The position numbers and the translations under genes are program-made. The notes under the pieces were generated by a model. That model had not been told where the DNA came from, ran no database searches, and saw only the letters and a program-made list of their open reading frames with translations. A stretch of DNA of 64,000 nucleotides from Candidatus Eiseniibacteriota bacterium (GTDB lineage Bacteria; Eisenbacteria; RBG-16-71-46; JABDJR01): positions 96,001 to 160,000 of the forward strand of contig CAWANH010000028.1 of assembly GCA_963783375.1 (NCBI GenBank), read 5' to 3'. Positions 1 through 64,000 of the stretch are shown here, piece after piece. Within the stretch, counting starts at the first letter, position 1; the number at the start of each line of letters is the position of its first letter.

Positions 1-2486
1 CGGCCGGAGGGCGCCTTCGCGACCGTGACGCCGAGTACCTGATCCGCACCCTCAACCAGTACACCGGGGTGGAGGACATCGGGCAGACGGTGGTGCAGCG
101 GGACCGCGACCGCACGGTGAAGCTGTCCGACGTGGCCCAGGTGACCCGGGCCTACAAGGAACGCGAGATCGTGAGCCGCATCGACGGGAAGCCCGCGGTG
201 GAGGTGGCGGTCTACAAGGAGGGGGACGCCAACATCGTGGATGTGGCCCGGCGGGTGCGGAACCGCGTCCCGGGTCTCCAGAAGATGCTCCCGGCGGGAA
301 CGCGGGTGCAGGTCCTCTCCGACCAGTCCACCTTCATCCGGGCCGCGGTGAACCAGGTCCGGTCCAACGCGCTGGTAGGGGGGTTGCTGGCCATTCTGGT
401 CCTCCTGGCCTTCCTCCGCGACGTGCGGAGCACCGCGATCATCGCCCTGGCCATCCCGGCTTCCATCGTCACGACCTTCGTGCTCATGTACCGCCAGGGG
501 ATCACCCTCAACGTCATGAGCCTGGGCGGGCTGGCGCTGGGGGTGGGCATGCTGGTGGACAACTCCATCGTGGTGTTGGAGAGCATCGTTCGCCATCGCC
601 GCCTGGGCGGGAAGGATCGCGCGACCGCGGTGATCGACGGCACCGAGGAGGTGGGGCAGGCCATCACCGCCTCCACCCTCACCTCGATCGCCGTCTTCCT
701 CCCCATCCTCTTCGTGCAAGGGGTGGCCCGTCAGATCTTCAAGGACCAGGCCCTGACCGTGACCTACGCCCTTCTGGTGAGCCTGGTGGTGGCGTTGACC
801 CTTACCCCCATGCTGGCCGCCCTCGGGCGGGAGGGACGGAGCGGCCGGCCGTGGTGGAAGCGATTCGGCGGGAGCTCCCCCGCGAGCGACGGCGGCGAAT
901 CCACTCCGGCGGGCCACGCGGCTCCGGCCCGGCCGGAGGCCGCCCCGGGTCGCGCCATGATCGCGCTCCGCTCCGGCTATCGCCGGGTGATCGAGGGGGC
1001 CCTGGACCATCGGGGACTGGTGGTGGCCTCGGTGGCCGCGCTCTTCGTGCTCTCGGTCCTGGGCGCCCGGCGGCTGGGCAGCGACCTCATCCCCCCCCTC
1101 TCCCAGGGAGAGCTTCGATTCGACGTCGAGCTCCCCGAGGGGACGCCGATCGAGCACACCGACCAGGTGGTCGGGCGGCTGGAGGACGCCCTGCGGGACG
1201 TTCCCCAGGTGGAAACGGTGTACAGCAACGTAGGGGTGGACGCGGGCGACGACGGCTCGCTCCGGAGCAAGAAGGAGAACCACGCCGAGCTGAACGTCCG
1301 GTTGGAGAGCGGGGCGGGAAGAGCCGGCGAGGCCGTCGCCCTGGAGGCCATCCGGGCCGAGTTCGCCCGGTTCCCCCACCTCACCGGCACCCTGCGCGAC
1401 CAGACCGCTTTCAGCTTCAAGACCCCGGTGGAGGTGGAGATCTACGGCTACAACCTGGCCGATCTCGCCCAGGTCTCGGACCGGGTGGAGGAGGTGCTCC
1501 GGGGCATCCACGGCCTCCGGGACGTCACCACGTCGATGGAGCCCGGAAGCCCCGAGGTGGAGATCCGCTTCGACCGCGACAAGCTCAAGATGGCCGGCCT
1601 CGGGCTCCGGGAGGCCAGCGAGGCCCTCCGCACCAAGGTCCTGGGCAAGGTGGCGACCGATTTCAAGGAGCGAGACCGCCAGATCGACGTGCTGGTACGC
1701 AGCGCCGACGCCCGCGATCTTTCCTTCGACGAGCTCAACACCATGGTGGTGGGCGAGCGCAACGACCTTCCGGTCCGCCTCGCGTCGGTGGCCGCGGTGG
1801 CGGTGGAGCGCGGGCCGGCCCGCATCCAGCGCATCTCCCAGTCCCGGGCGGCCACGGTGAGCGCCAACCTCGAGGGCCGGGACCTGGGCGGGGTGAGCGG
1901 AGAGATCGAGAACGCGCTGGCCGCGATCCCCCTTCCCACCGACGTCACCCTCCAGCTCGCCGGACAGAACGAGGAGATGCAACAGAGCCTGCGGAGCCTG
2001 GTCTTCGCCGCCGCCCTGGCCATCTTCCTGGTCTACCTGGTCATGGCCAGCCAGTTCGAATCGCTCCTGAACCCGTTCCTCATCCTGTTCACCATGCCCA
2101 TGGCGCTGATCGGGGTGGTGGCCGGTCTCACCCTGACCCAAACCGCGGTGAGCGTGGTGGTGATGATCGGGGCGATCATGCTGGCGGGGATCGTGGTGAA
2201 CAACGGCATCGTGCTCATGGATCTCATCAGCCAGCTCCGCCGCCGGGGCCTCGGCGTGCGGGCGGCGATCCTGGAGGCGGGCGAGGTGCGCCTCCGCCCC
2301 ATCCTCATGACCACCACCACCACCGTGCTCGGACTTCTTCCCCTGGCCCTGGGGAAGGGCGACGGGGGCGAGATCATGGCTCCCCTGGCGGTCACGGTGA
2401 TCGGGGGGCTCCTCATGTCCACCCTCCTCACCCTGGTGGTGATCCCCGTCCTCTACAGTCTCGTTCACCGGGAAGCCCGGAGCTAG
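1..2486 (+). CDS. RND efflux permease (AcrB/MdtBC family), 5'-truncated by the window edge
   Basis: Frame is open from nt 3 (AGGRLRDRDAEYLIRTLNQY); motifs GMLVDNSIVVLE, LVMASQFES, RLRPILMTT; many TM helices. Confidence 0.93.
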   Translation, partial: AGGRLRDRDAEYLIRTLNQYTGVEDIGQTVVQRDRDRTVKLSDVAQVTRAYKEREIVSRIDGKPAVEVAVYKEGDANIVDVARRVRNRVPGLQKMLPAGTRVQVLSDQSTFIRAAVNQVRSNALVGGLLAILVLLAFLRDVRSTAIIALAIPASIVTTFVLMYRQGITLNVMSLGGLALGVGMLVDNSIVVLESIVRHRRLGGKDRATAVIDGTEEVGQAITASTLTSIAVFLPILFVQGVARQIFKDQALTVTYALLVSLVVALTLTPMLAALGREGRSGRPWWKRFGGSSPASDGGESTPAGHAAPARPEAAPGRAMIALRSGYRRVIEGALDHRGLVVASVAALFVLSVLGARRLGSDLIPPLSQGELRFDVELPEGTPIEHTDQVVGRLEDALRDVPQVETVYSNVGVDAGDDGSLRSKKENHAELNVRLESGAGRAGEAVALEAIRAEFARFPHLTGTLRDQTAFSFKTPVEVEIYGYNLADLAQVSDRVEEVLRGIHGLRDVTTSMEPGSPEVEIRFDRDKLKMAGLGLREASEALRTKVLGKVATDFKERDRQIDVLVRSADARDLSFDELNTMVVGERNDLPVRLASVAAVAVERGPARIQRISQSRAATVSANLEGRDLGGVSGEIENALAAIPLPTDVTLQLAGQNEEMQQSLRSLVFAAALAIFLVYLVMASQFESLLNPFLILFTMPMALIGVVAGLTLTQTAVSVVVMIGAIMLAGIVVNNGIVLMDLISQLRRRGLGVRAAILEAGEVRLRPILMTTTTTVLGLLPLALGKGDGGEIMAPLAVTVIGGLLMSTLLTLVVIPVLYSLVHREARS

Positions 2487-2489
2487 CTC

Positions 2490-5400
2490 ATGTGGCTCAC
2501 CCGCCTGGCCGTCCGCCGCCCGGTCACCGTGGTCATGGTGCTGGTGTCGGTGCTCGTCCTGGGGGCGATCAGCCTCCGACGGGTCCCCCTGAACTTCCTT
2601 CCCAACGCGGAGCTCCCGTTCATCGGGGTGCTGATCCCCTACCCCAACGGCGTTCCCGGCCAGGTGGAAAAGGAGATCGCCCGCCCGGTGGAGGAGGTCC
2701 TGGCCACCATGGGCGGGGTCAAGGAAGTCTTCAGCCAGAGCGACGGCGAGCAGTGCTTCGTGGGGGTGGAGTTCAGCTGGGGACGCGACGTGAATCTCCT
2801 CCGGCTGGAGGTGAAGGAGAAGCTGGATCAGATCCGGCCGGACCTTCCCGCCGACGTCCGCGACATCATGCTCTTCACCTTCAACACCAACGACATCCCC
2901 ATCGTGGAAGGACGGATCAGCGCCAAGGACCACGACCTCTCCGGGAGCTACGACCTGATCGAGCACCGGATCGTGAACCGCCTCCAGCGGGTACCGGGGG
3001 TGGGACGGGTGGGGCTGGACGGGGTGGAGCCGGCCGACGTCTCGGTGTATCTGAAGCTCGACCGGATCAAGAAGCACCGGATCGACGTGGGGAGGCTCTT
3101 CGATCAGCTCTCGGTCAGCAACTTCAACCTGAGCGTCGGACACGTGACCAAGGACGGTCTCCGGTACAACCTGCGTTCGGTCGGTTCGCTGGAGAGCCTG
3201 GAGGATCTGCGGAACCTCCCGGTGGACGACCGGGGGCTCAGGCTCCGGGACATCGCGGACGTGGTCTACGCCGAGCCCGCCCTCACCTACGGCCGCTTCC
3301 TCAACCGGGAGCCCGCGGTGGCCTTCTACATCCAGAAGGCGAGCGGGGCCAACACGGTGGAGGTGGTGAAGCGCATCAAGCAGGAGCTGGGCCGGATCAA
3401 CCAGGATCCGGCCCTGGAGGGGATCGACGTCCTTCTCTTCTTCGACCAGGGAGAGCAGATCACCAACAGCCTGAACGGGCTCCTCCTCTCCGGTCTCATC
3501 GGCGGGGTGCTTGCCGTCCTGGTGCTCTACTTCTTCCTGCTCCGGATCGGCACCACCCTCATCGTGTCCCTGGCCATCCCCATCTCCATCATCGGGACCG
3601 CCTGCTTCCTCTACCTCACCGGGCGGAGCCTGAACGTGCTCTCCATGATGGGGCTCATGCTCGGAGTGGGCATGCTCATCGACAACGCGGTGGTGGTGCT
3701 GGAATCCATCTACCGGCGGATGGGCATGGGCGAGGACCCGGTCTCGGCCACGCTGAACGGCACCCGCGACGTGGGGAAGCCGGTGGTCTCGGCCACCCTG
3801 ACCTCGATCATCGTGTTCGCCCCGGTGATCTTCGGGGCCAAGAACGAGCTCACCACCTGGCTGGCCGAGGTCGGGGTGACCATCACCGTCACCCTGCTCC
3901 TCTCCCTGCTGGTGAGCCTCACCCTGATCCCCCTCCTCACCACGCATATCCTGAAGGGGGGAGCCCGGTCGGTGGCCCGGAACCCCCTGGTCGACCGCTG
4001 GACCGCGGGCTACGAGAAGGTCCTCCGCTGGAGCGCGGTGCGCCACCCCTGGATCACCGGCGTCCCCATCGCCCTGGGGGTGCTGCTCCTCACCGCGGGG
4101 CTGGTCGCGGCCACCAAGTTCAAGCCCGATCCCATGGGTGAACGGGGGCTTCGACAGGAATACCTCCAGGTGACCTACGACTTCAGCGACAACCTGAACT
4201 ACCACCGCACCAAGGAGTACGTGGAAACCGTCCAGGACTCCCTGTGGAAGGTGAAGGACGACCTCGGCGTCAAGTACGTGTACTGCTTCTACCAGGACAA
4301 CGCGGCGATCACCCGGCTCTACTTCGAGGACACGGCGCTCTCCGAGAAGCGGCTGAAGGATCTCCGGAAGCGGGTGCGGGCCGCGCTTCCCACCCTGGCC
4401 GGGGTCACCTACCGGCTGGGGGACGACGAGGGCAAGGGCTCGGGAGCCAAGCAATTCAGCGTCACGGTCTACGGCGAGGACTCCGAGGAGCTGAACGTCA
4501 TGGCCTCGGAGGTGAAGCGCCGCCTGGCCATGGTCACCGACGTCCACGACGTCTCCACCGACGTCGAGCGCGGGGCGGAGGAGGTCCAGGTCCAGATCGA
4601 CCCGGTCCGGGCCCGCCGCCTGGGACTGTCCCCCGGAGACGTGGCCCAGGTGATGGCGGTCACTTTCCGCGGCGTCCAGCTCCCGCGGGTCCGCGCCGAG
4701 AACCGCGAGATCGATCTCTGGGTCTCGCTGGATCCCGCCGATCGCACCAGTATCGAGAATCTGAAGGGGCTCATGGTGGGCGAGGTCGGGGGCAGGGAGA
4801 TCACCCTCGACCAGGTGGCGTCGACGGCCATGGGGCGGGCCGCGGACCGCATCACCCGGCACAATCGGAAGACCTCGGTGGAGATCCGCGGAAGCTACGA
4901 CGGGGACGAGTTCGACGCGGTCCTGAAAGAGGTTCGCGCTACCATGGAAACCGTCCACTTCCCTCCCGGCTACGGCTGGAACTTCGGGAGCCGGATCGTG
5001 GAGGCCCGGGAACAACAGGGGCAGATGGGGATCAACGTGCTCCTGGCGCTCCTCTGCGTCTACATGGTGATGGCCAGCCTCTTCGAGTCCCTGGTCCACC
5101 CGGCCACGGTGATGTTCTGCATTCCGTTCGCCAGCCTGGGGGTGATCTGGTTCATGATCGCCACCAACACCCCGTTCAACCTCATGGCCATGATCGGCAT
5201 GGTGATCCTGGTGGGGGTGGTGGTGAACAACGGCATCGTGCTGGTGGCGCACATCAACCAGCTCCGGCGCGAGGGGTGCTCGCTGGACGAGGCCCTGGTG
5301 CGGGGCGGCCGGGAGCGGTTCCGGCCGATCATGATGACCGCCACCACCACCGTCCTCGGCCTCATTCCCCTGGCCCTGGGGGGAAGCCACGTGGGGGACC

Positions 5401-5615
5401 TCGATCTCTATCCCATGGCCCGGGCGCTGATCGGCGGTCTCACCAGCTCGACCCTTCTCACCCTGATCATGCTCCCGGTGTACTATCAGCTCACCGAGCG
5501 GATGCGGGCGCGCCTGGTCCGGCTCTTCCCAGGCCTCGCCCATCTCGCCTCGCGGGTCCGCGCGCGGGTGCGACGCCGCCCGGCCGGAGCGGTCCTGCCC
5601 GATGCGACGCAGTAG
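2490..5615 (+). CDS. Second RND efflux permease (probable heteromeric partner)
   Basis: 1041 aa; RRPVTV N-terminus, GMLIDNAVVVLE, MASLFES, RFRPIMMT; starts 3 nt after the previous stop. Confidence 0.95.
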   Translation: MWLTRLAVRRPVTVVMVLVSVLVLGAISLRRVPLNFLPNAELPFIGVLIPYPNGVPGQVEKEIARPVEEVLATMGGVKEVFSQSDGEQCFVGVEFSWGRDVNLLRLEVKEKLDQIRPDLPADVRDIMLFTFNTNDIPIVEGRISAKDHDLSGSYDLIEHRIVNRLQRVPGVGRVGLDGVEPADVSVYLKLDRIKKHRIDVGRLFDQLSVSNFNLSVGHVTKDGLRYNLRSVGSLESLEDLRNLPVDDRGLRLRDIADVVYAEPALTYGRFLNREPAVAFYIQKASGANTVEVVKRIKQELGRINQDPALEGIDVLLFFDQGEQITNSLNGLLLSGLIGGVLAVLVLYFFLLRIGTTLIVSLAIPISIIGTACFLYLTGRSLNVLSMMGLMLGVGMLIDNAVVVLESIYRRMGMGEDPVSATLNGTRDVGKPVVSATLTSIIVFAPVIFGAKNELTTWLAEVGVTITVTLLLSLLVSLTLIPLLTTHILKGGARSVARNPLVDRWTAGYEKVLRWSAVRHPWITGVPIALGVLLLTAGLVAATKFKPDPMGERGLRQEYLQVTYDFSDNLNYHRTKEYVETVQDSLWKVKDDLGVKYVYCFYQDNAAITRLYFEDTALSEKRLKDLRKRVRAALPTLAGVTYRLGDDEGKGSGAKQFSVTVYGEDSEELNVMASEVKRRLAMVTDVHDVSTDVERGAEEVQVQIDPVRARRLGLSPGDVAQVMAVTFRGVQLPRVRAENREIDLWVSLDPADRTSIENLKGLMVGEVGGREITLDQVASTAMGRAADRITRHNRKTSVEIRGSYDGDEFDAVLKEVRATMETVHFPPGYGWNFGSRIVEAREQQGQMGINVLLALLCVYMVMASLFESLVHPATVMFCIPFASLGVIWFMIATNTPFNLMAMIGMVILVGVVVNNGIVLVAHINQLRREGCSLDEALVRGGRERFRPIMMTATTTVLGLIPLALGGSHVGDLDLYPMARALIGGLTSSTLLTLIMLPVYYQLTERMRARLVRLFPGLAHLASRVRARVRRRPAGAVLPDATQ

Positions 5616-5671
5616 CACGTCGCGCCACCGGAACCTTGAAGCCATTCGACCCGACCCGGGGGAGTAGGAAC

Positions 5672-6901
5672 ATGAAACACCTCAACGCTCTCGCCCTTCC
5701 CGTCCTTCTCGGCGCGCTCGGCGTCTTCGGCGGCCTCGCGCTTGCCGCCCCCGCCGCCCATGCCGGCGGCGGCGCGCTCTACGGCACCGTGACCACCCAG
5801 GCCGGGGACACCCACACCGGGGAAATCCGCTGGGACAAGAACGAGAACTACTGGGATGACTACCTGGACGCACGGAAGAACGACGAGGTGGAAGTGGCGG
5901 AGGAAGGGGGGCTCGATCTCCGGATTTTCGGGCTCCAGGTGGTGAAGACCAGTCATCACGGCCGGGACCACGTCCGTAGCCAGTTCAGCATCCCCATGGG
6001 TCACATCCTTTCCATCGAGGCCGGCCATGGGGATCTGACCCGGATCACCCTCAAGAACGGGGAAACGGTGGAGGTTCGGAACACCGGGGACCTGGGCGGG
6101 AACATGCGGGGGATCACGGTGACCGGCGTCTCGGGGGAGACGACCGAGCTGGCCTGGAAGGACCTCGACCGGGTGGAGTTCGCTCCCAACCCCGGTCCCG
6201 CCGCCGACCAGGCGCGCCTGTGGGGAACGGTGGAAACCGCGGCGGGCACGTTCACCGGCGCCGTGGTCTGGGACCGGGACGAGGCCGAGGTCTCGGACAT
6301 CCTGGACGGCGACCAGGACGGGATGCGGCGGAAGGTTCCGTTCGGGGAGATCGCGAGCGTCGAGCCCATGGGAAAGAGCCGGGCCAAGGTGACGCTCCAT
6401 TCGGGGAAGGTGATGGTTCTTTCCGGGACCAACGACGTGAACTCGGAGAATCGCGGGATCGAGGTGACCCTGGAGGGGCTGGGCAAGGTGGAGGTCGGAT
6501 GGTCGGAGCTTCACCGGGTGAGCTTCACGCCGGCTCCCCCCTCCCGGGGGTACGAGGCCTTCGACGGGGGCGGCCCCATCCGCGGGACGGTGATCACCCG
6601 CGGCGGAGAGGAGCTTCAGGGCGAGGTGATCTGGGACCGCGACGAAGCGCGGACCTGGGAGTCGCTGGACGGGGAGATGCGCGGGGTGAAATTCCAGATC
6701 CTCTTCGGGAACATCGCGCGCATCGATCGCCAGTCCGAGGCCTCGGCCAAGGTGACCATGCGGGACGGGTTGAGCTTCGAGCTCTCGGGCTCCAACGACG
6801 TCAACGACAAGAACAAGGGGATCGAAGTGGTCGCCCCCGACGGGACGAGCACCGAAGTGCCCTGGGAGGACCTGGTCTCGGTGGACTTCACCGCGAGCTG
6901 A
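5672..6901 (+). CDS. Secreted protein with three tandem ~120-aa beta-rich repeats, function unknown
   Basis: ATG 5672 after GGAGTAGGA; signal peptide MKHLNALALPVLL...AHA; the motif GTVxT..G..G...WDxxE...LD occurs three times. Confidence 0.8.
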   Translation: MKHLNALALPVLLGALGVFGGLALAAPAAHAGGGALYGTVTTQAGDTHTGEIRWDKNENYWDDYLDARKNDEVEVAEEGGLDLRIFGLQVVKTSHHGRDHVRSQFSIPMGHILSIEAGHGDLTRITLKNGETVEVRNTGDLGGNMRGITVTGVSGETTELAWKDLDRVEFAPNPGPAADQARLWGTVETAAGTFTGAVVWDRDEAEVSDILDGDQDGMRRKVPFGEIASVEPMGKSRAKVTLHSGKVMVLSGTNDVNSENRGIEVTLEGLGKVEVGWSELHRVSFTPAPPSRGYEAFDGGGPIRGTVITRGGEELQGEVIWDRDEARTWESLDGEMRGVKFQILFGNIARIDRQSEASAKVTMRDGLSFELSGSNDVNDKNKGIEVVAPDGTSTEVPWEDLVSVDFTAS

Positions 6902-6956
6902 GGGCTTCGGTAGTCATGCTCCGACTCGGCCGGGGGGATCCTCGCCGCGACGGGTT

Positions 6957-7640
6957 TCAAACCGGTCGATGCGGCGGCGAGTCCCGCCCGTCCTCGCCGT
7001 TCACCACCAGCCGCCAGCGATCGAAGGGCAGAGCCTCGAGCCGTCCGGCGAGACCCGCGCGCACCACCAGCCCCCGGATCTCCTCCGGGGTGTAGGCGCG
7101 CTCCACGCTCACCGGACCGTCGTAGCGGGCCAGCCGGCTTCGGGTGAAGAGCCGGGTCACGAGGAAAACCATCCACCAGAGCCGTCGTCGCCGCGCCAGG
7201 TCCACCACCACCACCGTCCGGCCGACCCGGGCCATCTCGGTCAGGACCCCGAGGATCTCCTCTTCGCGGAGATGGTGGAGAAAGAGGTGGCAGCAGACGG
7301 TGTCGAAGGCGCGGTCGGGGAAGGGGAGCGCCGAGGCCTCGGCGCGGACGCGCACCACCGCCGGGGACAAGCGGCCGGCCGCTTCGAGCGCGCGGGCGCT
7401 TCGGTCCACCCCCACCGCCCAGCGGGCCCGGCCCCGTTCGAGCAGATAGGCCGGGATGTCCGCGCCGCCGGCGGCCACGTCGAGCACCCGCCCGGGACGG
7501 ACCGCCGCGGCCAGGAACCGGCGGCTGAGGCTCCAGCGGTTGATACGGGCCAGGAACCGGAACGCGCGCTCCACCTCCGGCCCCGGTTGCCCGGGGTCGT
7601 CCATGATTTCCGGGCGGTCCCGGCGCCGGCTCCAGTCCAC
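6957..7640 (-). CDS. Class I SAM-dependent methyltransferase (type often linked to type III PKS clusters)
   Basis: EIMDDP...LARINR, VLDVAAGGAD, HLFLHH, DGPVSVERAYT; GTG start 2 nt after the upstream stop. Confidence 0.85.
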   Translation of the reverse strand: MDWSRRRDRPEIMDDPGQPGPEVERAFRFLARINRWSLSRRFLAAAVRPGRVLDVAAGGADIPAYLLERGRARWAVGVDRSARALEAAGRLSPAVVRVRAEASALPFPDRAFDTVCCHLFLHHLREEEILGVLTEMARVGRTVVVVDLARRRRLWWMVFLVTRLFTRSRLARYDGPVSVERAYTPEEIRGLVVRAGLAGRLEALPFDRWRLVVNGEDGRDSPPHRPV

Positions 7641-7642
7641 GG

Positions 7643-8725
7643 TCAGGGCACCGCGCGGAGGAGAAACCCGACCGGGGAGCGGCCGGGATCGAGGCCGGTC
7701 GCCGCCCGCACCAGCGGGACCAGGGCCTGCGGCCGCCGTAGAAGCCGCCGGGCCAGGGCGGGGTGGGCCGAAGCCCCAGCCAGCCACCGCGTCACCCGCT
7801 CCAGGGGCCGGCGAAACGCGCGGGCGCGCGCTTCGAATTCGGCTTCGTGTCCCCGACCTCCCAGCACCCGCTCCACGGTCTCCGCGGCCATCTCCGCGGT
7901 GGCCAGGGCGACGGAGATCCCCTGGCCGCTCACCGGATCGATCCGCCCCGCCGCGTCTCCGATGAGGACCCAACCCGGTCCGGACCAGGCGCGCGCACGG
8001 GTGGCAAGAGGCGCGGCGGCGAGGACCGGCCCGGCCGCGACCACGGCCACCGTCCGATGCGGAAGGACCTCGCGCAAGAACGGGATCACCGCGTCGGGGC
8101 GTGGGGCGGCGCGCCGGTCGAGGAGGAGCGCGACCAAGGTGAGCCCCCGATCCACCGGAGTCAGGTAGACCTCGCCCCCGGGAATGAGAGCCACCTCCAC
8201 CGTCCCGGGTTCCGCGTCGAAGCCGGTGAGATGCGTGGAGAGGCCCACCCGGCCCGGCGGGGCGTCCACCCGGATCCCGAAAGAGCGATGAAAGACCGAG
8301 GTCGGTCCGTCCGCCCCGATCAGGAACCGTCCCTCGAAGGTCCCCCGGTCGGTGTGGACGCGGCCCGGCTCCACCCGGTGGACGCCGGCGCGGACCACCC
8401 GCGCGCCGGAGCCTTCCGCGTGGCGAATCAGGGCGTGGTCCAGGTGGAGGCGCCGGACCGCGAGACCGCTTCCTTCCGGAAACGGCAGGAATGCGGTTTC
8501 ACCGTCCACGCGAAAGCGGAGACCGCGCACCGAACGGGCTTCGGGAAGGGCCACGCCGATCCGGTCGAGCACGGCCTTTCCGTGGGGGAGGATGCCTTCC
8601 CCGCAGGCCTTTTCCCGGGGAAAGCGGTCCCGGTCCAGGACAAGCACCGAGAAGCCGCGGCGGGCCAGGAACGAGGCGGCGGCGGAACCCGCCGGACCTC
8701 CACCGACACAGATGACGTCGAACAT
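7643..8725 (-). CDS. FAD-dependent oxidoreductase (geranylgeranyl reductase/monooxygenase-like)
   Basis: MFDVICVGGGPAG, FPREKACGEG, IGADG, LIGDAAGRIDPVSGQGI. Confidence 0.9.
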   Translation of the reverse strand: MFDVICVGGGPAGSAAASFLARRGFSVLVLDRDRFPREKACGEGILPHGKAVLDRIGVALPEARSVRGLRFRVDGETAFLPFPEGSGLAVRRLHLDHALIRHAEGSGARVVRAGVHRVEPGRVHTDRGTFEGRFLIGADGPTSVFHRSFGIRVDAPPGRVGLSTHLTGFDAEPGTVEVALIPGGEVYLTPVDRGLTLVALLLDRRAAPRPDAVIPFLREVLPHRTVAVVAAGPVLAAAPLATRARAWSGPGWVLIGDAAGRIDPVSGQGISVALATAEMAAETVERVLGGRGHEAEFEARARAFRRPLERVTRWLAGASAHPALARRLLRRPQALVPLVRAATGLDPGRSPVGFLLRAVP

Positions 8726-8871
8726 GGGCACATCATACCCCGGAGGGTGCGAGCCGGGCGGCGGCGGGCGCGGGGAGGGTGGCGCGGCTCCGGCGTGGCC
8801 GCGGATCCGGGGGGCTGGTACTCTCGATCCATCACTTCGCCGGCCAACCACCTCGAATGGAGACCGATCCC

Positions 8872-9581
8872 ATGCCTACCTTACCCGACTCCGGCCGGCG
8901 CGACGGGCGATCTTCCCCCTGGCGGTTCTGGCGGCGGCAGCGTTGCCGATCCGGGCGGCGGTCTCGCCCGCGGGGGCCGGGCCGCCGGCAGTTCCGGCCG
9001 CGGTCCCGGCCGGGGTGGACACTTCCGGCCTGGCCGGCGGGCGTTACGGCGTGATGGAGACCCTCCTCGAGAAGACGATCTTCAAGGTGGACGTCCTCAC
9101 CCTGACGCTCCGGGTGGATCCGGCGACCGCATCGCGTCTGGGGGAACTCGTCACCGGAGCCGGTCCCCGGTCGGCCCGGGAGGATTCCGCGGTGGCCGCG
9201 ATCCTGCGCGCGCCGGACGTCCTGGCCGAGATCCGGTTCAAGCGCACGGTGAGCCTCGGCCAGTTCCTGGGCGGCGTGCGCGACGATATGAAGAAGGCCC
9301 TGGCCGCCGGCATCATCAGCCGGGGCCGATTCGAGGCGGTGAGCGACTCCCTCCCGGTTTGGTTTTCCTTTCTCGGCGACCGGAAGGCCCGGGAAGGCGA
9401 CACGGTCTTCTACCGGATGGACCCGGACTCCATGCGCACGGTGTATGTCGGGCGGGACGGTGAGGTGCTGCTCGATCTTCTCCAGCCCGATCCGCGGGCT
9501 CGCCTGGGGGTCCTGGGGAGCTATCTCGCCCCGGGTTCGGATTTCCGGGACGGGCTTCTGCGGAGCCTGTTCGGCGGCTGA
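8872..9581 (+). CDS. Probable exported protein, possibly chalcone-isomerase-like fold; start uncertain, possible frameshift
   Basis: Coding-like frame ending GSYLAPGSDFRDGLLRSLFGG; signal-like RRAIFPLAVLAAAALP segment lacks a nearby in-frame start; the SD-preceded ATG 8872 is out of frame; alternative GTG/ATG at 9051/9054. Confidence 0.55.
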
Positions 9582-9897
9582 GGCCGTCGCCGACGCGGCA
9601 CTCGAATGGCAGTAAATTGCATGTCGGCCCCTCCCTGCCACCGCGATACGAACCCACAAAACAAGTAATTTTGTTTGTATATTGAGGTACCCGGGTACAC
9701 CAAACGTGCAGTATTTCGCCACGCGGAGGTCTTCCTGGGGCCGTCGCGGGGTTCGGTCCTGTCCCCCCGTTCTGGACTCCGGCAGCCCGGCCCGGAAGGA
9801 GCGGACACCTGCCCCGATCCGACGAAGTGGTCTCTCAGCACGAAATGGCTGTGAACGGCGGGCGAGGTGCACCGCGTGCGGCCGCCGGGGCCGGCCA

Positions 9898-10026
9898 TGC
9901 CCCTGAGCGAGGCGCGAATCTGAAGGCGCGATGGGTGCGAAGCGGGTCCCATCGCGTATGAAGAGCAAGCGAGGAAACGTCCGGTGGACGTTTCGAGCGA
10001 GCGCTGAGCGCCGAGACGAAGGGGCA
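9898..10026. repeat. Nested palindromic REP/MITE-like element
   Basis: Terminal TGCCCCT/AGGGGCA arms enclose two perfect 9-bp hairpins (9927-9956 and 9974-9994). Confidence 0.45.
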
Positions 10027-10242
10027 CCGGCCCCGAGGCCGCGCCCCGCAGACCCGCGACGATCCGGGCCGGGCCGGAGCGCCGAGGCGCGCGGGCCCAG
10101 CGCGCGGGCGCCGAGGCGAGCGGGCGCCGCCGCCCGACAACGCCGCCCCCGGCGCCGCGATTCACCCGGGTGAACTCCCCGGCCCCGCGCACCACCCGCG
10201 TCGCCTCGAATGGGTGAGCTTCCCGACCCGCCCGAAGCCCTT

Positions 10243-10272
10243 TTGAAAAATCCCCCCCGGTTGGGTTAGACT
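10243..10272 (+). promoter_or_regulatory. Putative sigma70 promoter of the LysM peptidase gene
   Basis: TTGAAA-N18-TAGACT, 40 nt upstream of ATG 10313. Confidence 0.45.
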
Positions 10273-10312
10273 GCGGGCTCCAGCCCAAAGCACCGACCAA
10301 AACTGAAGGCCC

Positions 10313-11095
10313 ATGCCCCTCTACGACCCACAGCGCGTTCGTCCTCGCGCGGTCGCGATCCTGCGTGCCGCCGCGGTCTTCTTTCTGTTCGTCCATCCGC
10401 TCTTCGAGCTGGCGTCCTCGACCGACGCCCGGGCGGGGAGCCTCCGGGGCTCCCTGGCCTCGGTGCGGCGGCAGGACCGGGAAGCCGATCTCAACGACTT
10501 CACCCGCCTTCGCACGCCGGCCCAGGTGAAGAAGTTCCTGAAGCTGGGGCTGTTGGTTCCGGTTCCCGGAAACGCCGACTACGACCTGGACCGCGAAGTC
10601 TCCTTCCCGGTGGCCCGGCCGGAGGTGAAGCTCTTCGTGGAGCGGCTGGCCCGCCAGTACCACGCCGCCACCGGGGAGAAGCTCGTGGTCACGAGCCTCA
10701 CCCGCCCGATCTCCGACCAGCCCATGAACGCGTCGGATCTGTCGGTGCATCCGGCCGGGATGGCGGTGGACTTCCATCGGAGCTCGAGCCGCGCCTCCCG
10801 CCGGTGGCTGGAGCGGGTGCTCCTCTCCCTGGAGGATCGCGGGGTGCTCGAGGCCACCCGCGAACGCCATCCTCCCCATTACCACGTGGCGGTGTTCCCC
10901 AAGCTCTACGCCGCCTACGTGGCACGGATCGCCGGCGGACCCGACACCGTCACCCACCGGGTCCGACGCGGCGAGAGTCTCTGGCAGATCGCGCGGCGCT
11001 ACGGCAGCACGGTCCGGGAGATCCAGACGGCCAACGGAATGGACACCGCGGACATCCGCCCGGGGATGAAGCTCACCATCCCCCAGCTCCGGTAG
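10313..11095 (+). CDS. DUF5715/M15-like zinc peptidase with C-terminal LysM (cell-wall hydrolase)
   Basis: VTSLTR, SVHPAGMAVD (SxHxxGxAxD), PPHYHV; LysM HRVRRGESLWQIARRYG...ANG. Confidence 0.85.
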   Translation: MPLYDPQRVRPRAVAILRAAAVFFLFVHPLFELASSTDARAGSLRGSLASVRRQDREADLNDFTRLRTPAQVKKFLKLGLLVPVPGNADYDLDREVSFPVARPEVKLFVERLARQYHAATGEKLVVTSLTRPISDQPMNASDLSVHPAGMAVDFHRSSSRASRRWLERVLLSLEDRGVLEATRERHPPHYHVAVFPKLYAAYVARIAGGPDTVTHRVRRGESLWQIARRYGSTVREIQTANGMDTADIRPGMKLTIPQLR

Positions 11096-11277
11096 GGACC
11101 CGGCCGCTCCGCGTCCCGGTCTCCCCGCCGCGACCCGCCCCGTAGGCGCCCCCCGAATCTCGGCCCGGCGCGTAAACGGCTATACTTCCCCCACGGGCCG
11201 TCCCGCGGCGAGACGCCGCCGGTCCGTCCGGGGCGGCACCGGGGTCGCGCCCGAACCTCATGCGTGAAGGAGCGGTC

Positions 11278-11562
11278 ATGGTCAGCGCCATCGTCCTTTT
11301 GAGCCTCGAACGGGACAGGATCAACGAAGTGGCCGGGAAGCTGGTGGACCAGGAGGGGATCACCGAGGTGTACTCGGTGGCCGGGCAATACGACCTGGTG
11401 GCCATGGTGCGTGCCCGGGACAACGATGCCCTCGCCGACCTCATCACCGGCCACCTGCTCCAGGTGGAGGGCATCCTTCGCTCCGAGACCCTCATCGCCT
11501 TCCGCGTCTACTCCCGGTTCGACCTGGAACGGATGTTCTCCATCGGCATGGAGCCCGAGTGA
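11278..11562 (+). CDS. Stand-alone Lrp/AsnC ligand-binding (RAM) domain protein
   Basis: EVYSVAGQYDLVA...VEGILRSETLIAF; no HTH. Confidence 0.88.
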   Translation: MVSAIVLLSLERDRINEVAGKLVDQEGITEVYSVAGQYDLVAMVRARDNDALADLITGHLLQVEGILRSETLIAFRVYSRFDLERMFSIGMEPE

Positions 11563-12491
11563 TCGGACGCCCCATCGCGCACGCGCTGATCCTGTTTCTG
11601 GCCATGGCGGCGACCGTGTCCTGCACCGGAAAGGGCGGCGGTTCCGCGCCCGCCCCCGCTCCTTCGCCCGCCTCCTCCGAGGCCTCGGCGGACGCGCGGT
11701 GGGGCCCCGGGCACGCCCGGGCGCGCCTGATCGCCGACCCCGCCGCCGTCGCCCCCGGCGAGAGCCTCGTCGTGGGGGTGAGCTTCGACATCCAGCCCGG
11801 CTGGCATCTCTACTGGAGCGGCGCCAACGACACCGGGTATCCGATCCAGGTGCGGCCGGAGCTCCCGGCGGACTGGAGCGCGGGGGATCTTCTCTGGCCG
11901 GCCCCCGAGCGCCTGGTCTCACCGGGAAACATCCTCGACCACGTCTACACCGACCGGGTCACCCTGCTGCTCCCGGTCCGGACGGCGTCCTCGGAGACCG
12001 ATTCAGTGACCGTGAAGGCCCGGCTCGAATGGTTGGCCTGCCGGGAGGTGTGCCTCCCCGGAAGCGCCGAGGTTGCGCTCACCCTCGCGGTGCGGGCGAG
12101 AGGCGCGTCCTCCGGTCAAGGGAGCGACGCCCCGCTCCTCGCAAGCAAGGCCCCTCCCGATTCCGACGCCGCGGCCCGCTTCGAAGAGACCCGGGAACGC
12201 CTCCCCCTCCCCCTGAGCGCCTCACGAACCCCGGTGGAGGCGCGCCTGGAGAACGGGGCGGCGGTCGTCGTCGTCCCGGGGGCGGCGCGACTCGTCTTCT
12301 TTCCCGGCACGGATTGCGCCCGGCTGGCCAACCCGATCCGGGATGCGGCCGCCGACGGCAACCGGCTGCGCCTGATCCTGGCCCCCGAAGCCGGATCATC
12401 GCCCCGGGTGACCGGCGTCCTGGAGGTCCGCCGTCCCGGCGCGGACCCCGCGTTCTACACCCTCAGCATTCCACCCCCCGCGGGCAGCTGA
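11559..12491 (+). CDS. DsbD N-terminal (DsbC-like) domain lipoprotein
   Basis: Lipobox-like TVSC; PGWHLYW...DTGYP; WLACREVCLPG. Confidence 0.8.
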   Translation: MIGRPIAHALILFLAMAATVSCTGKGGGSAPAPAPSPASSEASADARWGPGHARARLIADPAAVAPGESLVVGVSFDIQPGWHLYWSGANDTGYPIQVRPELPADWSAGDLLWPAPERLVSPGNILDHVYTDRVTLLLPVRTASSETDSVTVKARLEWLACREVCLPGSAEVALTLAVRARGASSGQGSDAPLLASKAPPDSDAAARFEETRERLPLPLSASRTPVEARLENGAAVVVVPGAARLVFFPGTDCARLANPIRDAAADGNRLRLILAPEAGSSPRVTGVLEVRRPGADPAFYTLSIPPPAGS

Positions 12492-12517
12492 TTTCCCGCG
12501 GCATCGAAGGAGCCACC

Positions 12518-13228
12518 ATGTCGAGCACCCATCGCATCCGCATCCTTGCCGCCTGCGCCGGCCTCACCGTCTTCACCCTGATTTCCGGATGCACCGGGAA
12601 CCAAGCCGCCGGGGACCGGAGCGCCGGGGCGGGAGAAACCGCGGCAAACCCGGAGACCGCCGTCGCGGCCTCGGATACTCCGCTCCAGGTCGCCCAGGTC
12701 GGAAAGCCCGCTCCCGACTTCACCCTCACCGACACCGAGGGGAAGACCCACCGGCTGAGCGACTACACCGCCCAGGGAAAGGTCGTGGTACTGGAGTGGT
12801 TCAACCCCGACTGCCCCTTCGTGCAGAAGCAGCACAAGCGGACCCACAACATGATCGAGACCCAGGCCATGGCCGCGAAGATGAGCGTGGTCTGGCTGGC
12901 GGTGAACTCCAACGCGCCCGGGAAGCAGGGATCGGGGTTGGAGCGGAACCGGAAGGCTAAGGACGAATACGAGATGGACTATCCCATCCTCATGGACGAG
13001 GACGGACGGGTGGGGCGGCTCTACCGGGCCAAGACCACGCCCCAGATGTTCCTGATCGACGCCGAGGGGATCCTCCTCTACGACGGGGCCATCGACAACG
13101 ATCCGAGCCCGGACAAGCTGGGAACGGTGAACTACGTGAAGCAGGCGCTCACCGAGCACGCGGCGGGAAAGGCGGTCAGCGAGGCCGAGACCAAGTCCTA
13201 CGGGTGCAGCGTGAAGTACGCGAGCTAG
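12518..13228 (+). CDS. Thioredoxin-family/AhpC-TSA redoxin lipoprotein
   Basis: SD AAGGAG; lipobox ISGC; APDFTL, EWFNPDCPFV, YDGAID, YGCSVKY. Confidence 0.9.
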   Translation: MSSTHRIRILAACAGLTVFTLISGCTGNQAAGDRSAGAGETAANPETAVAASDTPLQVAQVGKPAPDFTLTDTEGKTHRLSDYTAQGKVVVLEWFNPDCPFVQKQHKRTHNMIETQAMAAKMSVVWLAVNSNAPGKQGSGLERNRKAKDEYEMDYPILMDEDGRVGRLYRAKTTPQMFLIDAEGILLYDGAIDNDPSPDKLGTVNYVKQALTEHAAGKAVSEAETKSYGCSVKYAS

Positions 13229-13333
13229 CCCGGTAGGACCGCCGGACGGCCCCTGGCCTCCGCGTCATGGGCCGGAGTTCTCCGAAGTAACCGCGGGATC
13301 CGCGTCGCCACCCGAACGACCCCGCGCCACCCG

Positions 13334-14816
13334 CTACCGCAGCGCGGTCGCGGTCTCCCGGAGGAGCGCCCAGGTGAGGGCGACGTCCTCGGGGGTGGTG
13401 CGGAGGTTCCCCACCGCGAGCCGGAGGCCGAACCGGCCCCGGACCACCACGTGGGAGAGAAACGCCTGCCCGGAGGCGTTCACCGCCTCCAGGAGGGCCC
13501 GGTTGTGGGCCTCGATCGCCGGCTCTTCCGGGATGAGGTCCCCGGGGCCGGCATCCTCCGCGCGGGCCGGGGTGACCACGGCCGGGGGGATGTGGCGGAA
13601 GAGCACGGTGCTCATGGGGGCGGGGGCCAGCCGCTCCCAGTCCGAGGCCTCGTCCACCCACCCGGCGAAGGTCTGCGCCATCTCCACCGCGGCGCGGATC
13701 CGCTCCGCGACGCCCTCGGTCCCGAAGGTCCGAAGCACCATCCAGAGCTTGAGCGCCCGGAATCGCCGCCCCAGGGCCGGCCCGTAGTCCATGAGGTTCC
13801 GGGCCGTGCCCTGTTCGGGGGTCATGAGATAGGGCGGCACCAGGGAGAAGGCCTCGCGGATCACCTCGGGGCGCCGGCAGTAGAGCGCGCTGAGATCGAT
13901 CGGCACGAAGAGCCACTTGTGGGGGTTCACCACGAAGCTGTCGGCGCGGTCGCATCCCTCCAGTACCCAGCGGTACTCGGGAACCGCCGCCATGGCTCCG
14001 CCGTAGGCCCCGTCCACGTGGAGCCAGATCCCCTCGCGCTGGCAAAGGTCGGCGATGGCGGGGATGGGGTCGATGCTGGTGGTGCTGGTGGTGCCCACCG
14101 TGGCCGAGACCGCCATCGGAACCCAACCGGCGCGGCGGTCCTCGGCCACCGCCCGGGTGAGCGCCGCCACGTCCATCCGGAACTCCGGGTCGGTGGGGAT
14201 CCTCCGCACCCCGTCCTGGCCGAGCCCCAGGGTGAGGGCCGCCTTCTCCACCGAGCTGTGGGCCTCCTCGCTGGTGTAGAGCCGGAGCCGGGGGCCGCCG
14301 GCCAGCCCGCGCTCCCGCACCGCACCTCCGGTCGCGGCCTGGCGCGCCGCGGCGAGAGCCACCAGGGTGGAAACGCTCGCGGTGTCGTTGATGTGCCCGT
14401 CGAAGGTGTCGGGGAGCCCCAGCATCCGGCGAAGCCAGCCCAGGGCGGTCACTTCAAGTTCGGTGGCCGCGGGGGAGGTCCGCCAGAGCATGGCGTTGAC
14501 GTTCAGGGCGGCGGTGAGCGCCTCTCCGAGAATCCCGGGCGCGCTTCCGGTGATCGAGAAGTAGGCGAAGAACCGAGGGTGGTTCCAGTGGGTGATGCCG
14601 GGAACCAGGATCTCCCGGAAGTCGCGGAGGGTCTCGTCCGAGGGGGACGGGACGGGCCGGAGGCTCCGCGGGAAGGGCCGCGGCGATCTCCCCGGGTCGG
14701 GTGCGGGCCAGGACCGGGTAGTCCCGGATGCGCTCCAGGTAGTCGGCGATCCAGTCCACCACCTCACGGCCGTGGCGGCGAAACTCCTCGGGACTCAGAT
14801 CGCCCTGGCTCTCCAT
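13334..14816 (-). pseudogene. PLP-dependent aromatic L-amino acid decarboxylase (group II), split by a 1-nt frameshift near 14640-14646 (real or assembly error)
   Basis: N-terminus EEFRRHGREVVDWIADYL in ORF 14454..14816; remainder PGITHWNHPRFFAYF, SPAATELE, HVDGAYGG, NPHKWLF in another frame. Confidence 0.85.
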
Positions 14817-15079
14817 GCCGCTTCTCCTCCGGGGGTTCGGGCCGCGCCGGCCCGCCCCTCTTCCCGGGCTAATTCATTCCGGGATAGCCGTTTAGAATCG
14901 ACCAAGACCATTCAAGACCCGCTCCCCCGTCCCGTCAACCACAAACCCCGGGGCATGCGGCGGTCTTGCCCCCGAATCCCGCGATCCGTAGACTCTATGG
15001 GTTGTCCCTTAAACTGTGAGAGTTTGGGCGTGATGGCGCCCCATTATCCTCCTTTGGCTCACCCTGGAAGGACCACGCG

Positions 15080-17761
15080 ATGGCAGTGCATGACTTCGAT
15101 CCCCCCGAGGGGCTGGATCTCGAGCAGCTCGAGATCGAGGAGTGGCTGGACTCCCTGGACTACGTGATCAAGACCGGGGGGGCGGAACGGGTCCAGAAGC
15201 TCCTCCGCCGGCTCCAGCACCGGGCGGCGGAGTTCGGCATCTCCCTCCCCTTCACCGCCAACACCCCCTACATCAACACGATCCCGCGGACCCACCAGCC
15301 GCGCTTCCCCGGAAACCGGGAGATCGAGCGGCGGATCAAGAGCATCATCCGCTGGAACGCCATGGCCATGGTGGTGCGGGCCAACCGGGAGTCGAGCGGG
15401 ATCGGCGGGCACATCTCCACCTACGCCTCGGCGGCCACGCTCATCGAGGTGGGGTTCAACCACTTCTTCCGGGGGAAGGACGACCCCTCGGGCGGCGACC
15501 AGGTTTACTTCCAGGGGCACGCCTCGCCGGGGATCTACGCCCGGGCGTTCCTGGAGGGGCGCCTCACCGAGGCCCAGCTCCAGAACTTCCGCCGGGAGCT
15601 CAAGCCCGGGGGCGGGCTCTCCTCCTATCCCCACCCCTGGCTCATGCCCAGCTTCTGGGAGTTCCCCACCGTCTCCATGGGGCTCGCCCCCATCACCGCC
15701 ATCTACCAGGCCCGGTTCAACCGGTACCTGGAGGACCGGGGGCTCCTGGAGCACTCGGGAAAGGTGTGGGCCTTCCTGGGGGACGGGGAGCTGGACGAGC
15801 CCGAGGCCCTGGGCGCGATCAGCCTGGCCTCCCGGGAGAAGCTCGACAACCTGATCTTCGTGGTGAACTGCAACCTCCAGCGGCTGGACGGACCGGTCCG
15901 CGGGAACGGCAAGATCATCCAGGAGCTGGAAGCCACCTTCCGCGGCACCGGCTGGAACGTGCTCAAGGTCATCTGGGGGGCGGACTGGGACCTGCTGCTT
16001 CAGAACGACCCGGACGGGATCCTGGTCCAGCGGATGGAAGAGGCGGTGGACGGCGACTACCAGAAGTACAGCGTGGAATCCGGCGCCTACATCCGCGATC
16101 ACTTCTTCGGCCGGGACCCCCGGCTGTCGAAGCTGGTCGAGCACCTCACCGACGAGGAGATCCGGAAGCTCCGCCGCGGCGGCCACGACCCGGAAAAGGT
16201 CTACGCGGCCTACAAGGCCGCCTTCGACCACAAGGGCCAGCCCACGGTGATCCTGGCCAAGACCATCAAGGGGTACGGTCTGGGCGAGGCGGGCGAGGGG
16301 AAGAACATCACCCATCAGCAGAAGAAGCTGAACGAGGTCGAGGTGCGGGAGTTCCGTTCCCGCTTCGGCATCCCCATCTCCGACGACGAGGTGGGGGCGG
16401 CTCCCTTCTACCGCCCGTCGGAGGACAGCCCGGAGATGCGCTACCTCCACGACCGGCGGAAGAAGCTGGGGGGGTACCTTCCCGAGCGGCGCGTGCGCGC
16501 TCCCAAGGGGGAGGCGGTTCCCTCGGAGCTCTTCAAGGAGTTCCTCGAGGGCTCGGAGGACCGGGAAGCGGCCACCACCATGGTGTTCGTGCGCATCCTG
16601 GCCAAGCTCCTGCGCGACAAGTCGATCGGTAAGTACATCGTCCCCATCGTCCCCGACGAGGCCCGCACCTTCGGCATGGAGGCGCTCTTCCGCCAGGTCG
16701 GGATCTACTCCCACGTCGGGCAGAAGTACGAACCGGTGGACCGCGAGACCCTCCTCTACTACAAGGAGGCCACCGACGGTCAGATCCTGGAGGAGGGAAT
16801 CACCGAGGCCGGCTCCATGGCCTCGTTCGTGGCCGCCGGCACCGCCTACGCCACCCACGGGGTCAACACCATCCCCATCTTCCTCTTCTATTCCATGTTC
16901 GGCTTCCAGCGGATCGGCGACCTCGTCTGGCTGGCCAACGACATCCGCTGCCGGGGATTCCTGATCGGGGCCACCGCCGGACGGACCACCCTGGCCGGCG
17001 AAGGGCTTCAGCACCAGGACGGCCAGAGCCACCTTCTCGCCTACCCGAGCCCCAACGTGCGGGCCTACGACCCCGCCTTCGCCTACGAGATCGCGGTGCT
17101 GGTGGAGGAGGGGATCCGGGAGATGGTCGAGGAGCAGAAGCCGGTCATCTACTACCTCACGGTGGAGAACGAGCCCTATCCCATGCCCACCATGCCCGAG
17201 GGCGTGAAGGAGGGGATCCTCCGCGGGCTCTACCGGTTCAAGCCCTCCACCCGGAAGGGGAAGAAGAAGCGGGTCCAGCTCCTGGGGAGCGGGGCCATCA
17301 TGCGGGAGACCCTGAAGGCCCAGGAGATGCTGGAGTCCCGATACGGGGTGACCGCCGACGTGTGGAGCGTCACCAGCTACAAGGAGCTCTTCACCGACGC
17401 CCTGGAGGCCGAGCGCTGGAACCTGCTCCATCCCGGCGAGCCGCCGCGCGTGCCCTACGTGCGGGAGGTTCTCGGCGACAAGCCGGGGGCGGTGGTGGCG
17501 GCCTCGGACTACACCAAGGCCCTCCCGGAGTCGGTGGGCAAGTGGATCCCCGAGCCCTTCCTGGCCCTGGGGACCGACGGTTTCGGGCGGAGCGAGGACC
17601 GGGCGTCGCTCCGCGAGTTCTTCGAGGTGGACGCGCGGTTCATAACCCTGGCCGCGTTGACCGCGCTCTGCCGGACCGGCGCGGTGGAATCCGCGGCGGT
17701 GGTCCAGGCGGTCAAGGATCTGGGTATCGACCCCGAAAAGGCCAACCCCATGATTTCGTAG
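15080..17761 (+). CDS. aceE: Pyruvate dehydrogenase E1, homodimeric type
   Basis: GGHISTYASAA, YFQGHASPGIYARAFLEGRL, GDGELDEPE...NCNLQRLDGPV, EGLQHQDG. Confidence 0.98.
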   Translation: MAVHDFDPPEGLDLEQLEIEEWLDSLDYVIKTGGAERVQKLLRRLQHRAAEFGISLPFTANTPYINTIPRTHQPRFPGNREIERRIKSIIRWNAMAMVVRANRESSGIGGHISTYASAATLIEVGFNHFFRGKDDPSGGDQVYFQGHASPGIYARAFLEGRLTEAQLQNFRRELKPGGGLSSYPHPWLMPSFWEFPTVSMGLAPITAIYQARFNRYLEDRGLLEHSGKVWAFLGDGELDEPEALGAISLASREKLDNLIFVVNCNLQRLDGPVRGNGKIIQELEATFRGTGWNVLKVIWGADWDLLLQNDPDGILVQRMEEAVDGDYQKYSVESGAYIRDHFFGRDPRLSKLVEHLTDEEIRKLRRGGHDPEKVYAAYKAAFDHKGQPTVILAKTIKGYGLGEAGEGKNITHQQKKLNEVEVREFRSRFGIPISDDEVGAAPFYRPSEDSPEMRYLHDRRKKLGGYLPERRVRAPKGEAVPSELFKEFLEGSEDREAATTMVFVRILAKLLRDKSIGKYIVPIVPDEARTFGMEALFRQVGIYSHVGQKYEPVDRETLLYYKEATDGQILEEGITEAGSMASFVAAGTAYATHGVNTIPIFLFYSMFGFQRIGDLVWLANDIRCRGFLIGATAGRTTLAGEGLQHQDGQSHLLAYPSPNVRAYDPAFAYEIAVLVEEGIREMVEEQKPVIYYLTVENEPYPMPTMPEGVKEGILRGLYRFKPSTRKGKKKRVQLLGSGAIMRETLKAQEMLESRYGVTADVWSVTSYKELFTDALEAERWNLLHPGEPPRVPYVREVLGDKPGAVVAASDYTKALPESVGKWIPEPFLALGTDGFGRSEDRASLREFFEVDARFITLAALTALCRTGAVESAAVVQAVKDLGIDPEKANPMIS

Positions 17762-17900
17762 AGGGCGGGCTGGCGCGCGCGGGCAGTCCGCGGGCGCGGG
17801 CGACGGCCGGGAGGAAACGCGATCCCGGGACGACCTGCCGAAAGCAACGACGCCGGGCGTCCCTCGGGACGCGACTCCGAACGCGGAAGGAACGTGAAGC

Positions 17901-19379
17901 ATGGTCAAGGAAATGAAGCTCCCCGAGCTGGGGGAGAACATCGAGTCCGCCCAGGTTCTCTCGGTCCTCGTCTCTCCGGGGGACACCGTGGAGAAGGATC
18001 AGGCGGTGATCGAGCTGGAGACGGACAAGGCCACCGCCGAGGTCCCCTCCGAGGTGTCGGGGGTGGTGAAGGAAGTCCGGATCAAGGAGGGGGACGAGAT
18101 CAAGGTCGGCCAGATCATCCTCACCGTCGAGGAGAACGGGGCCGGACCGGCGGAGACGCCGGCGGAAGCGTCGGCCGGGGCCTCGAAGCCGGCGCCGGCG
18201 AAGAAGGCGAAGGCGGCGGAGGCCGCCGAAGCGCCCGGGGAAGCTCCGGCCGCGCGGGAAGAGGCCGCGCCGGATCGCGCGGTGGCCGCGCCCGGAGCCG
18301 GGAAGAGCGCCCCGGAGCGGAAGGAGGCCGCGCCCCGCGAGACCCCTCCCGCGCGCGGTGAGGTCGTCGCGTTCCCGGGGGGAGCGCGGGAGGAGGGCGA
18401 GGGGCGGACCGGGGTCCGGGGATCCTCGGCCCCGGCCGAGATCGGACGGGTGGCCCCCGCCGCGCCCTCGGTCCGGCGGTTGGCCCGGGAGCTGGGGGTC
18501 GACGTGGAGGAGGTGCCCGGCACCGGTCCCGGCGGCCGGATCTCCCAGGACGACGTGAAGGCATACGTCCGCTACCTGGTGTCGGCCGCCGGGCGGCAGA
18601 ACGGCGGCGGTCCGGCCGTCGCGGGCGGGGCGGGCTTCGCCACCCCCGAGCTTCCCGACTTCAGTCCCTGGGGCGAGGTCGAGCGGGAGCCGGCCACCAA
18701 GCTCCGCCGGCTGACCGGCGAGGCGATGTCCGTCTCCTGGCGCACCATCCCTCACGTCACCCAGTTCGACCGGGCCGACATCACCGAGCTCGAGGCCTGG
18801 CGGAAGCGCCGCGCCGCGGGGGGCGAGGACGCGACCAGGATCACGGTCACCGCGGTGGCGGTCAAGGTGGCGGCGGCGGCGCTTCGACGCTTCCCCCGGT
18901 TCAACGCCAGCTACGACGACCGCGAACACGAGATCGTGCTCAAGAAGTACGTGAACGTGGGGGTGGCGGTGGACACCGACCGCGGGCTCCTGGTTCCGGT
19001 GATCCGCGACGCCGACCGGAAGGGCATCCTGGCCATCGCGGCGGAGCTCGCCGAGCTGGCGGAAAAGGCGCGGACCAGGAAGATCTCCGCCGAGGAACTC
19101 CAGGGGGCCAACTTCAACATCTCGAATCTCGGCGGGCTCGGAACCACCAACTTCTCCCCCATCGTGAACTGGCCCCAGGTCGCGGTGCTGGGGATGGGAC
19201 GGGCGACCCGCGAGGCGGTGTACCGGGACTCCGCGGCCACGACGCCCGAGCCCCGGCTCATCCTCCCCCTGGGCGTCTCCTACGACCACCGGGTAATCGA
19301 CGGCGCCGACGCCGCCCGGTTCCTCCGCTGGTTCGCCGAGGCCCTGGAACAACCCCTGCTTCTCGCCCTGGAAGGCTGA
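17901..19379 (+). CDS. aceF: Dihydrolipoamide acetyltransferase E2 (single lipoyl domain)
   Basis: ETDKAT lipoyl site; PSVRRLARELGVD E3-binding domain; SYDHRVIDG. Confidence 0.95.
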   Translation: MVKEMKLPELGENIESAQVLSVLVSPGDTVEKDQAVIELETDKATAEVPSEVSGVVKEVRIKEGDEIKVGQIILTVEENGAGPAETPAEASAGASKPAPAKKAKAAEAAEAPGEAPAAREEAAPDRAVAAPGAGKSAPERKEAAPRETPPARGEVVAFPGGAREEGEGRTGVRGSSAPAEIGRVAPAAPSVRRLARELGVDVEEVPGTGPGGRISQDDVKAYVRYLVSAAGRQNGGGPAVAGGAGFATPELPDFSPWGEVEREPATKLRRLTGEAMSVSWRTIPHVTQFDRADITELEAWRKRRAAGGEDATRITVTAVAVKVAAAALRRFPRFNASYDDREHEIVLKKYVNVGVAVDTDRGLLVPVIRDADRKGILAIAAELAELAEKARTRKISAEELQGANFNISNLGGLGTTNFSPIVNWPQVAVLGMGRATREAVYRDSAATTPEPRLILPLGVSYDHRVIDGADAARFLRWFAEALEQPLLLALEG

Positions 19380-19383
19380 ACCG

Positions 19384-20799
19384 ATGCCCGACACCCAGAT
19401 GACCCGGGTCGCGGTGCTCGGGGGAGGACCGGGGGGCTACGCCGCCGCCTTCCTCGCCGCCGACCTGGGAATGGAAACCGTGCTGATCGACCCGGAAGCC
19501 AACCCGGGCGGGGTGTGTCTCTACCGCGGATGCATCCCCTCCAAGGCGCTTCTCCACGTGGCCAAGGTCATCCACGAGTCGCGGGCCGCCGCGGACTGGG
19601 GGGTGACGTTCGAGGAGCCGCAGATCGACCTCGATCGGGTTCGCGCCTGGAAGAGCGAGGTGGTCGAGAAGCTCACCGGGGGCCTCGGGCAGCTCGCGCG
19701 GAAGCGCAACGTCACCTACATCCGGGGGACGGGCCGGTTCGAGAACCCCCGGAGCCTCCAGGTGGAGACCGAGGTGGGCACGGTGCGGGTGGGGTTCCGG
19801 GACGCGGTGGTGTCCACCGGGTCGCGCCCCGCCGAACTCCCCTTCGCCCCGAAGAGCGGACGCATCATGGACTCCACCGCGGCCCTGGATCTCCCCGACG
19901 TTCCCGAGCGGCTCCTGGTGGTGGGAGGCGGCTACATCGGCCTGGAGATGGGCTCGGTCTACGCCGCGCTCGGCAGCAAGGTGACGGTGGTGGAGATGAT
20001 GGGGAGCCTCCTCCCCGGGGTGGATGCGGACCTGGTGCGGCCCCTGGCCCGGCGGGTCGAGACCGATTTCGAGGCCGTCCACCTGGGGACGCGCATCGTC
20101 TCCATGGAGGAGACCGCTTCCGGGGTGGCGGTGGTCCTGGACGGAGCGGTGGAGGAGAAACGCCAGACCTTCGACCGGGTGCTGGTCTCGGTGGGGCGGA
20201 AGCCGAACTCGTCGAAGCTTGGCCTGGAGGGGACCGCGGTCCGGGTGGACGAGCAGGGCTTCATCCGGGTGAACGGCCAGCGCCGCACCCACGAGCCCTC
20301 GATCTACGCCATCGGCGACGTGGCCGGCCAGCCCATGCTGGCCCACAAGGCGTCCCACGAGGGGAAGACCGCGGTCGAGGCCATCGCCGGCCACAAGGCG
20401 GTCTACGAGCCCGCCGCCGTCCCCGCGGTGGTGTTCACCGATCCCGAGGTGGCGTGGTGCGGGCTCACCGAGACCGAGGCCAAGGCCCGCGGGATCCCGA
20501 TCGAGGTCGGGCGCTTCCCCTGGGGGGCTTCCGGCCGCGCGCTCACCCTGGGCCGCGCCGACGGGCTCACCAAGGTGCTGGTGGAGCCGGGTTCCGGGCG
20601 CGTGCTCGGGGTGGGGATCGTCGGCCCCGGCGCGGGAGAGCTGATCGCCGAGGGAGTCCTGGCGGTGGAGATGGCCGCCACCGCGCGGGACCTGGACCTC
20701 ACCATCCACCCCCACCCCACCCTCTCCGAGACCATGATGGAAGCCGCGGCCACCATCTTCGGCACCGCCACCGACGTGTACAAACCAAGGCGAAAGTAG
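19384..20799 (+). CDS. lpdA: Dihydrolipoamide dehydrogenase E3
   Basis: GGGPGGY, GGVCLYRGCIPSK, IHPHPTLSE. Confidence 0.97.
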   Translation: MPDTQMTRVAVLGGGPGGYAAAFLAADLGMETVLIDPEANPGGVCLYRGCIPSKALLHVAKVIHESRAAADWGVTFEEPQIDLDRVRAWKSEVVEKLTGGLGQLARKRNVTYIRGTGRFENPRSLQVETEVGTVRVGFRDAVVSTGSRPAELPFAPKSGRIMDSTAALDLPDVPERLLVVGGGYIGLEMGSVYAALGSKVTVVEMMGSLLPGVDADLVRPLARRVETDFEAVHLGTRIVSMEETASGVAVVLDGAVEEKRQTFDRVLVSVGRKPNSSKLGLEGTAVRVDEQGFIRVNGQRRTHEPSIYAIGDVAGQPMLAHKASHEGKTAVEAIAGHKAVYEPAAVPAVVFTDPEVAWCGLTETEAKARGIPIEVGRFPWGASGRALTLGRADGLTKVLVEPGSGRVLGVGIVGPGAGELIAEGVLAVEMAATARDLDLTIHPHPTLSETMMEAAATIFGTATDVYKPRRK

Positions 20800-20928
20800 G
20801 CGGATTGAGGGGCGGGCTCCGGCTCCCCCCTGGTCGCAAGTCCATCCCCCGCGTGAACCGGGCCCTCCGCGCGTATACAATGGCTCGTCCCCCGGGTCCG
20901 CTCGCTCATCGGGGAGGAGTTCATCACG

Positions 20929-22470
20929 GTGTCGTTCCATCCAGGTTTGAAACGGTCTCCGGCCTCGCGGGGTATCTCGGGTCGATTTCGCGGCGTGGCG
21001 AGGGGGGCTGCGGCGGCCGCCCTCGCGTGCCTAGCGCTTTCCGGCGCGATCACATCCGGCGAGGATCGCGAAACGGGGCCGGCCTCCACCACCCTGCCCG
21101 CCGACAGCCTCACCGCCCGCTATCGCGAGGCCTCGGAGCGGTTGATCGCCGCGGCCCGGACGTCCTCCGACGCCTACGAGAACCTGGCCGTCCTCACCGA
21201 CGAAATCGGGAACCGCCTCTCCGGTTCCGTGGGCATGAGCCGGGCCATCGACTGGGCCCAGGACCTCATGCGGCGGGAGGGGTTCGCCAACGTCCACGCG
21301 GAGTCCGTGATGGTGCCGGTCTGGGTGCGCGGGGAGGAGAGCGCGGAGATCGTCGCCCCGGTCCACCGCCGGCTCAGCATCCTGGGTCTGGGGCGAAGCG
21401 TGGGAACGCCCCCCGAAGGCGTCACCGCCGAGGTGCGGGTGGTGAGCACCTTCGCCGAGCTGGACTCCCTCGGCGCGGAGGCCGGGGGAAAGATCATCCT
21501 CTTCGACGCGCCCTTCGTGGACTACGAGACCACCGTGGCCTACCGGGTCCACGGCGCGTCCCGGGCGGCCCGGCTCGGCGCGGTGGCGACGCTGGTGCGC
21601 TCGATCACCCCGGCCAGCCTCGACACCCCTCACACCGGGACCCTCTTCTATGCCGGCGACGCCCCGCGCATCCCCGCCGCGGCGGTGACCCTGGAGGACG
21701 CCCAGCTCATCCATCGCATGGTCGCGCGGGGCGACACGGTGCGGGTGCATCTGACCATGGAGGCGCACACCCTCCCCGATGCGCCCTCGGCCAACGTGGT
21801 GGGGGAGATTCCGGGACACGAGCGGCCGGAGGAGATCGTGCTCCTGGGCTCGCACCTCGACTCCTGGGACGTGGGCCAGGGCGCGCAGGACGACGGGTCG
21901 GGATGCCTGGCGGTGATCGAGGCCGCGCACCTGATCGGCAAGCTGGACCTCGGGCCCCGTCGGACGGTGCGGGTGGTGCTGTTCGTGAACGAGGAGGACG
22001 GCCTTCGCGGCGGGCTCGGGTACCGCGACCGCCATGCCGCCGAGCTCGAGCGTCACGTGGCGGCGATCGAGTCCGACCTGGGAAACGGCCCCCTTCAGGG
22101 GTACGACTACGAGCTGCTCATCCCCAAGGCGCACCGGGAGGACCCCGGGGCGGGGGCGCGCCTCGCCGAGGCCCGCGACGAGGGCCTGGCCGTCCTTCGC
22201 GGGCTGGCCCCGCTCCTCGAGCCCCTGGGCATGGGGAAGATCCGGGCCGGCGGCTCGGGCGCCGACGTCGGGCCGTCGGTGGAGGAGGGGGTCCCGGGCC
22301 TGGGCGTCCGCCACGACATGACCCGGTACTTCGACATCCACCACACCCGGGCCGACACCTTCGACAAGATCGACCGGGGGCGTCTGGACGACGAGGTGGC
22401 GGCGGTGGCGATCGCGGCCTACGTGCTGGCCGACATGCCCGGGCGCTTGCCACGGGCCGGGGGGCCGTAG
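20929..22470 (+). CDS. M28 family metallopeptidase with PA domain (carboxypeptidase Q-like), exported
   Basis: SHLDSWDVGQGAQDDG, NEEDG, ESDLG, HHTRADT. Confidence 0.92.
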   Translation: MSFHPGLKRSPASRGISGRFRGVARGAAAAALACLALSGAITSGEDRETGPASTTLPADSLTARYREASERLIAAARTSSDAYENLAVLTDEIGNRLSGSVGMSRAIDWAQDLMRREGFANVHAESVMVPVWVRGEESAEIVAPVHRRLSILGLGRSVGTPPEGVTAEVRVVSTFAELDSLGAEAGGKIILFDAPFVDYETTVAYRVHGASRAARLGAVATLVRSITPASLDTPHTGTLFYAGDAPRIPAAAVTLEDAQLIHRMVARGDTVRVHLTMEAHTLPDAPSANVVGEIPGHERPEEIVLLGSHLDSWDVGQGAQDDGSGCLAVIEAAHLIGKLDLGPRRTVRVVLFVNEEDGLRGGLGYRDRHAAELERHVAAIESDLGNGPLQGYDYELLIPKAHREDPGAGARLAEARDEGLAVLRGLAPLLEPLGMGKIRAGGSGADVGPSVEEGVPGLGVRHDMTRYFDIHHTRADTFDKIDRGRLDDEVAAVAIAAYVLADMPGRLPRAGGP

Positions 22471-22487
22471 GGCCCCGGTGACGGTGG

Positions 22488-23025
22488 TCAGCTCACTCTT
22501 GATGGGGCCCGTCATGCCGGTGACGGTCCACCCGTCCCCACGTCTCTCGAGAACGTACGTGCCGCCGAATCCGTTCAAGTCCATGAGGTGATGATTGAAC
22601 GGGACGTTGACCTTGCCGGATGCGACTCTTCTCACCTCTCCCACGACCACGGTGGAACCGCCGCCCTCCACGTTTCCTCCGAACCCCCGCTTCACGTCGA
22701 GGAAGTCTTCGATCCACCGGATGTCCAGGCCCCGGTGCGACAGCCGGCGGGAAATTTCGCGCTGAGCCTCCGGGCTGATCATCCGGGTCGGGGGCAGGGG
22801 AACGAGATCGTCCTCGACGTGGTCTTTCGTCCACTTCACCACGTAGACAATCTGTTCTCGCGGGGCGTCGGGGGAACCCGTGCAGGCGGCCAGAATGACG
22901 GCGGAGCAGATTTCGACGTCATCCTTGTCCTGAGCAGTCAGGTGGGACCTGCCGCACGCGAACGAGCAACACCACAGCGCCAGAAACAAGCAGGCTCGTC
23001 GAGAAACGCGACCTTGTTTCGTCAT
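22488..23025 (-). CDS. Hypothetical lipoprotein; stop codon apparently out of frame by 1 nt
   Basis: Signal plus SFAC lipobox; GGTYVLERRGDGWTVTG near the C-terminus; as assembled it reads on antisense through the M28 gene, while a TGA at 22488-22490 lies in a shifted frame. Confidence 0.55.
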
Positions 23026-23148
23026 GATCGATCCAGCCCGAGCGGTCCAAGCAACGCTGCGTTCCCCGGTGCGCACATCCTTGATCGCACCGGGAATCAA
23101 TGCAATCCAAATCCAAACCGAGCGCCCCGCGCGATCGCCCGCCCCACC

Positions 23149-24435
23149 TCACTCCCGCCGGATGACCACCAGGGTCCGGTCATCGAAGGGGGGCTCGCTG
23201 CCGGCGTGGGCGTCCACCTCGTCCATGATCCGGTTCATGAGGGCCTCGGCGGGAAGCCCCCGCTGGCGATGGAGGAGCGTGGTCAGCCGCTCCAGCCCGT
23301 ACTCGGCCCCGTTTCCGTCCACGCTGTCGGTGATGCCGTCCGAGTAGATCACCAGCACGTCCCCGGATCGGACCTCCACCGAGGCCTCGGGGAAGACGAT
23401 CTCCCGCATCACCCCCAGCACCAGGCCCCCGGTGTCGAGCACGGAAATGCCCCCGTCGGGGGAGAAGATCATCGGGTGCTCGTGACCCGCGTTGGCATAC
23501 CACAGGCGGTGCTCGGCGGTGTCGAGAATCCCGTAGAAGCAGGTCGCGAACTTCTCGGAGTCCGTGCTCTGGAACAGCAGCGTATTGGACCGGTGCAGGC
23601 AGTCCGCGGGCGAAGCCTTCATCAGGGTCTGCCCGCGGATCGAGGCCTGGAGGTTCGCCATGAGGAGCGCGGCGGGCATTCCCTTCCCGGAGACGTCGCC
23701 CAGGGAGATCGCCAGCATGCGCTCGTCGATGGGGATGAAGTCATAGTAGTCCCCGCCCACTCCCAGGGCGGGAACGCTCCGCCCGGCGATGTCGTAGCCG
23801 GGGTAGCTCGGAGACCCCTTGGGAAGGAGGTTGGCCTGGATCTCCAGAGCGAGGCGAAGCTCCTCCTGCATGCGGATCATGGCCTGCTGCTCGTCGATCC
23901 GGCGCTGGTTGAGGAGGAAGTTCTCCAGGGCGATGGCCGCCTGGGAGGCGAGCACGTCGGCCAGCTTCAGGTCCCCGGCGGTGAACAGCGATTCCCCGTC
24001 GTGGCGCCCCACGCAGAGCGCCCCGTACACCGCGCGGTCGGTCTTGATCACCGTGCACAGGAACGATTGGGGCACGCCGTCCCGGGAGAGACCCGGCTCG
24101 TCGCGGAGGGCGTAGTACATGCGGGACTTCCCGGCCTCGATCAGCTCCCCCACCACCGACCCGGTGAGGAGCGCGACCACGTCCTCCCCCACCCGGGTCG
24201 TGACCGGACGGAAGAGTCCTTCCCCGGAGCCGGCCGGGCCCACCCAACCCAGGTCGGCGTCGAAGATCTCCATGGCTTCGCCGAGGATGCGCTCCACGTT
24301 CCGCTGGACGTCCAGGCTGGAGAGGAGCTGGCCGGAGAGCCGGTAGACGAGGTCCAGCTCCTCGTAGCACTCCAGGAGATTCCTGGTCAGGCTCTCGATG
24401 GTCCTGGCGGAGCCCTCCGCCCCGATCTTTTCCAT
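23149..24435 (-). CDS. GAF + SpoIIE/PP2C phosphatase (RsbU-like)
   Basis: GGDYYD, GDVSGKGMPAALLM, NAGH, YSDGITD, DDRTL. Confidence 0.95.
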   Translation of the reverse strand: MEKIGAEGSARTIESLTRNLLECYEELDLVYRLSGQLLSSLDVQRNVERILGEAMEIFDADLGWVGPAGSGEGLFRPVTTRVGEDVVALLTGSVVGELIEAGKSRMYYALRDEPGLSRDGVPQSFLCTVIKTDRAVYGALCVGRHDGESLFTAGDLKLADVLASQAAIALENFLLNQRRIDEQQAMIRMQEELRLALEIQANLLPKGSPSYPGYDIAGRSVPALGVGGDYYDFIPIDERMLAISLGDVSGKGMPAALLMANLQASIRGQTLMKASPADCLHRSNTLLFQSTDSEKFATCFYGILDTAEHRLWYANAGHEHPMIFSPDGGISVLDTGGLVLGVMREIVFPEASVEVRSGDVLVIYSDGITDSVDGNGAEYGLERLTTLLHRQRGLPAEALMNRIMDEVDAHAGSEPPFDDRTLVVIRRE

Positions 24436-24468
24436 GACTACCCCCAACCCAATTGGTTCGCGAGCCGG

Positions 24469-24843
24469 CTAGCCCGACTCCCCAAGGATCTCCTGCAGCT
24501 TGGCCCGCATCTTCCGCGGACTGAACGGCTTGGTCATGAACTCGTCCGCCCCCATGTCCAGGGCGCGCTTCTCGTCCTCCTCCTGGCCGCGGGCCGTGAG
24601 CATGACGATGTAGATGTCCTTGGTCTTCGGATCGTCCTTCAGGCGGCGGCAGACCTCGTGGCCGGAGAGCTTGGGCATCATGATGTCCAGGAAGATCAGG
24701 TCCGGCCTCGTCTCCTGGGCCTTGGCGAGAGCCTCCTCCCCGTCCTCGGCCACGTCCACCTCGAATCCGGCCTTGCGTACGACGTAGGAAACCGACTCCA
24801 CGATGTAGGGTTCGTCGTCGCAGACGAGAACCTTCTTAGACAT
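24469..24843 (-). CDS. Single-domain response regulator (receiver)
   Basis: VLVCDDE, FLDIMMP, MLTA, KPFS. Confidence 0.95.
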   Translation of the reverse strand: MSKKVLVCDDEPYIVESVSYVVRKAGFEVDVAEDGEEALAKAQETRPDLIFLDIMMPKLSGHEVCRRLKDDPKTKDIYIVMLTARGQEEDEKRALDMGADEFMTKPFSPRKMRAKLQEILGESG

Positions 24844-27253
24844 GCTGTTCCTCCTCCCCGGTGCGGGCTCGCTGCCCCTCCTTCGTCGTCTCGCAGGCTT
24901 CGATAGCCGTGCCGTCCCCCACCACCGGCAGGGTGAAGTGGAAGGATGCGCCCTCCCCTACCGGGCTCTCCGCCCAGATCCGCCCGCCGTGATGCTCCAC
25001 GATCTCCCGGCAGATCGCCAGCCCCAGGCCGCTCCCTCCCCGGGCCCGGGTCTCGGATGCGTCCACCTGGGAGAACCGCTCGAAGACCCGTTCCAGGTGG
25101 TCGGGGGGGATGCCGCATCCCTCGTCGCGGACGGTGATCTGAAGCAGGGGTCTGCCGTTGCCCCGTTGCTCCTCCATCCGGCAGCCGAGCCAGACCCGCC
25201 CTCCCGGCTCGCTGAACTTGATCGCGTTCTCCAGAAGGTTGGTGATCACCTCCTGGATCCGGTCGCGGTCCGCGCGCACCTTCCCCCCCGGGCAGGATAT
25301 CTGGCGCTCCAGGCGGACCTCCTTGGCCTTGAACGCGGGGAGGAGGCCGTCCACCGCGGCCTCGGCCACCTCGCGCACCGGAAATTCGGACATCCGCCAG
25401 GCCAGCCGGCCGGATTCCAGCCGCGACAGGCTCAAGAGGTTCTTGATGAGGCGTCCCAGCCGGTCGCTCTCCGAGTTGATGATCCCCAGGAACCGCTTCA
25501 TTTCGGGCGTGACGGGCACGGTGTCCGCCTCGTCGAGCAGAATCTCCGAGAACGCCTTGATCGAGGTGAGCGGGGTGCGGAACTCGTGGGATACGGTGGA
25601 GAGGAAGTTCGACTTCAACCGGTCGAGCTCCTTGAGTTCGCGATTGGCCTCGTTCAGGGCCTGGTTCAACGCCTCCAGCTCCCGCGTGCGCTCCTGAACG
25701 CGGTCCTCGAGGGTCCGGTTCAGGGCCTCCAGCTCCCGGGCCGCCTTCTCCCGGAGCTCGATGTTCTCGCGCAGGGAAGCGGTCATGGCGTTGAAGGTCT
25801 CGCCCAGGGTCTGGATCTCGTCGTGGGTCTTGACCCGGATGGAGTGATAGAGGTTTCCCGCCGCGATCTCGCGGGCCCCCGCGGTGACCACGCCCAGGGA
25901 GCGCGAGATTCGCCCTCCCGCCACCACCAGGAGGGAGCCGGCGACCAACAGCGCCAGGCAGGCCACCAGGAGGTTGATGATCCCCGCCCGCCGGGCCTCG
26001 CTCTCGAATTCGCGGGGGAGCGCGGTGGCGAATACGGTCCACGGAACCGTCCCCAGCCCGATGGCCGACGCCAGCCGGGTCCCGTGCTCCCCCGGGACCT
26101 TGATCCAGGGCGCGGTGGGAGGCTCCGAGCCCTCGCCTCCGGCGAAGGCGTCGACCAGAGGATGGTCGGCGAGCCGGATGTTCCGGCCGATCAACTCGGG
26201 ACGGGAGTGGAACAGGATGTCGCCGTCGGAGCTGTTGACCACCGCCAGTTCCCCGCTGGCCCCGAACCGCTCGGCGGACAGATCCTGGGGAAACAGATAG
26301 TCCAGCTTGAGGTTGGCGACCAGGGTGCCCAGACGCTGATCCTTGTCGTCCACCGAGAAGATCGGCATCACCAGCCGGAGGACCCGGGAGCCCCCGGGGG
26401 TCACCCGGTCGGCGTAGACCAGCACCTCGCCGTGGGAAAGGGCCGCCCCGCGCTTCACCGCCCGGAGGTCGCTGTCGGTGAAGCCCCAACCCAGGGGAAG
26501 CCCGTGCAAGATGACCGCGCGGGGGGTGGTGGGAAAGGGAGCGGATCCCGCCGGCGGCGGCTGGAGGTTCACGTTCACGTCCGCCGCCTCGAGGGCCTTC
26601 TCGATGAGCCGGGAGACCCGGTCGGAGATCTCCATGCCTTTCCGGAACGCCTTCAAGGTGTCGGTCGATTGCTCACGGCGGACTTCATCGCGGAGTCTGC
26701 CGCTCACGTTCCGCCCCAGCGCCTCGAGGGTCTGGGTCAGCTGTCCACCGAGGATGGTCTCGGGCGCGGAGGGCGCGATCACGGTGTCCTGGGCGCTCGT
26801 ATCTACCGTGACGTCGGGAACGCCGGCGAGCGGCGCTGAATCCGTCCCCCCGGATCCTCGAAGGCGGAACACCGGCTCGCCGTCGTCGCCGGCGATCACC
26901 AGATCGCTGTAGTAGTTCTCGTACTCCTCGAACAGCTTGTCGAGATACACGCGAAGGGTGCGGTAGGTGTCGACGCGGCTCTCCCCGCCCGTCCCGTCGC
27001 GCGCCAGGAGGTAGTCCTGAACCGGGCGGTTCTCGACGAGGATGCGATCGTTCACCCGCCGCTGGAGCTTCCGGGAGAGATCCTCCCCCACCGACTGGGC
27101 CAGCCGGTCGGTGCGGTTCCCCACCATGTCCTCCACCGCCTTCAGCGAGTTGAAATAGGCGACAAGGCTCACCAGGGCGATCGGGAGCACTCCCCCCACC
27201 AGGAAGAGGGCGATGAGCTTGGCACGGATGGAAGCCAGGGGAATCAGCGACAT
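24836..27253 (-). CDS. Sensor histidine kinase (periplasmic Cache-like domain, HAMP, HisKA, HATPase)
   Basis: Two TMs; DEIQTLGETFNAM HAMP; SHEFRTPL; NLLENAIKF; DEGCGI; GSGLGL. Confidence 0.95.
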   Translation of the reverse strand: MSLIPLASIRAKLIALFLVGGVLPIALVSLVAYFNSLKAVEDMVGNRTDRLAQSVGEDLSRKLQRRVNDRILVENRPVQDYLLARDGTGGESRVDTYRTLRVYLDKLFEEYENYYSDLVIAGDDGEPVFRLRGSGGTDSAPLAGVPDVTVDTSAQDTVIAPSAPETILGGQLTQTLEALGRNVSGRLRDEVRREQSTDTLKAFRKGMEISDRVSRLIEKALEAADVNVNLQPPPAGSAPFPTTPRAVILHGLPLGWGFTDSDLRAVKRGAALSHGEVLVYADRVTPGGSRVLRLVMPIFSVDDKDQRLGTLVANLKLDYLFPQDLSAERFGASGELAVVNSSDGDILFHSRPELIGRNIRLADHPLVDAFAGGEGSEPPTAPWIKVPGEHGTRLASAIGLGTVPWTVFATALPREFESEARRAGIINLLVACLALLVAGSLLVVAGGRISRSLGVVTAGAREIAAGNLYHSIRVKTHDEIQTLGETFNAMTASLRENIELREKAARELEALNRTLEDRVQERTRELEALNQALNEANRELKELDRLKSNFLSTVSHEFRTPLTSIKAFSEILLDEADTVPVTPEMKRFLGIINSESDRLGRLIKNLLSLSRLESGRLAWRMSEFPVREVAEAAVDGLLPAFKAKEVRLERQISCPGGKVRADRDRIQEVITNLLENAIKFSEPGGRVWLGCRMEEQRGNGRPLLQITVRDEGCGIPPDHLERVFERFSQVDASETRARGGSGLGLAICREIVEHHGGRIWAESPVGEGASFHFTLPVVGDGTAIEACETTKEGQRARTGEEEQHV

Positions 27254-27419
27254 CTCAGAATTCCGTCGTCGGGGGATCCGGCCCTCCGGCGCTCGGATCG
27301 CGACCGGATCCAGTCTTCAACCGGACCTCTAGAATCGCACAAGCGAGACCCCGGCGACAGGCCAAAGACCGCGGCCGGCGGGAGGTGTAGCGAGCCATGC
27401 CGGGCCCCTTTCGGGCCTC

Positions 27420-27488
27420 TCAGGCCAGGAAAAAAACGACGACGAGGACGGCGACGAAGCGCCCGAGCAGGTTCAGGGAGCGGATCAC
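27420..27488 (-). CDS. Putative 22-aa hydrophobic small protein (MIRSLNLLGRFVAVLVVVFFLA)
   Basis: GTG overlaps the TolB-like stop (GTGA coupling); single-TM character; followed by a GGCCC-GAAA-GGGGCC hairpin. Confidence 0.4.
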   Translation of the reverse strand: MIRSLNLLGRFVAVLVVVFFLA

Positions 27489-29350
27489 CGCGCCACCCCC
27501 GCCTTGTCGTCGTTCTGGCTCGCACGCAGGAGTTCCCCGACCCGGAGGAGGTAGACGTCGGAGGTGTGGTCGCCGTCCACGTAGGCCCGGATGCTCCCCG
27601 GGTAGATGACGCCACGATAGCGCTCGCCCTCGGGGGTGAGGTCGAACTTGGCCGGCATCCCACCGTAGAGCAGGTCGTCGGTGCTTCCGATGCGGGTCCG
27701 CTGCGAGCCGTCCACCGCACAGGCCCAGAGGCTCTGGGCGTTCGCGGACCGCTCTCCGATCAACACCTCCCTGCCGTCCTTGGACCAGGCCACGGGAATG
27801 AGGAAGTTGTCTTCCTTCATGAGCACGCGGTCGTCCGCCGGGTTCCCGAAGGAGACCACGTGGATCTGGTATCCGCCTTCCCTGGGGAGGGAGAGATAGG
27901 CGATCCGCTCCCCCTTCGGACCCCAGATGCCGGCCTCGTTCAGGACCCCGCCCCGGGTCACCTGACGCGGGATCCCGCCGGTGGCCGGGATGGCCCAGAT
28001 CTGGGTCTCGCCGCCCTCCGGCTTGATATAGGTGATCCAGCGGCCGTCCGGAGACCAATCCTGGAGGATCTCGGTCCCGGGGTTGGTGGTGACCCGGGAG
28101 ACCGGCCCGCCGCTGCGGGGAACGCGGTAGATGTCCACGTTTCCGGTTCCGTCGTCGGCGGCGAAGGCGATCTGAGCTTGGTCCGGCGACCAGCCCACCC
28201 CGCTGTTGTCGCTCAGGATCAGCCCCTGAAGATCGATCCGGTGAACCTGGGGATCGTCGCTCGGGGACACGCAAAGAGAGAGCGACCTCCCCTGCCCCTT
28301 GGCTCCGGCCTGGCGCAGGAAGAGGACCCACTTCCCGTCCATGGAAGGCATGGCGAACACGTCGCGCGGCTCGCCCTCGGTGATCTGGGTGGTTCCCCCG
28401 GAAACCATGTTCTCGATGAAGACATGCGAAGTCCGGACGTCGCGTGAGAAGGCGAGCAGCTCGCCGTCCGGGGACCACGATGGGTGCGCGTCCTCCTCCG
28501 TCCCCCCGGTGACCTGGGTGGTCCGGCCGGTGGCCGAGTCGAGGATCCACAGGTCGAGGTTCCCCGCCTGGTCCGAGGCGTAGGCCAGGAACCTACCGTC
28601 CGGCGACCACGCCGGGTAGTGGTTGCGGGCCTTGGGAACGGGGAGGGGCTTGTACTCCCGGGCTTTCGGGGACCACACCGAGAACTCGGTGGTCGTGGCT
28701 CCGTACACCGGCATGCTCACCGCGGTGACCTCGCCGGGTTTGGGCCCGAAGCATCCATCGAACTCCCAGGCCGGGGTCTTGGCCAGGACGTCGTATCCGC
28801 TGTCCTGTTCCGCGGGACGAAGCGCCAGGTCCCAGTTGTCCCCGTTGAAGGCGCGGATCAGGAACGTCCGGTCGTCGCGAGTAACGCCCACGTAGTCCCC
28901 GAGGCGCGGCCGGTGAAAGGTGGCGAGTTCCTTCCCGTCCATCCCGATCCGGCGGAGCGTGTTGTCCGACCGGAAGAGCACGAACAGGCTTTGCCCGTCC
29001 GCGGCGAAGGCCAGGGGAAGGATGAACGAGGAATCGGAGTAGACGGCGCGGGGTTCCCCGCCCGCGACGGCCAGGATCTCCAGCACGTAGGGGGAACCGT
29101 CCTCGGCTGCCCGGTGGGAGAAGGCCAGGAATCGCCCGTCGGGGGAGAAGACGGGACTGCCGTTCAGGCCACCTCCCTGAGTCAGGCGGGTCTCCCGGCT
29201 ATCCGCCTCGACGGGACTGCGCTTGGCGCAGCCGGCGGGGGGAATCACCGCTAGCACGACCAGGAGACCCGCCATGACCAGGGAAACCACGTGGGGGATG
29301 CCCGGTGGTCGCCTGGGGAGGCGTCTCGCAACGATACGCTCAGGGCTCAT
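27485..29350 (-). CDS. TolB-like PD40 beta-propeller lipoprotein
   Basis: Lipobox PAGC; repeated P-x-WSPDG-x-LAF/Y units; ATG 29350 after GGAG. Confidence 0.88.
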   Translation of the reverse strand: MSPERIVARRLPRRPPGIPHVVSLVMAGLLVVLAVIPPAGCAKRSPVEADSRETRLTQGGGLNGSPVFSPDGRFLAFSHRAAEDGSPYVLEILAVAGGEPRAVYSDSSFILPLAFAADGQSLFVLFRSDNTLRRIGMDGKELATFHRPRLGDYVGVTRDDRTFLIRAFNGDNWDLALRPAEQDSGYDVLAKTPAWEFDGCFGPKPGEVTAVSMPVYGATTTEFSVWSPKAREYKPLPVPKARNHYPAWSPDGRFLAYASDQAGNLDLWILDSATGRTTQVTGGTEEDAHPSWSPDGELLAFSRDVRTSHVFIENMVSGGTTQITEGEPRDVFAMPSMDGKWVLFLRQAGAKGQGRSLSLCVSPSDDPQVHRIDLQGLILSDNSGVGWSPDQAQIAFAADDGTGNVDIYRVPRSGGPVSRVTTNPGTEILQDWSPDGRWITYIKPEGGETQIWAIPATGGIPRQVTRGGVLNEAGIWGPKGERIAYLSLPREGGYQIHVVSFGNPADDRVLMKEDNFLIPVAWSKDGREVLIGERSANAQSLWACAVDGSQRTRIGSTDDLLYGGMPAKFDLTPEGERYRGVIYPGSIRAYVDGDHTSDVYLLRVGELLRASQNDDKAGVAR

Positions 29351-29401
29351 GTGGTTCCGCTCCGACCTTGGTTCGAGACCACCCGCCGGGGAACCAGCCC
29401 G

Positions 29402-29551
29402 CAAAAAGCAGACCCCCCCGGCCTCGGAGGATACCCCTCAGTCCATTTTCCATTCATCGCACCGAGGCCAGGGAAGGTCAGGGATGCCTTGGGTGTTCCT
29501 CAGATCTGGTCCAGCATCCCGACGCCGAAACGTTGCCATCCCGTCGTCTGG
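29402..29551 (-). ncRNA. Candidate sigma54-dependent structured RNA (sRNA or attenuator leader)
   Basis: Starts at the predicted +1; three abutting hairpins with G-U pairs valid only on this strand, a GCAA tetraloop, six GGA motifs and a U-tract. Confidence 0.6.
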
Positions 29552-29561
29552 CCTACCTATG

Positions 29562-29577
29562 AGCAATCGCCGTGCCA
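29562..29577 (-). promoter_or_regulatory. Sigma54 -24/-12 promoter
   Basis: TGGCACGGCGATTGCT is an exact TGGCAC-N5-TTGCW match, located downstream of a bEBP gene. Confidence 0.88.
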
Positions 29578-29664
29578 TCTGGCCCAGCCCCTGACAAGCT
29601 CTTGTGGCTGTTAGAGATAGCTCGAAAGCCAACGGGCCCGCGGAAGATCCGGCGCGAATCACTA

Positions 29665-29682
29665 CGACACGATTCATGACAC
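29665..29682. promoter_or_regulatory. Putative enhancer (UAS) of the sigma54 promoter
   Basis: CGACAC-gattca-TGACAC at about -114 to -131; a near-copy lies at 31418-31435. Confidence 0.5.
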
Positions 29683-29754
29683 CGTTTCCACCACAGCCAT
29701 CTAACATACTGAAAAAGAACAAATTACAGGACAAGGAGGGAGCTCCCGGTGATG

Positions 29755-31395
29755 TCACCTGTCATGACTATCGTCATCATTCGTGTCGCCTCTCATCAAA
29801 CCATGCTTTCGCATCTTGTTGTGGAGGTTGGTCCGCGAGATCTGAAGCGTTCGTGCGGCCCGGGAGACCACGCCGTTCTGCCGGCTCAAGGCGTCGAGGA
29901 TGAGGCGCCTCTCGTAGCGTTGAACCGCTTCGGGAAGCGGGGCGCCGGCGACCGCCCGCTCCGAGGCCTCGGAGCGGCGGGGGGCGGGCCCCATGGGAAG
30001 CTCCTCCACCTCCACCAGGTCCCCCCGCTGCTTGAGCAATAGGCTCCGCTCGACCACGTTCCGGAGTTCGCGCACGTTCCCCGGCCACCCGTAGCCCAGG
30101 AGCACCTCCTCCGCCGCCGGAGAGAACCCGGACACCTTGCGGTTGGTTTCCCGCGCCAGATCCTCCAGGAAGCGCCGGGCCAGGGGGAGGATGTCGTCCC
30201 GCCGCTGGCGAAGGGGAGAGACGGTGAGGGTGATCACGTTGAGACGGTAGAAGAGATCCTCGCGAAACCGCCCCTGGCGGACGGCGAGCTGGGGGTCGGC
30301 GTTGGTGGCGGCCACCACGCGGACGTCCACGCTCCGGTCGCGGTTCTCCCCCACCCGGCGCACCTTCCGCTGCTCGAGCACGGTGAGGAGCTTGACCTGG
30401 GCCTCCGGAGGAAGCTCGGCCACCTCGTCGAGCAGGATGGTGCCGCCGTTCGCCTCCTCGAACAGGCCGTGGCGTTCGCGGTCCGCACCGGTGAACGCGC
30501 CCTTGGCGTGCCCGAAGAGTTCGCTCTCCACCAGACCGGGAGCCACCGCCCCGCAGTTGACCTCCACGAACGCCCCCTCCCGCCGGGCGCTCAGGTTGTG
30601 GAGGATCCGGGCAACCAGGCTCTTTCCCGTTCCGCTCTCACCCAGGAGGAGCACGGTGGCGTCGGTGGCCGCCGCGGCCTCGACCTGCTGGGCGAGCTGC
30701 CTCATCACCGGGCTGGGGCCCCGGATCCAGGAGAGATCCGGGCGACGGCGGGGATCGGCCTCGAGCCGCTTGACCCGCCGCCCGAGGCTCCGCGCCTCGT
30801 CCCGGAGCCGGCGCACCAGGTCCGCGTTCCGGATGAACAGGGCGGCCTGGATGGCCAGGGCGGAGAGGAGCTTCAGGTCCCCGGCGCTGAAGAGGTCCCC
30901 GGCCCCCCGCTTGCCCAGGCAGATCACCCCGAGGACCTCCGTCCCCGCGGCCAGGGGGGCGGCCAGAAACGCGCGCGGGAGCTCCCCGGCGTGGGCCCGG
31001 GCGGCCAGCCGGCCCTTCCGGTCCGCGGGTTGGAGGCGAAGGCTGAGCGCCCGCGGGAGGTCGTCGACGACGTAGGGGAGGGCCCCCTCATCCGCCAGGG
31101 GCTCCAGGAGGGAGCGAGCCAGAAACTCCGAAACCGCCGGCTTGACTCCCTGGGAGGCGGTGGTCTCCAGCCGGCCGAGGGTTCCCCTTCGGGCCATCCA
31201 TCCCCCATCGGCCCGAAAGATCGCCGCGGTCTCCCGCACCAGGTACTCGTCGAGGTCCCCGATCCCCTCCGGCCGGGCCAGGACTGCGGCCAGACTGTGG
31301 ACGAAGTCCAGCTCCTCGAAGGTCCCGAGGAGTTTCTCGGTGATGTTCTCGAGACGGCGTTCCAACTCCGCCGCGTCGCGTGGCGCCAACTCCAC
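29755..31395 (-). CDS. Sigma54-dependent enhancer-binding protein: GAF-AAA+-Fis HTH
   Basis: GESGTGKS, ESELFGHAKGAFTGA, LDEV, FREDLFYRLN, WPGNVREL, AARTLQISRTNL; start at GTG 31395 or TTG 31389. Confidence 0.96.
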   Translation of the reverse strand: MELAPRDAAELERRLENITEKLLGTFEELDFVHSLAAVLARPEGIGDLDEYLVRETAAIFRADGGWMARRGTLGRLETTASQGVKPAVSEFLARSLLEPLADEGALPYVVDDLPRALSLRLQPADRKGRLAARAHAGELPRAFLAAPLAAGTEVLGVICLGKRGAGDLFSAGDLKLLSALAIQAALFIRNADLVRRLRDEARSLGRRVKRLEADPRRRPDLSWIRGPSPVMRQLAQQVEAAAATDATVLLLGESGTGKSLVARILHNLSARREGAFVEVNCGAVAPGLVESELFGHAKGAFTGADRERHGLFEEANGGTILLDEVAELPPEAQVKLLTVLEQRKVRRVGENRDRSVDVRVVAATNADPQLAVRQGRFREDLFYRLNVITLTVSPLRQRRDDILPLARRFLEDLARETNRKVSGFSPAAEEVLLGYGWPGNVRELRNVVERSLLLKQRGDLVEVEELPMGPAPRRSEASERAVAGAPLPEAVQRYERRLILDALSRQNGVVSRAARTLQISRTNLHNKMRKHGLMRGDTNDDDSHDR

Positions 31396-31417
31396 CTCCA
31401 GGGATCGAGGGGGGGAC

Positions 31418-31435
31418 TGACACCGATTATGACAC
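31418..31435. promoter_or_regulatory. Putative autoregulatory site of the bEBP
   Basis: TGACAC-cgatta-TGACAC just upstream of the bEBP start. Confidence 0.45.
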
Positions 31436-31545
31436 AGGGGCACGGGTTGTGACAGGTGAAGGAGGCTGAGGGTCGGAAGCCGGGCTCGAGTGGGGGGGTG
31501 CGGCCGGACCGGGGTGGGGCGTGACGATGGGGGACCCCCGGGAGG

Positions 31546-32229
31546 TCACCCCCGGCGGGCGCCCTCGCCGGCTCTCCGGATCGCCTCGACCATGCCGGCG
31601 GGATCGGGGGCCTTGAAGATCGCGCTCCCGGCCACCAGCACCTCGACCCCGGCCCGGACCGCGGCCGGGGCGGTCTCCACGTCGATCCCCCCGTCGATGT
31701 GGATGGCGTAGTCGTAGCCGTGGGCGCGCTTCAGCTCCAGCGCGCGCGTCGCCTTGGAGAGAACCTCCGGCATGAACGACTGTCCGCCGAACCCGGGGCG
31801 GACGCTCATCACCAGGAACACGTCGCACTCCCCCAGGAAGGGCTCGACCGCCTCGATCGGGGTCTCGGGGTTCAGGGTGATTCCCGCCCGGGCCCCCAGC
31901 CCCCGAATGCGGCGCAGGGTCGGAGACGGGTCGTCCAGGACTTCCACGTGCACGATCACCGCGTCCGAACCCGCCTTCACGAACTCCTCCAGGTACTTCC
32001 CGGGGTCGGTGATCATGAGGTGGGTGGAGAGGTGCAGATCGGTCAGGCGGTCGATGGCCCCGACGATCATCGGCCCGAAGGTGAGGTTGGGAACGTAGTG
32101 CCCGTCCATCACGTCCAGGTGCAGGAGGTCGGCGCCCCCCCGCTCCACCGTCCCGATCTCCTCGCCCAGGCGGCTGAAATCGGCGGAGAGGACGGATGGG
32201 GCGATGCGCAGACTATCGTGCTCAGCCAT
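31546..32229 (-). CDS. rpe: Ribulose-phosphate 3-epimerase
   Basis: IAPSVLSADF, HLDVMDGHYVPNLTFG, MSVRPGFGGQ, IDGG. Confidence 0.98.
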   Translation of the reverse strand: MAEHDSLRIAPSVLSADFSRLGEEIGTVERGGADLLHLDVMDGHYVPNLTFGPMIVGAIDRLTDLHLSTHLMITDPGKYLEEFVKAGSDAVIVHVEVLDDPSPTLRRIRGLGARAGITLNPETPIEAVEPFLGECDVFLVMSVRPGFGGQSFMPEVLSKATRALELKRAHGYDYAIHIDGGIDVETAPAAVRAGVEVLVAGSAIFKAPDPAGMVEAIRRAGEGARRG

Positions 32230-32280
32230 GAAGGCGCTCCTCTGAATGCGTTCCCGGCTCGCCGGCCCGAGGCCGCCCGG

Positions 32281-33039
32281 TCAATCGCCCGCCAACCGGA
32301 TGGCGTCGCCTCGCGACACCCCCGATCCGGGAGGGGGATCGGTGGAGACGATCCGCCGCCGGGCGAAACTGTAGGGGTCTTCGTCGTCGAGGATCACCTT
32401 GAACCCGGCGAAGCGGAGCTTGTCCGCGGTGAGCTGGAGTTCCTCACCCCGGAGATCCGGCAGGATCCAGGTGGCGGCCGGAGGGCCGTCGCTCACCAGA
32501 AGGCTCACCCGCGCTCCGGCATCCACCTCGACCCCGCCGGCCGGATCGCTGGCCATGACCAGATTTCGGGGGACGTCCCGCGAGGGCACCCGGAGAACGT
32601 CCCCGAGCAGATAGCCGTCCTGCCCGAGGGCGAGGCGCGCGAACCTGAGAGTCTGCCCCTCTACCGCGGGGAGGTGCTCCTCACGACGCCCCGCGCTCAC
32701 CACCAGGCGAACTCCCCGGTCGGGCTTGATCCGGGTCCCCCCGCGGGGATCCTGCTCCAACACCGTGCCCCGGGGAACGCTCGGGTCGGTCCGGTTCACG
32801 GTGTCCCGGACCGCAAGCCGCGCCTGGCTCAGGAGCGACCGGGCGTCGGCCAGGGACCTGCCGGTCACCTCCGGGATCTCGATCTCCTGACCGTGCCGGA
32901 CGAAACGGGGCATGACCACGTAGTTGAAAACCGCCGCCGCGGCCAGGAAGGCGAGAAACACGGGCACCACCACCCGCAACAATCGGAGGCCCCACGTGCG
33001 AAGCGCGTCTGGCGCTGGATGTCCGCCGGATTCGGTCAC
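32281..33039 (-). CDS. PASTA-domain membrane protein (3 PASTA repeats)
   Basis: N-terminal TM; IPEVTG...VLEQDP, LPAVEG...SDP, LPDLRG...TDP. Confidence 0.88.
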   Translation of the reverse strand: MTESGGHPAPDALRTWGLRLLRVVVPVFLAFLAAAAVFNYVVMPRFVRHGQEIEIPEVTGRSLADARSLLSQARLAVRDTVNRTDPSVPRGTVLEQDPRGGTRIKPDRGVRLVVSAGRREEHLPAVEGQTLRFARLALGQDGYLLGDVLRVPSRDVPRNLVMASDPAGGVEVDAGARVSLLVSDGPPAATWILPDLRGEELQLTADKLRFAGFKVILDDEDPYSFARRRIVSTDPPPGSGVSRGDAIRLAGD

Positions 33040-33068
33040 GGTTCGCGATCACTCCCTGGTAAAGCGCC

Positions 33069-34454
33069 TCATCCCTTTCGCCGCATCCGCGCGGCGAAGG
33101 ACCCGTCGGTCCCATGACGATGAGGGTAGAGGAGAACACACCCGTCCGTCACCGCCTCGGAAGGCACGAACTCCGACGCGTCCTGGAGCTCGTAATCGGG
33201 TCGATCACCCAGGAACCTTTCCACCTGCTCGAAACCTTCCTCCGGCTCGGTGCTGCACACGCTGTATACCAGCACCCCACCCGGGCGGACGTGGGACGCC
33301 CCCGCCCGAAGGAGGCCCCGCTCCAACACGGCCAGGCTCCGGAGCGACGTCTCGGTCTTCCGCCAGCGGGCGTCGGCGCGGCGGCCGAGCACCCCCAGAC
33401 CGCTGCAGGGGGCGTCCACCAGGACCCGGTCCACCGGGCGCGCCAGGCCCAGGGCCTGTCCGTCGGCGCAGACGATGGCCAGGTTCTCGACCCCCATCCG
33501 CACCCGGTTCTCCCTCACCCGGGCCAGCCGGTTCATCACCGTGTCCACCGCGATCAGGAGCCCCTTGGAACTCCGCCCTTCCTGGATCTGGGTGGCCTTC
33601 CCGCCCGGGGCGGCGGCGAGATCGAGCACGGTCTCCCCGGGCTCGGCCCCCAGAAGCTCGCCCACCAGGGTCTCGCTCTCGTCCTGCACGAAGAAATAGC
33701 CCTTCTCGAATTCGGGGAGGCCGGCCAGGACCAGGTTCCCCGCGACGCGCAGGGAGAGCCGGCTCAAGGGCGATGCCTCGGTGGCCACTCCGCGCGCGGC
33801 CAGGGCCCGGCGCAGGGTTTCGCGGTCGGTTCGCATGGGGTTCACCCGGAGCACCATCGGCCGGGGCTGATTGTTGGCGAGCATCAGCGCCCGCGTCTCC
33901 TCCTCCCCCAGCCGGCGAACCCAGCGCTCGACCAGCCAGCGGGGGTGGGAGCCCACCACCGACAGCGCCGCCGCCTTGTCCTCGATCACCCGCTCGGGGT
34001 CGGGGACCTCGCCCCCCTCACGGAGGATCTTCCGGAGCACGCCGTTCACCAGCCCCGCCGCCCCGGGGTTCGCGTAGCGCTTGGTCAGGATCACCGCCTC
34101 GTCCACCGCGGCGTGGGGAGGAATGCGGTCGAGAAAGAGGATCTGGTAGACCGCCATCCGCAGGATGTTCATGACCCAGGGATTCAGGGTGTCGAGGCCG
34201 GCCCGCACGAAGCGCTCCAGGATCCAGTCCAGCCGGGCCCGCCAGCGGAGCGTGCCGTTCACCAACTCGGTGGCGAAGGCGGCGTCCCGGGGGGAAAGGG
34301 GCTGCTGCTTGAGCTCCCGGTTGAGGAGGAGGTCGGCGAAGGCCTTGCGGGTGTCCACGTGGTAGAGCACGCCGAGGGCGATCTCGCGCGCGGACTTCGG
34401 ACGGGGTGGACGCTTCTGACGGGCGCGACCGCCCCCGGTGGGGCGGGCGCTCAT
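33069..34454 (-). CDS. rsmB: 16S rRNA m5C967 methyltransferase
   Basis: NusB-like N-domain, VQDES, DLAAAPGGK, DAPCSGLG, YSVCS; ATG overlaps the fmt stop. Confidence 0.95.
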   Translation of the reverse strand: MSARPTGGGRARQKRPPRPKSAREIALGVLYHVDTRKAFADLLLNRELKQQPLSPRDAAFATELVNGTLRWRARLDWILERFVRAGLDTLNPWVMNILRMAVYQILFLDRIPPHAAVDEAVILTKRYANPGAAGLVNGVLRKILREGGEVPDPERVIEDKAAALSVVGSHPRWLVERWVRRLGEEETRALMLANNQPRPMVLRVNPMRTDRETLRRALAARGVATEASPLSRLSLRVAGNLVLAGLPEFEKGYFFVQDESETLVGELLGAEPGETVLDLAAAPGGKATQIQEGRSSKGLLIAVDTVMNRLARVRENRVRMGVENLAIVCADGQALGLARPVDRVLVDAPCSGLGVLGRRADARWRKTETSLRSLAVLERGLLRAGASHVRPGGVLVYSVCSTEPEEGFEQVERFLGDRPDYELQDASEFVPSEAVTDGCVLLYPHRHGTDGSFAARMRRKG

Positions 34455-35425
34455 CGGGCCACCGCGGTCCGAAGGCTCAGATCGGGCGCCTCGGGAGGAG
34501 CGGTCAATCGGTCCCCGGGCGATAGGTTGCGTCCCCGGGCGAAGGCCGCCCCTTCCATGTCCCCTTTTCCCGGTGGCCGCACCTGGAGGAGGTCCACCGC
34601 TCCCCGGCCCGCGGCAACCCGCAAATGTCGGTGCGCGATCTCGAGCACGGTGTAGGGCGTCCCCGAGGCCTCGGGGACCGCGCGCGCCGCGCTCACCCCG
34701 ATCGCCTCGCCGCCGAGGAACACCCGGGCGCCCGGCGCCGGCGTGGTTCCCCGAAACTGGTTCAGCACGTCTTCGGCGGTGCGGGAGAAATCCAGGTGCC
34801 CGTGCTCGCGCTCGAGGCGCGGCGCGTAGCTCGCCCCTTCCTCGGGTTGGGGAAGCGAGCGCAACGCCCCTTCCGCGAGCCCCCGCAGGGTCTCGACCAG
34901 GAGCCCCCCGCCGGCCTCGGAGAGCCGGACCAGGAGTTCGCCCGCGGTCTCGAGCGGCCGCACCTCCAGCACCCGTCGTTCCAGGATGGGACCGGTGTCC
35001 ACGCCTTCGTCCATCAGCATGGTGGTGACCCCGGTGGTCCGCCGGCCGTGGATGAGGCTCCACTGAACCGGGGCCACCCCGCGGTAGGCGGGGAGAAGCG
35101 ATGCGTGCACGTTGACCGCGCCCAGCCGTCCCAGGGTGAGAAGCGGCCGTTTGAGGATGGCGCCGAAAGCGGTCACCACCACCACGTCGGGGGCCAGGGC
35201 CCGGAGCGCGTCCACCGAGGCCGCATCGTTGACCCGGGTCGGCTGGAGAACGGTGAGGCCGAGGGTCTCCGCCGTTTCCTTGACCGGAGGCGGGGCGAGC
35301 TTCCGTCCCCGCCCGGCGGGCTTGTCGGGACGTGTCACCACCGCGGCGACCTCGTGCCCCGCCTCCACCAGCGCGGTGAGGCTCGGGCAGGCGAACCCCG
35401 GAGTCCCCATGAACACGACCCGCAT
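34451..35425 (-). CDS. fmt: Methionyl-tRNA formyltransferase
   Basis: FMGTP, PDKPAGRG, NVHASLLPAYRG, DTGPI. Confidence 0.97.
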   Translation of the reverse strand: MRVVFMGTPGFACPSLTALVEAGHEVAAVVTRPDKPAGRGRKLAPPPVKETAETLGLTVLQPTRVNDAASVDALRALAPDVVVVTAFGAILKRPLLTLGRLGAVNVHASLLPAYRGVAPVQWSLIHGRRTTGVTTMLMDEGVDTGPILERRVLEVRPLETAGELLVRLSEAGGGLLVETLRGLAEGALRSLPQPEEGASYAPRLEREHGHLDFSRTAEDVLNQFRGTTPAPGARVFLGGEAIGVSAARAVPEASGTPYTVLEIAHRHLRVAAGRGAVDLLQVRPPGKGDMEGAAFARGRNLSPGDRLTAPPEAPDLSLRTAVAR

Positions 35426-35434
35426 AACGATCCC

Positions 35435-35962
35435 CTACTCCCCGGTGTCGAGCTGCCCGGCGGCCAGCTTCTTGAGTTTCTTGGCCAGGAGGCTCCGGCG
35501 CACCGGGCTCAGCCGGTCCACGAAGAGCACGCCGTTCAGGTGGTCGATCTCGTGCTGGACCGCGCGGGAGAGGAGCTGGGTGCACTCGAAGGAAATCGGC
35601 TGCCCGTCCAGGTCCAGCGCCTCCACCCGAAGCCAGTCATGGCGGGTGACGTCTTCCCGGAACCCGGGCACGCTCAGGCATCCCTCGGTCGCCTTCTGGG
35701 TATCCTTGAATTCGAGGATGCGGGGGTTGATGAGGGTGCCGGTGAAGTTCCCCCCGTCCTCCAGGGGCACGTCGAAGACGGCGATCCGGCGACTCACCCC
35801 GATTTGCGGGCCGGCCAGGCCCACCCCTTCCTCCTCGTACATCACCTGGAACATCCGCTCGGCAAGCTCCTTCAACTCGGGTCCGAACTCCGTGATCTCC
35901 TCGGAGCGGCTGCGGAGCACCGGGTCGCCGTAGATTCTGAGCTTGAGTTCCTCGAGGCTCAT
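35435..35962 (-). CDS. def: Peptide deformylase
   Basis: GVGLAGPQ, EGCLS, QHEIDHLNG. Confidence 0.98.
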   Translation of the reverse strand: MSLEELKLRIYGDPVLRSRSEEITEFGPELKELAERMFQVMYEEEGVGLAGPQIGVSRRIAVFDVPLEDGGNFTGTLINPRILEFKDTQKATEGCLSVPGFREDVTRHDWLRVEALDLDGQPISFECTQLLSRAVQHEIDHLNGVLFVDRLSPVRRSLLAKKLKKLAAGQLDTGE

Positions 35963-36291
35963 CAGGCCTCCCGGCCCTTCTGGACCACGCTGGAGATGGA
36001 CGATTTCAGCACCTCGACCTTCACCTGGTCGGCGATCTTCAGCACCGCCACGTTGTCCTTGAGGCCGACCACGGTGCCGAAGAGGCCGCCGTTGGTGAGA
36101 ACGCGGTCCCCCTGCTTCAGGGCCTCGAGCATGCGGGCCATGTCCCGCTGGCGCTTGTTCTGGGGCCGGATCACCAGGAAGTAGAAGATCGCGAAGATGA
36201 GGATGATGGGAAGCAGGGTGATGATCATGCTCCCGCCGCCTCCACCGCCTCCCGATCCCTGGGGGGGAGCCATCAACAAAATGGGTTGCAT
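35962..36291 (-). CDS. yajC: Preprotein translocase subunit YajC
   Basis: FYFLVIRPQNKR, LKQGDRVLTNGGLFG. Confidence 0.95.
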   Translation of the reverse strand: MQPILLMAPPQGSGGGGGGGSMIITLLPIILIFAIFYFLVIRPQNKRQRDMARMLEALKQGDRVLTNGGLFGTVVGLKDNVAVLKIADQVKVEVLKSSISSVVQKGREA

Positions 36292-36363
36292 CTCTGTCTG
36301 GCCTCTTGGTTCTTTCCGCCCGGCTGCGGTCGGGCGAGGGTTATGTCCGCCGGGGGCCGCCGC

Positions 36364-38578
<2,215 letters not shown>

Positions 38579-38752
38579 GGGCCGCCCGTTCGGGGTGGCG
38601 ACCGGCGCGCTTGGGGCTTCACGCATAGCCCGGGTCCTGGCGCCGGAGCGGGTTCAGGGTCACGCTCGGAGCCAGCATGGTAGCCAAGGGGAGGGTGGCG
38701 GTCCACCCCTTCCCTCGAGTAGCCGGGGCTCCCCGGAGGACCCCCGGCCGCG

Positions 38753-39790
38753 CTACGAGGCCTCGAAGATGTCCCGCTGGGGGACGGGTCCGCCGCCGCG
38801 CGTGATCCCCAGATGCCGGTAGGCGCGGTCGGTGGCCACCCGGCCCCGCGGGGTGCGTTCGATGAACCCCTGCTGGAGGAGGAAGGGTTCGTAGACGTCT
38901 TCCAGGGTTTCGGGTTCCTCGCTCACCGTGGCGGCCAGGGTGCCGAGACCGGTGGGGCCGCCGCCGTACTTGGTGATGAGGGCTTCGAGATACCGGCGGT
39001 CCATGGGGTCGAGGCCCAGGGTGTCCACCTGGAGGAGGTCGAGGGCGGCGGTGGCGACCTCAGCGGTGATGACGCCGTCGGCGCGAACCTGGGCGTAGTC
39101 GCGGATCCGGCGGAGGAGGCGGTTGGCGATCCGCGGGGTGCCGCGGGAGCGGCGGGCCACCTCGGTCCGGCCCGAGGCGTCGATCCGGACGTCGAGGATC
39201 CCCGCGGTGCGATCCACGATCACCTCCAGCTCCTCGGGGCGATAGTAGTCCAGCCGGTGGATCATGCCGAAGCGGGCGCGAAGCGGTGAGGTGAGGAGAC
39301 CGGCCCGGGTAGTGGCGCCGATCAGGGTGAAGGGGGAGAGCGCCAGCCGCACCGAACGGGCGCCGGGCCCGCGGTCGATCATGATGTCGAGGTTGTAGTC
39401 CTCCATGGCCGGGTAGAGGTACTCCTCGATCGAGGGATGGAGACGGTGAACCTCGTCGATGAAGAGGATCCCGCGTTCGCCGAGGTTGGTGAGGAGGCCG
39501 GCCAGGTCGCCCGGCCGCTCCAGCACCGGGCCCGAGGTATAGATGATGGGAACGTCGAGTTCGGCGGCCACGATGGCGGCGAGGGTGGTCTTGCCCAGCC
39601 CCGGCGGGCCGTAGAGAAGCAGGTGGTCCACGGCCTCCCCGCGGGCGCGGGCCGCCTCCAGGGCGATCCGGAGGTTCTCGCGAAGCCCGTCCTGGCCCAC
39701 GAAGTCGTCCAGCCGGCGGGGCCGGAGCGAGGTGTCGAGGCCGGACTCCTCGACCTGGAGAATGGGATCGGTGATGCCGCGAGAGGTCAT
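38753..39790 (-). CDS. ruvB: Holliday junction helicase RuvB
   Basis: [44 protein letters not shown]. Confidence 0.98.
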
Positions 39791-39997
39791 GGATTCCTCG
39801 GGAGGGTGAAACCGTATCAACGCTAGCACAGGGAATGGGCACCCACAACGGGCGGAGACCCCGGCAGGGGTCCGCGGCGCCGCGCGCCGGGGACGGCGGC
39901 GCCCGGCCAGAGAGCCGGAGCGGCGCCCCGCGCGGCCGTCGGGCCCGGGCCCGGGAGAGCTTCTGCTAGACTCCAGGGCGAAGGACGTCACCAACCC

Positions 39998-40315
39998 ATG
40001 GAAATGCGCTTGAAAGGACCGGGATCGACGTTGAGCAAGACGCAGTCCGGCGGCGGAACTCCAGAGCCGCTTTCGGAGGAGGCGCGGATCGAGACCCTGA
40101 AGATCCGGCGCCTTCGCACCCTTGTCGACCTGGCCTCGAGCCTTCTTCGCCAGACCGACATGCCGCTGACCGAGGCGGTGCGGCTGGTGCAGGCGGTGCG
40201 GAAGCAGGCGCTCGATCTCTTCCCGGGGAAGGAACGCACCTTCGATCTCATCTACGCCCCCCGGTTCGCGCGCATCCTCCGGGAGAAGTACGGGATCGAA
40301 TCCGAGGCGGGGTGA
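39998..40315 (+). CDS. Small helical hypothetical protein
   Basis: Coding-like GC3; RRLRTLVDL...[17 protein letters not shown]; start uncertain. Confidence 0.7.
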
Positions 40316-40319
40316 CCGC

Positions 40320-40967
40320 TCAACCCAGGAGCAGCCGCTCCAACTCCTCCGGGGAGCGGACCAGCACCAGGGCCTCGAACTCCTCGAACTCGCGCGGCGG
40401 ATGGGTGCCCCAGAGCACGGTCACCACCGCGACCCCGGCCCCCCGGCCCGCCCGCACGTCGAGGGGACTGTCCCCGATGTAGACCGCGTCCTCGGGACGG
40501 GCCCCGGTGTGCTCCAGGATGCGGAGTATGCCGTGGGGGGCGGGCTTGGATTCCGGCACCTCCTCACCGGTCACCGTGAACTCGAAGAGCCCGGCGAGAC
40601 CCATGGTCCCGAGGATCCGATCGGTGCTGGGCCGGCCCCGGCCGGTGAAGAGGGCGGTCCGCCGGCCGGCGGCGCGGAGCCGCTCGATCAGCTCCACCAT
40701 GCCCGGAAAGGGGCCCAGCCCCTTGAACCGGCGCTCGTAGGAGGCATAGAGCCGCGCGACCGCCTCCGCCGCGCGTTCGGGCCCCACCCAATCGGCGATG
40801 ATCTCCTGATCCGCGGGACCCATCCGGGCCAGGATCTCGTCCTGGTCGGGGACGTAGCCCAGGGCGGGGCCGAGAGCGTCCTGGAAGGCCCTGAAGGTGG
40901 CGTCCATGGTGTCCACCACGGTGCCGTCCAGATCGAAAATGACGAGGGAGCGCGGCGGCTGGTTCAT
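40320..40967 (-). CDS. HAD-family phosphatase (Gph/PpaX-like)
   Basis: [18 protein letters not shown]. Confidence 0.92.
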
Positions 40968-41055
40968 GGCGCACAAGTGGAACGGAGACGGCGAGGCCCC
41001 GTCAAGCCGTTGCGAAATCGTGCTGGAAACCGTTGCCCCATAGCGAGTTAACCGG

Positions 41056-41084
41056 TTGACAGTCCGGGGCGGTCTCCCTATAGT
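41056..41084 (+). promoter_or_regulatory. Sigma70 promoter of the NSS transporter operon
   Basis: TTGACA-N17-TATAGT. Confidence 0.8.
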
Positions 41085-41107
41085 GCGCCCAACGTGCCGT
41101 CCCCTCC

Positions 41108-41216
41108 CATCGACGACGCCGGTCCGGGTCATGCATGGAGCCGCGTCGCGAGGTGGAGCGGATGGCCTCCGCAGCAACGGGTCGATCGATGATCCGGACT
41201 GGAACCCTGGAGGTTC
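41108..41216 (+). promoter_or_regulatory. Structured 5' leader (candidate riboswitch)
   Basis: 14-bp stem 41119-41132/41189-41202, alternative pairing 41108-41117/41181-41191, SD-occluding hairpin 41202-41216. Confidence 0.4.
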
Positions 41217-41221
41217 ACCCC

Positions 41222-42796
41222 TTGAGCGCCAACGAACGCGGACAATGGAGCTCGCGCGTCGGGTTCATCCTCGCCGCCTCGGGATCGGCCATCGGTCTCG
41301 GCAACATCGTCTTCTTCTCGGCCAACGCCTACAAGTTCGGCGGCGGCGCCTTCTACCTCCCCTACTTCATCGCGCTGTTCGTGATCGGAATCCCGATCAT
41401 GATCCTGGAATTCGGTCTCGGCCACTTCACCCGGCGGGCCTTCCCGGAGTCGCTCCACCGCCTGGCCGGCCGGAAGGGCGAGTTCGTGGGCTGGTGGGCG
41501 CTGATGAACTCGAGCTTCATCACCCTCTACTACATCACCATCCTGGGCTGGGTGATGGGGATGCTGGTGGGGGCCCTGGGGGGACTCTGGAAGGCGTCGT
41601 TCCCCACCCCGGCCTTCGCGACGGAATCGCTCCCCAACCCGTACGGCTATTTCTTCCACATGCTGAGCACCTGGCGGCCGCTCCTCTTCGTGGCCCTGGT
41701 GTGGTTCCTGAACGGGGTCATCGTGCGGAAGGGGGTGGCCACCATCGAGGCCGCGGTGAAGGTCTTCGTTCCGCTCATGTGGATCTTCATGATCGTGCTC
41801 ATCGTGCGCGGGGTGACCCTGCCCGGCGGCATGAACGGGGTGTGGCTGCTGTTCACCCCCGACTTCGAGGTCATGAAGAACCCCGCGGTATGGCAGGGGG
41901 CGTTCAGCCAGATCTTCTTCACCCTGACCCTGGGTTTCGGGGTCATGACCGCCTACGCGTCCTACCTGCCCCGGAACAGCGACCAGACCAACAACGCGCT
42001 CCTGACCTCGCTCATGAACTGCGGGTTCGAGTACATCGCCGGGCTCGCGGTCTTCTCGATCCTCTTCGCCTTCGCCATGGTGCCCCAGGCCAGCACCCTG
42101 GCCATGATGTTCTTCATCGTGCCCAAGGGAATCGCCCAGCTCCCCGGAGGGGACCCGGCGGTTATCGGGTTCGGCCTGGTCTTCTTCCTGCTCCTCCTCC
42201 TGGCCGGGCTCTCGTCTTCGGTCTCGCTGGTGGAGGGCTTGACCTGCTCGTTGATCGACAAGTTCCGCATCCCCCGGATGCGGGCCATCACCATCTTCTG
42301 TATCGTGGGCTTTCTGGGAAGCTCGCTCTTCACCCTCCCCCACGTGGTGAACCCGGGCATCGAGAACGACGGCACCCTGGGGCTTACCCTGCTGGATCTC
42401 ACCGACCACTGGGCCTTCAGCTACGGGCTCCTCATCGTGGGGCTCCTGGAAACGCTGTTGATCGGCTGGGTCTACGGGGTGCGAAAGCTCCGGGAGGACG
42501 TGAACTCCCACTCGCGGCTGCGCCTGGGTGCCTGGTACGACGTGCTGGTGCGCTTCGTGATCCCCGGCCTGATCCTCTTCATCCTGATCTACGGGGTTGT
42601 GGGCGAGGTCACCGGAGGCCTCTACGGGACGAGCTTCGCGCCGAACTTCGCGCGGGGTTGGCATTGGCTGGCCGCATCGCCGTGGGCGGTTCTCTTCCTG
42701 TGGATGGCCATCTCGGTGGGGCTGGCGTTCCTGTTCACCCGCCTGGGAAGCTATCCGCCGCACCGGCCCGGGGAATTGGAAGGAGACGAGTCATGA
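41222..42796 (+). CDS. Sodium-dependent transporter, NSS/SNF family
   Basis: RGQWSSRVGFILAASGSAIGLGN, GGGAFYLPY, AFSQIFFTL; TTG start after GGAGG. Confidence 0.95.
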   Translation: MSANERGQWSSRVGFILAASGSAIGLGNIVFFSANAYKFGGGAFYLPYFIALFVIGIPIMILEFGLGHFTRRAFPESLHRLAGRKGEFVGWWALMNSSFITLYYITILGWVMGMLVGALGGLWKASFPTPAFATESLPNPYGYFFHMLSTWRPLLFVALVWFLNGVIVRKGVATIEAAVKVFVPLMWIFMIVLIVRGVTLPGGMNGVWLLFTPDFEVMKNPAVWQGAFSQIFFTLTLGFGVMTAYASYLPRNSDQTNNALLTSLMNCGFEYIAGLAVFSILFAFAMVPQASTLAMMFFIVPKGIAQLPGGDPAVIGFGLVFFLLLLLAGLSSSVSLVEGLTCSLIDKFRIPRMRAITIFCIVGFLGSSLFTLPHVVNPGIENDGTLGLTLLDLTDHWAFSYGLLIVGLLETLLIGWVYGVRKLREDVNSHSRLRLGAWYDVLVRFVIPGLILFILIYGVVGEVTGGLYGTSFAPNFARGWHWLAASPWAVLFLWMAISVGLAFLFTRLGSYPPHRPGELEGDES

Positions 42797-43263
42797 GCCG
42801 GGCGGGCGCGATTCTCGGGATCGTGTTCCTGGCGGGCGCCGCCTGGGGCGCCGCGCCGGCCCGGGCGGACATCGCCGTCTCCCCCGAGGCCCCGGTGGCC
42901 GGCCGGCCGGCCACCGTCGTCGTCACCGCGGACGGAGCACCGGTCGCGGACGCGTCGGTGGAGGCGGTATACCGTCCGGGTAGCGAGGTGTCCCACACCG
43001 AGGCGGTGGGGCGGACCGGACCGGACGGATCGCTTCCCTGGACTCCGGCCGACGCCGGGGTGGTCACCCTGCGGTCCACCCCTCCCGCCCCCACGGGGAC
43101 CGAGCCCGCGGTGGAGACGCGGAACCTGTCCGTCCGCTTCCAGGGGGCCCCGCCCCTCGGGGTGGTCATCATGATCCTGGCCGGGGTGATCCTCTACGGG
43201 GGGGTGATCCTGGGTTTCCGTAGGCTGGGGCAGGCCCCGACCGGGCTTCGGCCCGATACGTAG
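42793..43263 (+). CDS. Exported Ig-like domain with C-terminal MetS-like TM segment
   Basis: ATGA overlap with the NSS gene; signal peptide ending ARA; C-terminus GVVIMILAGVILYGGVILGFRRL. Confidence 0.7.
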   Translation: MSRAGAILGIVFLAGAAWGAAPARADIAVSPEAPVAGRPATVVVTADGAPVADASVEAVYRPGSEVSHTEAVGRTGPDGSLPWTPADAGVVTLRSTPPAPTGTEPAVETRNLSVRFQGAPPLGVVIMILAGVILYGGVILGFRRLGQAPTGLRPDT

Positions 43264-43407
43264 AATCCCCGGCCGGCGAGCGCGCCGGCCCGGATCCGGC
43301 GACCGGATACATGGAGGCCCGGGGCCATCGGCCCCGGGCCTCGCTTTCATCCTTCGGTCGCCCCCGTCCACCCGCCTCCCCTTACGGGAGCGGGCGGACG
43401 CTCGCCG

Positions 43408-45852
43408 TTATCGGAGCAGGATCATGCGGCGGGTTTCCCTCTGGCCGGAGAGGGAGAGGGTGTAGAAGTACACCCCGGGCCGGACCTCACGGCCCAGGTC
43501 ATCCCGTCCGTTCCACTGGGCCACGTGGAGCCCCTCGTCCACGCTCCCGTCCAGGAGAGTGGTCACCTTGCGTCCGGCCACGTCGAACACCTCCAGCACC
43601 GCCCGTCCCGGCTTCTCGGCCCGGAACTCGATCGAGGTCCGGGGGCTGAACGGATTGGGGTAGTTCTGGGCCAGGTGGAGGGTCACCTTGGGCTTGGGAC
43701 CGTCCGGAACCCCGGTCGTGATGTCCGAGCAGTAGTCCCAGATCCCCACCGGCGGCATCTGGGGAACTGCGGTCGAGTAGTTCACGTCGTCGAGGGTCAG
43801 GGACCGGTCCGGATAGCCCGCGCACTCGAACGTGTCGTTGATCAGGTACTTGTAGTTCAAGTTCATCTGGCTGGAGTCGGGGAAGATCACCGCCACCGTG
43901 AAGGTATCGTCCGCCGCCACCGCGTCCGGCGCCACACCGTTGTCGGCCATCGGGGTCTCGGAGGGAACGTTGAAGTTCATGGGGAGCACGTCCCCATCCA
44001 CGCCCACCGAGGTGATGGCGCCCCCGAACCAGTAGTCCGCGTCCACCCGGAACACCACCTTGATGGCCTTGTCGGTCACCGTGCAGCGGTCGATCCCGCG
44101 GGCGGGCAGAATGATCGGCCCCATCGCCCCGCCCACGGTGTCGTACTCGGCGTCGTTCAGGTAGACGTTGCGATTACCCTGGCCGAGGCACTCGAACGCG
44201 CTGTTGTACGTGTACTTGAAGTCCACCGACTTGTAGCTGGAGGCCGGGAAGCGCACCCAGGCGGAGTAGATCCCATCGTCCGGGACCTGGTCGCCGTTGG
44301 CCCCGCTGTCGTTCAGGAGGATGCCCGGGGTGGCGAAGTTGGGCAGCGGCGCCTGGTCCCCGGTCACCCCCAGGGTGTCGAGGGGTCCGGGCAGGAACAG
44401 GCTGGCGTCCACCTGGAACAGGACATCGATGGCGTGGGTGCTGATGGACGACGGCTGGTCATCGTTCCAGTAGGCGAAGAGCGTGTCCGCCGCCCCGTTA
44501 TCGCTGGAGACCAGGTGCTGGCGGTTGGAGCGCGGCTCGTACCCGGCGTGGTTGTTGTAGAACTTCCATTCCAGGCTGACCTCCGCCTTCCCGGTGCCCG
44601 GGTCCTTGGGCATGCTCATGGGAACGGTGGTGACGTAGACGCTGTCCGCGTCGGGGTCCAGGAGCAGGGCGTTGTCCAGGGGAGAGAAGGTGAGCGGGTT
44701 CTGGCTGCCTTCCACCGAGAAGCTGTCGGGGGATGACCCGTTCGCCGCCAGGTACACGCTCATGTCCCCCTGGAAGAGGAGCCGCTTGAGGAAGAACGAG
44801 CGCTTGTTGGTGGTCCCGTTGTTGACGATGGGGTTTCCGGCCAGGTCCTGCACCCCGGTCACCGTCACGTCGTAGAAGTTGGCCGAGGCGCTGATCGACG
44901 CGGACAGGCTCAGGTGCACCTTGCTCGCGTCGGAGCCGTCGACCACGGCCGAAGTCACGGTGGCGGCGGTGTTGGAGACGGCGTAATTCCCGGGCGTGGC
45001 GGCTCCGGTTCCCACCGGCTCGCTGAACACCACGTCCACCTTGTTGGTGGAGGTGATGAACTGCTTCTGACCGCCGAGGGCGAAACCGGTGGCGGTGGCG
45101 GAGACCAGGGTCGGGGGAACGGCGTCCGCTGCGGATTGCACCACGTAGGTGTACATGCAGTACATCTCCACCGGGGTGGTCACGTCGAAGGTGGTCCCGG
45201 AGGGGGTGGAGGTCTGCACGGTGTCGCTGCAACCGGCGTCCAGGGGAGGCTTCGAGGTCCCGTCCTGGGTCATCCAGAACTCCACGTGGATCGTGTCCCC
45301 CGGAGCCAGGCCCAGGGTGGCGAGAGAGAGCTTGCCTTCCTTGAACCCCGTGCTGTCCACGATGCCCAGGCCGTTGGCGCCGTCGCTGACCACGCTCCAC
45401 GCACTCCCGCTCCACTGGTAGAGCACCTCGTAGTTGTAGGAGTCGACCACGTCGTAGACGTAGAAGTCGGGCTTCTTGGCGATGGTGTTCCAGGCGATCT
45501 TCCGGTTGAAGGCGTCGGTGGCGCCGCCGGCCACGGTGTTCACGTCGATGGCCATGCCTAGGTTCACCGCGGGTGAGGTGAAGCAGGCATTGTCGTACTG
45601 GAACCCGAAGTAGAGGAAGTTGGTGTCGTTGGTGAGATAGATGTCGCCGAGATCCATGGGGCTCTCGTCCCCCGCGGTCCCGGTGCACCAGTCCTTGGTC
45701 TCGGTGTCCCCCCCGTCGGCGTCCAGGAGGTTCGACCCGTTGAAGTCGTTGGCGCCGTCCACCGCGATGGTCTGGGGGACGAAGGCCCAGGCCGGGGCGG
45801 CGGCCAGGACCAGGGCGAGAAGCGCCGGCAGCCACAGGTGAAGTCGTTTCAT
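43408..45852 (-). CDS. Secreted multidomain carbohydrate-binding protein: DOMON-like, Ig-like, 3 CBM20-like modules, FlgD-Ig CTD
   Basis: Signal peptide AWA; DIYLTNDTNFLYFGF; VLFQVD...FKY...E...NR repeats; LAQNYPNPFSPRT...WNGRD...GVYFY tail. Confidence 0.75.
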   Translation of the reverse strand: MKRLHLWLPALLALVLAAAPAWAFVPQTIAVDGANDFNGSNLLDADGGDTETKDWCTGTAGDESPMDLGDIYLTNDTNFLYFGFQYDNACFTSPAVNLGMAIDVNTVAGGATDAFNRKIAWNTIAKKPDFYVYDVVDSYNYEVLYQWSGSAWSVVSDGANGLGIVDSTGFKEGKLSLATLGLAPGDTIHVEFWMTQDGTSKPPLDAGCSDTVQTSTPSGTTFDVTTPVEMYCMYTYVVQSAADAVPPTLVSATATGFALGGQKQFITSTNKVDVVFSEPVGTGAATPGNYAVSNTAATVTSAVVDGSDASKVHLSLSASISASANFYDVTVTGVQDLAGNPIVNNGTTNKRSFFLKRLLFQGDMSVYLAANGSSPDSFSVEGSQNPLTFSPLDNALLLDPDADSVYVTTVPMSMPKDPGTGKAEVSLEWKFYNNHAGYEPRSNRQHLVSSDNGAADTLFAYWNDDQPSSISTHAIDVLFQVDASLFLPGPLDTLGVTGDQAPLPNFATPGILLNDSGANGDQVPDDGIYSAWVRFPASSYKSVDFKYTYNSAFECLGQGNRNVYLNDAEYDTVGGAMGPIILPARGIDRCTVTDKAIKVVFRVDADYWFGGAITSVGVDGDVLPMNFNVPSETPMADNGVAPDAVAADDTFTVAVIFPDSSQMNLNYKYLINDTFECAGYPDRSLTLDDVNYSTAVPQMPPVGIWDYCSDITTGVPDGPKPKVTLHLAQNYPNPFSPRTSIEFRAEKPGRAVLEVFDVAGRKVTTLLDGSVDEGLHVAQWNGRDDLGREVRPGVYFYTLSLSGQRETRRMILLR

Positions 45853-46146
45853 TGGAGCATCTCCCGGAGCTATGGGTGCCGGGATCCGGACCGCGCGGCT
45901 CGAGGGACCGGGCCCCCGGGGGAAACGACAGGGTCAGGATGTCACGGCGCCCAGGAAAGACAAGCAGTGCCGGCTGCCGAGTGCATCCGGCTAGAAGTTC
46001 TCCCGAGTTGCGAGTGCAGGTGGAGGGTCGGCCCGATCGGACACGGACGGAACTTCCACGTCGTACGGTCACCGGACAGGTCGGCGGGACGGCGGCGGCT
46101 CCTCGAAGGAGCTTGGCCACCCCCTGCCCGCCGACGAGGATGAGGG

Positions 46147-46162
46147 GTTGGACCGGTCCAAC
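46147..46162. promoter_or_regulatory. LacI-type operator 1
   Basis: Perfect palindrome GTTGGACCGGTCCAAC. Confidence 0.85.
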
Positions 46163-46192
46163 AATGACCTCATCCAAAGGAAAACAAGGAAC

Positions 46193-46222
46193 AGTATACC
46201 GGGTCAGCCCCGGGCGGGTCAA
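46193..46222 (-). promoter_or_regulatory. Sigma70 promoter
   Basis: TTGACC-N18-TATACT just upstream of operator 1. Confidence 0.7.
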
Positions 46223-46261
46223 CGAAAACCGCCGCCCACCCGGACCGTAACCCGTTACGCC

Positions 46262-46306
46262 AAAATAACATAACGGGGGGCGGAGCCTCTCGGTCCCGCC
46301 CCCCGT
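46262..46306 (-). terminator. Intrinsic terminator
   Basis: 11-bp stem ACGGGGGGCGG/CCGCCCCCCGT followed by TATGTTATTTT, downstream of the 46334 stop. Confidence 0.75.
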
Positions 46307-46333
46307 CATCAAGCCGTCAGAAGATCGGAAGGC

Positions 46334-47092
46334 TTACTGGTAGAGCTGCTTGATGTTGCTCCAGGTCGTCGGTTCGGTCGGAACCGGAGCGTTCATCATG
46401 GCCCGGACGCGGCCGGTGTTGGTATCCAGCTCGAAGACCCACTCGTCGCCGTTCTGGTCCACGGTGATGTTCCAGGTGGAGGCGTTGATCGAGGGACCGT
46501 CGGTCCCGAACTGCTGGGCCCAGTCCCCGTTCACCGCCACCTTCCAGTCGTAGTTTCCCGCGGGAAGCTGGCCGGAGTAGCTGTAGATGCCGTCGCTGGC
46601 CGTGGCGTCGCCGTTCAGGCCGTCGTCGTGCATGACGGTGGTCCCGGCGGGATCCCAGTCCGCGGCGTTCCCCAGCTCGTCCTGGAGCGTCCCCACCAGG
46701 GTGTAGGTGGTGCCGAGGGTCCTGCTGGAAGTGGGCCAGTAGGAATCGGCGGCCCAGCCGTCCCCGTAGGCGTTGATGTCGAAGGTGAGGAGCACGTCCT
46801 GATTGTCGGCGGTGGTGATGAACCAGCAGTTCCCCGAGTGGGGCCAGGAGTCGCTCCAGTCGCCGAGCGCGGCCTTCCACTCGTAGGCGCCGGCGGTGGC
46901 GATGTTCACGGTCGCGGAGTAGATCCCGTCGCCGCTGGCCACGTCGCCGCTGGTGCCGTCATCCACGAGCTGGACCGCGGTGTTGATGTCCCACCCCTGG
47001 TAGCTGCCAGGGCCGTAAAAAGGCTGAGCGCCCACCGATGCCGCGACGAGCAGCATGCAAGAGGCCAGGAGCAAGGGTAGTGAAGTCTTCAT
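46334..47092 (-). CDS. Secreted protein with two pullulanase X25/CBM-like modules and a TWxxIKxLY tail
   Basis: Signal peptide; GTLQDELG..DWDP, LPAGNYDWKVAVNGDW; two DDGxxGDxxxxDGIYS loops; C-terminus PVPTEPTTWSNIKQLYQ. Confidence 0.75.
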   Translation of the reverse strand: MKTSLPLLLASCMLLVAASVGAQPFYGPGSYQGWDINTAVQLVDDGTSGDVASGDGIYSATVNIATAGAYEWKAALGDWSDSWPHSGNCWFITTADNQDVLLTFDINAYGDGWAADSYWPTSSRTLGTTYTLVGTLQDELGNAADWDPAGTTVMHDDGLNGDATASDGIYSYSGQLPAGNYDWKVAVNGDWAQQFGTDGPSINASTWNITVDQNGDEWVFELDTNTGRVRAMMNAPVPTEPTTWSNIKQLYQ

Positions 47093-47155
47093 CGTGCAAT
47101 GCCTCCGTGCAGATCCTAGATGTGGGGACCGGGGGTCGCCGCTGCGAACACCGTG

Positions 47156-47169
47156 TGGACCGGTCCAAC
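47156..47169. promoter_or_regulatory. LacI-type operator 2
   Basis: TGGACCGGTCCAAC. Confidence 0.85.
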
Positions 47170-47192
47170 TGGAACGTCAGAACTACTTGACA

Positions 47193-47222
47193 ATTATACT
47201 AAATCCGCGGAACTCCAGTCAA
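47193..47222 (-). promoter_or_regulatory. Sigma70 promoter
   Basis: TTGACT-N18-TATAAT upstream of operator 2. Confidence 0.75.
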
Positions 47223-47315
47223 GAAAACGACTTCTGGAGGCGGGTTTTCGGATTCTCCCGTCTCCCCCAAGCGGCCAGACGATCACTTTGCTCATGTCTG
47301 GCAACCGCTGGATGT

Positions 47316-48155
47316 TCAACCCTTTACCCCACCCAGGGTCAGCCCGCTCACCAGGAATCGGTTGAGGAGGAGAAAGAGCGCCACCACCGGAATCGACACC
47401 AGGACGCTTCCCGCCGCGTAGTTGGCCCATTCGGTCTGGAAGGTCCCGGCGAGGGCCTCCAGGCCCAGGGGAAGGGTGAAGAGGTTCGCCTGCGTGAGCA
47501 CCACCCGGGCCACGATGAACTCGGACCACGCGGCCATGAAGGAGAAGAGGGCGGTGATGGTGAGCGCGGGGAGGGACAGCGGGAGGACGATCCGGAGGAA
47601 CGCGCCCATGGGGCCGAGGCCGTCGATCAGCGCCGCCTCCTCGAGGTCCCTGGGGATCGAGTCGTAGTACCCCTTCATGGTCCACACGCAGAAGGGCAGG
47701 GCGGTGGTGACGTAGACCACCATCAGCCCCGCGAGCGTGTTCAGAAGATGCACCTTCTGAAGCAGGAGGTAGAGGGGAAGGAGCAGCATGGTGGCCGGGA
47801 ACATCTGGGTGAGCAGGAACGAGGTGAGGCCGATCCGGTGTCCGGGGAAGCGGTAGCGGCTGAACGCGTAACCCGAGGTCGCGGCCAGGGCCACCCCGAT
47901 GAAGGTGACGGTCAACGAGACGATGAGGCTGTTCTTGAGCCAGAGGAGGAAGGGCTTCTCGAAGAGGATCGCGTGATAGGCGTGGAGACTCGCGCCCTCG
48001 GGGATCAGGCGGAGCGAGGTCGAGTAGAGCTGATCCCCCGGCCGAAGCGACGTCCCGATCACCAGGAGCACCGGATAGAGGGTGACCAGGGCGACCAGGA
48101 TGAGGATCCCGTGGACCAGAGCGCGCTGCCAGAGGGGAGTCTTGGTGGCGTCCAT
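47316..48155 (-). CDS. malG: Maltose/maltodextrin ABC permease, MalG-type
   Basis: KGYYDSIPRDLEEAALIDG EAA loop; QMFP; SGLTLGGVKG. Confidence 0.88.
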   Translation of the reverse strand: MDATKTPLWQRALVHGILILVALVTLYPVLLVIGTSLRPGDQLYSTSLRLIPEGASLHAYHAILFEKPFLLWLKNSLIVSLTVTFIGVALAATSGYAFSRYRFPGHRIGLTSFLLTQMFPATMLLLPLYLLLQKVHLLNTLAGLMVVYVTTALPFCVWTMKGYYDSIPRDLEEAALIDGLGPMGAFLRIVLPLSLPALTITALFSFMAAWSEFIVARVVLTQANLFTLPLGLEALAGTFQTEWANYAAGSVLVSIPVVALFLLLNRFLVSGLTLGGVKG

Positions 48156-49033
48156 CAGTAGACCGATTCCGTTGCCCGGGAGAGACGCATGTAGAACATG
48201 ACGAAGATCAGCAGGATGAGGAAGATGACCAGGGAGAATGCGGCCGCGTACCCGTAGCGGTAGAGGGTGAACGCCGCCTTGTAGACGTAGGTGACCAGAA
48301 TGTGGCTCTTGTCGGCCGGTTTCCCGCCGTCGGTGACCAGCCAGATCACGTTCAGGTTGTTGAAGGTCCAGATGGTGCCCAGGACCACCGCCGGGACCAG
48401 GACGGGCTTGAGGAGGGGGAGGGTCACGTGGCGAAGGCGGTTCCACCAGTTGGCCCCGTCGATCGACGCCACCTCGTAGAGCTCGTGGGGGATGGACTGG
48501 AGGCCGCCCAGGGCGATCACCATCATGAACGGGAAGCCAAGCCAGATATTGGCGATGATGGCCGCGGTGAACGCGGCGTTGGCGTTGCTCAGCCACGCCA
48601 CCTGGGGCAGGCCGAACTTGACCAGCCACAGGTTCACCGCGCCGTACTCGTAGTTGAACATCCCCCGCCAGGTGAGGGCGGAAATGTACTGGGGGATGGC
48701 CCAGGGAATGATGAGGAGCGCCCGGTAGAGCCACTGCCCCCGGATGGGCCGGTTCAAGACCACCGCCAGACCCACGCCCAGGGTGACGTGGGCGAGCACG
48801 TTCACCCCGGTCCAGATCACCGTCTTCAACAGGACGACGTAGAGGGCGGAGCTGCTGAACAGCTCGACGAAGTTGGCGAGGCCGATGAACTCCGGGTTCC
48901 GGAAGTGCCGGAGGCTCATGTTGGAGAAGGCGATGCGGAAATTGTAGAGGAACGGGTAGGCCACCACGGCCAGCATGACCAGGATCGACGGGAGAACGAG
49001 GGCGTAGGCCAACGGGATGCTTCTGCGGTTCAT
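48155..49033 (-). CDS. malF: Carbohydrate ABC permease, MalF/GanP-type
   Basis: LIIPWAIP, NIWLGFPFMM, LQSIPHELYEVASIDGA, FNNLNVI. Confidence 0.85.
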   Translation of the reverse strand: MNRRSIPLAYALVLPSILVMLAVVAYPFLYNFRIAFSNMSLRHFRNPEFIGLANFVELFSSSALYVVLLKTVIWTGVNVLAHVTLGVGLAVVLNRPIRGQWLYRALLIIPWAIPQYISALTWRGMFNYEYGAVNLWLVKFGLPQVAWLSNANAAFTAAIIANIWLGFPFMMVIALGGLQSIPHELYEVASIDGANWWNRLRHVTLPLLKPVLVPAVVLGTIWTFNNLNVIWLVTDGGKPADKSHILVTYVYKAAFTLYRYGYAAAFSLVIFLILLIFVMFYMRLSRATESVY

Positions 49034-49081
49034 CCTCTGCGGTTCCGTCCGATCCCGGGGGGCGTCACGGTCGTCCCCCGC

Positions 49082-50329
49082 CTACTGGTTCATGGACGCG
49101 ATCTTTTCCAGGGCATCCTTCTGCATGTCCCGGGCCGCGTCCTCGGGACTCTTGCTCCCGTTCATCACCGACTGCATGTTGGGGCGCATGGCGTCCCAGA
49201 TCGCCCGCATCTCGGGGACCACCGGCATCTGCCGGCCGACCTTCCACTGCTCCAACGAGGCCTGGAGCAGCTCGTCATTCTTGATCTCGGGAAGCTCGTA
49301 GGCCGCCCGGACGCTGGGAAGGATGGCCAGCTCGGTGGCGAAGCGGGCGGTGACCTTCTCCGAGGTCAGGTAGTGGAGGAGATCGCGCACGGCGTCCGCC
49401 TTGGCATCGTCCAGGTTCACGTTCACCGAGTAGCCCTTGGTGCCGATCATGGGCGCGGCCCAGGGCCCGCCGGGGACCGCCCGGGGGATCCGGGCCAGGG
49501 CGAAGGGCACCCCCGCCTTCCGGTAGTCGCCGAAGGACCACGGCCCGTTCACGATCATCGCCGCCTTGCCGGTCTTGAACATGGTGTCCATGAGCTGGTA
49601 GTTGCACTCGCGCGGCACCACCTTGTACTTCTCCCGCAGCTCGTTCACGAAGGCCAGGGCCTTCACCATGGCCGGGGTGTCCAGGGTGGGCCGGTTCTGA
49701 TCGTCCATCACCCATCCGCCGTAGGCGGTCAGGAAGGGGACGAGCCAGAACGGCTCGTTGAACTCGAAGGCCAGGCCGTAGCGGTCCACCCGGCCGTTGG
49801 GTTGGGTGGTCATGGCCGCCTTGGCGATGTCGACCCACTGATCGAAGGTCTCGGGGGGGGCCTTCACCGCCTCGGTGTTGTAGAGGAGGTTCAGGTGGTT
49901 CCCCACCTGGTCCGGCAGCGACCACACGTGCCCGTTCAGGGTATCCAGGGCGGCGTTCAGGAACCGGCCCCAGTCCTCGCCGGTGAGGAACTCATCCATG
50001 GGGCGGATGATCCTGAGCACCGAGAAGGGTCCCACCTGGTCCGAGGGCCCGTACACCAGGTCGGGTCCGCCCTCGGCCAGGGCCGCGTTCTGATATTGGC
50101 TGCGCAGGTTCTCGGTGTCGTAATGGACCAGGGATACCGTCACTCCGGGATGCTGGGCCTGGTAGTCGGCCAGGACCTTCTCCATGACCCCCTTCTCCTG
50201 GGGATCCCGCTGCTCCCAGATCGTGATCTCGGTGGTTCCCGGGGTCTTGCCTCCCCCCCCGCCGCAACCGATCCATATCGAACAGGCGATGGCCAGGACG
50301 GGAAGCGCGCCGATCCAGTTCTGCTTCAT
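49082..50329 (-). CDS. malE: Maltodextrin-type solute-binding lipoprotein
   Basis: Lipobox WIGC; GPDL, PPETFD, AAMIVNGPW, MPVVPEMRAIW. Confidence 0.85.
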   Translation of the reverse strand: MKQNWIGALPVLAIACSIWIGCGGGGGKTPGTTEITIWEQRDPQEKGVMEKVLADYQAQHPGVTVSLVHYDTENLRSQYQNAALAEGGPDLVYGPSDQVGPFSVLRIIRPMDEFLTGEDWGRFLNAALDTLNGHVWSLPDQVGNHLNLLYNTEAVKAPPETFDQWVDIAKAAMTTQPNGRVDRYGLAFEFNEPFWLVPFLTAYGGWVMDDQNRPTLDTPAMVKALAFVNELREKYKVVPRECNYQLMDTMFKTGKAAMIVNGPWSFGDYRKAGVPFALARIPRAVPGGPWAAPMIGTKGYSVNVNLDDAKADAVRDLLHYLTSEKVTARFATELAILPSVRAAYELPEIKNDELLQASLEQWKVGRQMPVVPEMRAIWDAMRPNMQSVMNGSKSPEDAARDMQKDALEKIASMNQ

Positions 50330-50338
50330 CGCGTTCTC

Positions 50339-50836
50339 CTAGGAAACGGTAAGGGTCGAGTTCTTCCCGCCATAGCCGTCGTCGGCGCTGTTGGGGTTCT
50401 GGGGATCCGGCTTCCAATCGCTGCCGTTGACCACGAACTTGTACTGGTAGGTCCCGGGGTCCAGGGGCTTCACGATCGTCCACACCCCGTTGTCGCCCTT
50501 CTTCAGGGGATCGCTCGAGGTGGACCAGTTGTTGAAGGTTCCGGCCAGGGCGACGCTGTTGGCGTCCGGACCCAGGTAGCTGAACCGCCACCCGTCCGGA
50601 GTCTGAACCGGGGCTCCGGCGGCGGCCGCCGGGGCGGCGGGGGTGGCGGGCGTGGTCGACGCGCTCTTTCCCCCCGCCGGGGCCTCGGCCCCCGGAGGGA
50701 CGTAGGGGCGGGTCCGGTCACAGCCCGTCACCGCGGCCAGAACCAGGACCGTGAGCCCGGCGAGAAGCCACACCCCGGTCCACCGGTTGCGGGTCGGGAC
50801 GGCGCTGCCGCCCCCGATGCGCGTGTTCCGCGTCAT
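50339..50836 (-). CDS. Lipoprotein with Pro/Ala linker and glycogen-binding CBM48 (AMPK-beta-like) domain
   Basis: SD AAGGAGG; VTGC; VALAGTFNNW, YQYKFVVNG, DPQNP...DDGYGGKNS. Confidence 0.88.
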   Translation of the reverse strand: MTRNTRIGGGSAVPTRNRWTGVWLLAGLTVLVLAAVTGCDRTRPYVPPGAEAPAGGKSASTTPATPAAPAAAAGAPVQTPDGWRFSYLGPDANSVALAGTFNNWSTSSDPLKKGDNGVWTIVKPLDPGTYQYKFVVNGSDWKPDPQNPNSADDGYGGKNSTLTVS

Positions 50837-50891
50837 GGGAACCTCCTTCCGACGCCGCCCGCCCCGGTCGACCGGGACCCGGCGGCGGGGA

Positions 50892-52928
50892 TCAATGCCC
50901 CTGGGGTTTCGGCGGCGGCGTGTAGCGCACGGCAGAGAAGGTCTGCCGCCGCTCGTCCAGGGTGAAGATGTAGAACCCGAGCTGGGTGATCTGGATCCGG
51001 ATGGCATTGCCGCTGCTCACCACCCGCACCGGATAGGTACCCGGGATACCCAGCACCTGGCTCTCATCCCCACCGTAGTCCGGCGGACTGTCGAAGGTGT
51101 TGTCGGTGATGAACTTGAAGTACTGCTCCTGGCCCGCGGTGATACCCGTCGAGAAATCCAGGGTATCCGTCCACACACAGGCCGGGGACTGGGTCATGTA
51201 CGGCGACGAGGCCAGGTCCCACCCCGTGAAGTCGCCGACCACCTGGACCTGGTTGTAGGGCGAAGTCCCCGCCGACAGGGTCACCGTCCCCACGTCCTTG
51301 GCCGCCCCGGTCACCGTCACGCTGGTGAGCTGCTCGGGAAGGAAGCAGTTGGCGCTGACCTTGAGATCGTAGGTTCCGTTGGCCACCGCCTGGAGTGTGA
51401 ATGTCCGGGTGGTGGGGTCGCTCTGGACGCTGGCCGTAGCGGTCTGGCCCCCCGAGGGGAAGAGCTCCACCTTGGCCTTCGGGTAAGGCGCGGCGGAGAG
51501 CCCGCTGAATCCGACCGCGCCGGAAATGGAACCGGTGGGCGCGCCTCCGAGCAGGGACGCGGTGAAGGTGAGGTTCGCCTCGTCGAGGACGAACACGTAC
51601 TGCCCGGTGTTGGCGACCGAGAGGTGGATCGCGGTGCCGATGCCGGAGACCAACTGGACGGGATGGCTCCCGAGGAGGGGCAGGGTCTGGCTCTCGTCCC
51701 CGCCGTAGTCCATGGGGTTGTCGAAGGCGCCGTCGGTCACCAGCTTCATGTTGTAGGGGCCGCCGGCGTTCACGGTCACCGTGTCCGTCCACACGCAGTT
51801 GGGCCCCTGGGTCATGAAGGGCGCCTGGCTCAGGGTGAACGACGTGAAGTCCGCGGCGACCTGGATGGTGTTGAACTGGCTCAGGCAGCCGGCCAGGAGG
51901 GTGATGGTCCCCAGGCCCGCTTCGGTCCCGTTATCGTACTGGATCCCCACCAGGGTCGTGTCCAGGTAGCCCGGAGCGGTGATCGCCAGGTCGTAGATCC
52001 CGGTATCGAGCCCGGTGAAGGCGAAGGCGCTGTCGGTGTCGGCCGTCTGGAGCACGATCGAGGTATTGGTGCGCCGCACCTCGACCGTGGCCTGGGGCCG
52101 GGGATCGGGGTGGTCGGCGAAAGCGATCTCCCCGAAAAGCTTCCCGGAGGCCACTTCCATGGTCAGGGTGCCGAGATCGGTGCTCCGGTTCGCGTCCACC
52201 ACCACCGAGGGCACCTGCTTGGGCAGGAAGCCGGGAGCCTGGATGTTGACCTCGTAGATCCCCACCGGCAGATCGCGGATGAAGAACTTACCGCTCTGGG
52301 GATCGGACTCGATGATCAACGACTCCTGGGTGATGCGATAGGTGGCCGGCACGGTGGCTTCGTTGATGATGAAGGTCCAGACTCCGGTCGTGGGGATGGT
52401 GACGGAGAGGTTTCCGTCCGGCCCGTTGGCCGGCGAGTCCAGGGTCCCTTCGAGCGGATCGGTTCCGGTGTTGGCGCTCCCTTTCCCGTAGTCGGGGGGA
52501 GTGTCGTAGGCCAGCGTGGTCGGGCTGTTCCCGGTCACGAACTTGACGTCGAGCTGTCCCTTGGGAATGGTGTCGCTGAACACCCAGTAGCACGGGGCGA
52601 GCTGAGCCATGAGGAAGCTGTCCGCACCGGCAAGATTGAAGTCGTTGAAGTTCCCCATCACCGCGATGGCCCCGAACTGGCTGACGCAGTCCGTGCTCTG
52701 AAGGGCCAGGACGCGAGCCCCGGGGAGCGGAGGTTGGTTCACCCCCTCGAAGGTGAGGGTCCCCACGATGTCCCCGCGTCCCCCCGGAGGGGTGAGGATC
52801 GTGGTTCGGGGGTTGTCGTCGCAGGCGGTGAGCCACGCGCCGGCCAGCCCCGCCGCGAGGAGCGCGACCAGGAACGCCGCATTCCGACCGGCCGACCCGA
52901 TGCTTCTCCGTCTTCCTTCCAGATTCAT
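50892..52928 (-). CDS. Surface lipoprotein alternating three SusE/SusF-like starch-binding modules with carboxypeptidase-regulatory-like beta-sandwiches
   Basis: LTAC lipobox; 3x (V.G.F..F/W.L....M.Q...C.W...KF.T...D.P.DYG); spacers LPVGIYEVNIQAPGF, LDTGIYDLAITAPGY, VANGTYDLKVSA. Confidence 0.72.
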   Translation of the reverse strand: MNLEGRRRSIGSAGRNAAFLVALLAAGLAGAWLTACDDNPRTTILTPPGGRGDIVGTLTFEGVNQPPLPGARVLALQSTDCVSQFGAIAVMGNFNDFNLAGADSFLMAQLAPCYWVFSDTIPKGQLDVKFVTGNSPTTLAYDTPPDYGKGSANTGTDPLEGTLDSPANGPDGNLSVTIPTTGVWTFIINEATVPATYRITQESLIIESDPQSGKFFIRDLPVGIYEVNIQAPGFLPKQVPSVVVDANRSTDLGTLTMEVASGKLFGEIAFADHPDPRPQATVEVRRTNTSIVLQTADTDSAFAFTGLDTGIYDLAITAPGYLDTTLVGIQYDNGTEAGLGTITLLAGCLSQFNTIQVAADFTSFTLSQAPFMTQGPNCVWTDTVTVNAGGPYNMKLVTDGAFDNPMDYGGDESQTLPLLGSHPVQLVSGIGTAIHLSVANTGQYVFVLDEANLTFTASLLGGAPTGSISGAVGFSGLSAAPYPKAKVELFPSGGQTATASVQSDPTTRTFTLQAVANGTYDLKVSANCFLPEQLTSVTVTGAAKDVGTVTLSAGTSPYNQVQVVGDFTGWDLASSPYMTQSPACVWTDTLDFSTGITAGQEQYFKFITDNTFDSPPDYGGDESQVLGIPGTYPVRVVSSGNAIRIQITQLGFYIFTLDERRQTFSAVRYTPPPKPQGH

Positions 52929-52965
52929 GCCGAATCCCTTTCCCGACGTCCGGGAGGCCGGAACC

Positions 52966-53367
52966 TCAGTCCACGATCAGGAGCGAGTTGAAACCGCCGT
53001 ACCCGTCGTCCACCCGCTGGGGGTTGTTGGGATCTTCCTTCCAGTTCTGCTCGTCGATGACGAATTTGTACTGGTACCGCCCGGGGGGCAGCTTCTCACA
53101 TCGCTCCCAGATGCCGTCTCCGTCCGGATCCTCCATGCGGCCGACCAGGTAGCTCCCGGTCTGGGCCTGTCCCTTGAGCCAGTCGTTCTCTGGCCAGTTC
53201 CCCGCAAGCTGGACCACCCGGGCCGACGGCGCCTCGAACCGGAAGAGTACGCACCCGCTCGCCTGCCGGGTGGGCGGTGGAAGCCGACGCTTGATGAAGT
53301 TGAGGCCGCAGCCGCTCAGCCCCACCCCTACCGTCACCATCAACAGGACGAGGATCGACTTGCGCAT
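52966..53367 (-). CDS. Small CBM48 glycogen-binding lipoprotein
   Basis: LSGC lipobox; VQLAGNW, PPGRYQYKFVID, DPNNP...DDGYGGFNS. Confidence 0.88.
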   Translation of the reverse strand: MRKSILVLLMVTVGVGLSGCGLNFIKRRLPPPTRQASGCVLFRFEAPSARVVQLAGNWPENDWLKGQAQTGSYLVGRMEDPDGDGIWERCEKLPPGRYQYKFVIDEQNWKEDPNNPQRVDDGYGGFNSLLIVD

Positions 53368-53384
53368 TGACCGGAGCCTTTCCG

Positions 53385-55586
53385 TCAAAACCGAAGGATG
53401 GCCTCGAGCTGGACCACCCGCTCGTCTTCCAGCGCCTGCTCGGCGGCGCGAATGGTGTCCGTCATGTTCAGGAACTGGCTCTTGGCCGCGTCGCCGTTGG
53501 CGCCCCGGCCGAACAGGAACACGTCTCTCCCGATGTGGGAGTACTCGTTGGTGACCCCGTCGATCACCCACGGATCCACCCCCCAGGAGAGCCCCACCTG
53601 GAGGTCGGGAGTGAAATGGTACTTCAGCTCCACGAAGTGGGAGGTGAAGGTGTCGTGAAGGTTCAGGACCGGATCATCGTACCGGGCCAGGCGGGTGTCG
53701 GTGTTGAGACCCAGCCGCCGGGTGAGATCCAGGTGGAAGGTGAGGTGGTTCCCGAAGTACTTGGGCTTCCGGCCGAGGGAGGTGGAGTTGAGGGTCCCCC
53801 GATAGCCCAGCTTGGCGTTCCGCGGCCGGTAGAAGGTCCACGATCCGTAGGGCTTCCACGAGACCACGTTGTTGCCCCCGAGCATGATCAGCCGGTCCAC
53901 CGTGACCAGGTGCTCCCCCGATTCCAGCCAGAAGTTCTGGTCGTCGAACCAGAACTGATCGGTCCACCGCGTCCTGTCCCCGTAGGTGAAGTCGTAGTAG
54001 GTGAGGTCGAGGCCCAGCTCCCACGGCCAGTCCTTCCACTCTCCCCCGTCGAAGCGGAGGCCGCCGTCCCACACCTGCATCCGGTTGTACCGGGACACCG
54101 GTTCTCCGGAACGGTCCACCAGGTCCTCGTCCTGGAATTCGAAGGATCCGGTCCAATGCCAGCCGCGGTAGGCGTAGTACTCGCCGCCCAGCTTGAACCG
54201 CCGGCTGGTGTCGAGCCGCTCGGTGGTCCGGTCCGCCGACCCCACCGTCTCGACCGAACGATCGAAGGTGGCCTCGGACGGGTTCAGGTTGTGGTAGGTG
54301 TAGAGGTTTCGATCCCCCTGGCCGGTGGCGATCCAGTTCTCCCCGACCAGGAACTCCCCGTAGAGATCGATTCCCGCCGGGTCATTGGCGTACTGGAGGT
54401 CAAGCCCTCCCGCCTGCCAGCTCTCGATGCTGCGGGCGTAGACATCCGCGGTGAGGGTGGTGTCCCCCGTCGAGGCCAGCGTCCGGTTCCGCACCTTCAC
54501 GTACGCCCCCGGGTTTTCTCCCCGGTCCAGGCGGTAGGAGATCCCGCCGGTGAGCCCGCCGACTCCCGGCACCGGACCCTTGAGCCGCATGCCGAGCACG
54601 TTCTTGGCGTTGTCGCTCCGGTTGATCGCGTAGGCGCTGGATCCCACCAGGGTGGTGTCCGGGTTCCGGGCCAGGGTCCGGGAGACCTCGTCGACCAGGG
54701 GGTCGGAGGAAGGCGAATCGACGCCCCCGGTATTGAAGTTGTCGGAGTAGAGGAGCTTTCCCTCATAGTTCCCGAACTGTCTCCAGGCCATCACTCCCTG
54801 TTGCTCGTATCCCCACGAGTAGTGGTAGATGCCGTAGTCGCCCACAAGATGCAGGGGGTCGTCGAAGGTCCCCACCGAGTCGTTATCGAACGCGATGAGG
54901 TTGATGTCGTCGTTCTGGAGCAGCAGATTCCCGCGGTCGAAGTTGAGGCTGGTCTGCCAGAGCTGGACGTTCTCGTGCTGGTTGTTGATGTTGGTGAGGA
55001 CGTGGGCGGTGAGGTCCTCGTTCACCCGGATGTCCCAGCTGAGATCGATGTCGAAGTTCGGACGGTCGAGGCTCCATTCCGGGTTGGCGCCCCGGGTCCG
55101 CTGGTTCTGCATCAGCACCACGTAGCGCGAGCCGAGATAGATCTTGGGGGAGAGCTCCGTATTGGAGGTGGCCTGCATCCGGACCACCTTGCCGTCGGAG
55201 CCCACCTTCACCACCGAGTTCCCGTAGTCTCCCGCGGTCACCGGGTTCCCGGGATCGGCGATCCACTGGTCGTCCACCACGAACTTGTACTGGTGTTCGC
55301 CGGGTCCGAGCGGCACCGTCGCCGTCCACTCGCCGTTCGCGTCCTTCTTCATGGGGTTGGCCGTGGCGTTCCAGCCGTTGAAGTCCCCCGCCACCGTTAC
55401 CGAACCGGCGTAGGGGGCCTTGTAGCTGAAGAGAACGCCCCCCCCGGGGGCGGAGGCCACGTCCGCCTCGGCCCGGACGCCCGCGACGGCGGAGACCAGG
55501 ATCAGGATCGCCGCGAGCCGCGGGAGGACCGGCCGGTTCCCCCGGAAACGAAGCCTCGGGACGAAATGCTTGAGGTTCGGTGCCAT
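53385..55586 (-). CDS. CBM48 domain fused to a probable outer-membrane beta-barrel
   Basis: Signal peptide; VAGDFNGWN, HQYKFVVD, DPGNP; amphipathic strands; C-terminal VQLEAILRF. Confidence 0.78.
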   Translation of the reverse strand: MAPNLKHFVPRLRFRGNRPVLPRLAAILILVSAVAGVRAEADVASAPGGGVLFSYKAPYAGSVTVAGDFNGWNATANPMKKDANGEWTATVPLGPGEHQYKFVVDDQWIADPGNPVTAGDYGNSVVKVGSDGKVVRMQATSNTELSPKIYLGSRYVVLMQNQRTRGANPEWSLDRPNFDIDLSWDIRVNEDLTAHVLTNINNQHENVQLWQTSLNFDRGNLLLQNDDINLIAFDNDSVGTFDDPLHLVGDYGIYHYSWGYEQQGVMAWRQFGNYEGKLLYSDNFNTGGVDSPSSDPLVDEVSRTLARNPDTTLVGSSAYAINRSDNAKNVLGMRLKGPVPGVGGLTGGISYRLDRGENPGAYVKVRNRTLASTGDTTLTADVYARSIESWQAGGLDLQYANDPAGIDLYGEFLVGENWIATGQGDRNLYTYHNLNPSEATFDRSVETVGSADRTTERLDTSRRFKLGGEYYAYRGWHWTGSFEFQDEDLVDRSGEPVSRYNRMQVWDGGLRFDGGEWKDWPWELGLDLTYYDFTYGDRTRWTDQFWFDDQNFWLESGEHLVTVDRLIMLGGNNVVSWKPYGSWTFYRPRNAKLGYRGTLNSTSLGRKPKYFGNHLTFHLDLTRRLGLNTDTRLARYDDPVLNLHDTFTSHFVELKYHFTPDLQVGLSWGVDPWVIDGVTNEYSHIGRDVFLFGRGANGDAAKSQFLNMTDTIRAAEQALEDERVVQLEAILRF

Positions 55587-57136
55587 CAGAAGGTCCCCTT
55601 CACGGTGAGCCGGACCAGGTCCTTGTTGTCCGCGCTTCCCTCCAGATTCCCCTCGAAGACCGGGTTGCTCCCCGCGCCGATCCAGAACGGGCCGTAGGCC
55701 AGGAAGAGCTCCAGGTTGTGCCGGGGGCGGTACTGGAGCTCGCTGAAGAGCCCCTTTCGCACCCGGGCGGGGTCGTTGCCGAAGGTGAAGCGGTTGTAGA
55801 CCTTCAACGTACTGGAAATGTTGACCGAGGTCTCGAAGGAGCCCAGCTCCTTCTGGAAGAGCGTGCTCAGATCCCGAATCCGGAACTGAAGGCGGAGCCA
55901 GGCCAGCCGGTTTTCCACCGTCATCTCCCCGAACACGTCGTCGTTGTCGGTCACCTGCTCGAGGGTCTCGTTGGCGTCGATGAGCCAGTCCCGGGTGGTG
56001 CGCTTCCGGTAGAAGAACTTGCCGGTGAACCCGTTCACGAACTCCACGTAGGCCTCGGAGTAGAACTCGGTGACGTGGCGGTTCTGGTTGACGCGCTTGG
56101 TGTAGGAGAGAAAGTTGTTGGTGAGGGTGATCGCGCGCCCCGGCACCAGGTACCAGGTGTTCAGGTAGTAGCCGGATTCGTCGTTGTTGCCGTCCCCGAG
56201 CTGGTTCCGGTACTGCGGGCCCAGGTACCAGAAGCTGGGGGCGAGGTTCAGGTACCCGGTCCGGTAGTTCCCCACCCGGATCGAGCGGATCTCCCCCCGG
56301 ATCGCCGCGTCGGCGGGGAGGCCGGTGGAGGGGTTGTTGAGACGGAGCTTGGAGAGCCGGAGGTCGTAGCCGGGGTACGGAATGCCGGCGGTGATCTGGC
56401 GCCCTTCCGCGTACTCCAGCGAGATGTCCACCCCGCCCAGGGTGTAGCGCAAATCGGTGCCCAGGACCTCGGTGTCGACCTTCTCCGCCCCGGCCCGGCG
56501 GGTGTTCTTCCGGTTCCAGGTGAGCCCGGTGCGGAGCTTCCCCCCCATGAACTCGCGGCGGAGCCGTCCCACGTAGGCGTCGTCGGTCGGGACCGGGTTA
56601 TCGGGCTGGGATCCGGTGGAGGGATTGCTCTGGGACGAGAAGTCCGAGGCGATCAGGGTGAGGTTGGTGGGCCCGGCGAACCAGGTGTCCACCCGGGCCC
56701 CCTGGGCGTTCCCGCCGTCGTTGGCCGGCCCCCCCTGAACGATCTGGATGAGGTGGTTGTCCACCCAGAAGCGGTCCTGCCGGCTGAAGAGATAGGCGTC
56801 GTACCCCTTCCCCTCCAGATCCTTCCGGAAGTGGAGATGGCCCTCGCGAAACTGGAGGACGGGACGCGGGGTGTTGTTGCTTCCGGTGTTCCACTCCGCC
56901 TCGAACTTGGTGAAGGCCTCGACCCCCGAGAAGGGCTGGCTGAAGAGGCGGAACGAGGTCAGGTTGACCGTATCGTCGTTGTTGCTGTCGAAGTCCCACT
57001 CGTAGCGGCGGTCCTGCTTGCGGACGTCGACCAGGAAGGTGTACTCCCCCTCCAGCCGGGTGAAGGCGGAGGCGGGGACCGCGGCTCCCAGGAGGGCGGC
57101 CGCGAGGAGGACGCGGAACAGCGCGGGACGGTTCAC
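55586..57136 (-). CDS. Probable outer-membrane beta-barrel, paralogous to the next gene
   Basis: Signal ASA; alternating aromatic strands; C-terminal VRLTVKGTF. Confidence 0.75.
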   Translation of the reverse strand: MNRPALFRVLLAAALLGAAVPASAFTRLEGEYTFLVDVRKQDRRYEWDFDSNNDDTVNLTSFRLFSQPFSGVEAFTKFEAEWNTGSNNTPRPVLQFREGHLHFRKDLEGKGYDAYLFSRQDRFWVDNHLIQIVQGGPANDGGNAQGARVDTWFAGPTNLTLIASDFSSQSNPSTGSQPDNPVPTDDAYVGRLRREFMGGKLRTGLTWNRKNTRRAGAEKVDTEVLGTDLRYTLGGVDISLEYAEGRQITAGIPYPGYDLRLSKLRLNNPSTGLPADAAIRGEIRSIRVGNYRTGYLNLAPSFWYLGPQYRNQLGDGNNDESGYYLNTWYLVPGRAITLTNNFLSYTKRVNQNRHVTEFYSEAYVEFVNGFTGKFFYRKRTTRDWLIDANETLEQVTDNDDVFGEMTVENRLAWLRLQFRIRDLSTLFQKELGSFETSVNISSTLKVYNRFTFGNDPARVRKGLFSELQYRPRHNLELFLAYGPFWIGAGSNPVFEGNLEGSADNKDLVRLTVKGTF

Positions 57137-58053
57137 GGCTTCCTCCCCTTCTCGGGCAGGGTGAACCGGAGGGAGGCGCGATAGGTGTTCCCCAGCGCCT
57201 TGTGGGTGAGGAAGGCGGTGTCCACCTCCCAGCTCTTCCCCTTGATCCCGATTCCCCCCGAGAACTCGGTGTCGAAGACTCCAGCCCGGACCGCGAAGAC
57301 GTCGTAGAACCAGATCTCACCCGCGTAGTTGTAGGCGACGTGATCGCCGAGGTCGGAGCGGCTGAACATGATCTGGGACTCCGGGCGCCACCGGTAGGCG
57401 GCGGAAAGCTCCAGACCGGAGGGCATGGGCGTACCCGGTCCTTCTCCCACGAAATCGAACGCCGGACTCCCGAGGTGGCGGAGGACGGCGGCGAGGCGGA
57501 CCCGGGACCGTTCCTGCCAGAGAACCCCCAGGTCGCCGGTGAGCTTGGTCCGGGAGCCGAAGTCCCGGCCGGGCTCCCCGGTTATCCGGTTGTAGTTGGC
57601 CTGGGGATCGTAGGAGACGATGGCCGTCTCGATCGTTCCTCCCACCTGGACCGACCGCCGGTCGTCCCGGTAGACCCATCGCCCGTAGGAGAGGCCGATG
57701 AGGTCTTCGGAGACCACCCCCTCGAGGCTCATCCGGTGCCAGGTCAGCGCGGCCGCTCCCTCGGTGAAGTGGAGCGGCAGGCCGCCCACCACGGAACTCC
57801 CGGCGAGCCCGCCCACCATGTAGGGCCGCGAATAGGTGAAAAGCACCTGGGGACGTTCCAGGAAAGATAGACCGGCCGGGTTCCAGTAGGCGGCGGAGAC
57901 GTCCTCCGCCGCGGCCTGGTAGGCCCCGGCCAGGGCCAGCCCCCGGGCCCCGATCTCGATCCGCTCGAAATAGGCGGCGGCCGGGGACGCGACGACGAGA
58001 ACCGCCGCCGCGGCCGCGACGATCGAGGCCACGACGGCCCCCCCGCGCCTCAT
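57133..58053 (-). CDS. PorV/PorQ-like (FadL-related) outer-membrane barrel
   Basis: GARGLALAGAYQAAAEDVSAAYWNPAGL; AVRAG; LGNTYRASLRF. Confidence 0.8.
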   Translation of the reverse strand: MRRGGAVVASIVAAAAAVLVVASPAAAYFERIEIGARGLALAGAYQAAAEDVSAAYWNPAGLSFLERPQVLFTYSRPYMVGGLAGSSVVGGLPLHFTEGAAALTWHRMSLEGVVSEDLIGLSYGRWVYRDDRRSVQVGGTIETAIVSYDPQANYNRITGEPGRDFGSRTKLTGDLGVLWQERSRVRLAAVLRHLGSPAFDFVGEGPGTPMPSGLELSAAYRWRPESQIMFSRSDLGDHVAYNYAGEIWFYDVFAVRAGVFDTEFSGGIGIKGKSWEVDTAFLTHKALGNTYRASLRFTLPEKGRKP

Positions 58054-59408
58054 CGCACCACCGCCACGGCCTGGCGGACCTCGTCCTGCCCGGGCTCGAG
58101 CACCACCCGGAGCACGTAGATCCCCCCGCTCAAGACGTTGCCCCGGTCGTCCCGGCCGTCGATCATGTTCTGGAGCGGAGGCGTCTCCCCCTCCAGCTCC
58201 GCGATCTTGAACTGGCGATTGCGGTAGATGGTCCGCACCCGCTCGCCGGTGAGGCTGTACAGCTCCGCGGTGACGGTGAGGTTCCGGGCCAGGGCGAGAC
58301 GTGGGTCGGTGATGTCGGGCTTGAGGCGAAAGCTGAAGCCGGCCTTGTCGCCCAGCCGGGGGGCGATGGCCCGGGGGGTGACCTGGAGATCGGTGAGCTG
58401 GAGGGCCTGCCCCAGGACCGGAGGGGGAACGAAGAAGACGGCGTCGGCGATCTTCCGGTATTCCTCCAGGGTCATGTCCGGGGTGGTGGGATACCGCACC
58501 GGGACCCCGAAGTCGGGTACGCCGTCGGGGATCGGCTGGCCGAGGGCGTTCACGCTGTCCACCACCACCCGGGCGAAGTTGTCCAGCACCACCGGGACCG
58601 CGGAGTCCACCTGCATCCCGCTGAGATTGTCGGGGGCGGCGTCCGGGCCGCCGAGACCGTCGGACCCGGTGGTGATCCAGGCCACCAGCTTGAAGTCGTG
58701 CACCCCTTCGGGGAGATGGTAGACGGTGTCGCCGTAGGCGGGATCGAACTCCCGCGTTCCCTGTCCCAGCATGAAGACGTTCCAGGGGATGGCCGCTTCC
58801 ATGGCCCGCCCCGGAAGGTCCCGGCTGAAGGTGGCCACGGTGGGAAAGCTCCCCTCGGGGACCTGGGCGTCCTGGTTGGGTCCGGTGTACTGCCAGATCT
58901 GGGGGGTGGTGTTGTTGTCCCAGCTGGCCAGGAAGAGATCGGGCGCGAGAACGATCCCCCTCGCCGTATCCAGGGTCTCCGGGAAGGAGACCGCCCGCTT
59001 CCAACCTCCCACGATGGAGGAGAAGTTCGTCCACCCGGCGCTCTGCCCGTCGGGGGACGGCAGGGTGTCGAAGAAGATCATGGTGTTATTGTCGAAGATG
59101 TAGCCGTCGACGGCGACGTAGACGTACTTCGCGTCCCAGGTCACCCGGACGTTGTTCACGTCGTTGAACTTCCCCCACTTGGAGTCGATGGTGCTCTCCT
59201 CCAGGCCGCCGCCGGGAAGGGGCTGGAAGATCGTCTCGTCGTCGGTGTAGTCGGAGGTGAACCCATCGATCACGATCCGGCCGGAGAGATCCAAGGCGGT
59301 CTCGGCCCGGGCGGCGGGAGTCCAAAGGGGAACGAGGGAACCGGCGGCCAGGAGCAGCAGGCCGGTGCCCCAGACCAGGAATCGAGGCGTCGCGGGGTAG
59401 AGCTTCAA
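58050..59408 (-). CDS. Secreted DOMON/CBM9-like domain protein with FlgD-like CTD
   Basis: IVIDGFTSDY, VTWDAKYVYVAV, MEAAIPW; LYSLTGERVRTI...DGRDDRGNVLSGGIYVL; TTG start uncertain. Confidence 0.7.
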   Translation of the reverse strand: MKLYPATPRFLVWGTGLLLLAAGSLVPLWTPAARAETALDLSGRIVIDGFTSDYTDDETIFQPLPGGGLEESTIDSKWGKFNDVNNVRVTWDAKYVYVAVDGYIFDNNTMIFFDTLPSPDGQSAGWTNFSSIVGGWKRAVSFPETLDTARGIVLAPDLFLASWDNNTTPQIWQYTGPNQDAQVPEGSFPTVATFSRDLPGRAMEAAIPWNVFMLGQGTREFDPAYGDTVYHLPEGVHDFKLVAWITTGSDGLGGPDAAPDNLSGMQVDSAVPVVLDNFARVVVDSVNALGQPIPDGVPDFGVPVRYPTTPDMTLEEYRKIADAVFFVPPPVLGQALQLTDLQVTPRAIAPRLGDKAGFSFRLKPDITDPRLALARNLTVTAELYSLTGERVRTIYRNRQFKIAELEGETPPLQNMIDGRDDRGNVLSGGIYVLRVVLEPGQDEVRQAVAVVR

Positions 59409-59470
59409 AGTCGTGCCCAGTCCTTCGGGTTACCGTCGAATCACCGGAAGCGGGGGCTTCAAACGGGCTG

Positions 59471-59486
59471 GTTGGACCGCTCCAAA
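59471..59486. promoter_or_regulatory. LacI-type operator 3
   Basis: GTTGGACCGCTCCAA (1 mismatch in the core), abutting the -10 box. Confidence 0.78.
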
Positions 59487-59514
59487 AACTAGTGGAGACC
59501 CCCTTCCCTGTCAA
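59486..59514 (-). promoter_or_regulatory. Sigma70 promoter of the main sugar operon
   Basis: TTGACA-N17-TAGTTT. Confidence 0.72.
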
Positions 59515-59538
59515 CCCACTTCGTTGGGGGACCGAGGC

Positions 59539-60579
59539 TTAGCTTTGTCCCACCGGGGGCGGGCCGCTGGATTCCCGGATCACCAGCCGGGTGGGCACCA
59601 TGCGCACCTCCGGGGCCAGGGATTTCCGCTCGATGGCCTCCAGAAGGAGCTCGGTGGCCATCCGCCCGATGTCGTAGATGGGCTGGGAGATCGTGGTGAG
59701 GCGCGGGCGGATGTAGGTGGTGAGCCGGATGCCGTCCGCCCCCACCACGGTCAGGTCCTCGGGTACGCGGAGCCCCAGTTCCTCCTGGGCCACCCTGAGC
59801 GCCCCGATGGCCATGGTGTCGTTGGCAGCCATGAGGGCGGTGGGACGCGGATTTCGGGCCAGGAGGAGCCGGGCCACCTCGGCCCCGCTCTCCTCGGAGA
59901 AGTTTCCCCACAGCCGGAGTCCCTCGTCGAAGGGGATCCCCGCCGCGTCGAGGCCCTCCCGGAACCCCCGGCTCCGGTCCTCCCCCACCGTGGTGTTCTC
60001 GAGGCCGCCGATGAACCCGATGCGGCGATGACCCACCTCCACCAGGTGGGCCACCATCTCCCGGGCTCCGGTGCGGTTGTCCGCCACCACCGAGGCCGCC
60101 CCCTCCATCCGGGAGTTCACGAGAACGATCGGGGCGTGGGCCCGGACCAGCTCACGCGCGAACTCGTCCTCGGTGAGGGTTCCCACCAGGAGCATCCCGT
60201 CGACCCCTCCTTCCCGGAAGAGCTTCATGTGGTGGCCGTTCTCCAGGAAGCGTTCGTCCACGATCTCGATGAGCAGGCGGTAGCCGGCTTCGGAGAGGGC
60301 GCTGGCGATGCCGCTTATCGCCTCGGAGAAATAGAAGTCGGCGAAGACGTGGGAACCGGTGCGGGGAAGGAGCACCGCCGCCGCGTTGGCCCGCCGCCGG
60401 GCCAGCCCCCGGGCCAGGGAACTCGGCTCGTAGCCCGCCTTCTCTATCACCTCGATCACCCGCGCCTTGGTCTCGGCGGAAATGCGGGGATCGTCGTTGA
60501 TGACCAGGGACACCGTCGACCGCGAGACGCCGGCGAGCCGGGCGATGTCGCGGATGGTGGGCTTCACGTAGGGCTGCAC
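59539..60579 (-). CDS. LacI-family transcriptional regulator
   Basis: TIRDIARLAGVSRSTVSLVIN, YEPSSLARGL, VPEDLTVVG, LTTISQP. Confidence 0.97.
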   Translation of the reverse strand: MQPYVKPTIRDIARLAGVSRSTVSLVINDDPRISAETKARVIEVIEKAGYEPSSLARGLARRRANAAAVLLPRTGSHVFADFYFSEAISGIASALSEAGYRLLIEIVDERFLENGHHMKLFREGGVDGMLLVGTLTEDEFARELVRAHAPIVLVNSRMEGAASVVADNRTGAREMVAHLVEVGHRRIGFIGGLENTTVGEDRSRGFREGLDAAGIPFDEGLRLWGNFSEESGAEVARLLLARNPRPTALMAANDTMAIGALRVAQEELGLRVPEDLTVVGADGIRLTTYIRPRLTTISQPIYDIGRMATELLLEAIERKSLAPEVRMVPTRLVIRESSGPPPVGQS

Positions 60580-60622
60580 GGTGGGTCCCTTTCTGGGTGT
60601 CGGATCCCGAAGCGCGCCGTTC

Positions 60623-60658
60623 ATTATAGTCGAAACGGGCCGGATTGGACCGGTCCAA
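60623..60658 (-). promoter_or_regulatory. lacI promoter -10 (TATAAT) and operator 4 (TTGGACCGGTCCAA, 60645-60658)
   Basis: Perfect 14-bp palindrome over the expected -35 region. Confidence 0.82.
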
Positions 60659-60793
60659 GCCGCCGGGGACCGCCATGGGCAACCCGTTGGCGTATAACGC
60701 GATCGGCGGGTCCGGTGGTCTCCCCTCCGGGGAGGGGGGCCGGGGCAGGGCCGGCGGGACCCTTCAGGGAACGGAGGGACGGCGCCGGAAGGC

Positions 60794-62836
60794 TCAATCC
60801 GGGCCCGGGGGAGACTTCCGGGACGATCGCGCCAGCCCCCAGGCGGCGGCCAGCCCCAGCGCCCCCGCTCCGATCAGCACCGCGGGCGGCACCGAGACCC
60901 CCTCTCCGAGCCAGGGGAGCCGTTTCAGGACCTCGGAGTTGGTGGCGAGGACCGCGATGGTGTTGTTGGCCGCGTGGAGCACCATGGCCGGCCAGAGGCT
61001 TCCGGTGGTCCAGGCCACCCAGCCCAGGAGAAGCCCCAGCACGGTGGTGGGCAGAAGCCGGTACAGGTCGAAATGGAAGGCCCCGAAGAGGATCGCCGTC
61101 CACAGGATGGCGCGGCCGGGGGTGAGTCGCCGGAGGAGGCCGCGGAGCACGAATCCCCGGAAGAGGATCTCCTCGCAGATCCCGGGGAGGATCGCGAACA
61201 CCGCGATCGACAGGACGAGCCCTCCCCCGCTCTGGGCCCGGAAGAGCTTCTCCATGAGCTCCCGGTAGGATGCCGGGACCTCGAGGAAGAGGCCCTGGGC
61301 CATGGCCACCAGGGCGGCCAGCATGGTGGCGGCGGGGGCGGCGGCCAGCGCGAGGAGAAGGAGGCGCCCCCGCGGCGCGGGAGAGAGGCCCAGGGTCCGC
61401 CGCGCAGGGATCCCCAGAAACCGCAGCGCGATCAGGGGAATCCCGGCGATGACCAGGATCTGGGTCACGGCCAGGCCGAGCTTCACGTCCCTGAGCTGGA
61501 GGGGCGTTCCCAGATAGAAGAACCCCAGAAGCACCATGAAGAACACCGTGGCCACCGCTCCCGGGGTCAGCGCCTCGGTTCGGGTGCGGTTCTCCCGGCG
61601 GAAGAGGTTCCCCCAGGAGAACTTGGGTCCGCCCTCGGTCCCGCTCAGCATGGCTTCGCCCCCGAAGAGGCTCACCGTGCGGGCGAGGAGGAGGAAGGCC
61701 AGCGCGGTCATGGTGGCCATGGTCATGGCCACGAACGGCCACATCACGTTCCCCAGCAGGAGCTCCCGGGAGAGGAGAACGACGTTGGCCACCGGAATGA
61801 GGGCCAGGGTGGTGTTGATCTCGATCCCCGGAAGGAAGGCGAGATAGGCGGGGGCCATGCAGGCGATGACCAGGGGCGATAGGTAGTTCTGAGCCTCCTT
61901 GAAGGAACGGGCGAAAGAGGCCACCAGCATGGCCAGGGCGCTGAAGAAGAGGGCCATGGGGACCATGATGAGGAAGATGAGCAGGATCCCCCGCCAATCC
62001 ACCAGGGAGGCGACCCCCGATGCCATGTCCCCGCCCAGCTTGGCGCTCCCGATCAGGAAGAACACGGTGAAGGCGATGGAAGCCAGGTTGGCCAGGGTGG
62101 TCACGATCGACGCCAGGAAGACGGTGAGAAACTTCCCCAGCACGATGTTGAAGCGCCCGGCGGGGACCACCATCAGGGTCTCCAGGGTCCCGCGTTCGCG
62201 CTCCCCCGCGGTGACGTCGATGGCCGGGTAGAACGCTCCGGTCATCATCATCACGACCAGGAAGAAGGGAAGGATCCGGCCAACGAAGGACCCGCTCATC
62301 TTCCGGGCCCCGGCCACGTTGGTGATCTCCACCGTGAACGGCTTGACGAAGGCATCGGGCATGTCGAGCCGGACCAGCCGGTCGGCCACCACCTCTCGCC
62401 GCCAATCGAGGAGGAAATCCCGGATCCGGTCCCGCATCTCCCCGCCCCGGTCCCGGGAGAGATCCACCTGCAGCGACACGCCGGTGGACTCGGTGTCGGC
62501 CAGCCTCTGGTCGAAGTCCAGGGGGACGCGGAGGACGGCGTCGATCTCCCGGCCGGCCAGGGCAGCGGATGGATCGGCGGGGTGTACGAGCACGAACGAG
62601 GTGTCCGCGGAGAGTCCCCGGACCAGCTCGGGGGAGGCGTCCCGGGGCACGACGGCGATCCGGGCCTTGGCCGCCCGGAGCTTCTCCACCTGGTGAAGGC
62701 CGAGCTGGGATATGGCGACGATGAGGATGGGGTAGATCAGAAGAGGGAGGACGATCATGGCCATGATGGTCCGGCGGTCCCGGAGGGTGTCCAGAATCTC
62801 CTTCCGCCACACCACGGCGATCTCCGTCCAGTTCAT
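60794..62836 (-). CDS. NatB-like ABC permease fused to a CPBP (Abi/CAAX) intramembrane protease
   Basis: KEILDTLRDRRT, AGERERGTLETL; CEEILFRG, FGAFH, HAANN. Confidence 0.9.
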   Translation of the reverse strand: MNWTEIAVVWRKEILDTLRDRRTIMAMIVLPLLIYPILIVAISQLGLHQVEKLRAAKARIAVVPRDASPELVRGLSADTSFVLVHPADPSAALAGREIDAVLRVPLDFDQRLADTESTGVSLQVDLSRDRGGEMRDRIRDFLLDWRREVVADRLVRLDMPDAFVKPFTVEITNVAGARKMSGSFVGRILPFFLVVMMMTGAFYPAIDVTAGERERGTLETLMVVPAGRFNIVLGKFLTVFLASIVTTLANLASIAFTVFFLIGSAKLGGDMASGVASLVDWRGILLIFLIMVPMALFFSALAMLVASFARSFKEAQNYLSPLVIACMAPAYLAFLPGIEINTTLALIPVANVVLLSRELLLGNVMWPFVAMTMATMTALAFLLLARTVSLFGGEAMLSGTEGGPKFSWGNLFRRENRTRTEALTPGAVATVFFMVLLGFFYLGTPLQLRDVKLGLAVTQILVIAGIPLIALRFLGIPARRTLGLSPAPRGRLLLLALAAAPAATMLAALVAMAQGLFLEVPASYRELMEKLFRAQSGGGLVLSIAVFAILPGICEEILFRGFVLRGLLRRLTPGRAILWTAILFGAFHFDLYRLLPTTVLGLLLGWVAWTTGSLWPAMVLHAANNTIAVLATNSEVLKRLPWLGEGVSVPPAVLIGAGALGLAAAWGLARSSRKSPPGPD

Positions 62837-63705
62837 CGGTCACCCTCCGGCGGGACGGCGGGGGGGGTCGCATCCAGGGGGCTCCCGGCGGGGCGCGCCC
62901 CCTCCGGGCCGCCCGGTCCGTCCGCCGAGGCCTCGGCGCGGTCCCCCTGGGCCAGAAGGGTGAGGAAGACGTCTTCCACCATCGTCTCCCCCGTCCGGCG
63001 GCGGAGATCCTCAACCGTGCCCTGGGCCACGACCCGACCCCGGTGAAGGATGGCGATCTCGTCGCACAGCCGTTCCGCCTCGCTCATGATGTGGGTGGAG
63101 AAGAGGACGCACTTCCCCGCCGACCGGGAGTCCCGGATGAAGTCGACCAGGTGGCGGCTGGCCAGGACGTCGAGACCGGTGGTGGGTTCGTCGAGAATGA
63201 GCACGGGCGGGTCATGAACGATGGCGCGGGCGATGGAGACCTTCTGCCTCATACCGGTGGAGAGATCGCCACAGCGCTTGTCCTGGTAGGAGCTGATCTC
63301 GAGCCGGTCGAACAGGGTATCGATCCTGGCCTCCACCTGCCCCGCGGGCATCCCGTAGAGGCGGCCGAAGTAGCGGACGACCTCGCGGGCGGTGAGCCGC
63401 GGGTAGACCCCGGTGCTCCCGGTCAAGAACCCGATCCGGCGGCGAACCTCGGCCGGCTCTTCGATGATCCCGCGCCCCCCGATGCGCGCGGAGCCGGAGG
63501 TGGGTGGAATCAGGGTGGAGAGGATCCGCAGGGTGGTGGTCTTGCCGGCGCCGTTCGGCCCGAGCAGCCCGAAGATGCGGCCCGCCCCGGCCCGAAAGGT
63601 CACCCGGTCCACGGCCGGGAACAGATCCCCCGAGGGGGATCGGTAGACCTTGGTCAGGTCCCGAACCTCGATGTGCGCCGAGCCCGAGGACGCGGGTCCG
63701 GTCAC
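62833..63705 (-). CDS. NatA-like ABC ATP-binding protein
   Basis: GPNGAGKTT, LSTGMRQK, ILDEPTTGLD, FSTH. Confidence 0.93.
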   Translation of the reverse strand: MTGPASSGSAHIEVRDLTKVYRSPSGDLFPAVDRVTFRAGAGRIFGLLGPNGAGKTTTLRILSTLIPPTSGSARIGGRGIIEEPAEVRRRIGFLTGSTGVYPRLTAREVVRYFGRLYGMPAGQVEARIDTLFDRLEISSYQDKRCGDLSTGMRQKVSIARAIVHDPPVLILDEPTTGLDVLASRHLVDFIRDSRSAGKCVLFSTHIMSEAERLCDEIAILHRGRVVAQGTVEDLRRRTGETMVEDVFLTLLAQGDRAEASADGPGGPEGARPAGSPLDATPPAVPPEGDR

Positions 63706-63935
63706 GGTCCGTCCTTCTTCCCTTCACTCCCCTCGGCATTGTCCCGCTCACCGGAATGTTCCGTGAAGGGGACGTCGATGATCCGACCCCCGTCGATCTC
63801 GTCACCTTCCGACCGGCGGTGGTGGACCTCGGGCCGGGTCCGATCCGACGAGAGCCCGGAGATCAACGCCTTCCAGATGCGCCTGACGAACCAGAACAAG
63901 GTCAAAAAGAAGACGAGGAGAAGGAGGCCGCGCAT
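63702..63935 (-). CDS. Small single-TM hypothetical protein
   Basis: Hydrophobic N-terminus, basic stop-transfer segment, IIDVPF; stop overlaps the natA start. Confidence 0.55.
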   Translation of the reverse strand: MRGLLLLVFFLTLFWFVRRIWKALISGLSSDRTRPEVHHRRSEGDEIDGGRIIDVPFTEHSGERDNAEGSEGKKDGP

Positions 63936-64000
63936 GGGAACTAACTCCGGTGAGGCTCAGGGGAAAGGTTCACGTAAGGCGCCCGGCCCCGGCGGCTAGT

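Follow-up and report, generated by a model that had tools for sequence, protein, structure and literature searches.

A helix-GAF module shared by a sigma54 activator and a PP2C phosphatase is a candidate dock for a free receiver

A helix-GAF module that forms the N-terminal part of both a sigma54 activator and a PP2C phosphatase in one gene cassette of a Candidatus Eiseniibacteriota bacterium was found beside the same subfamily of free receivers in genomes of more than one phylum. The output varied while the receiver stayed: PP2C, activator, HisKA kinase, class III cyclase, and GAF plus RND adaptor. Judging from sequence comparison, we consider it probable (about 60%) that the phosphorylated receiver docks in trans on the module and activates the output through the C-terminal helix. 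The pairing of activator and phosphatase had been noticed in an initial annotation of this DNA; the observation was real, conserved, and wider than first described. A predicted sigma54 promoter, enhancer sites and a leader RNA, all absent from that annotation, link the activator to the operon behind it.

The cassette consists of five minus-strand genes in the order sigma54 activator, propeller protein, membrane kinase, free receiver and GAF-PP2C, flanked by rpe and an unrelated downstream region (Table 1). Its place, its strand and the motifs quoted in the initial annotation were all found as described, and Pfam searches agreed that neither GAF protein has a receiver domain and that a kinase and a lone Response_reg are encoded in the cassette. 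The window, that is, the whole stretch of DNA analysed, is 64,000 nt long. No account of the helix-GAF module or of the cassette was found in the literature searched, which was largely open-access.

Table 1. Genes and candidate regulatory elements of the cassette, in positions of the window.
Feature	Position	Strand	Basis or remark
Helix-GAF module (residues 3-200), long helix and PP2C (SpoIIE)	23149..24435	-	Pfam
Free receiver	24469..24843	-	Lone Response_reg
Membrane histidine kinase, TM-dCache-TM-HAMP-HisKA-HATPase	24836..27253	-	Pfam
Hydrophobic 22-codon open frame, overlaps propeller stop	27420..27488	-	Open frame
Predicted lipoprotein with PD40 beta-propeller repeats; not TolB	27485..29350	-	Pfam
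Three-hairpin leader RNA, compensatory changes, U-rich tail	29394..29551	-	Conserved, no Rfam family
Putative sigma54 -24/-12 promoter TGGCAC-N5-TTGCT	29562..29577	-	Motif match
Proximal enhancer	29666..29680	.	Centre -96; one mismatch here
Distal palindromic enhancer GTCA-N7-TGAC	29754..29768	.	Centre -184 from promoter
Sigma54 activator	29755..31389	-	Helix-GAF module (about residues 6-213), AAA+, Fis-type HTH
Sigma70-like promoter, extended -10, ahead of activator	31426..31455	-	Consensus match only

Comparison of gene order showed that the five genes co-occur and keep their order in related genomes. A search of the class with the PP2C module matched 12 of 206 genomes at E 1e-8 or better, and the full order stood on a single contig in seven of them, the source genome included. 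Among the remaining loci, one had the activator cut by the contig start, one reached the receiver at the contig end, one was split across two contigs, and two ended soon after the activator. A PP2C match was not found in three of the 12 genomes, whose assemblies are 80-95% complete. The full order was also present in three metagenome loci. Between cassettes the receivers were 72-97% identical, and the kinases of the same cassettes 50-90%. All phosphorylation residues of the receiver (D9, D10, D53, T83 and K105) are intact, as in a single-domain response regulator. Receiver and PP2C share one frame with a single stop codon between them; the gap varies among relatives, so the two are separate genes and a read-through fusion was rejected.

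The two N-terminal domains aligned with 60 identities in 201 positions (30%, E 4e-21), and among 32,232 frames of the genome each was the best non-self match of the other, at 53-54 bits against 27.6 and 21.6 bits for the next GAF. Structure prediction gave both the same build, a GAF core between a long first helix and a long C-terminal helix (pLDDT 88 and 83), and the nearest solved folds were ordinary GAFs. The stretch G...F...D..L..LA.QA...N, seen in both domains, is generic GAF likeness, unlike the pre-GAF helix T-x2-LL-x3-EELD and the residues E53 and K157. When 53 PP2C and 37 activator modules were compared with 50 generic GAFs, ten positions were common to both module families and not to generic GAFs: T17, L20, L21, E25, D28, E53, G63, W64, A153 and K157. 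No such doubly conserved, non-generic position lay between 65 and 125, the part in which GAF domains have their ligand pocket. The generic controls were domains of multi-GAF giants, which alone made up the best 150 matches of a profile search over 1.84 billion representatives; an Atlas search gave generic GAF clusters. E26 is invariant among the modules, and the helix motif occurs as EELD, EEIN or RExN, with E25 replaced by Arg in one entire group.

In a quick tree of 45 rows, a subset with near-copies thinned, the EELD-type modules formed one clade with an SH-aLRT support of 99 (80 in a first tree of 63 rows). The activator modules grouped with kinase-fused modules of another phylum (support 81), not with the PP2Cs of the cassettes. 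An AU test did not reject activator and PP2C modules as sisters (p 0.07, with six rows nested in the PP2C clade included; the value of 0.017 obtained without them is invalid). The initial annotation had called the two domains paralogous. By their sequences they are members of one subfamily, and to that extent the term holds; a direct sister relation was neither shown nor rejected.

A metagenome scan gave 79 module loci, in which the module was fused to PP2C, activator, HisKA, class III cyclase, HD-GYP or a bare coiled coil. One receiver subfamily was encoded in all 34 non-activator EELD loci that had at least 500 nt upstream (39 such loci in total, five of them cut closer than 500 nt), and 12 activator-only loci ended before the expected place of the receiver. 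Modules fused to kinases and carrying the activator-like motif TEKLL.TFEEL had the same receiver nearby in loci that lack a PP2C, and one module of the other phylum carried a second GAF and an RND adaptor. Some modules stood apart from a receiver: a clade with a longer N-terminus, in which 12 metagenome loci, six of them with full flanks, had none, and a plasmid copy that stands alone.

Co-occurrence was then counted with separate module and receiver profiles in 401 genomes of another phylum, that of a genome titled Terriglobus, with 8-10 candidates scored per genome. The module profile matched 20 genomes and the receiver profile 24, and all 20 were within the 24; paired loci had served to build both profiles and one closely related type accounts for 12 of the 20 genomes, so these counts are not independent. 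The receiver lay directly upstream of the module in 16 of the 20 genomes. In three others, with the module at the head of a kinase, it was one gene away, and in one it was on a different contig. In two of the four extra receiver genomes an adjacent module had been missed by the module profile, and the other two had no module within 1.5 kb. A control in the source genome covered 17 other GAF frames: 13 were measurable, none of them with a candidate free receiver inside 40 kb, and four were on contigs that have no such receiver. A second free receiver of this genome, unrelated to that of the cassette, lies at C28:484617. A search for fusions of receiver and module gave none in the top 120 of 1,431 longer receiver matches, a weak test with a swamped list. 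The receiver loop SPRK pairs with the helix motif EELD, and the loop DPDx with RExN. This charge swap was discarded as evidence, being one evolutionary event and not significant. Loop motifs like SPRK and DPDx also occur in unrelated receivers.

The initial annotation had offered the receiver or a shared ligand as the common input. Co-occurrence with the module far outside the cassette favours the receiver, and so does the conservation pattern. In the mechanism that we propose, the free receiver would get its phosphate from the membrane kinase, a pairing suggested by adjacency, and would dock in trans on the helix-GAF of activator and PP2C, presumably at the helical layer. From there the long C-terminal helix would relay the signal to the AAA+ or PP2C domain, in the way described for RsbU, and phosphorylation would probably turn the outputs on rather than off. 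The activator would in turn drive its own linked operon, propeller-kinase-receiver-PP2C, from the sigma54 promoter. If so, the loop would be self-amplifying, and the PP2C made on induction would have two roles, as source of a Ser/Thr output and as competitor for the receiver.

Other explanations of the shared module were weighed against this mechanism. Both GAFs might bind the same small molecule, with the receiver acting elsewhere or controlling the supply of the molecule. GAF domains of the sigma54 activators NorR, NifA and FhlA sense small ligands, the fold of the modules matches ligand-binding GAFs such as those of DosS/DosT, and one module clade has no neighbouring receiver. However, the module-specific residues lie in the helical layer and none at 65-125, a pattern more in line with a surface for a protein partner or dimer than with a shared ligand; the cassette contains no conserved synthase or degrading enzyme, and a ligand would leave the linkage of receiver and module across outputs and phyla unexplained. 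We regard a common ligand as unlikely. A dimer surface would fit the same residues, since the helical layer of GAF domains forms dimers. PP2C, whose gene lies downstream of the sigma54 promoter, could then form mixed dimers with the activator and damp it, and the receiver would be only a neighbour. Most modules, however, are single beside a receiver and have no second module to pair with, and we give this explanation little credence.

Two further explanations keep the receiver as a partner. The module helix could be a receiver phosphatase or sink that drains the signal, with control of the output being secondary. Receiver phosphatases carry helix motifs such as SQELD in Spo0E and ExxN in CheC/CheX, which the invariant E26 and the motif EELD, EEIN or RExN resemble. 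The group with Arg at E25 means that there is no fixed ExxN, and the module always stands N-terminal to an output, joined by a long helix, which is the layout of an input domain; a sink function is distinctly unlikely. In a phosphorelay, the receiver would hand its phosphate to a His or Asp of the module, for which the conserved H33 in the activator helix and D28 in both modules would be candidates. Tyr replaces the His in 91% of PP2C modules, and most distant modules have Asn at D28, so the modules have no invariant His or Asp, and a phosphorelay is scarcely credible. Docking of the phosphorylated receiver on the module is preferred among the readings considered.

The activator has the domains of a sigma54 enhancer-binding protein: a Pfam architecture of GAF-Sigma54_activat-HTH_8, an AAA+ domain (PF00158, E 5e-68) with GAFTGA and Walker A/B motifs, and a C-terminal HTH (PF02954). 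Its start is likely a TTG at 31389, and the record has 544 aa. Assignment to the NtrC type was rejected, as the chain has no N-terminal receiver domain. Assignment to NorR, NifA or FhlA was also rejected, as the protein fell short of each NCBIfam cut-off listed (NorR 336 of 476, NifA 320 of 529). Ahead of the activator, the sigma70-like promoter consists of two overlapping 9-of-12 matches; there were no others in 10 kb, with 0.3 expected.

The candidate -24/-12 promoter and upstream enhancer motifs, together with rpoN in the genome, fit control of the operon by sigma54. The sole TGGCAC-N5-TTGC site of the window falls in the gap behind the activator (0.04 expected), and a sigma54-type site was present in 12 of 12 genome loci, at 8-11 of 11 consensus positions. 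The proximal GTCA-N7-TGAC palindrome was likewise found in all 12, centred at -96 to -98 or -82 to -85, and the distal one, which overlaps the stop codon of the activator, in eight. Promoter and enhancer passed a strict test in eight of 13 further metagenome loci versus none of 3,900 shuffles; two of the 13 were too short and three had weaker sites. The genome has 27 sigma54-like sites, and a perfect palindrome lies upstream of this one alone. From what is established for sigma54 regulation, a -24/-12 promoter with enhancers behind an activator gene marks the adjoining operon as a likely target. Promoter, enhancers and leader RNA all lie between activator and operon, an arrangement that makes the activator the likely driver of the propeller-kinase-receiver-PP2C operon through this candidate promoter. 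The genome holds 25 further AAA+ activator-like frames, so another activator could serve the promoter, although the enhancer is tied to the 3' end of the activator gene.

The leader element lies downstream of the sigma54 promoter and comprises 158 nt. Changes on both sides were seen at 18 of its 37 pairs in 10 sequences, far above slid controls and reached by none of 500 shuffles. It was single-copy in eight of eight genomes of the host's family and was not found in 143 other genomes, and Rfam gave no match. The U-rich tail ends most copies. A CsrA sponge was rejected: csrA was not found in the 97% complete genome and only one GGA loop is invariant, where small RNAs of the CsrB/RsmZ type have several. 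The leader could be a small RNA or an attenuator.

Two outer parts of the initial annotation fared less well. It had given the PP2C a partner-switch output, for which the gene neighbourhood offered no support. The protein does carry a SpoIIE/PPM domain (PF07228, E 2.5e-49) behind a sensor and a linking helix (153-200), as in RsbU-type phosphatases. Identity with the N-terminal module of RsbT-RsbU, a four-helix N-domain, was rejected, the N-domain here being a helix-GAF. No STAS or anti-sigma gene is present in the cassette, so a partner switch would have no linked substrate gene, and there are no stressosome genes here. Downstream of related PP2C genes, 25 of 40 candidate frames were scanned and gave no STAS and one RsbW-like match; elsewhere in the genome there were eight STAS and two strong RsbW-like matches.

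The propeller protein had been read as a TolB-like lipoprotein acting as upstream sensor. A Cys follows its hydrophobic stretch, in relatives too. Identity with TolB was rejected: TIGR02800 gave 163 of 343 bits, TolB_N did not match, and its neighbours are the activator and the kinase, not Tol-Pal. It was not found in six kinase-receiver-module loci of the other phylum read with wider flanks. Being below the TolB cut-off and not found in those loci, the protein is unsupported in the sensor role. The 22-codon frame at its stop is longer in some relatives and missing from others.

Taken as a whole, we see about an even chance that the helix-GAF is a dedicated and widespread dock for one free-receiver subfamily. 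Signalling would then have three parts, and any enzyme or activator could be put under a kinase by gaining the module, not a receiver. The cassette would use the dock twice, for a self-amplifying sigma54 switch and for a parallel Ser/Thr output, tuned by the leader RNA. Free receivers have no output domain, and their targets are therefore hard to predict; with a recognisable dock, if this is true, targets could be read from sequence. One kinase signal would control several outputs through a reusable dock, a set of GAF domains would be re-assigned from ligand sensors to protein docks, and the idea of exchangeable modules known from RsbT/RsbU would extend to receivers and sigma54 activators. With its kinase, receiver, two readouts, and defined promoter and enhancer, the cassette is a compact test system.

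Among known systems, the activator resembles both NtrC-type and GAF activators (NorR, NifA, FhlA) in its GAFTGA AAA+ domain, HTH, -24/-12 promoter and enhancers about 100 bp upstream. Unlike the NtrC type it has no fused receiver, and unlike NorR, NifA and FhlA its GAF core is not conserved as a shared ligand site. The phosphatase is like GAF-PP2Cs of the RsbU/RssB type in its sensor domain, long helix and SpoIIE domain with metal-binding Asp motifs, but it has no linked STAS or anti-sigma gene, and the RssB model gave 67 of 700 bits.

The proposed logic resembles that of RsbT-RsbU (PMC12143880), where a free partner binds the N-terminal module and the signal is relayed by a helical linker; the same module is found again on PPM phosphatases, kinases and GGDEF cyclases. 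That partner is a Ser/Thr kinase or a hydrolase, and it acts on a four-helix bundle or PAS. The cassette differs in having a receiver as candidate partner, a helix-GAF as module and a sigma54 activator as one of the outputs. DivL of Caulobacter is presented as a sensor of whether the single-domain receiver DivK is phosphorylated (PMC5361649); DivL is a pseudokinase, whereas the candidate dock here is a helix-GAF on many output types. In Xanthomonas, the receiver-only regulator DrdR binds the sigma54-type activator FleQ in trans and alters its ATPase activity (PMC13535131). DrdR has two receiver domains, binds the REC and AAA+ domains of FleQ and inhibits it; unlike the cassette, that pair has no GAF module and no dock shared with a phosphatase.

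The helix-GAF input module carried by the sigma54 activator and the PP2C phosphatase was also found joined to other outputs at other loci. The protein of locus L171 (5236-7584) combined in one chain the module, a second GAF, which also accompanies it at L149 and L184, and an RND efflux adaptor domain. A free receiver was encoded directly ahead of it, and the protein is possibly a receiver-controlled secretion component. At L166-L168, consecutive genes encoded a receiver, a kinase, and a second kinase headed by the module, an arrangement that suggests a possible two-tier kinase cascade coupled via the proposed receiver-docking site. At L091 and L130 (6755-7723), the enzyme domain was absent and only a short coiled coil followed the module; these proteins could be decoys.

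A second free receiver, related to that of the cassette and 49% identical, was encoded in the source genome (contig C28, 484617-485024) with no module nearby, and represents a natural specificity control.

The small hydrophobic frame had 22-42 codons within the source genus and about 90 in some relatives, and was absent from others. It could encode a membrane peptide tuning the kinase. The propeller gene itself was doubled in tandem in some relatives (L027:7702-11438, L061, L062).

Additional features of the cassette region
Feature	Window position	Strand	Remark
Short frame, signal-peptide-like start	22490-23030	-	Between PP2C and opposing M28 peptidase gene
Small hydrophobic frame	27420-27488	-	Between propeller and kinase genes
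Structured leader RNA	29394-29551	-	Confined to source genome's family

In the leader RNA, hairpin 1 frequently had a GNRA loop, the motifs GAGGAACA and GAGGGG.ATCC were invariant within the loops of hairpins 2 and 3, and the end was terminator-like. AT-rich stretches were present in most relatives between the enhancer sites and ahead of the promoter (window 29580-29750); they resemble the consensus of IHF sites.
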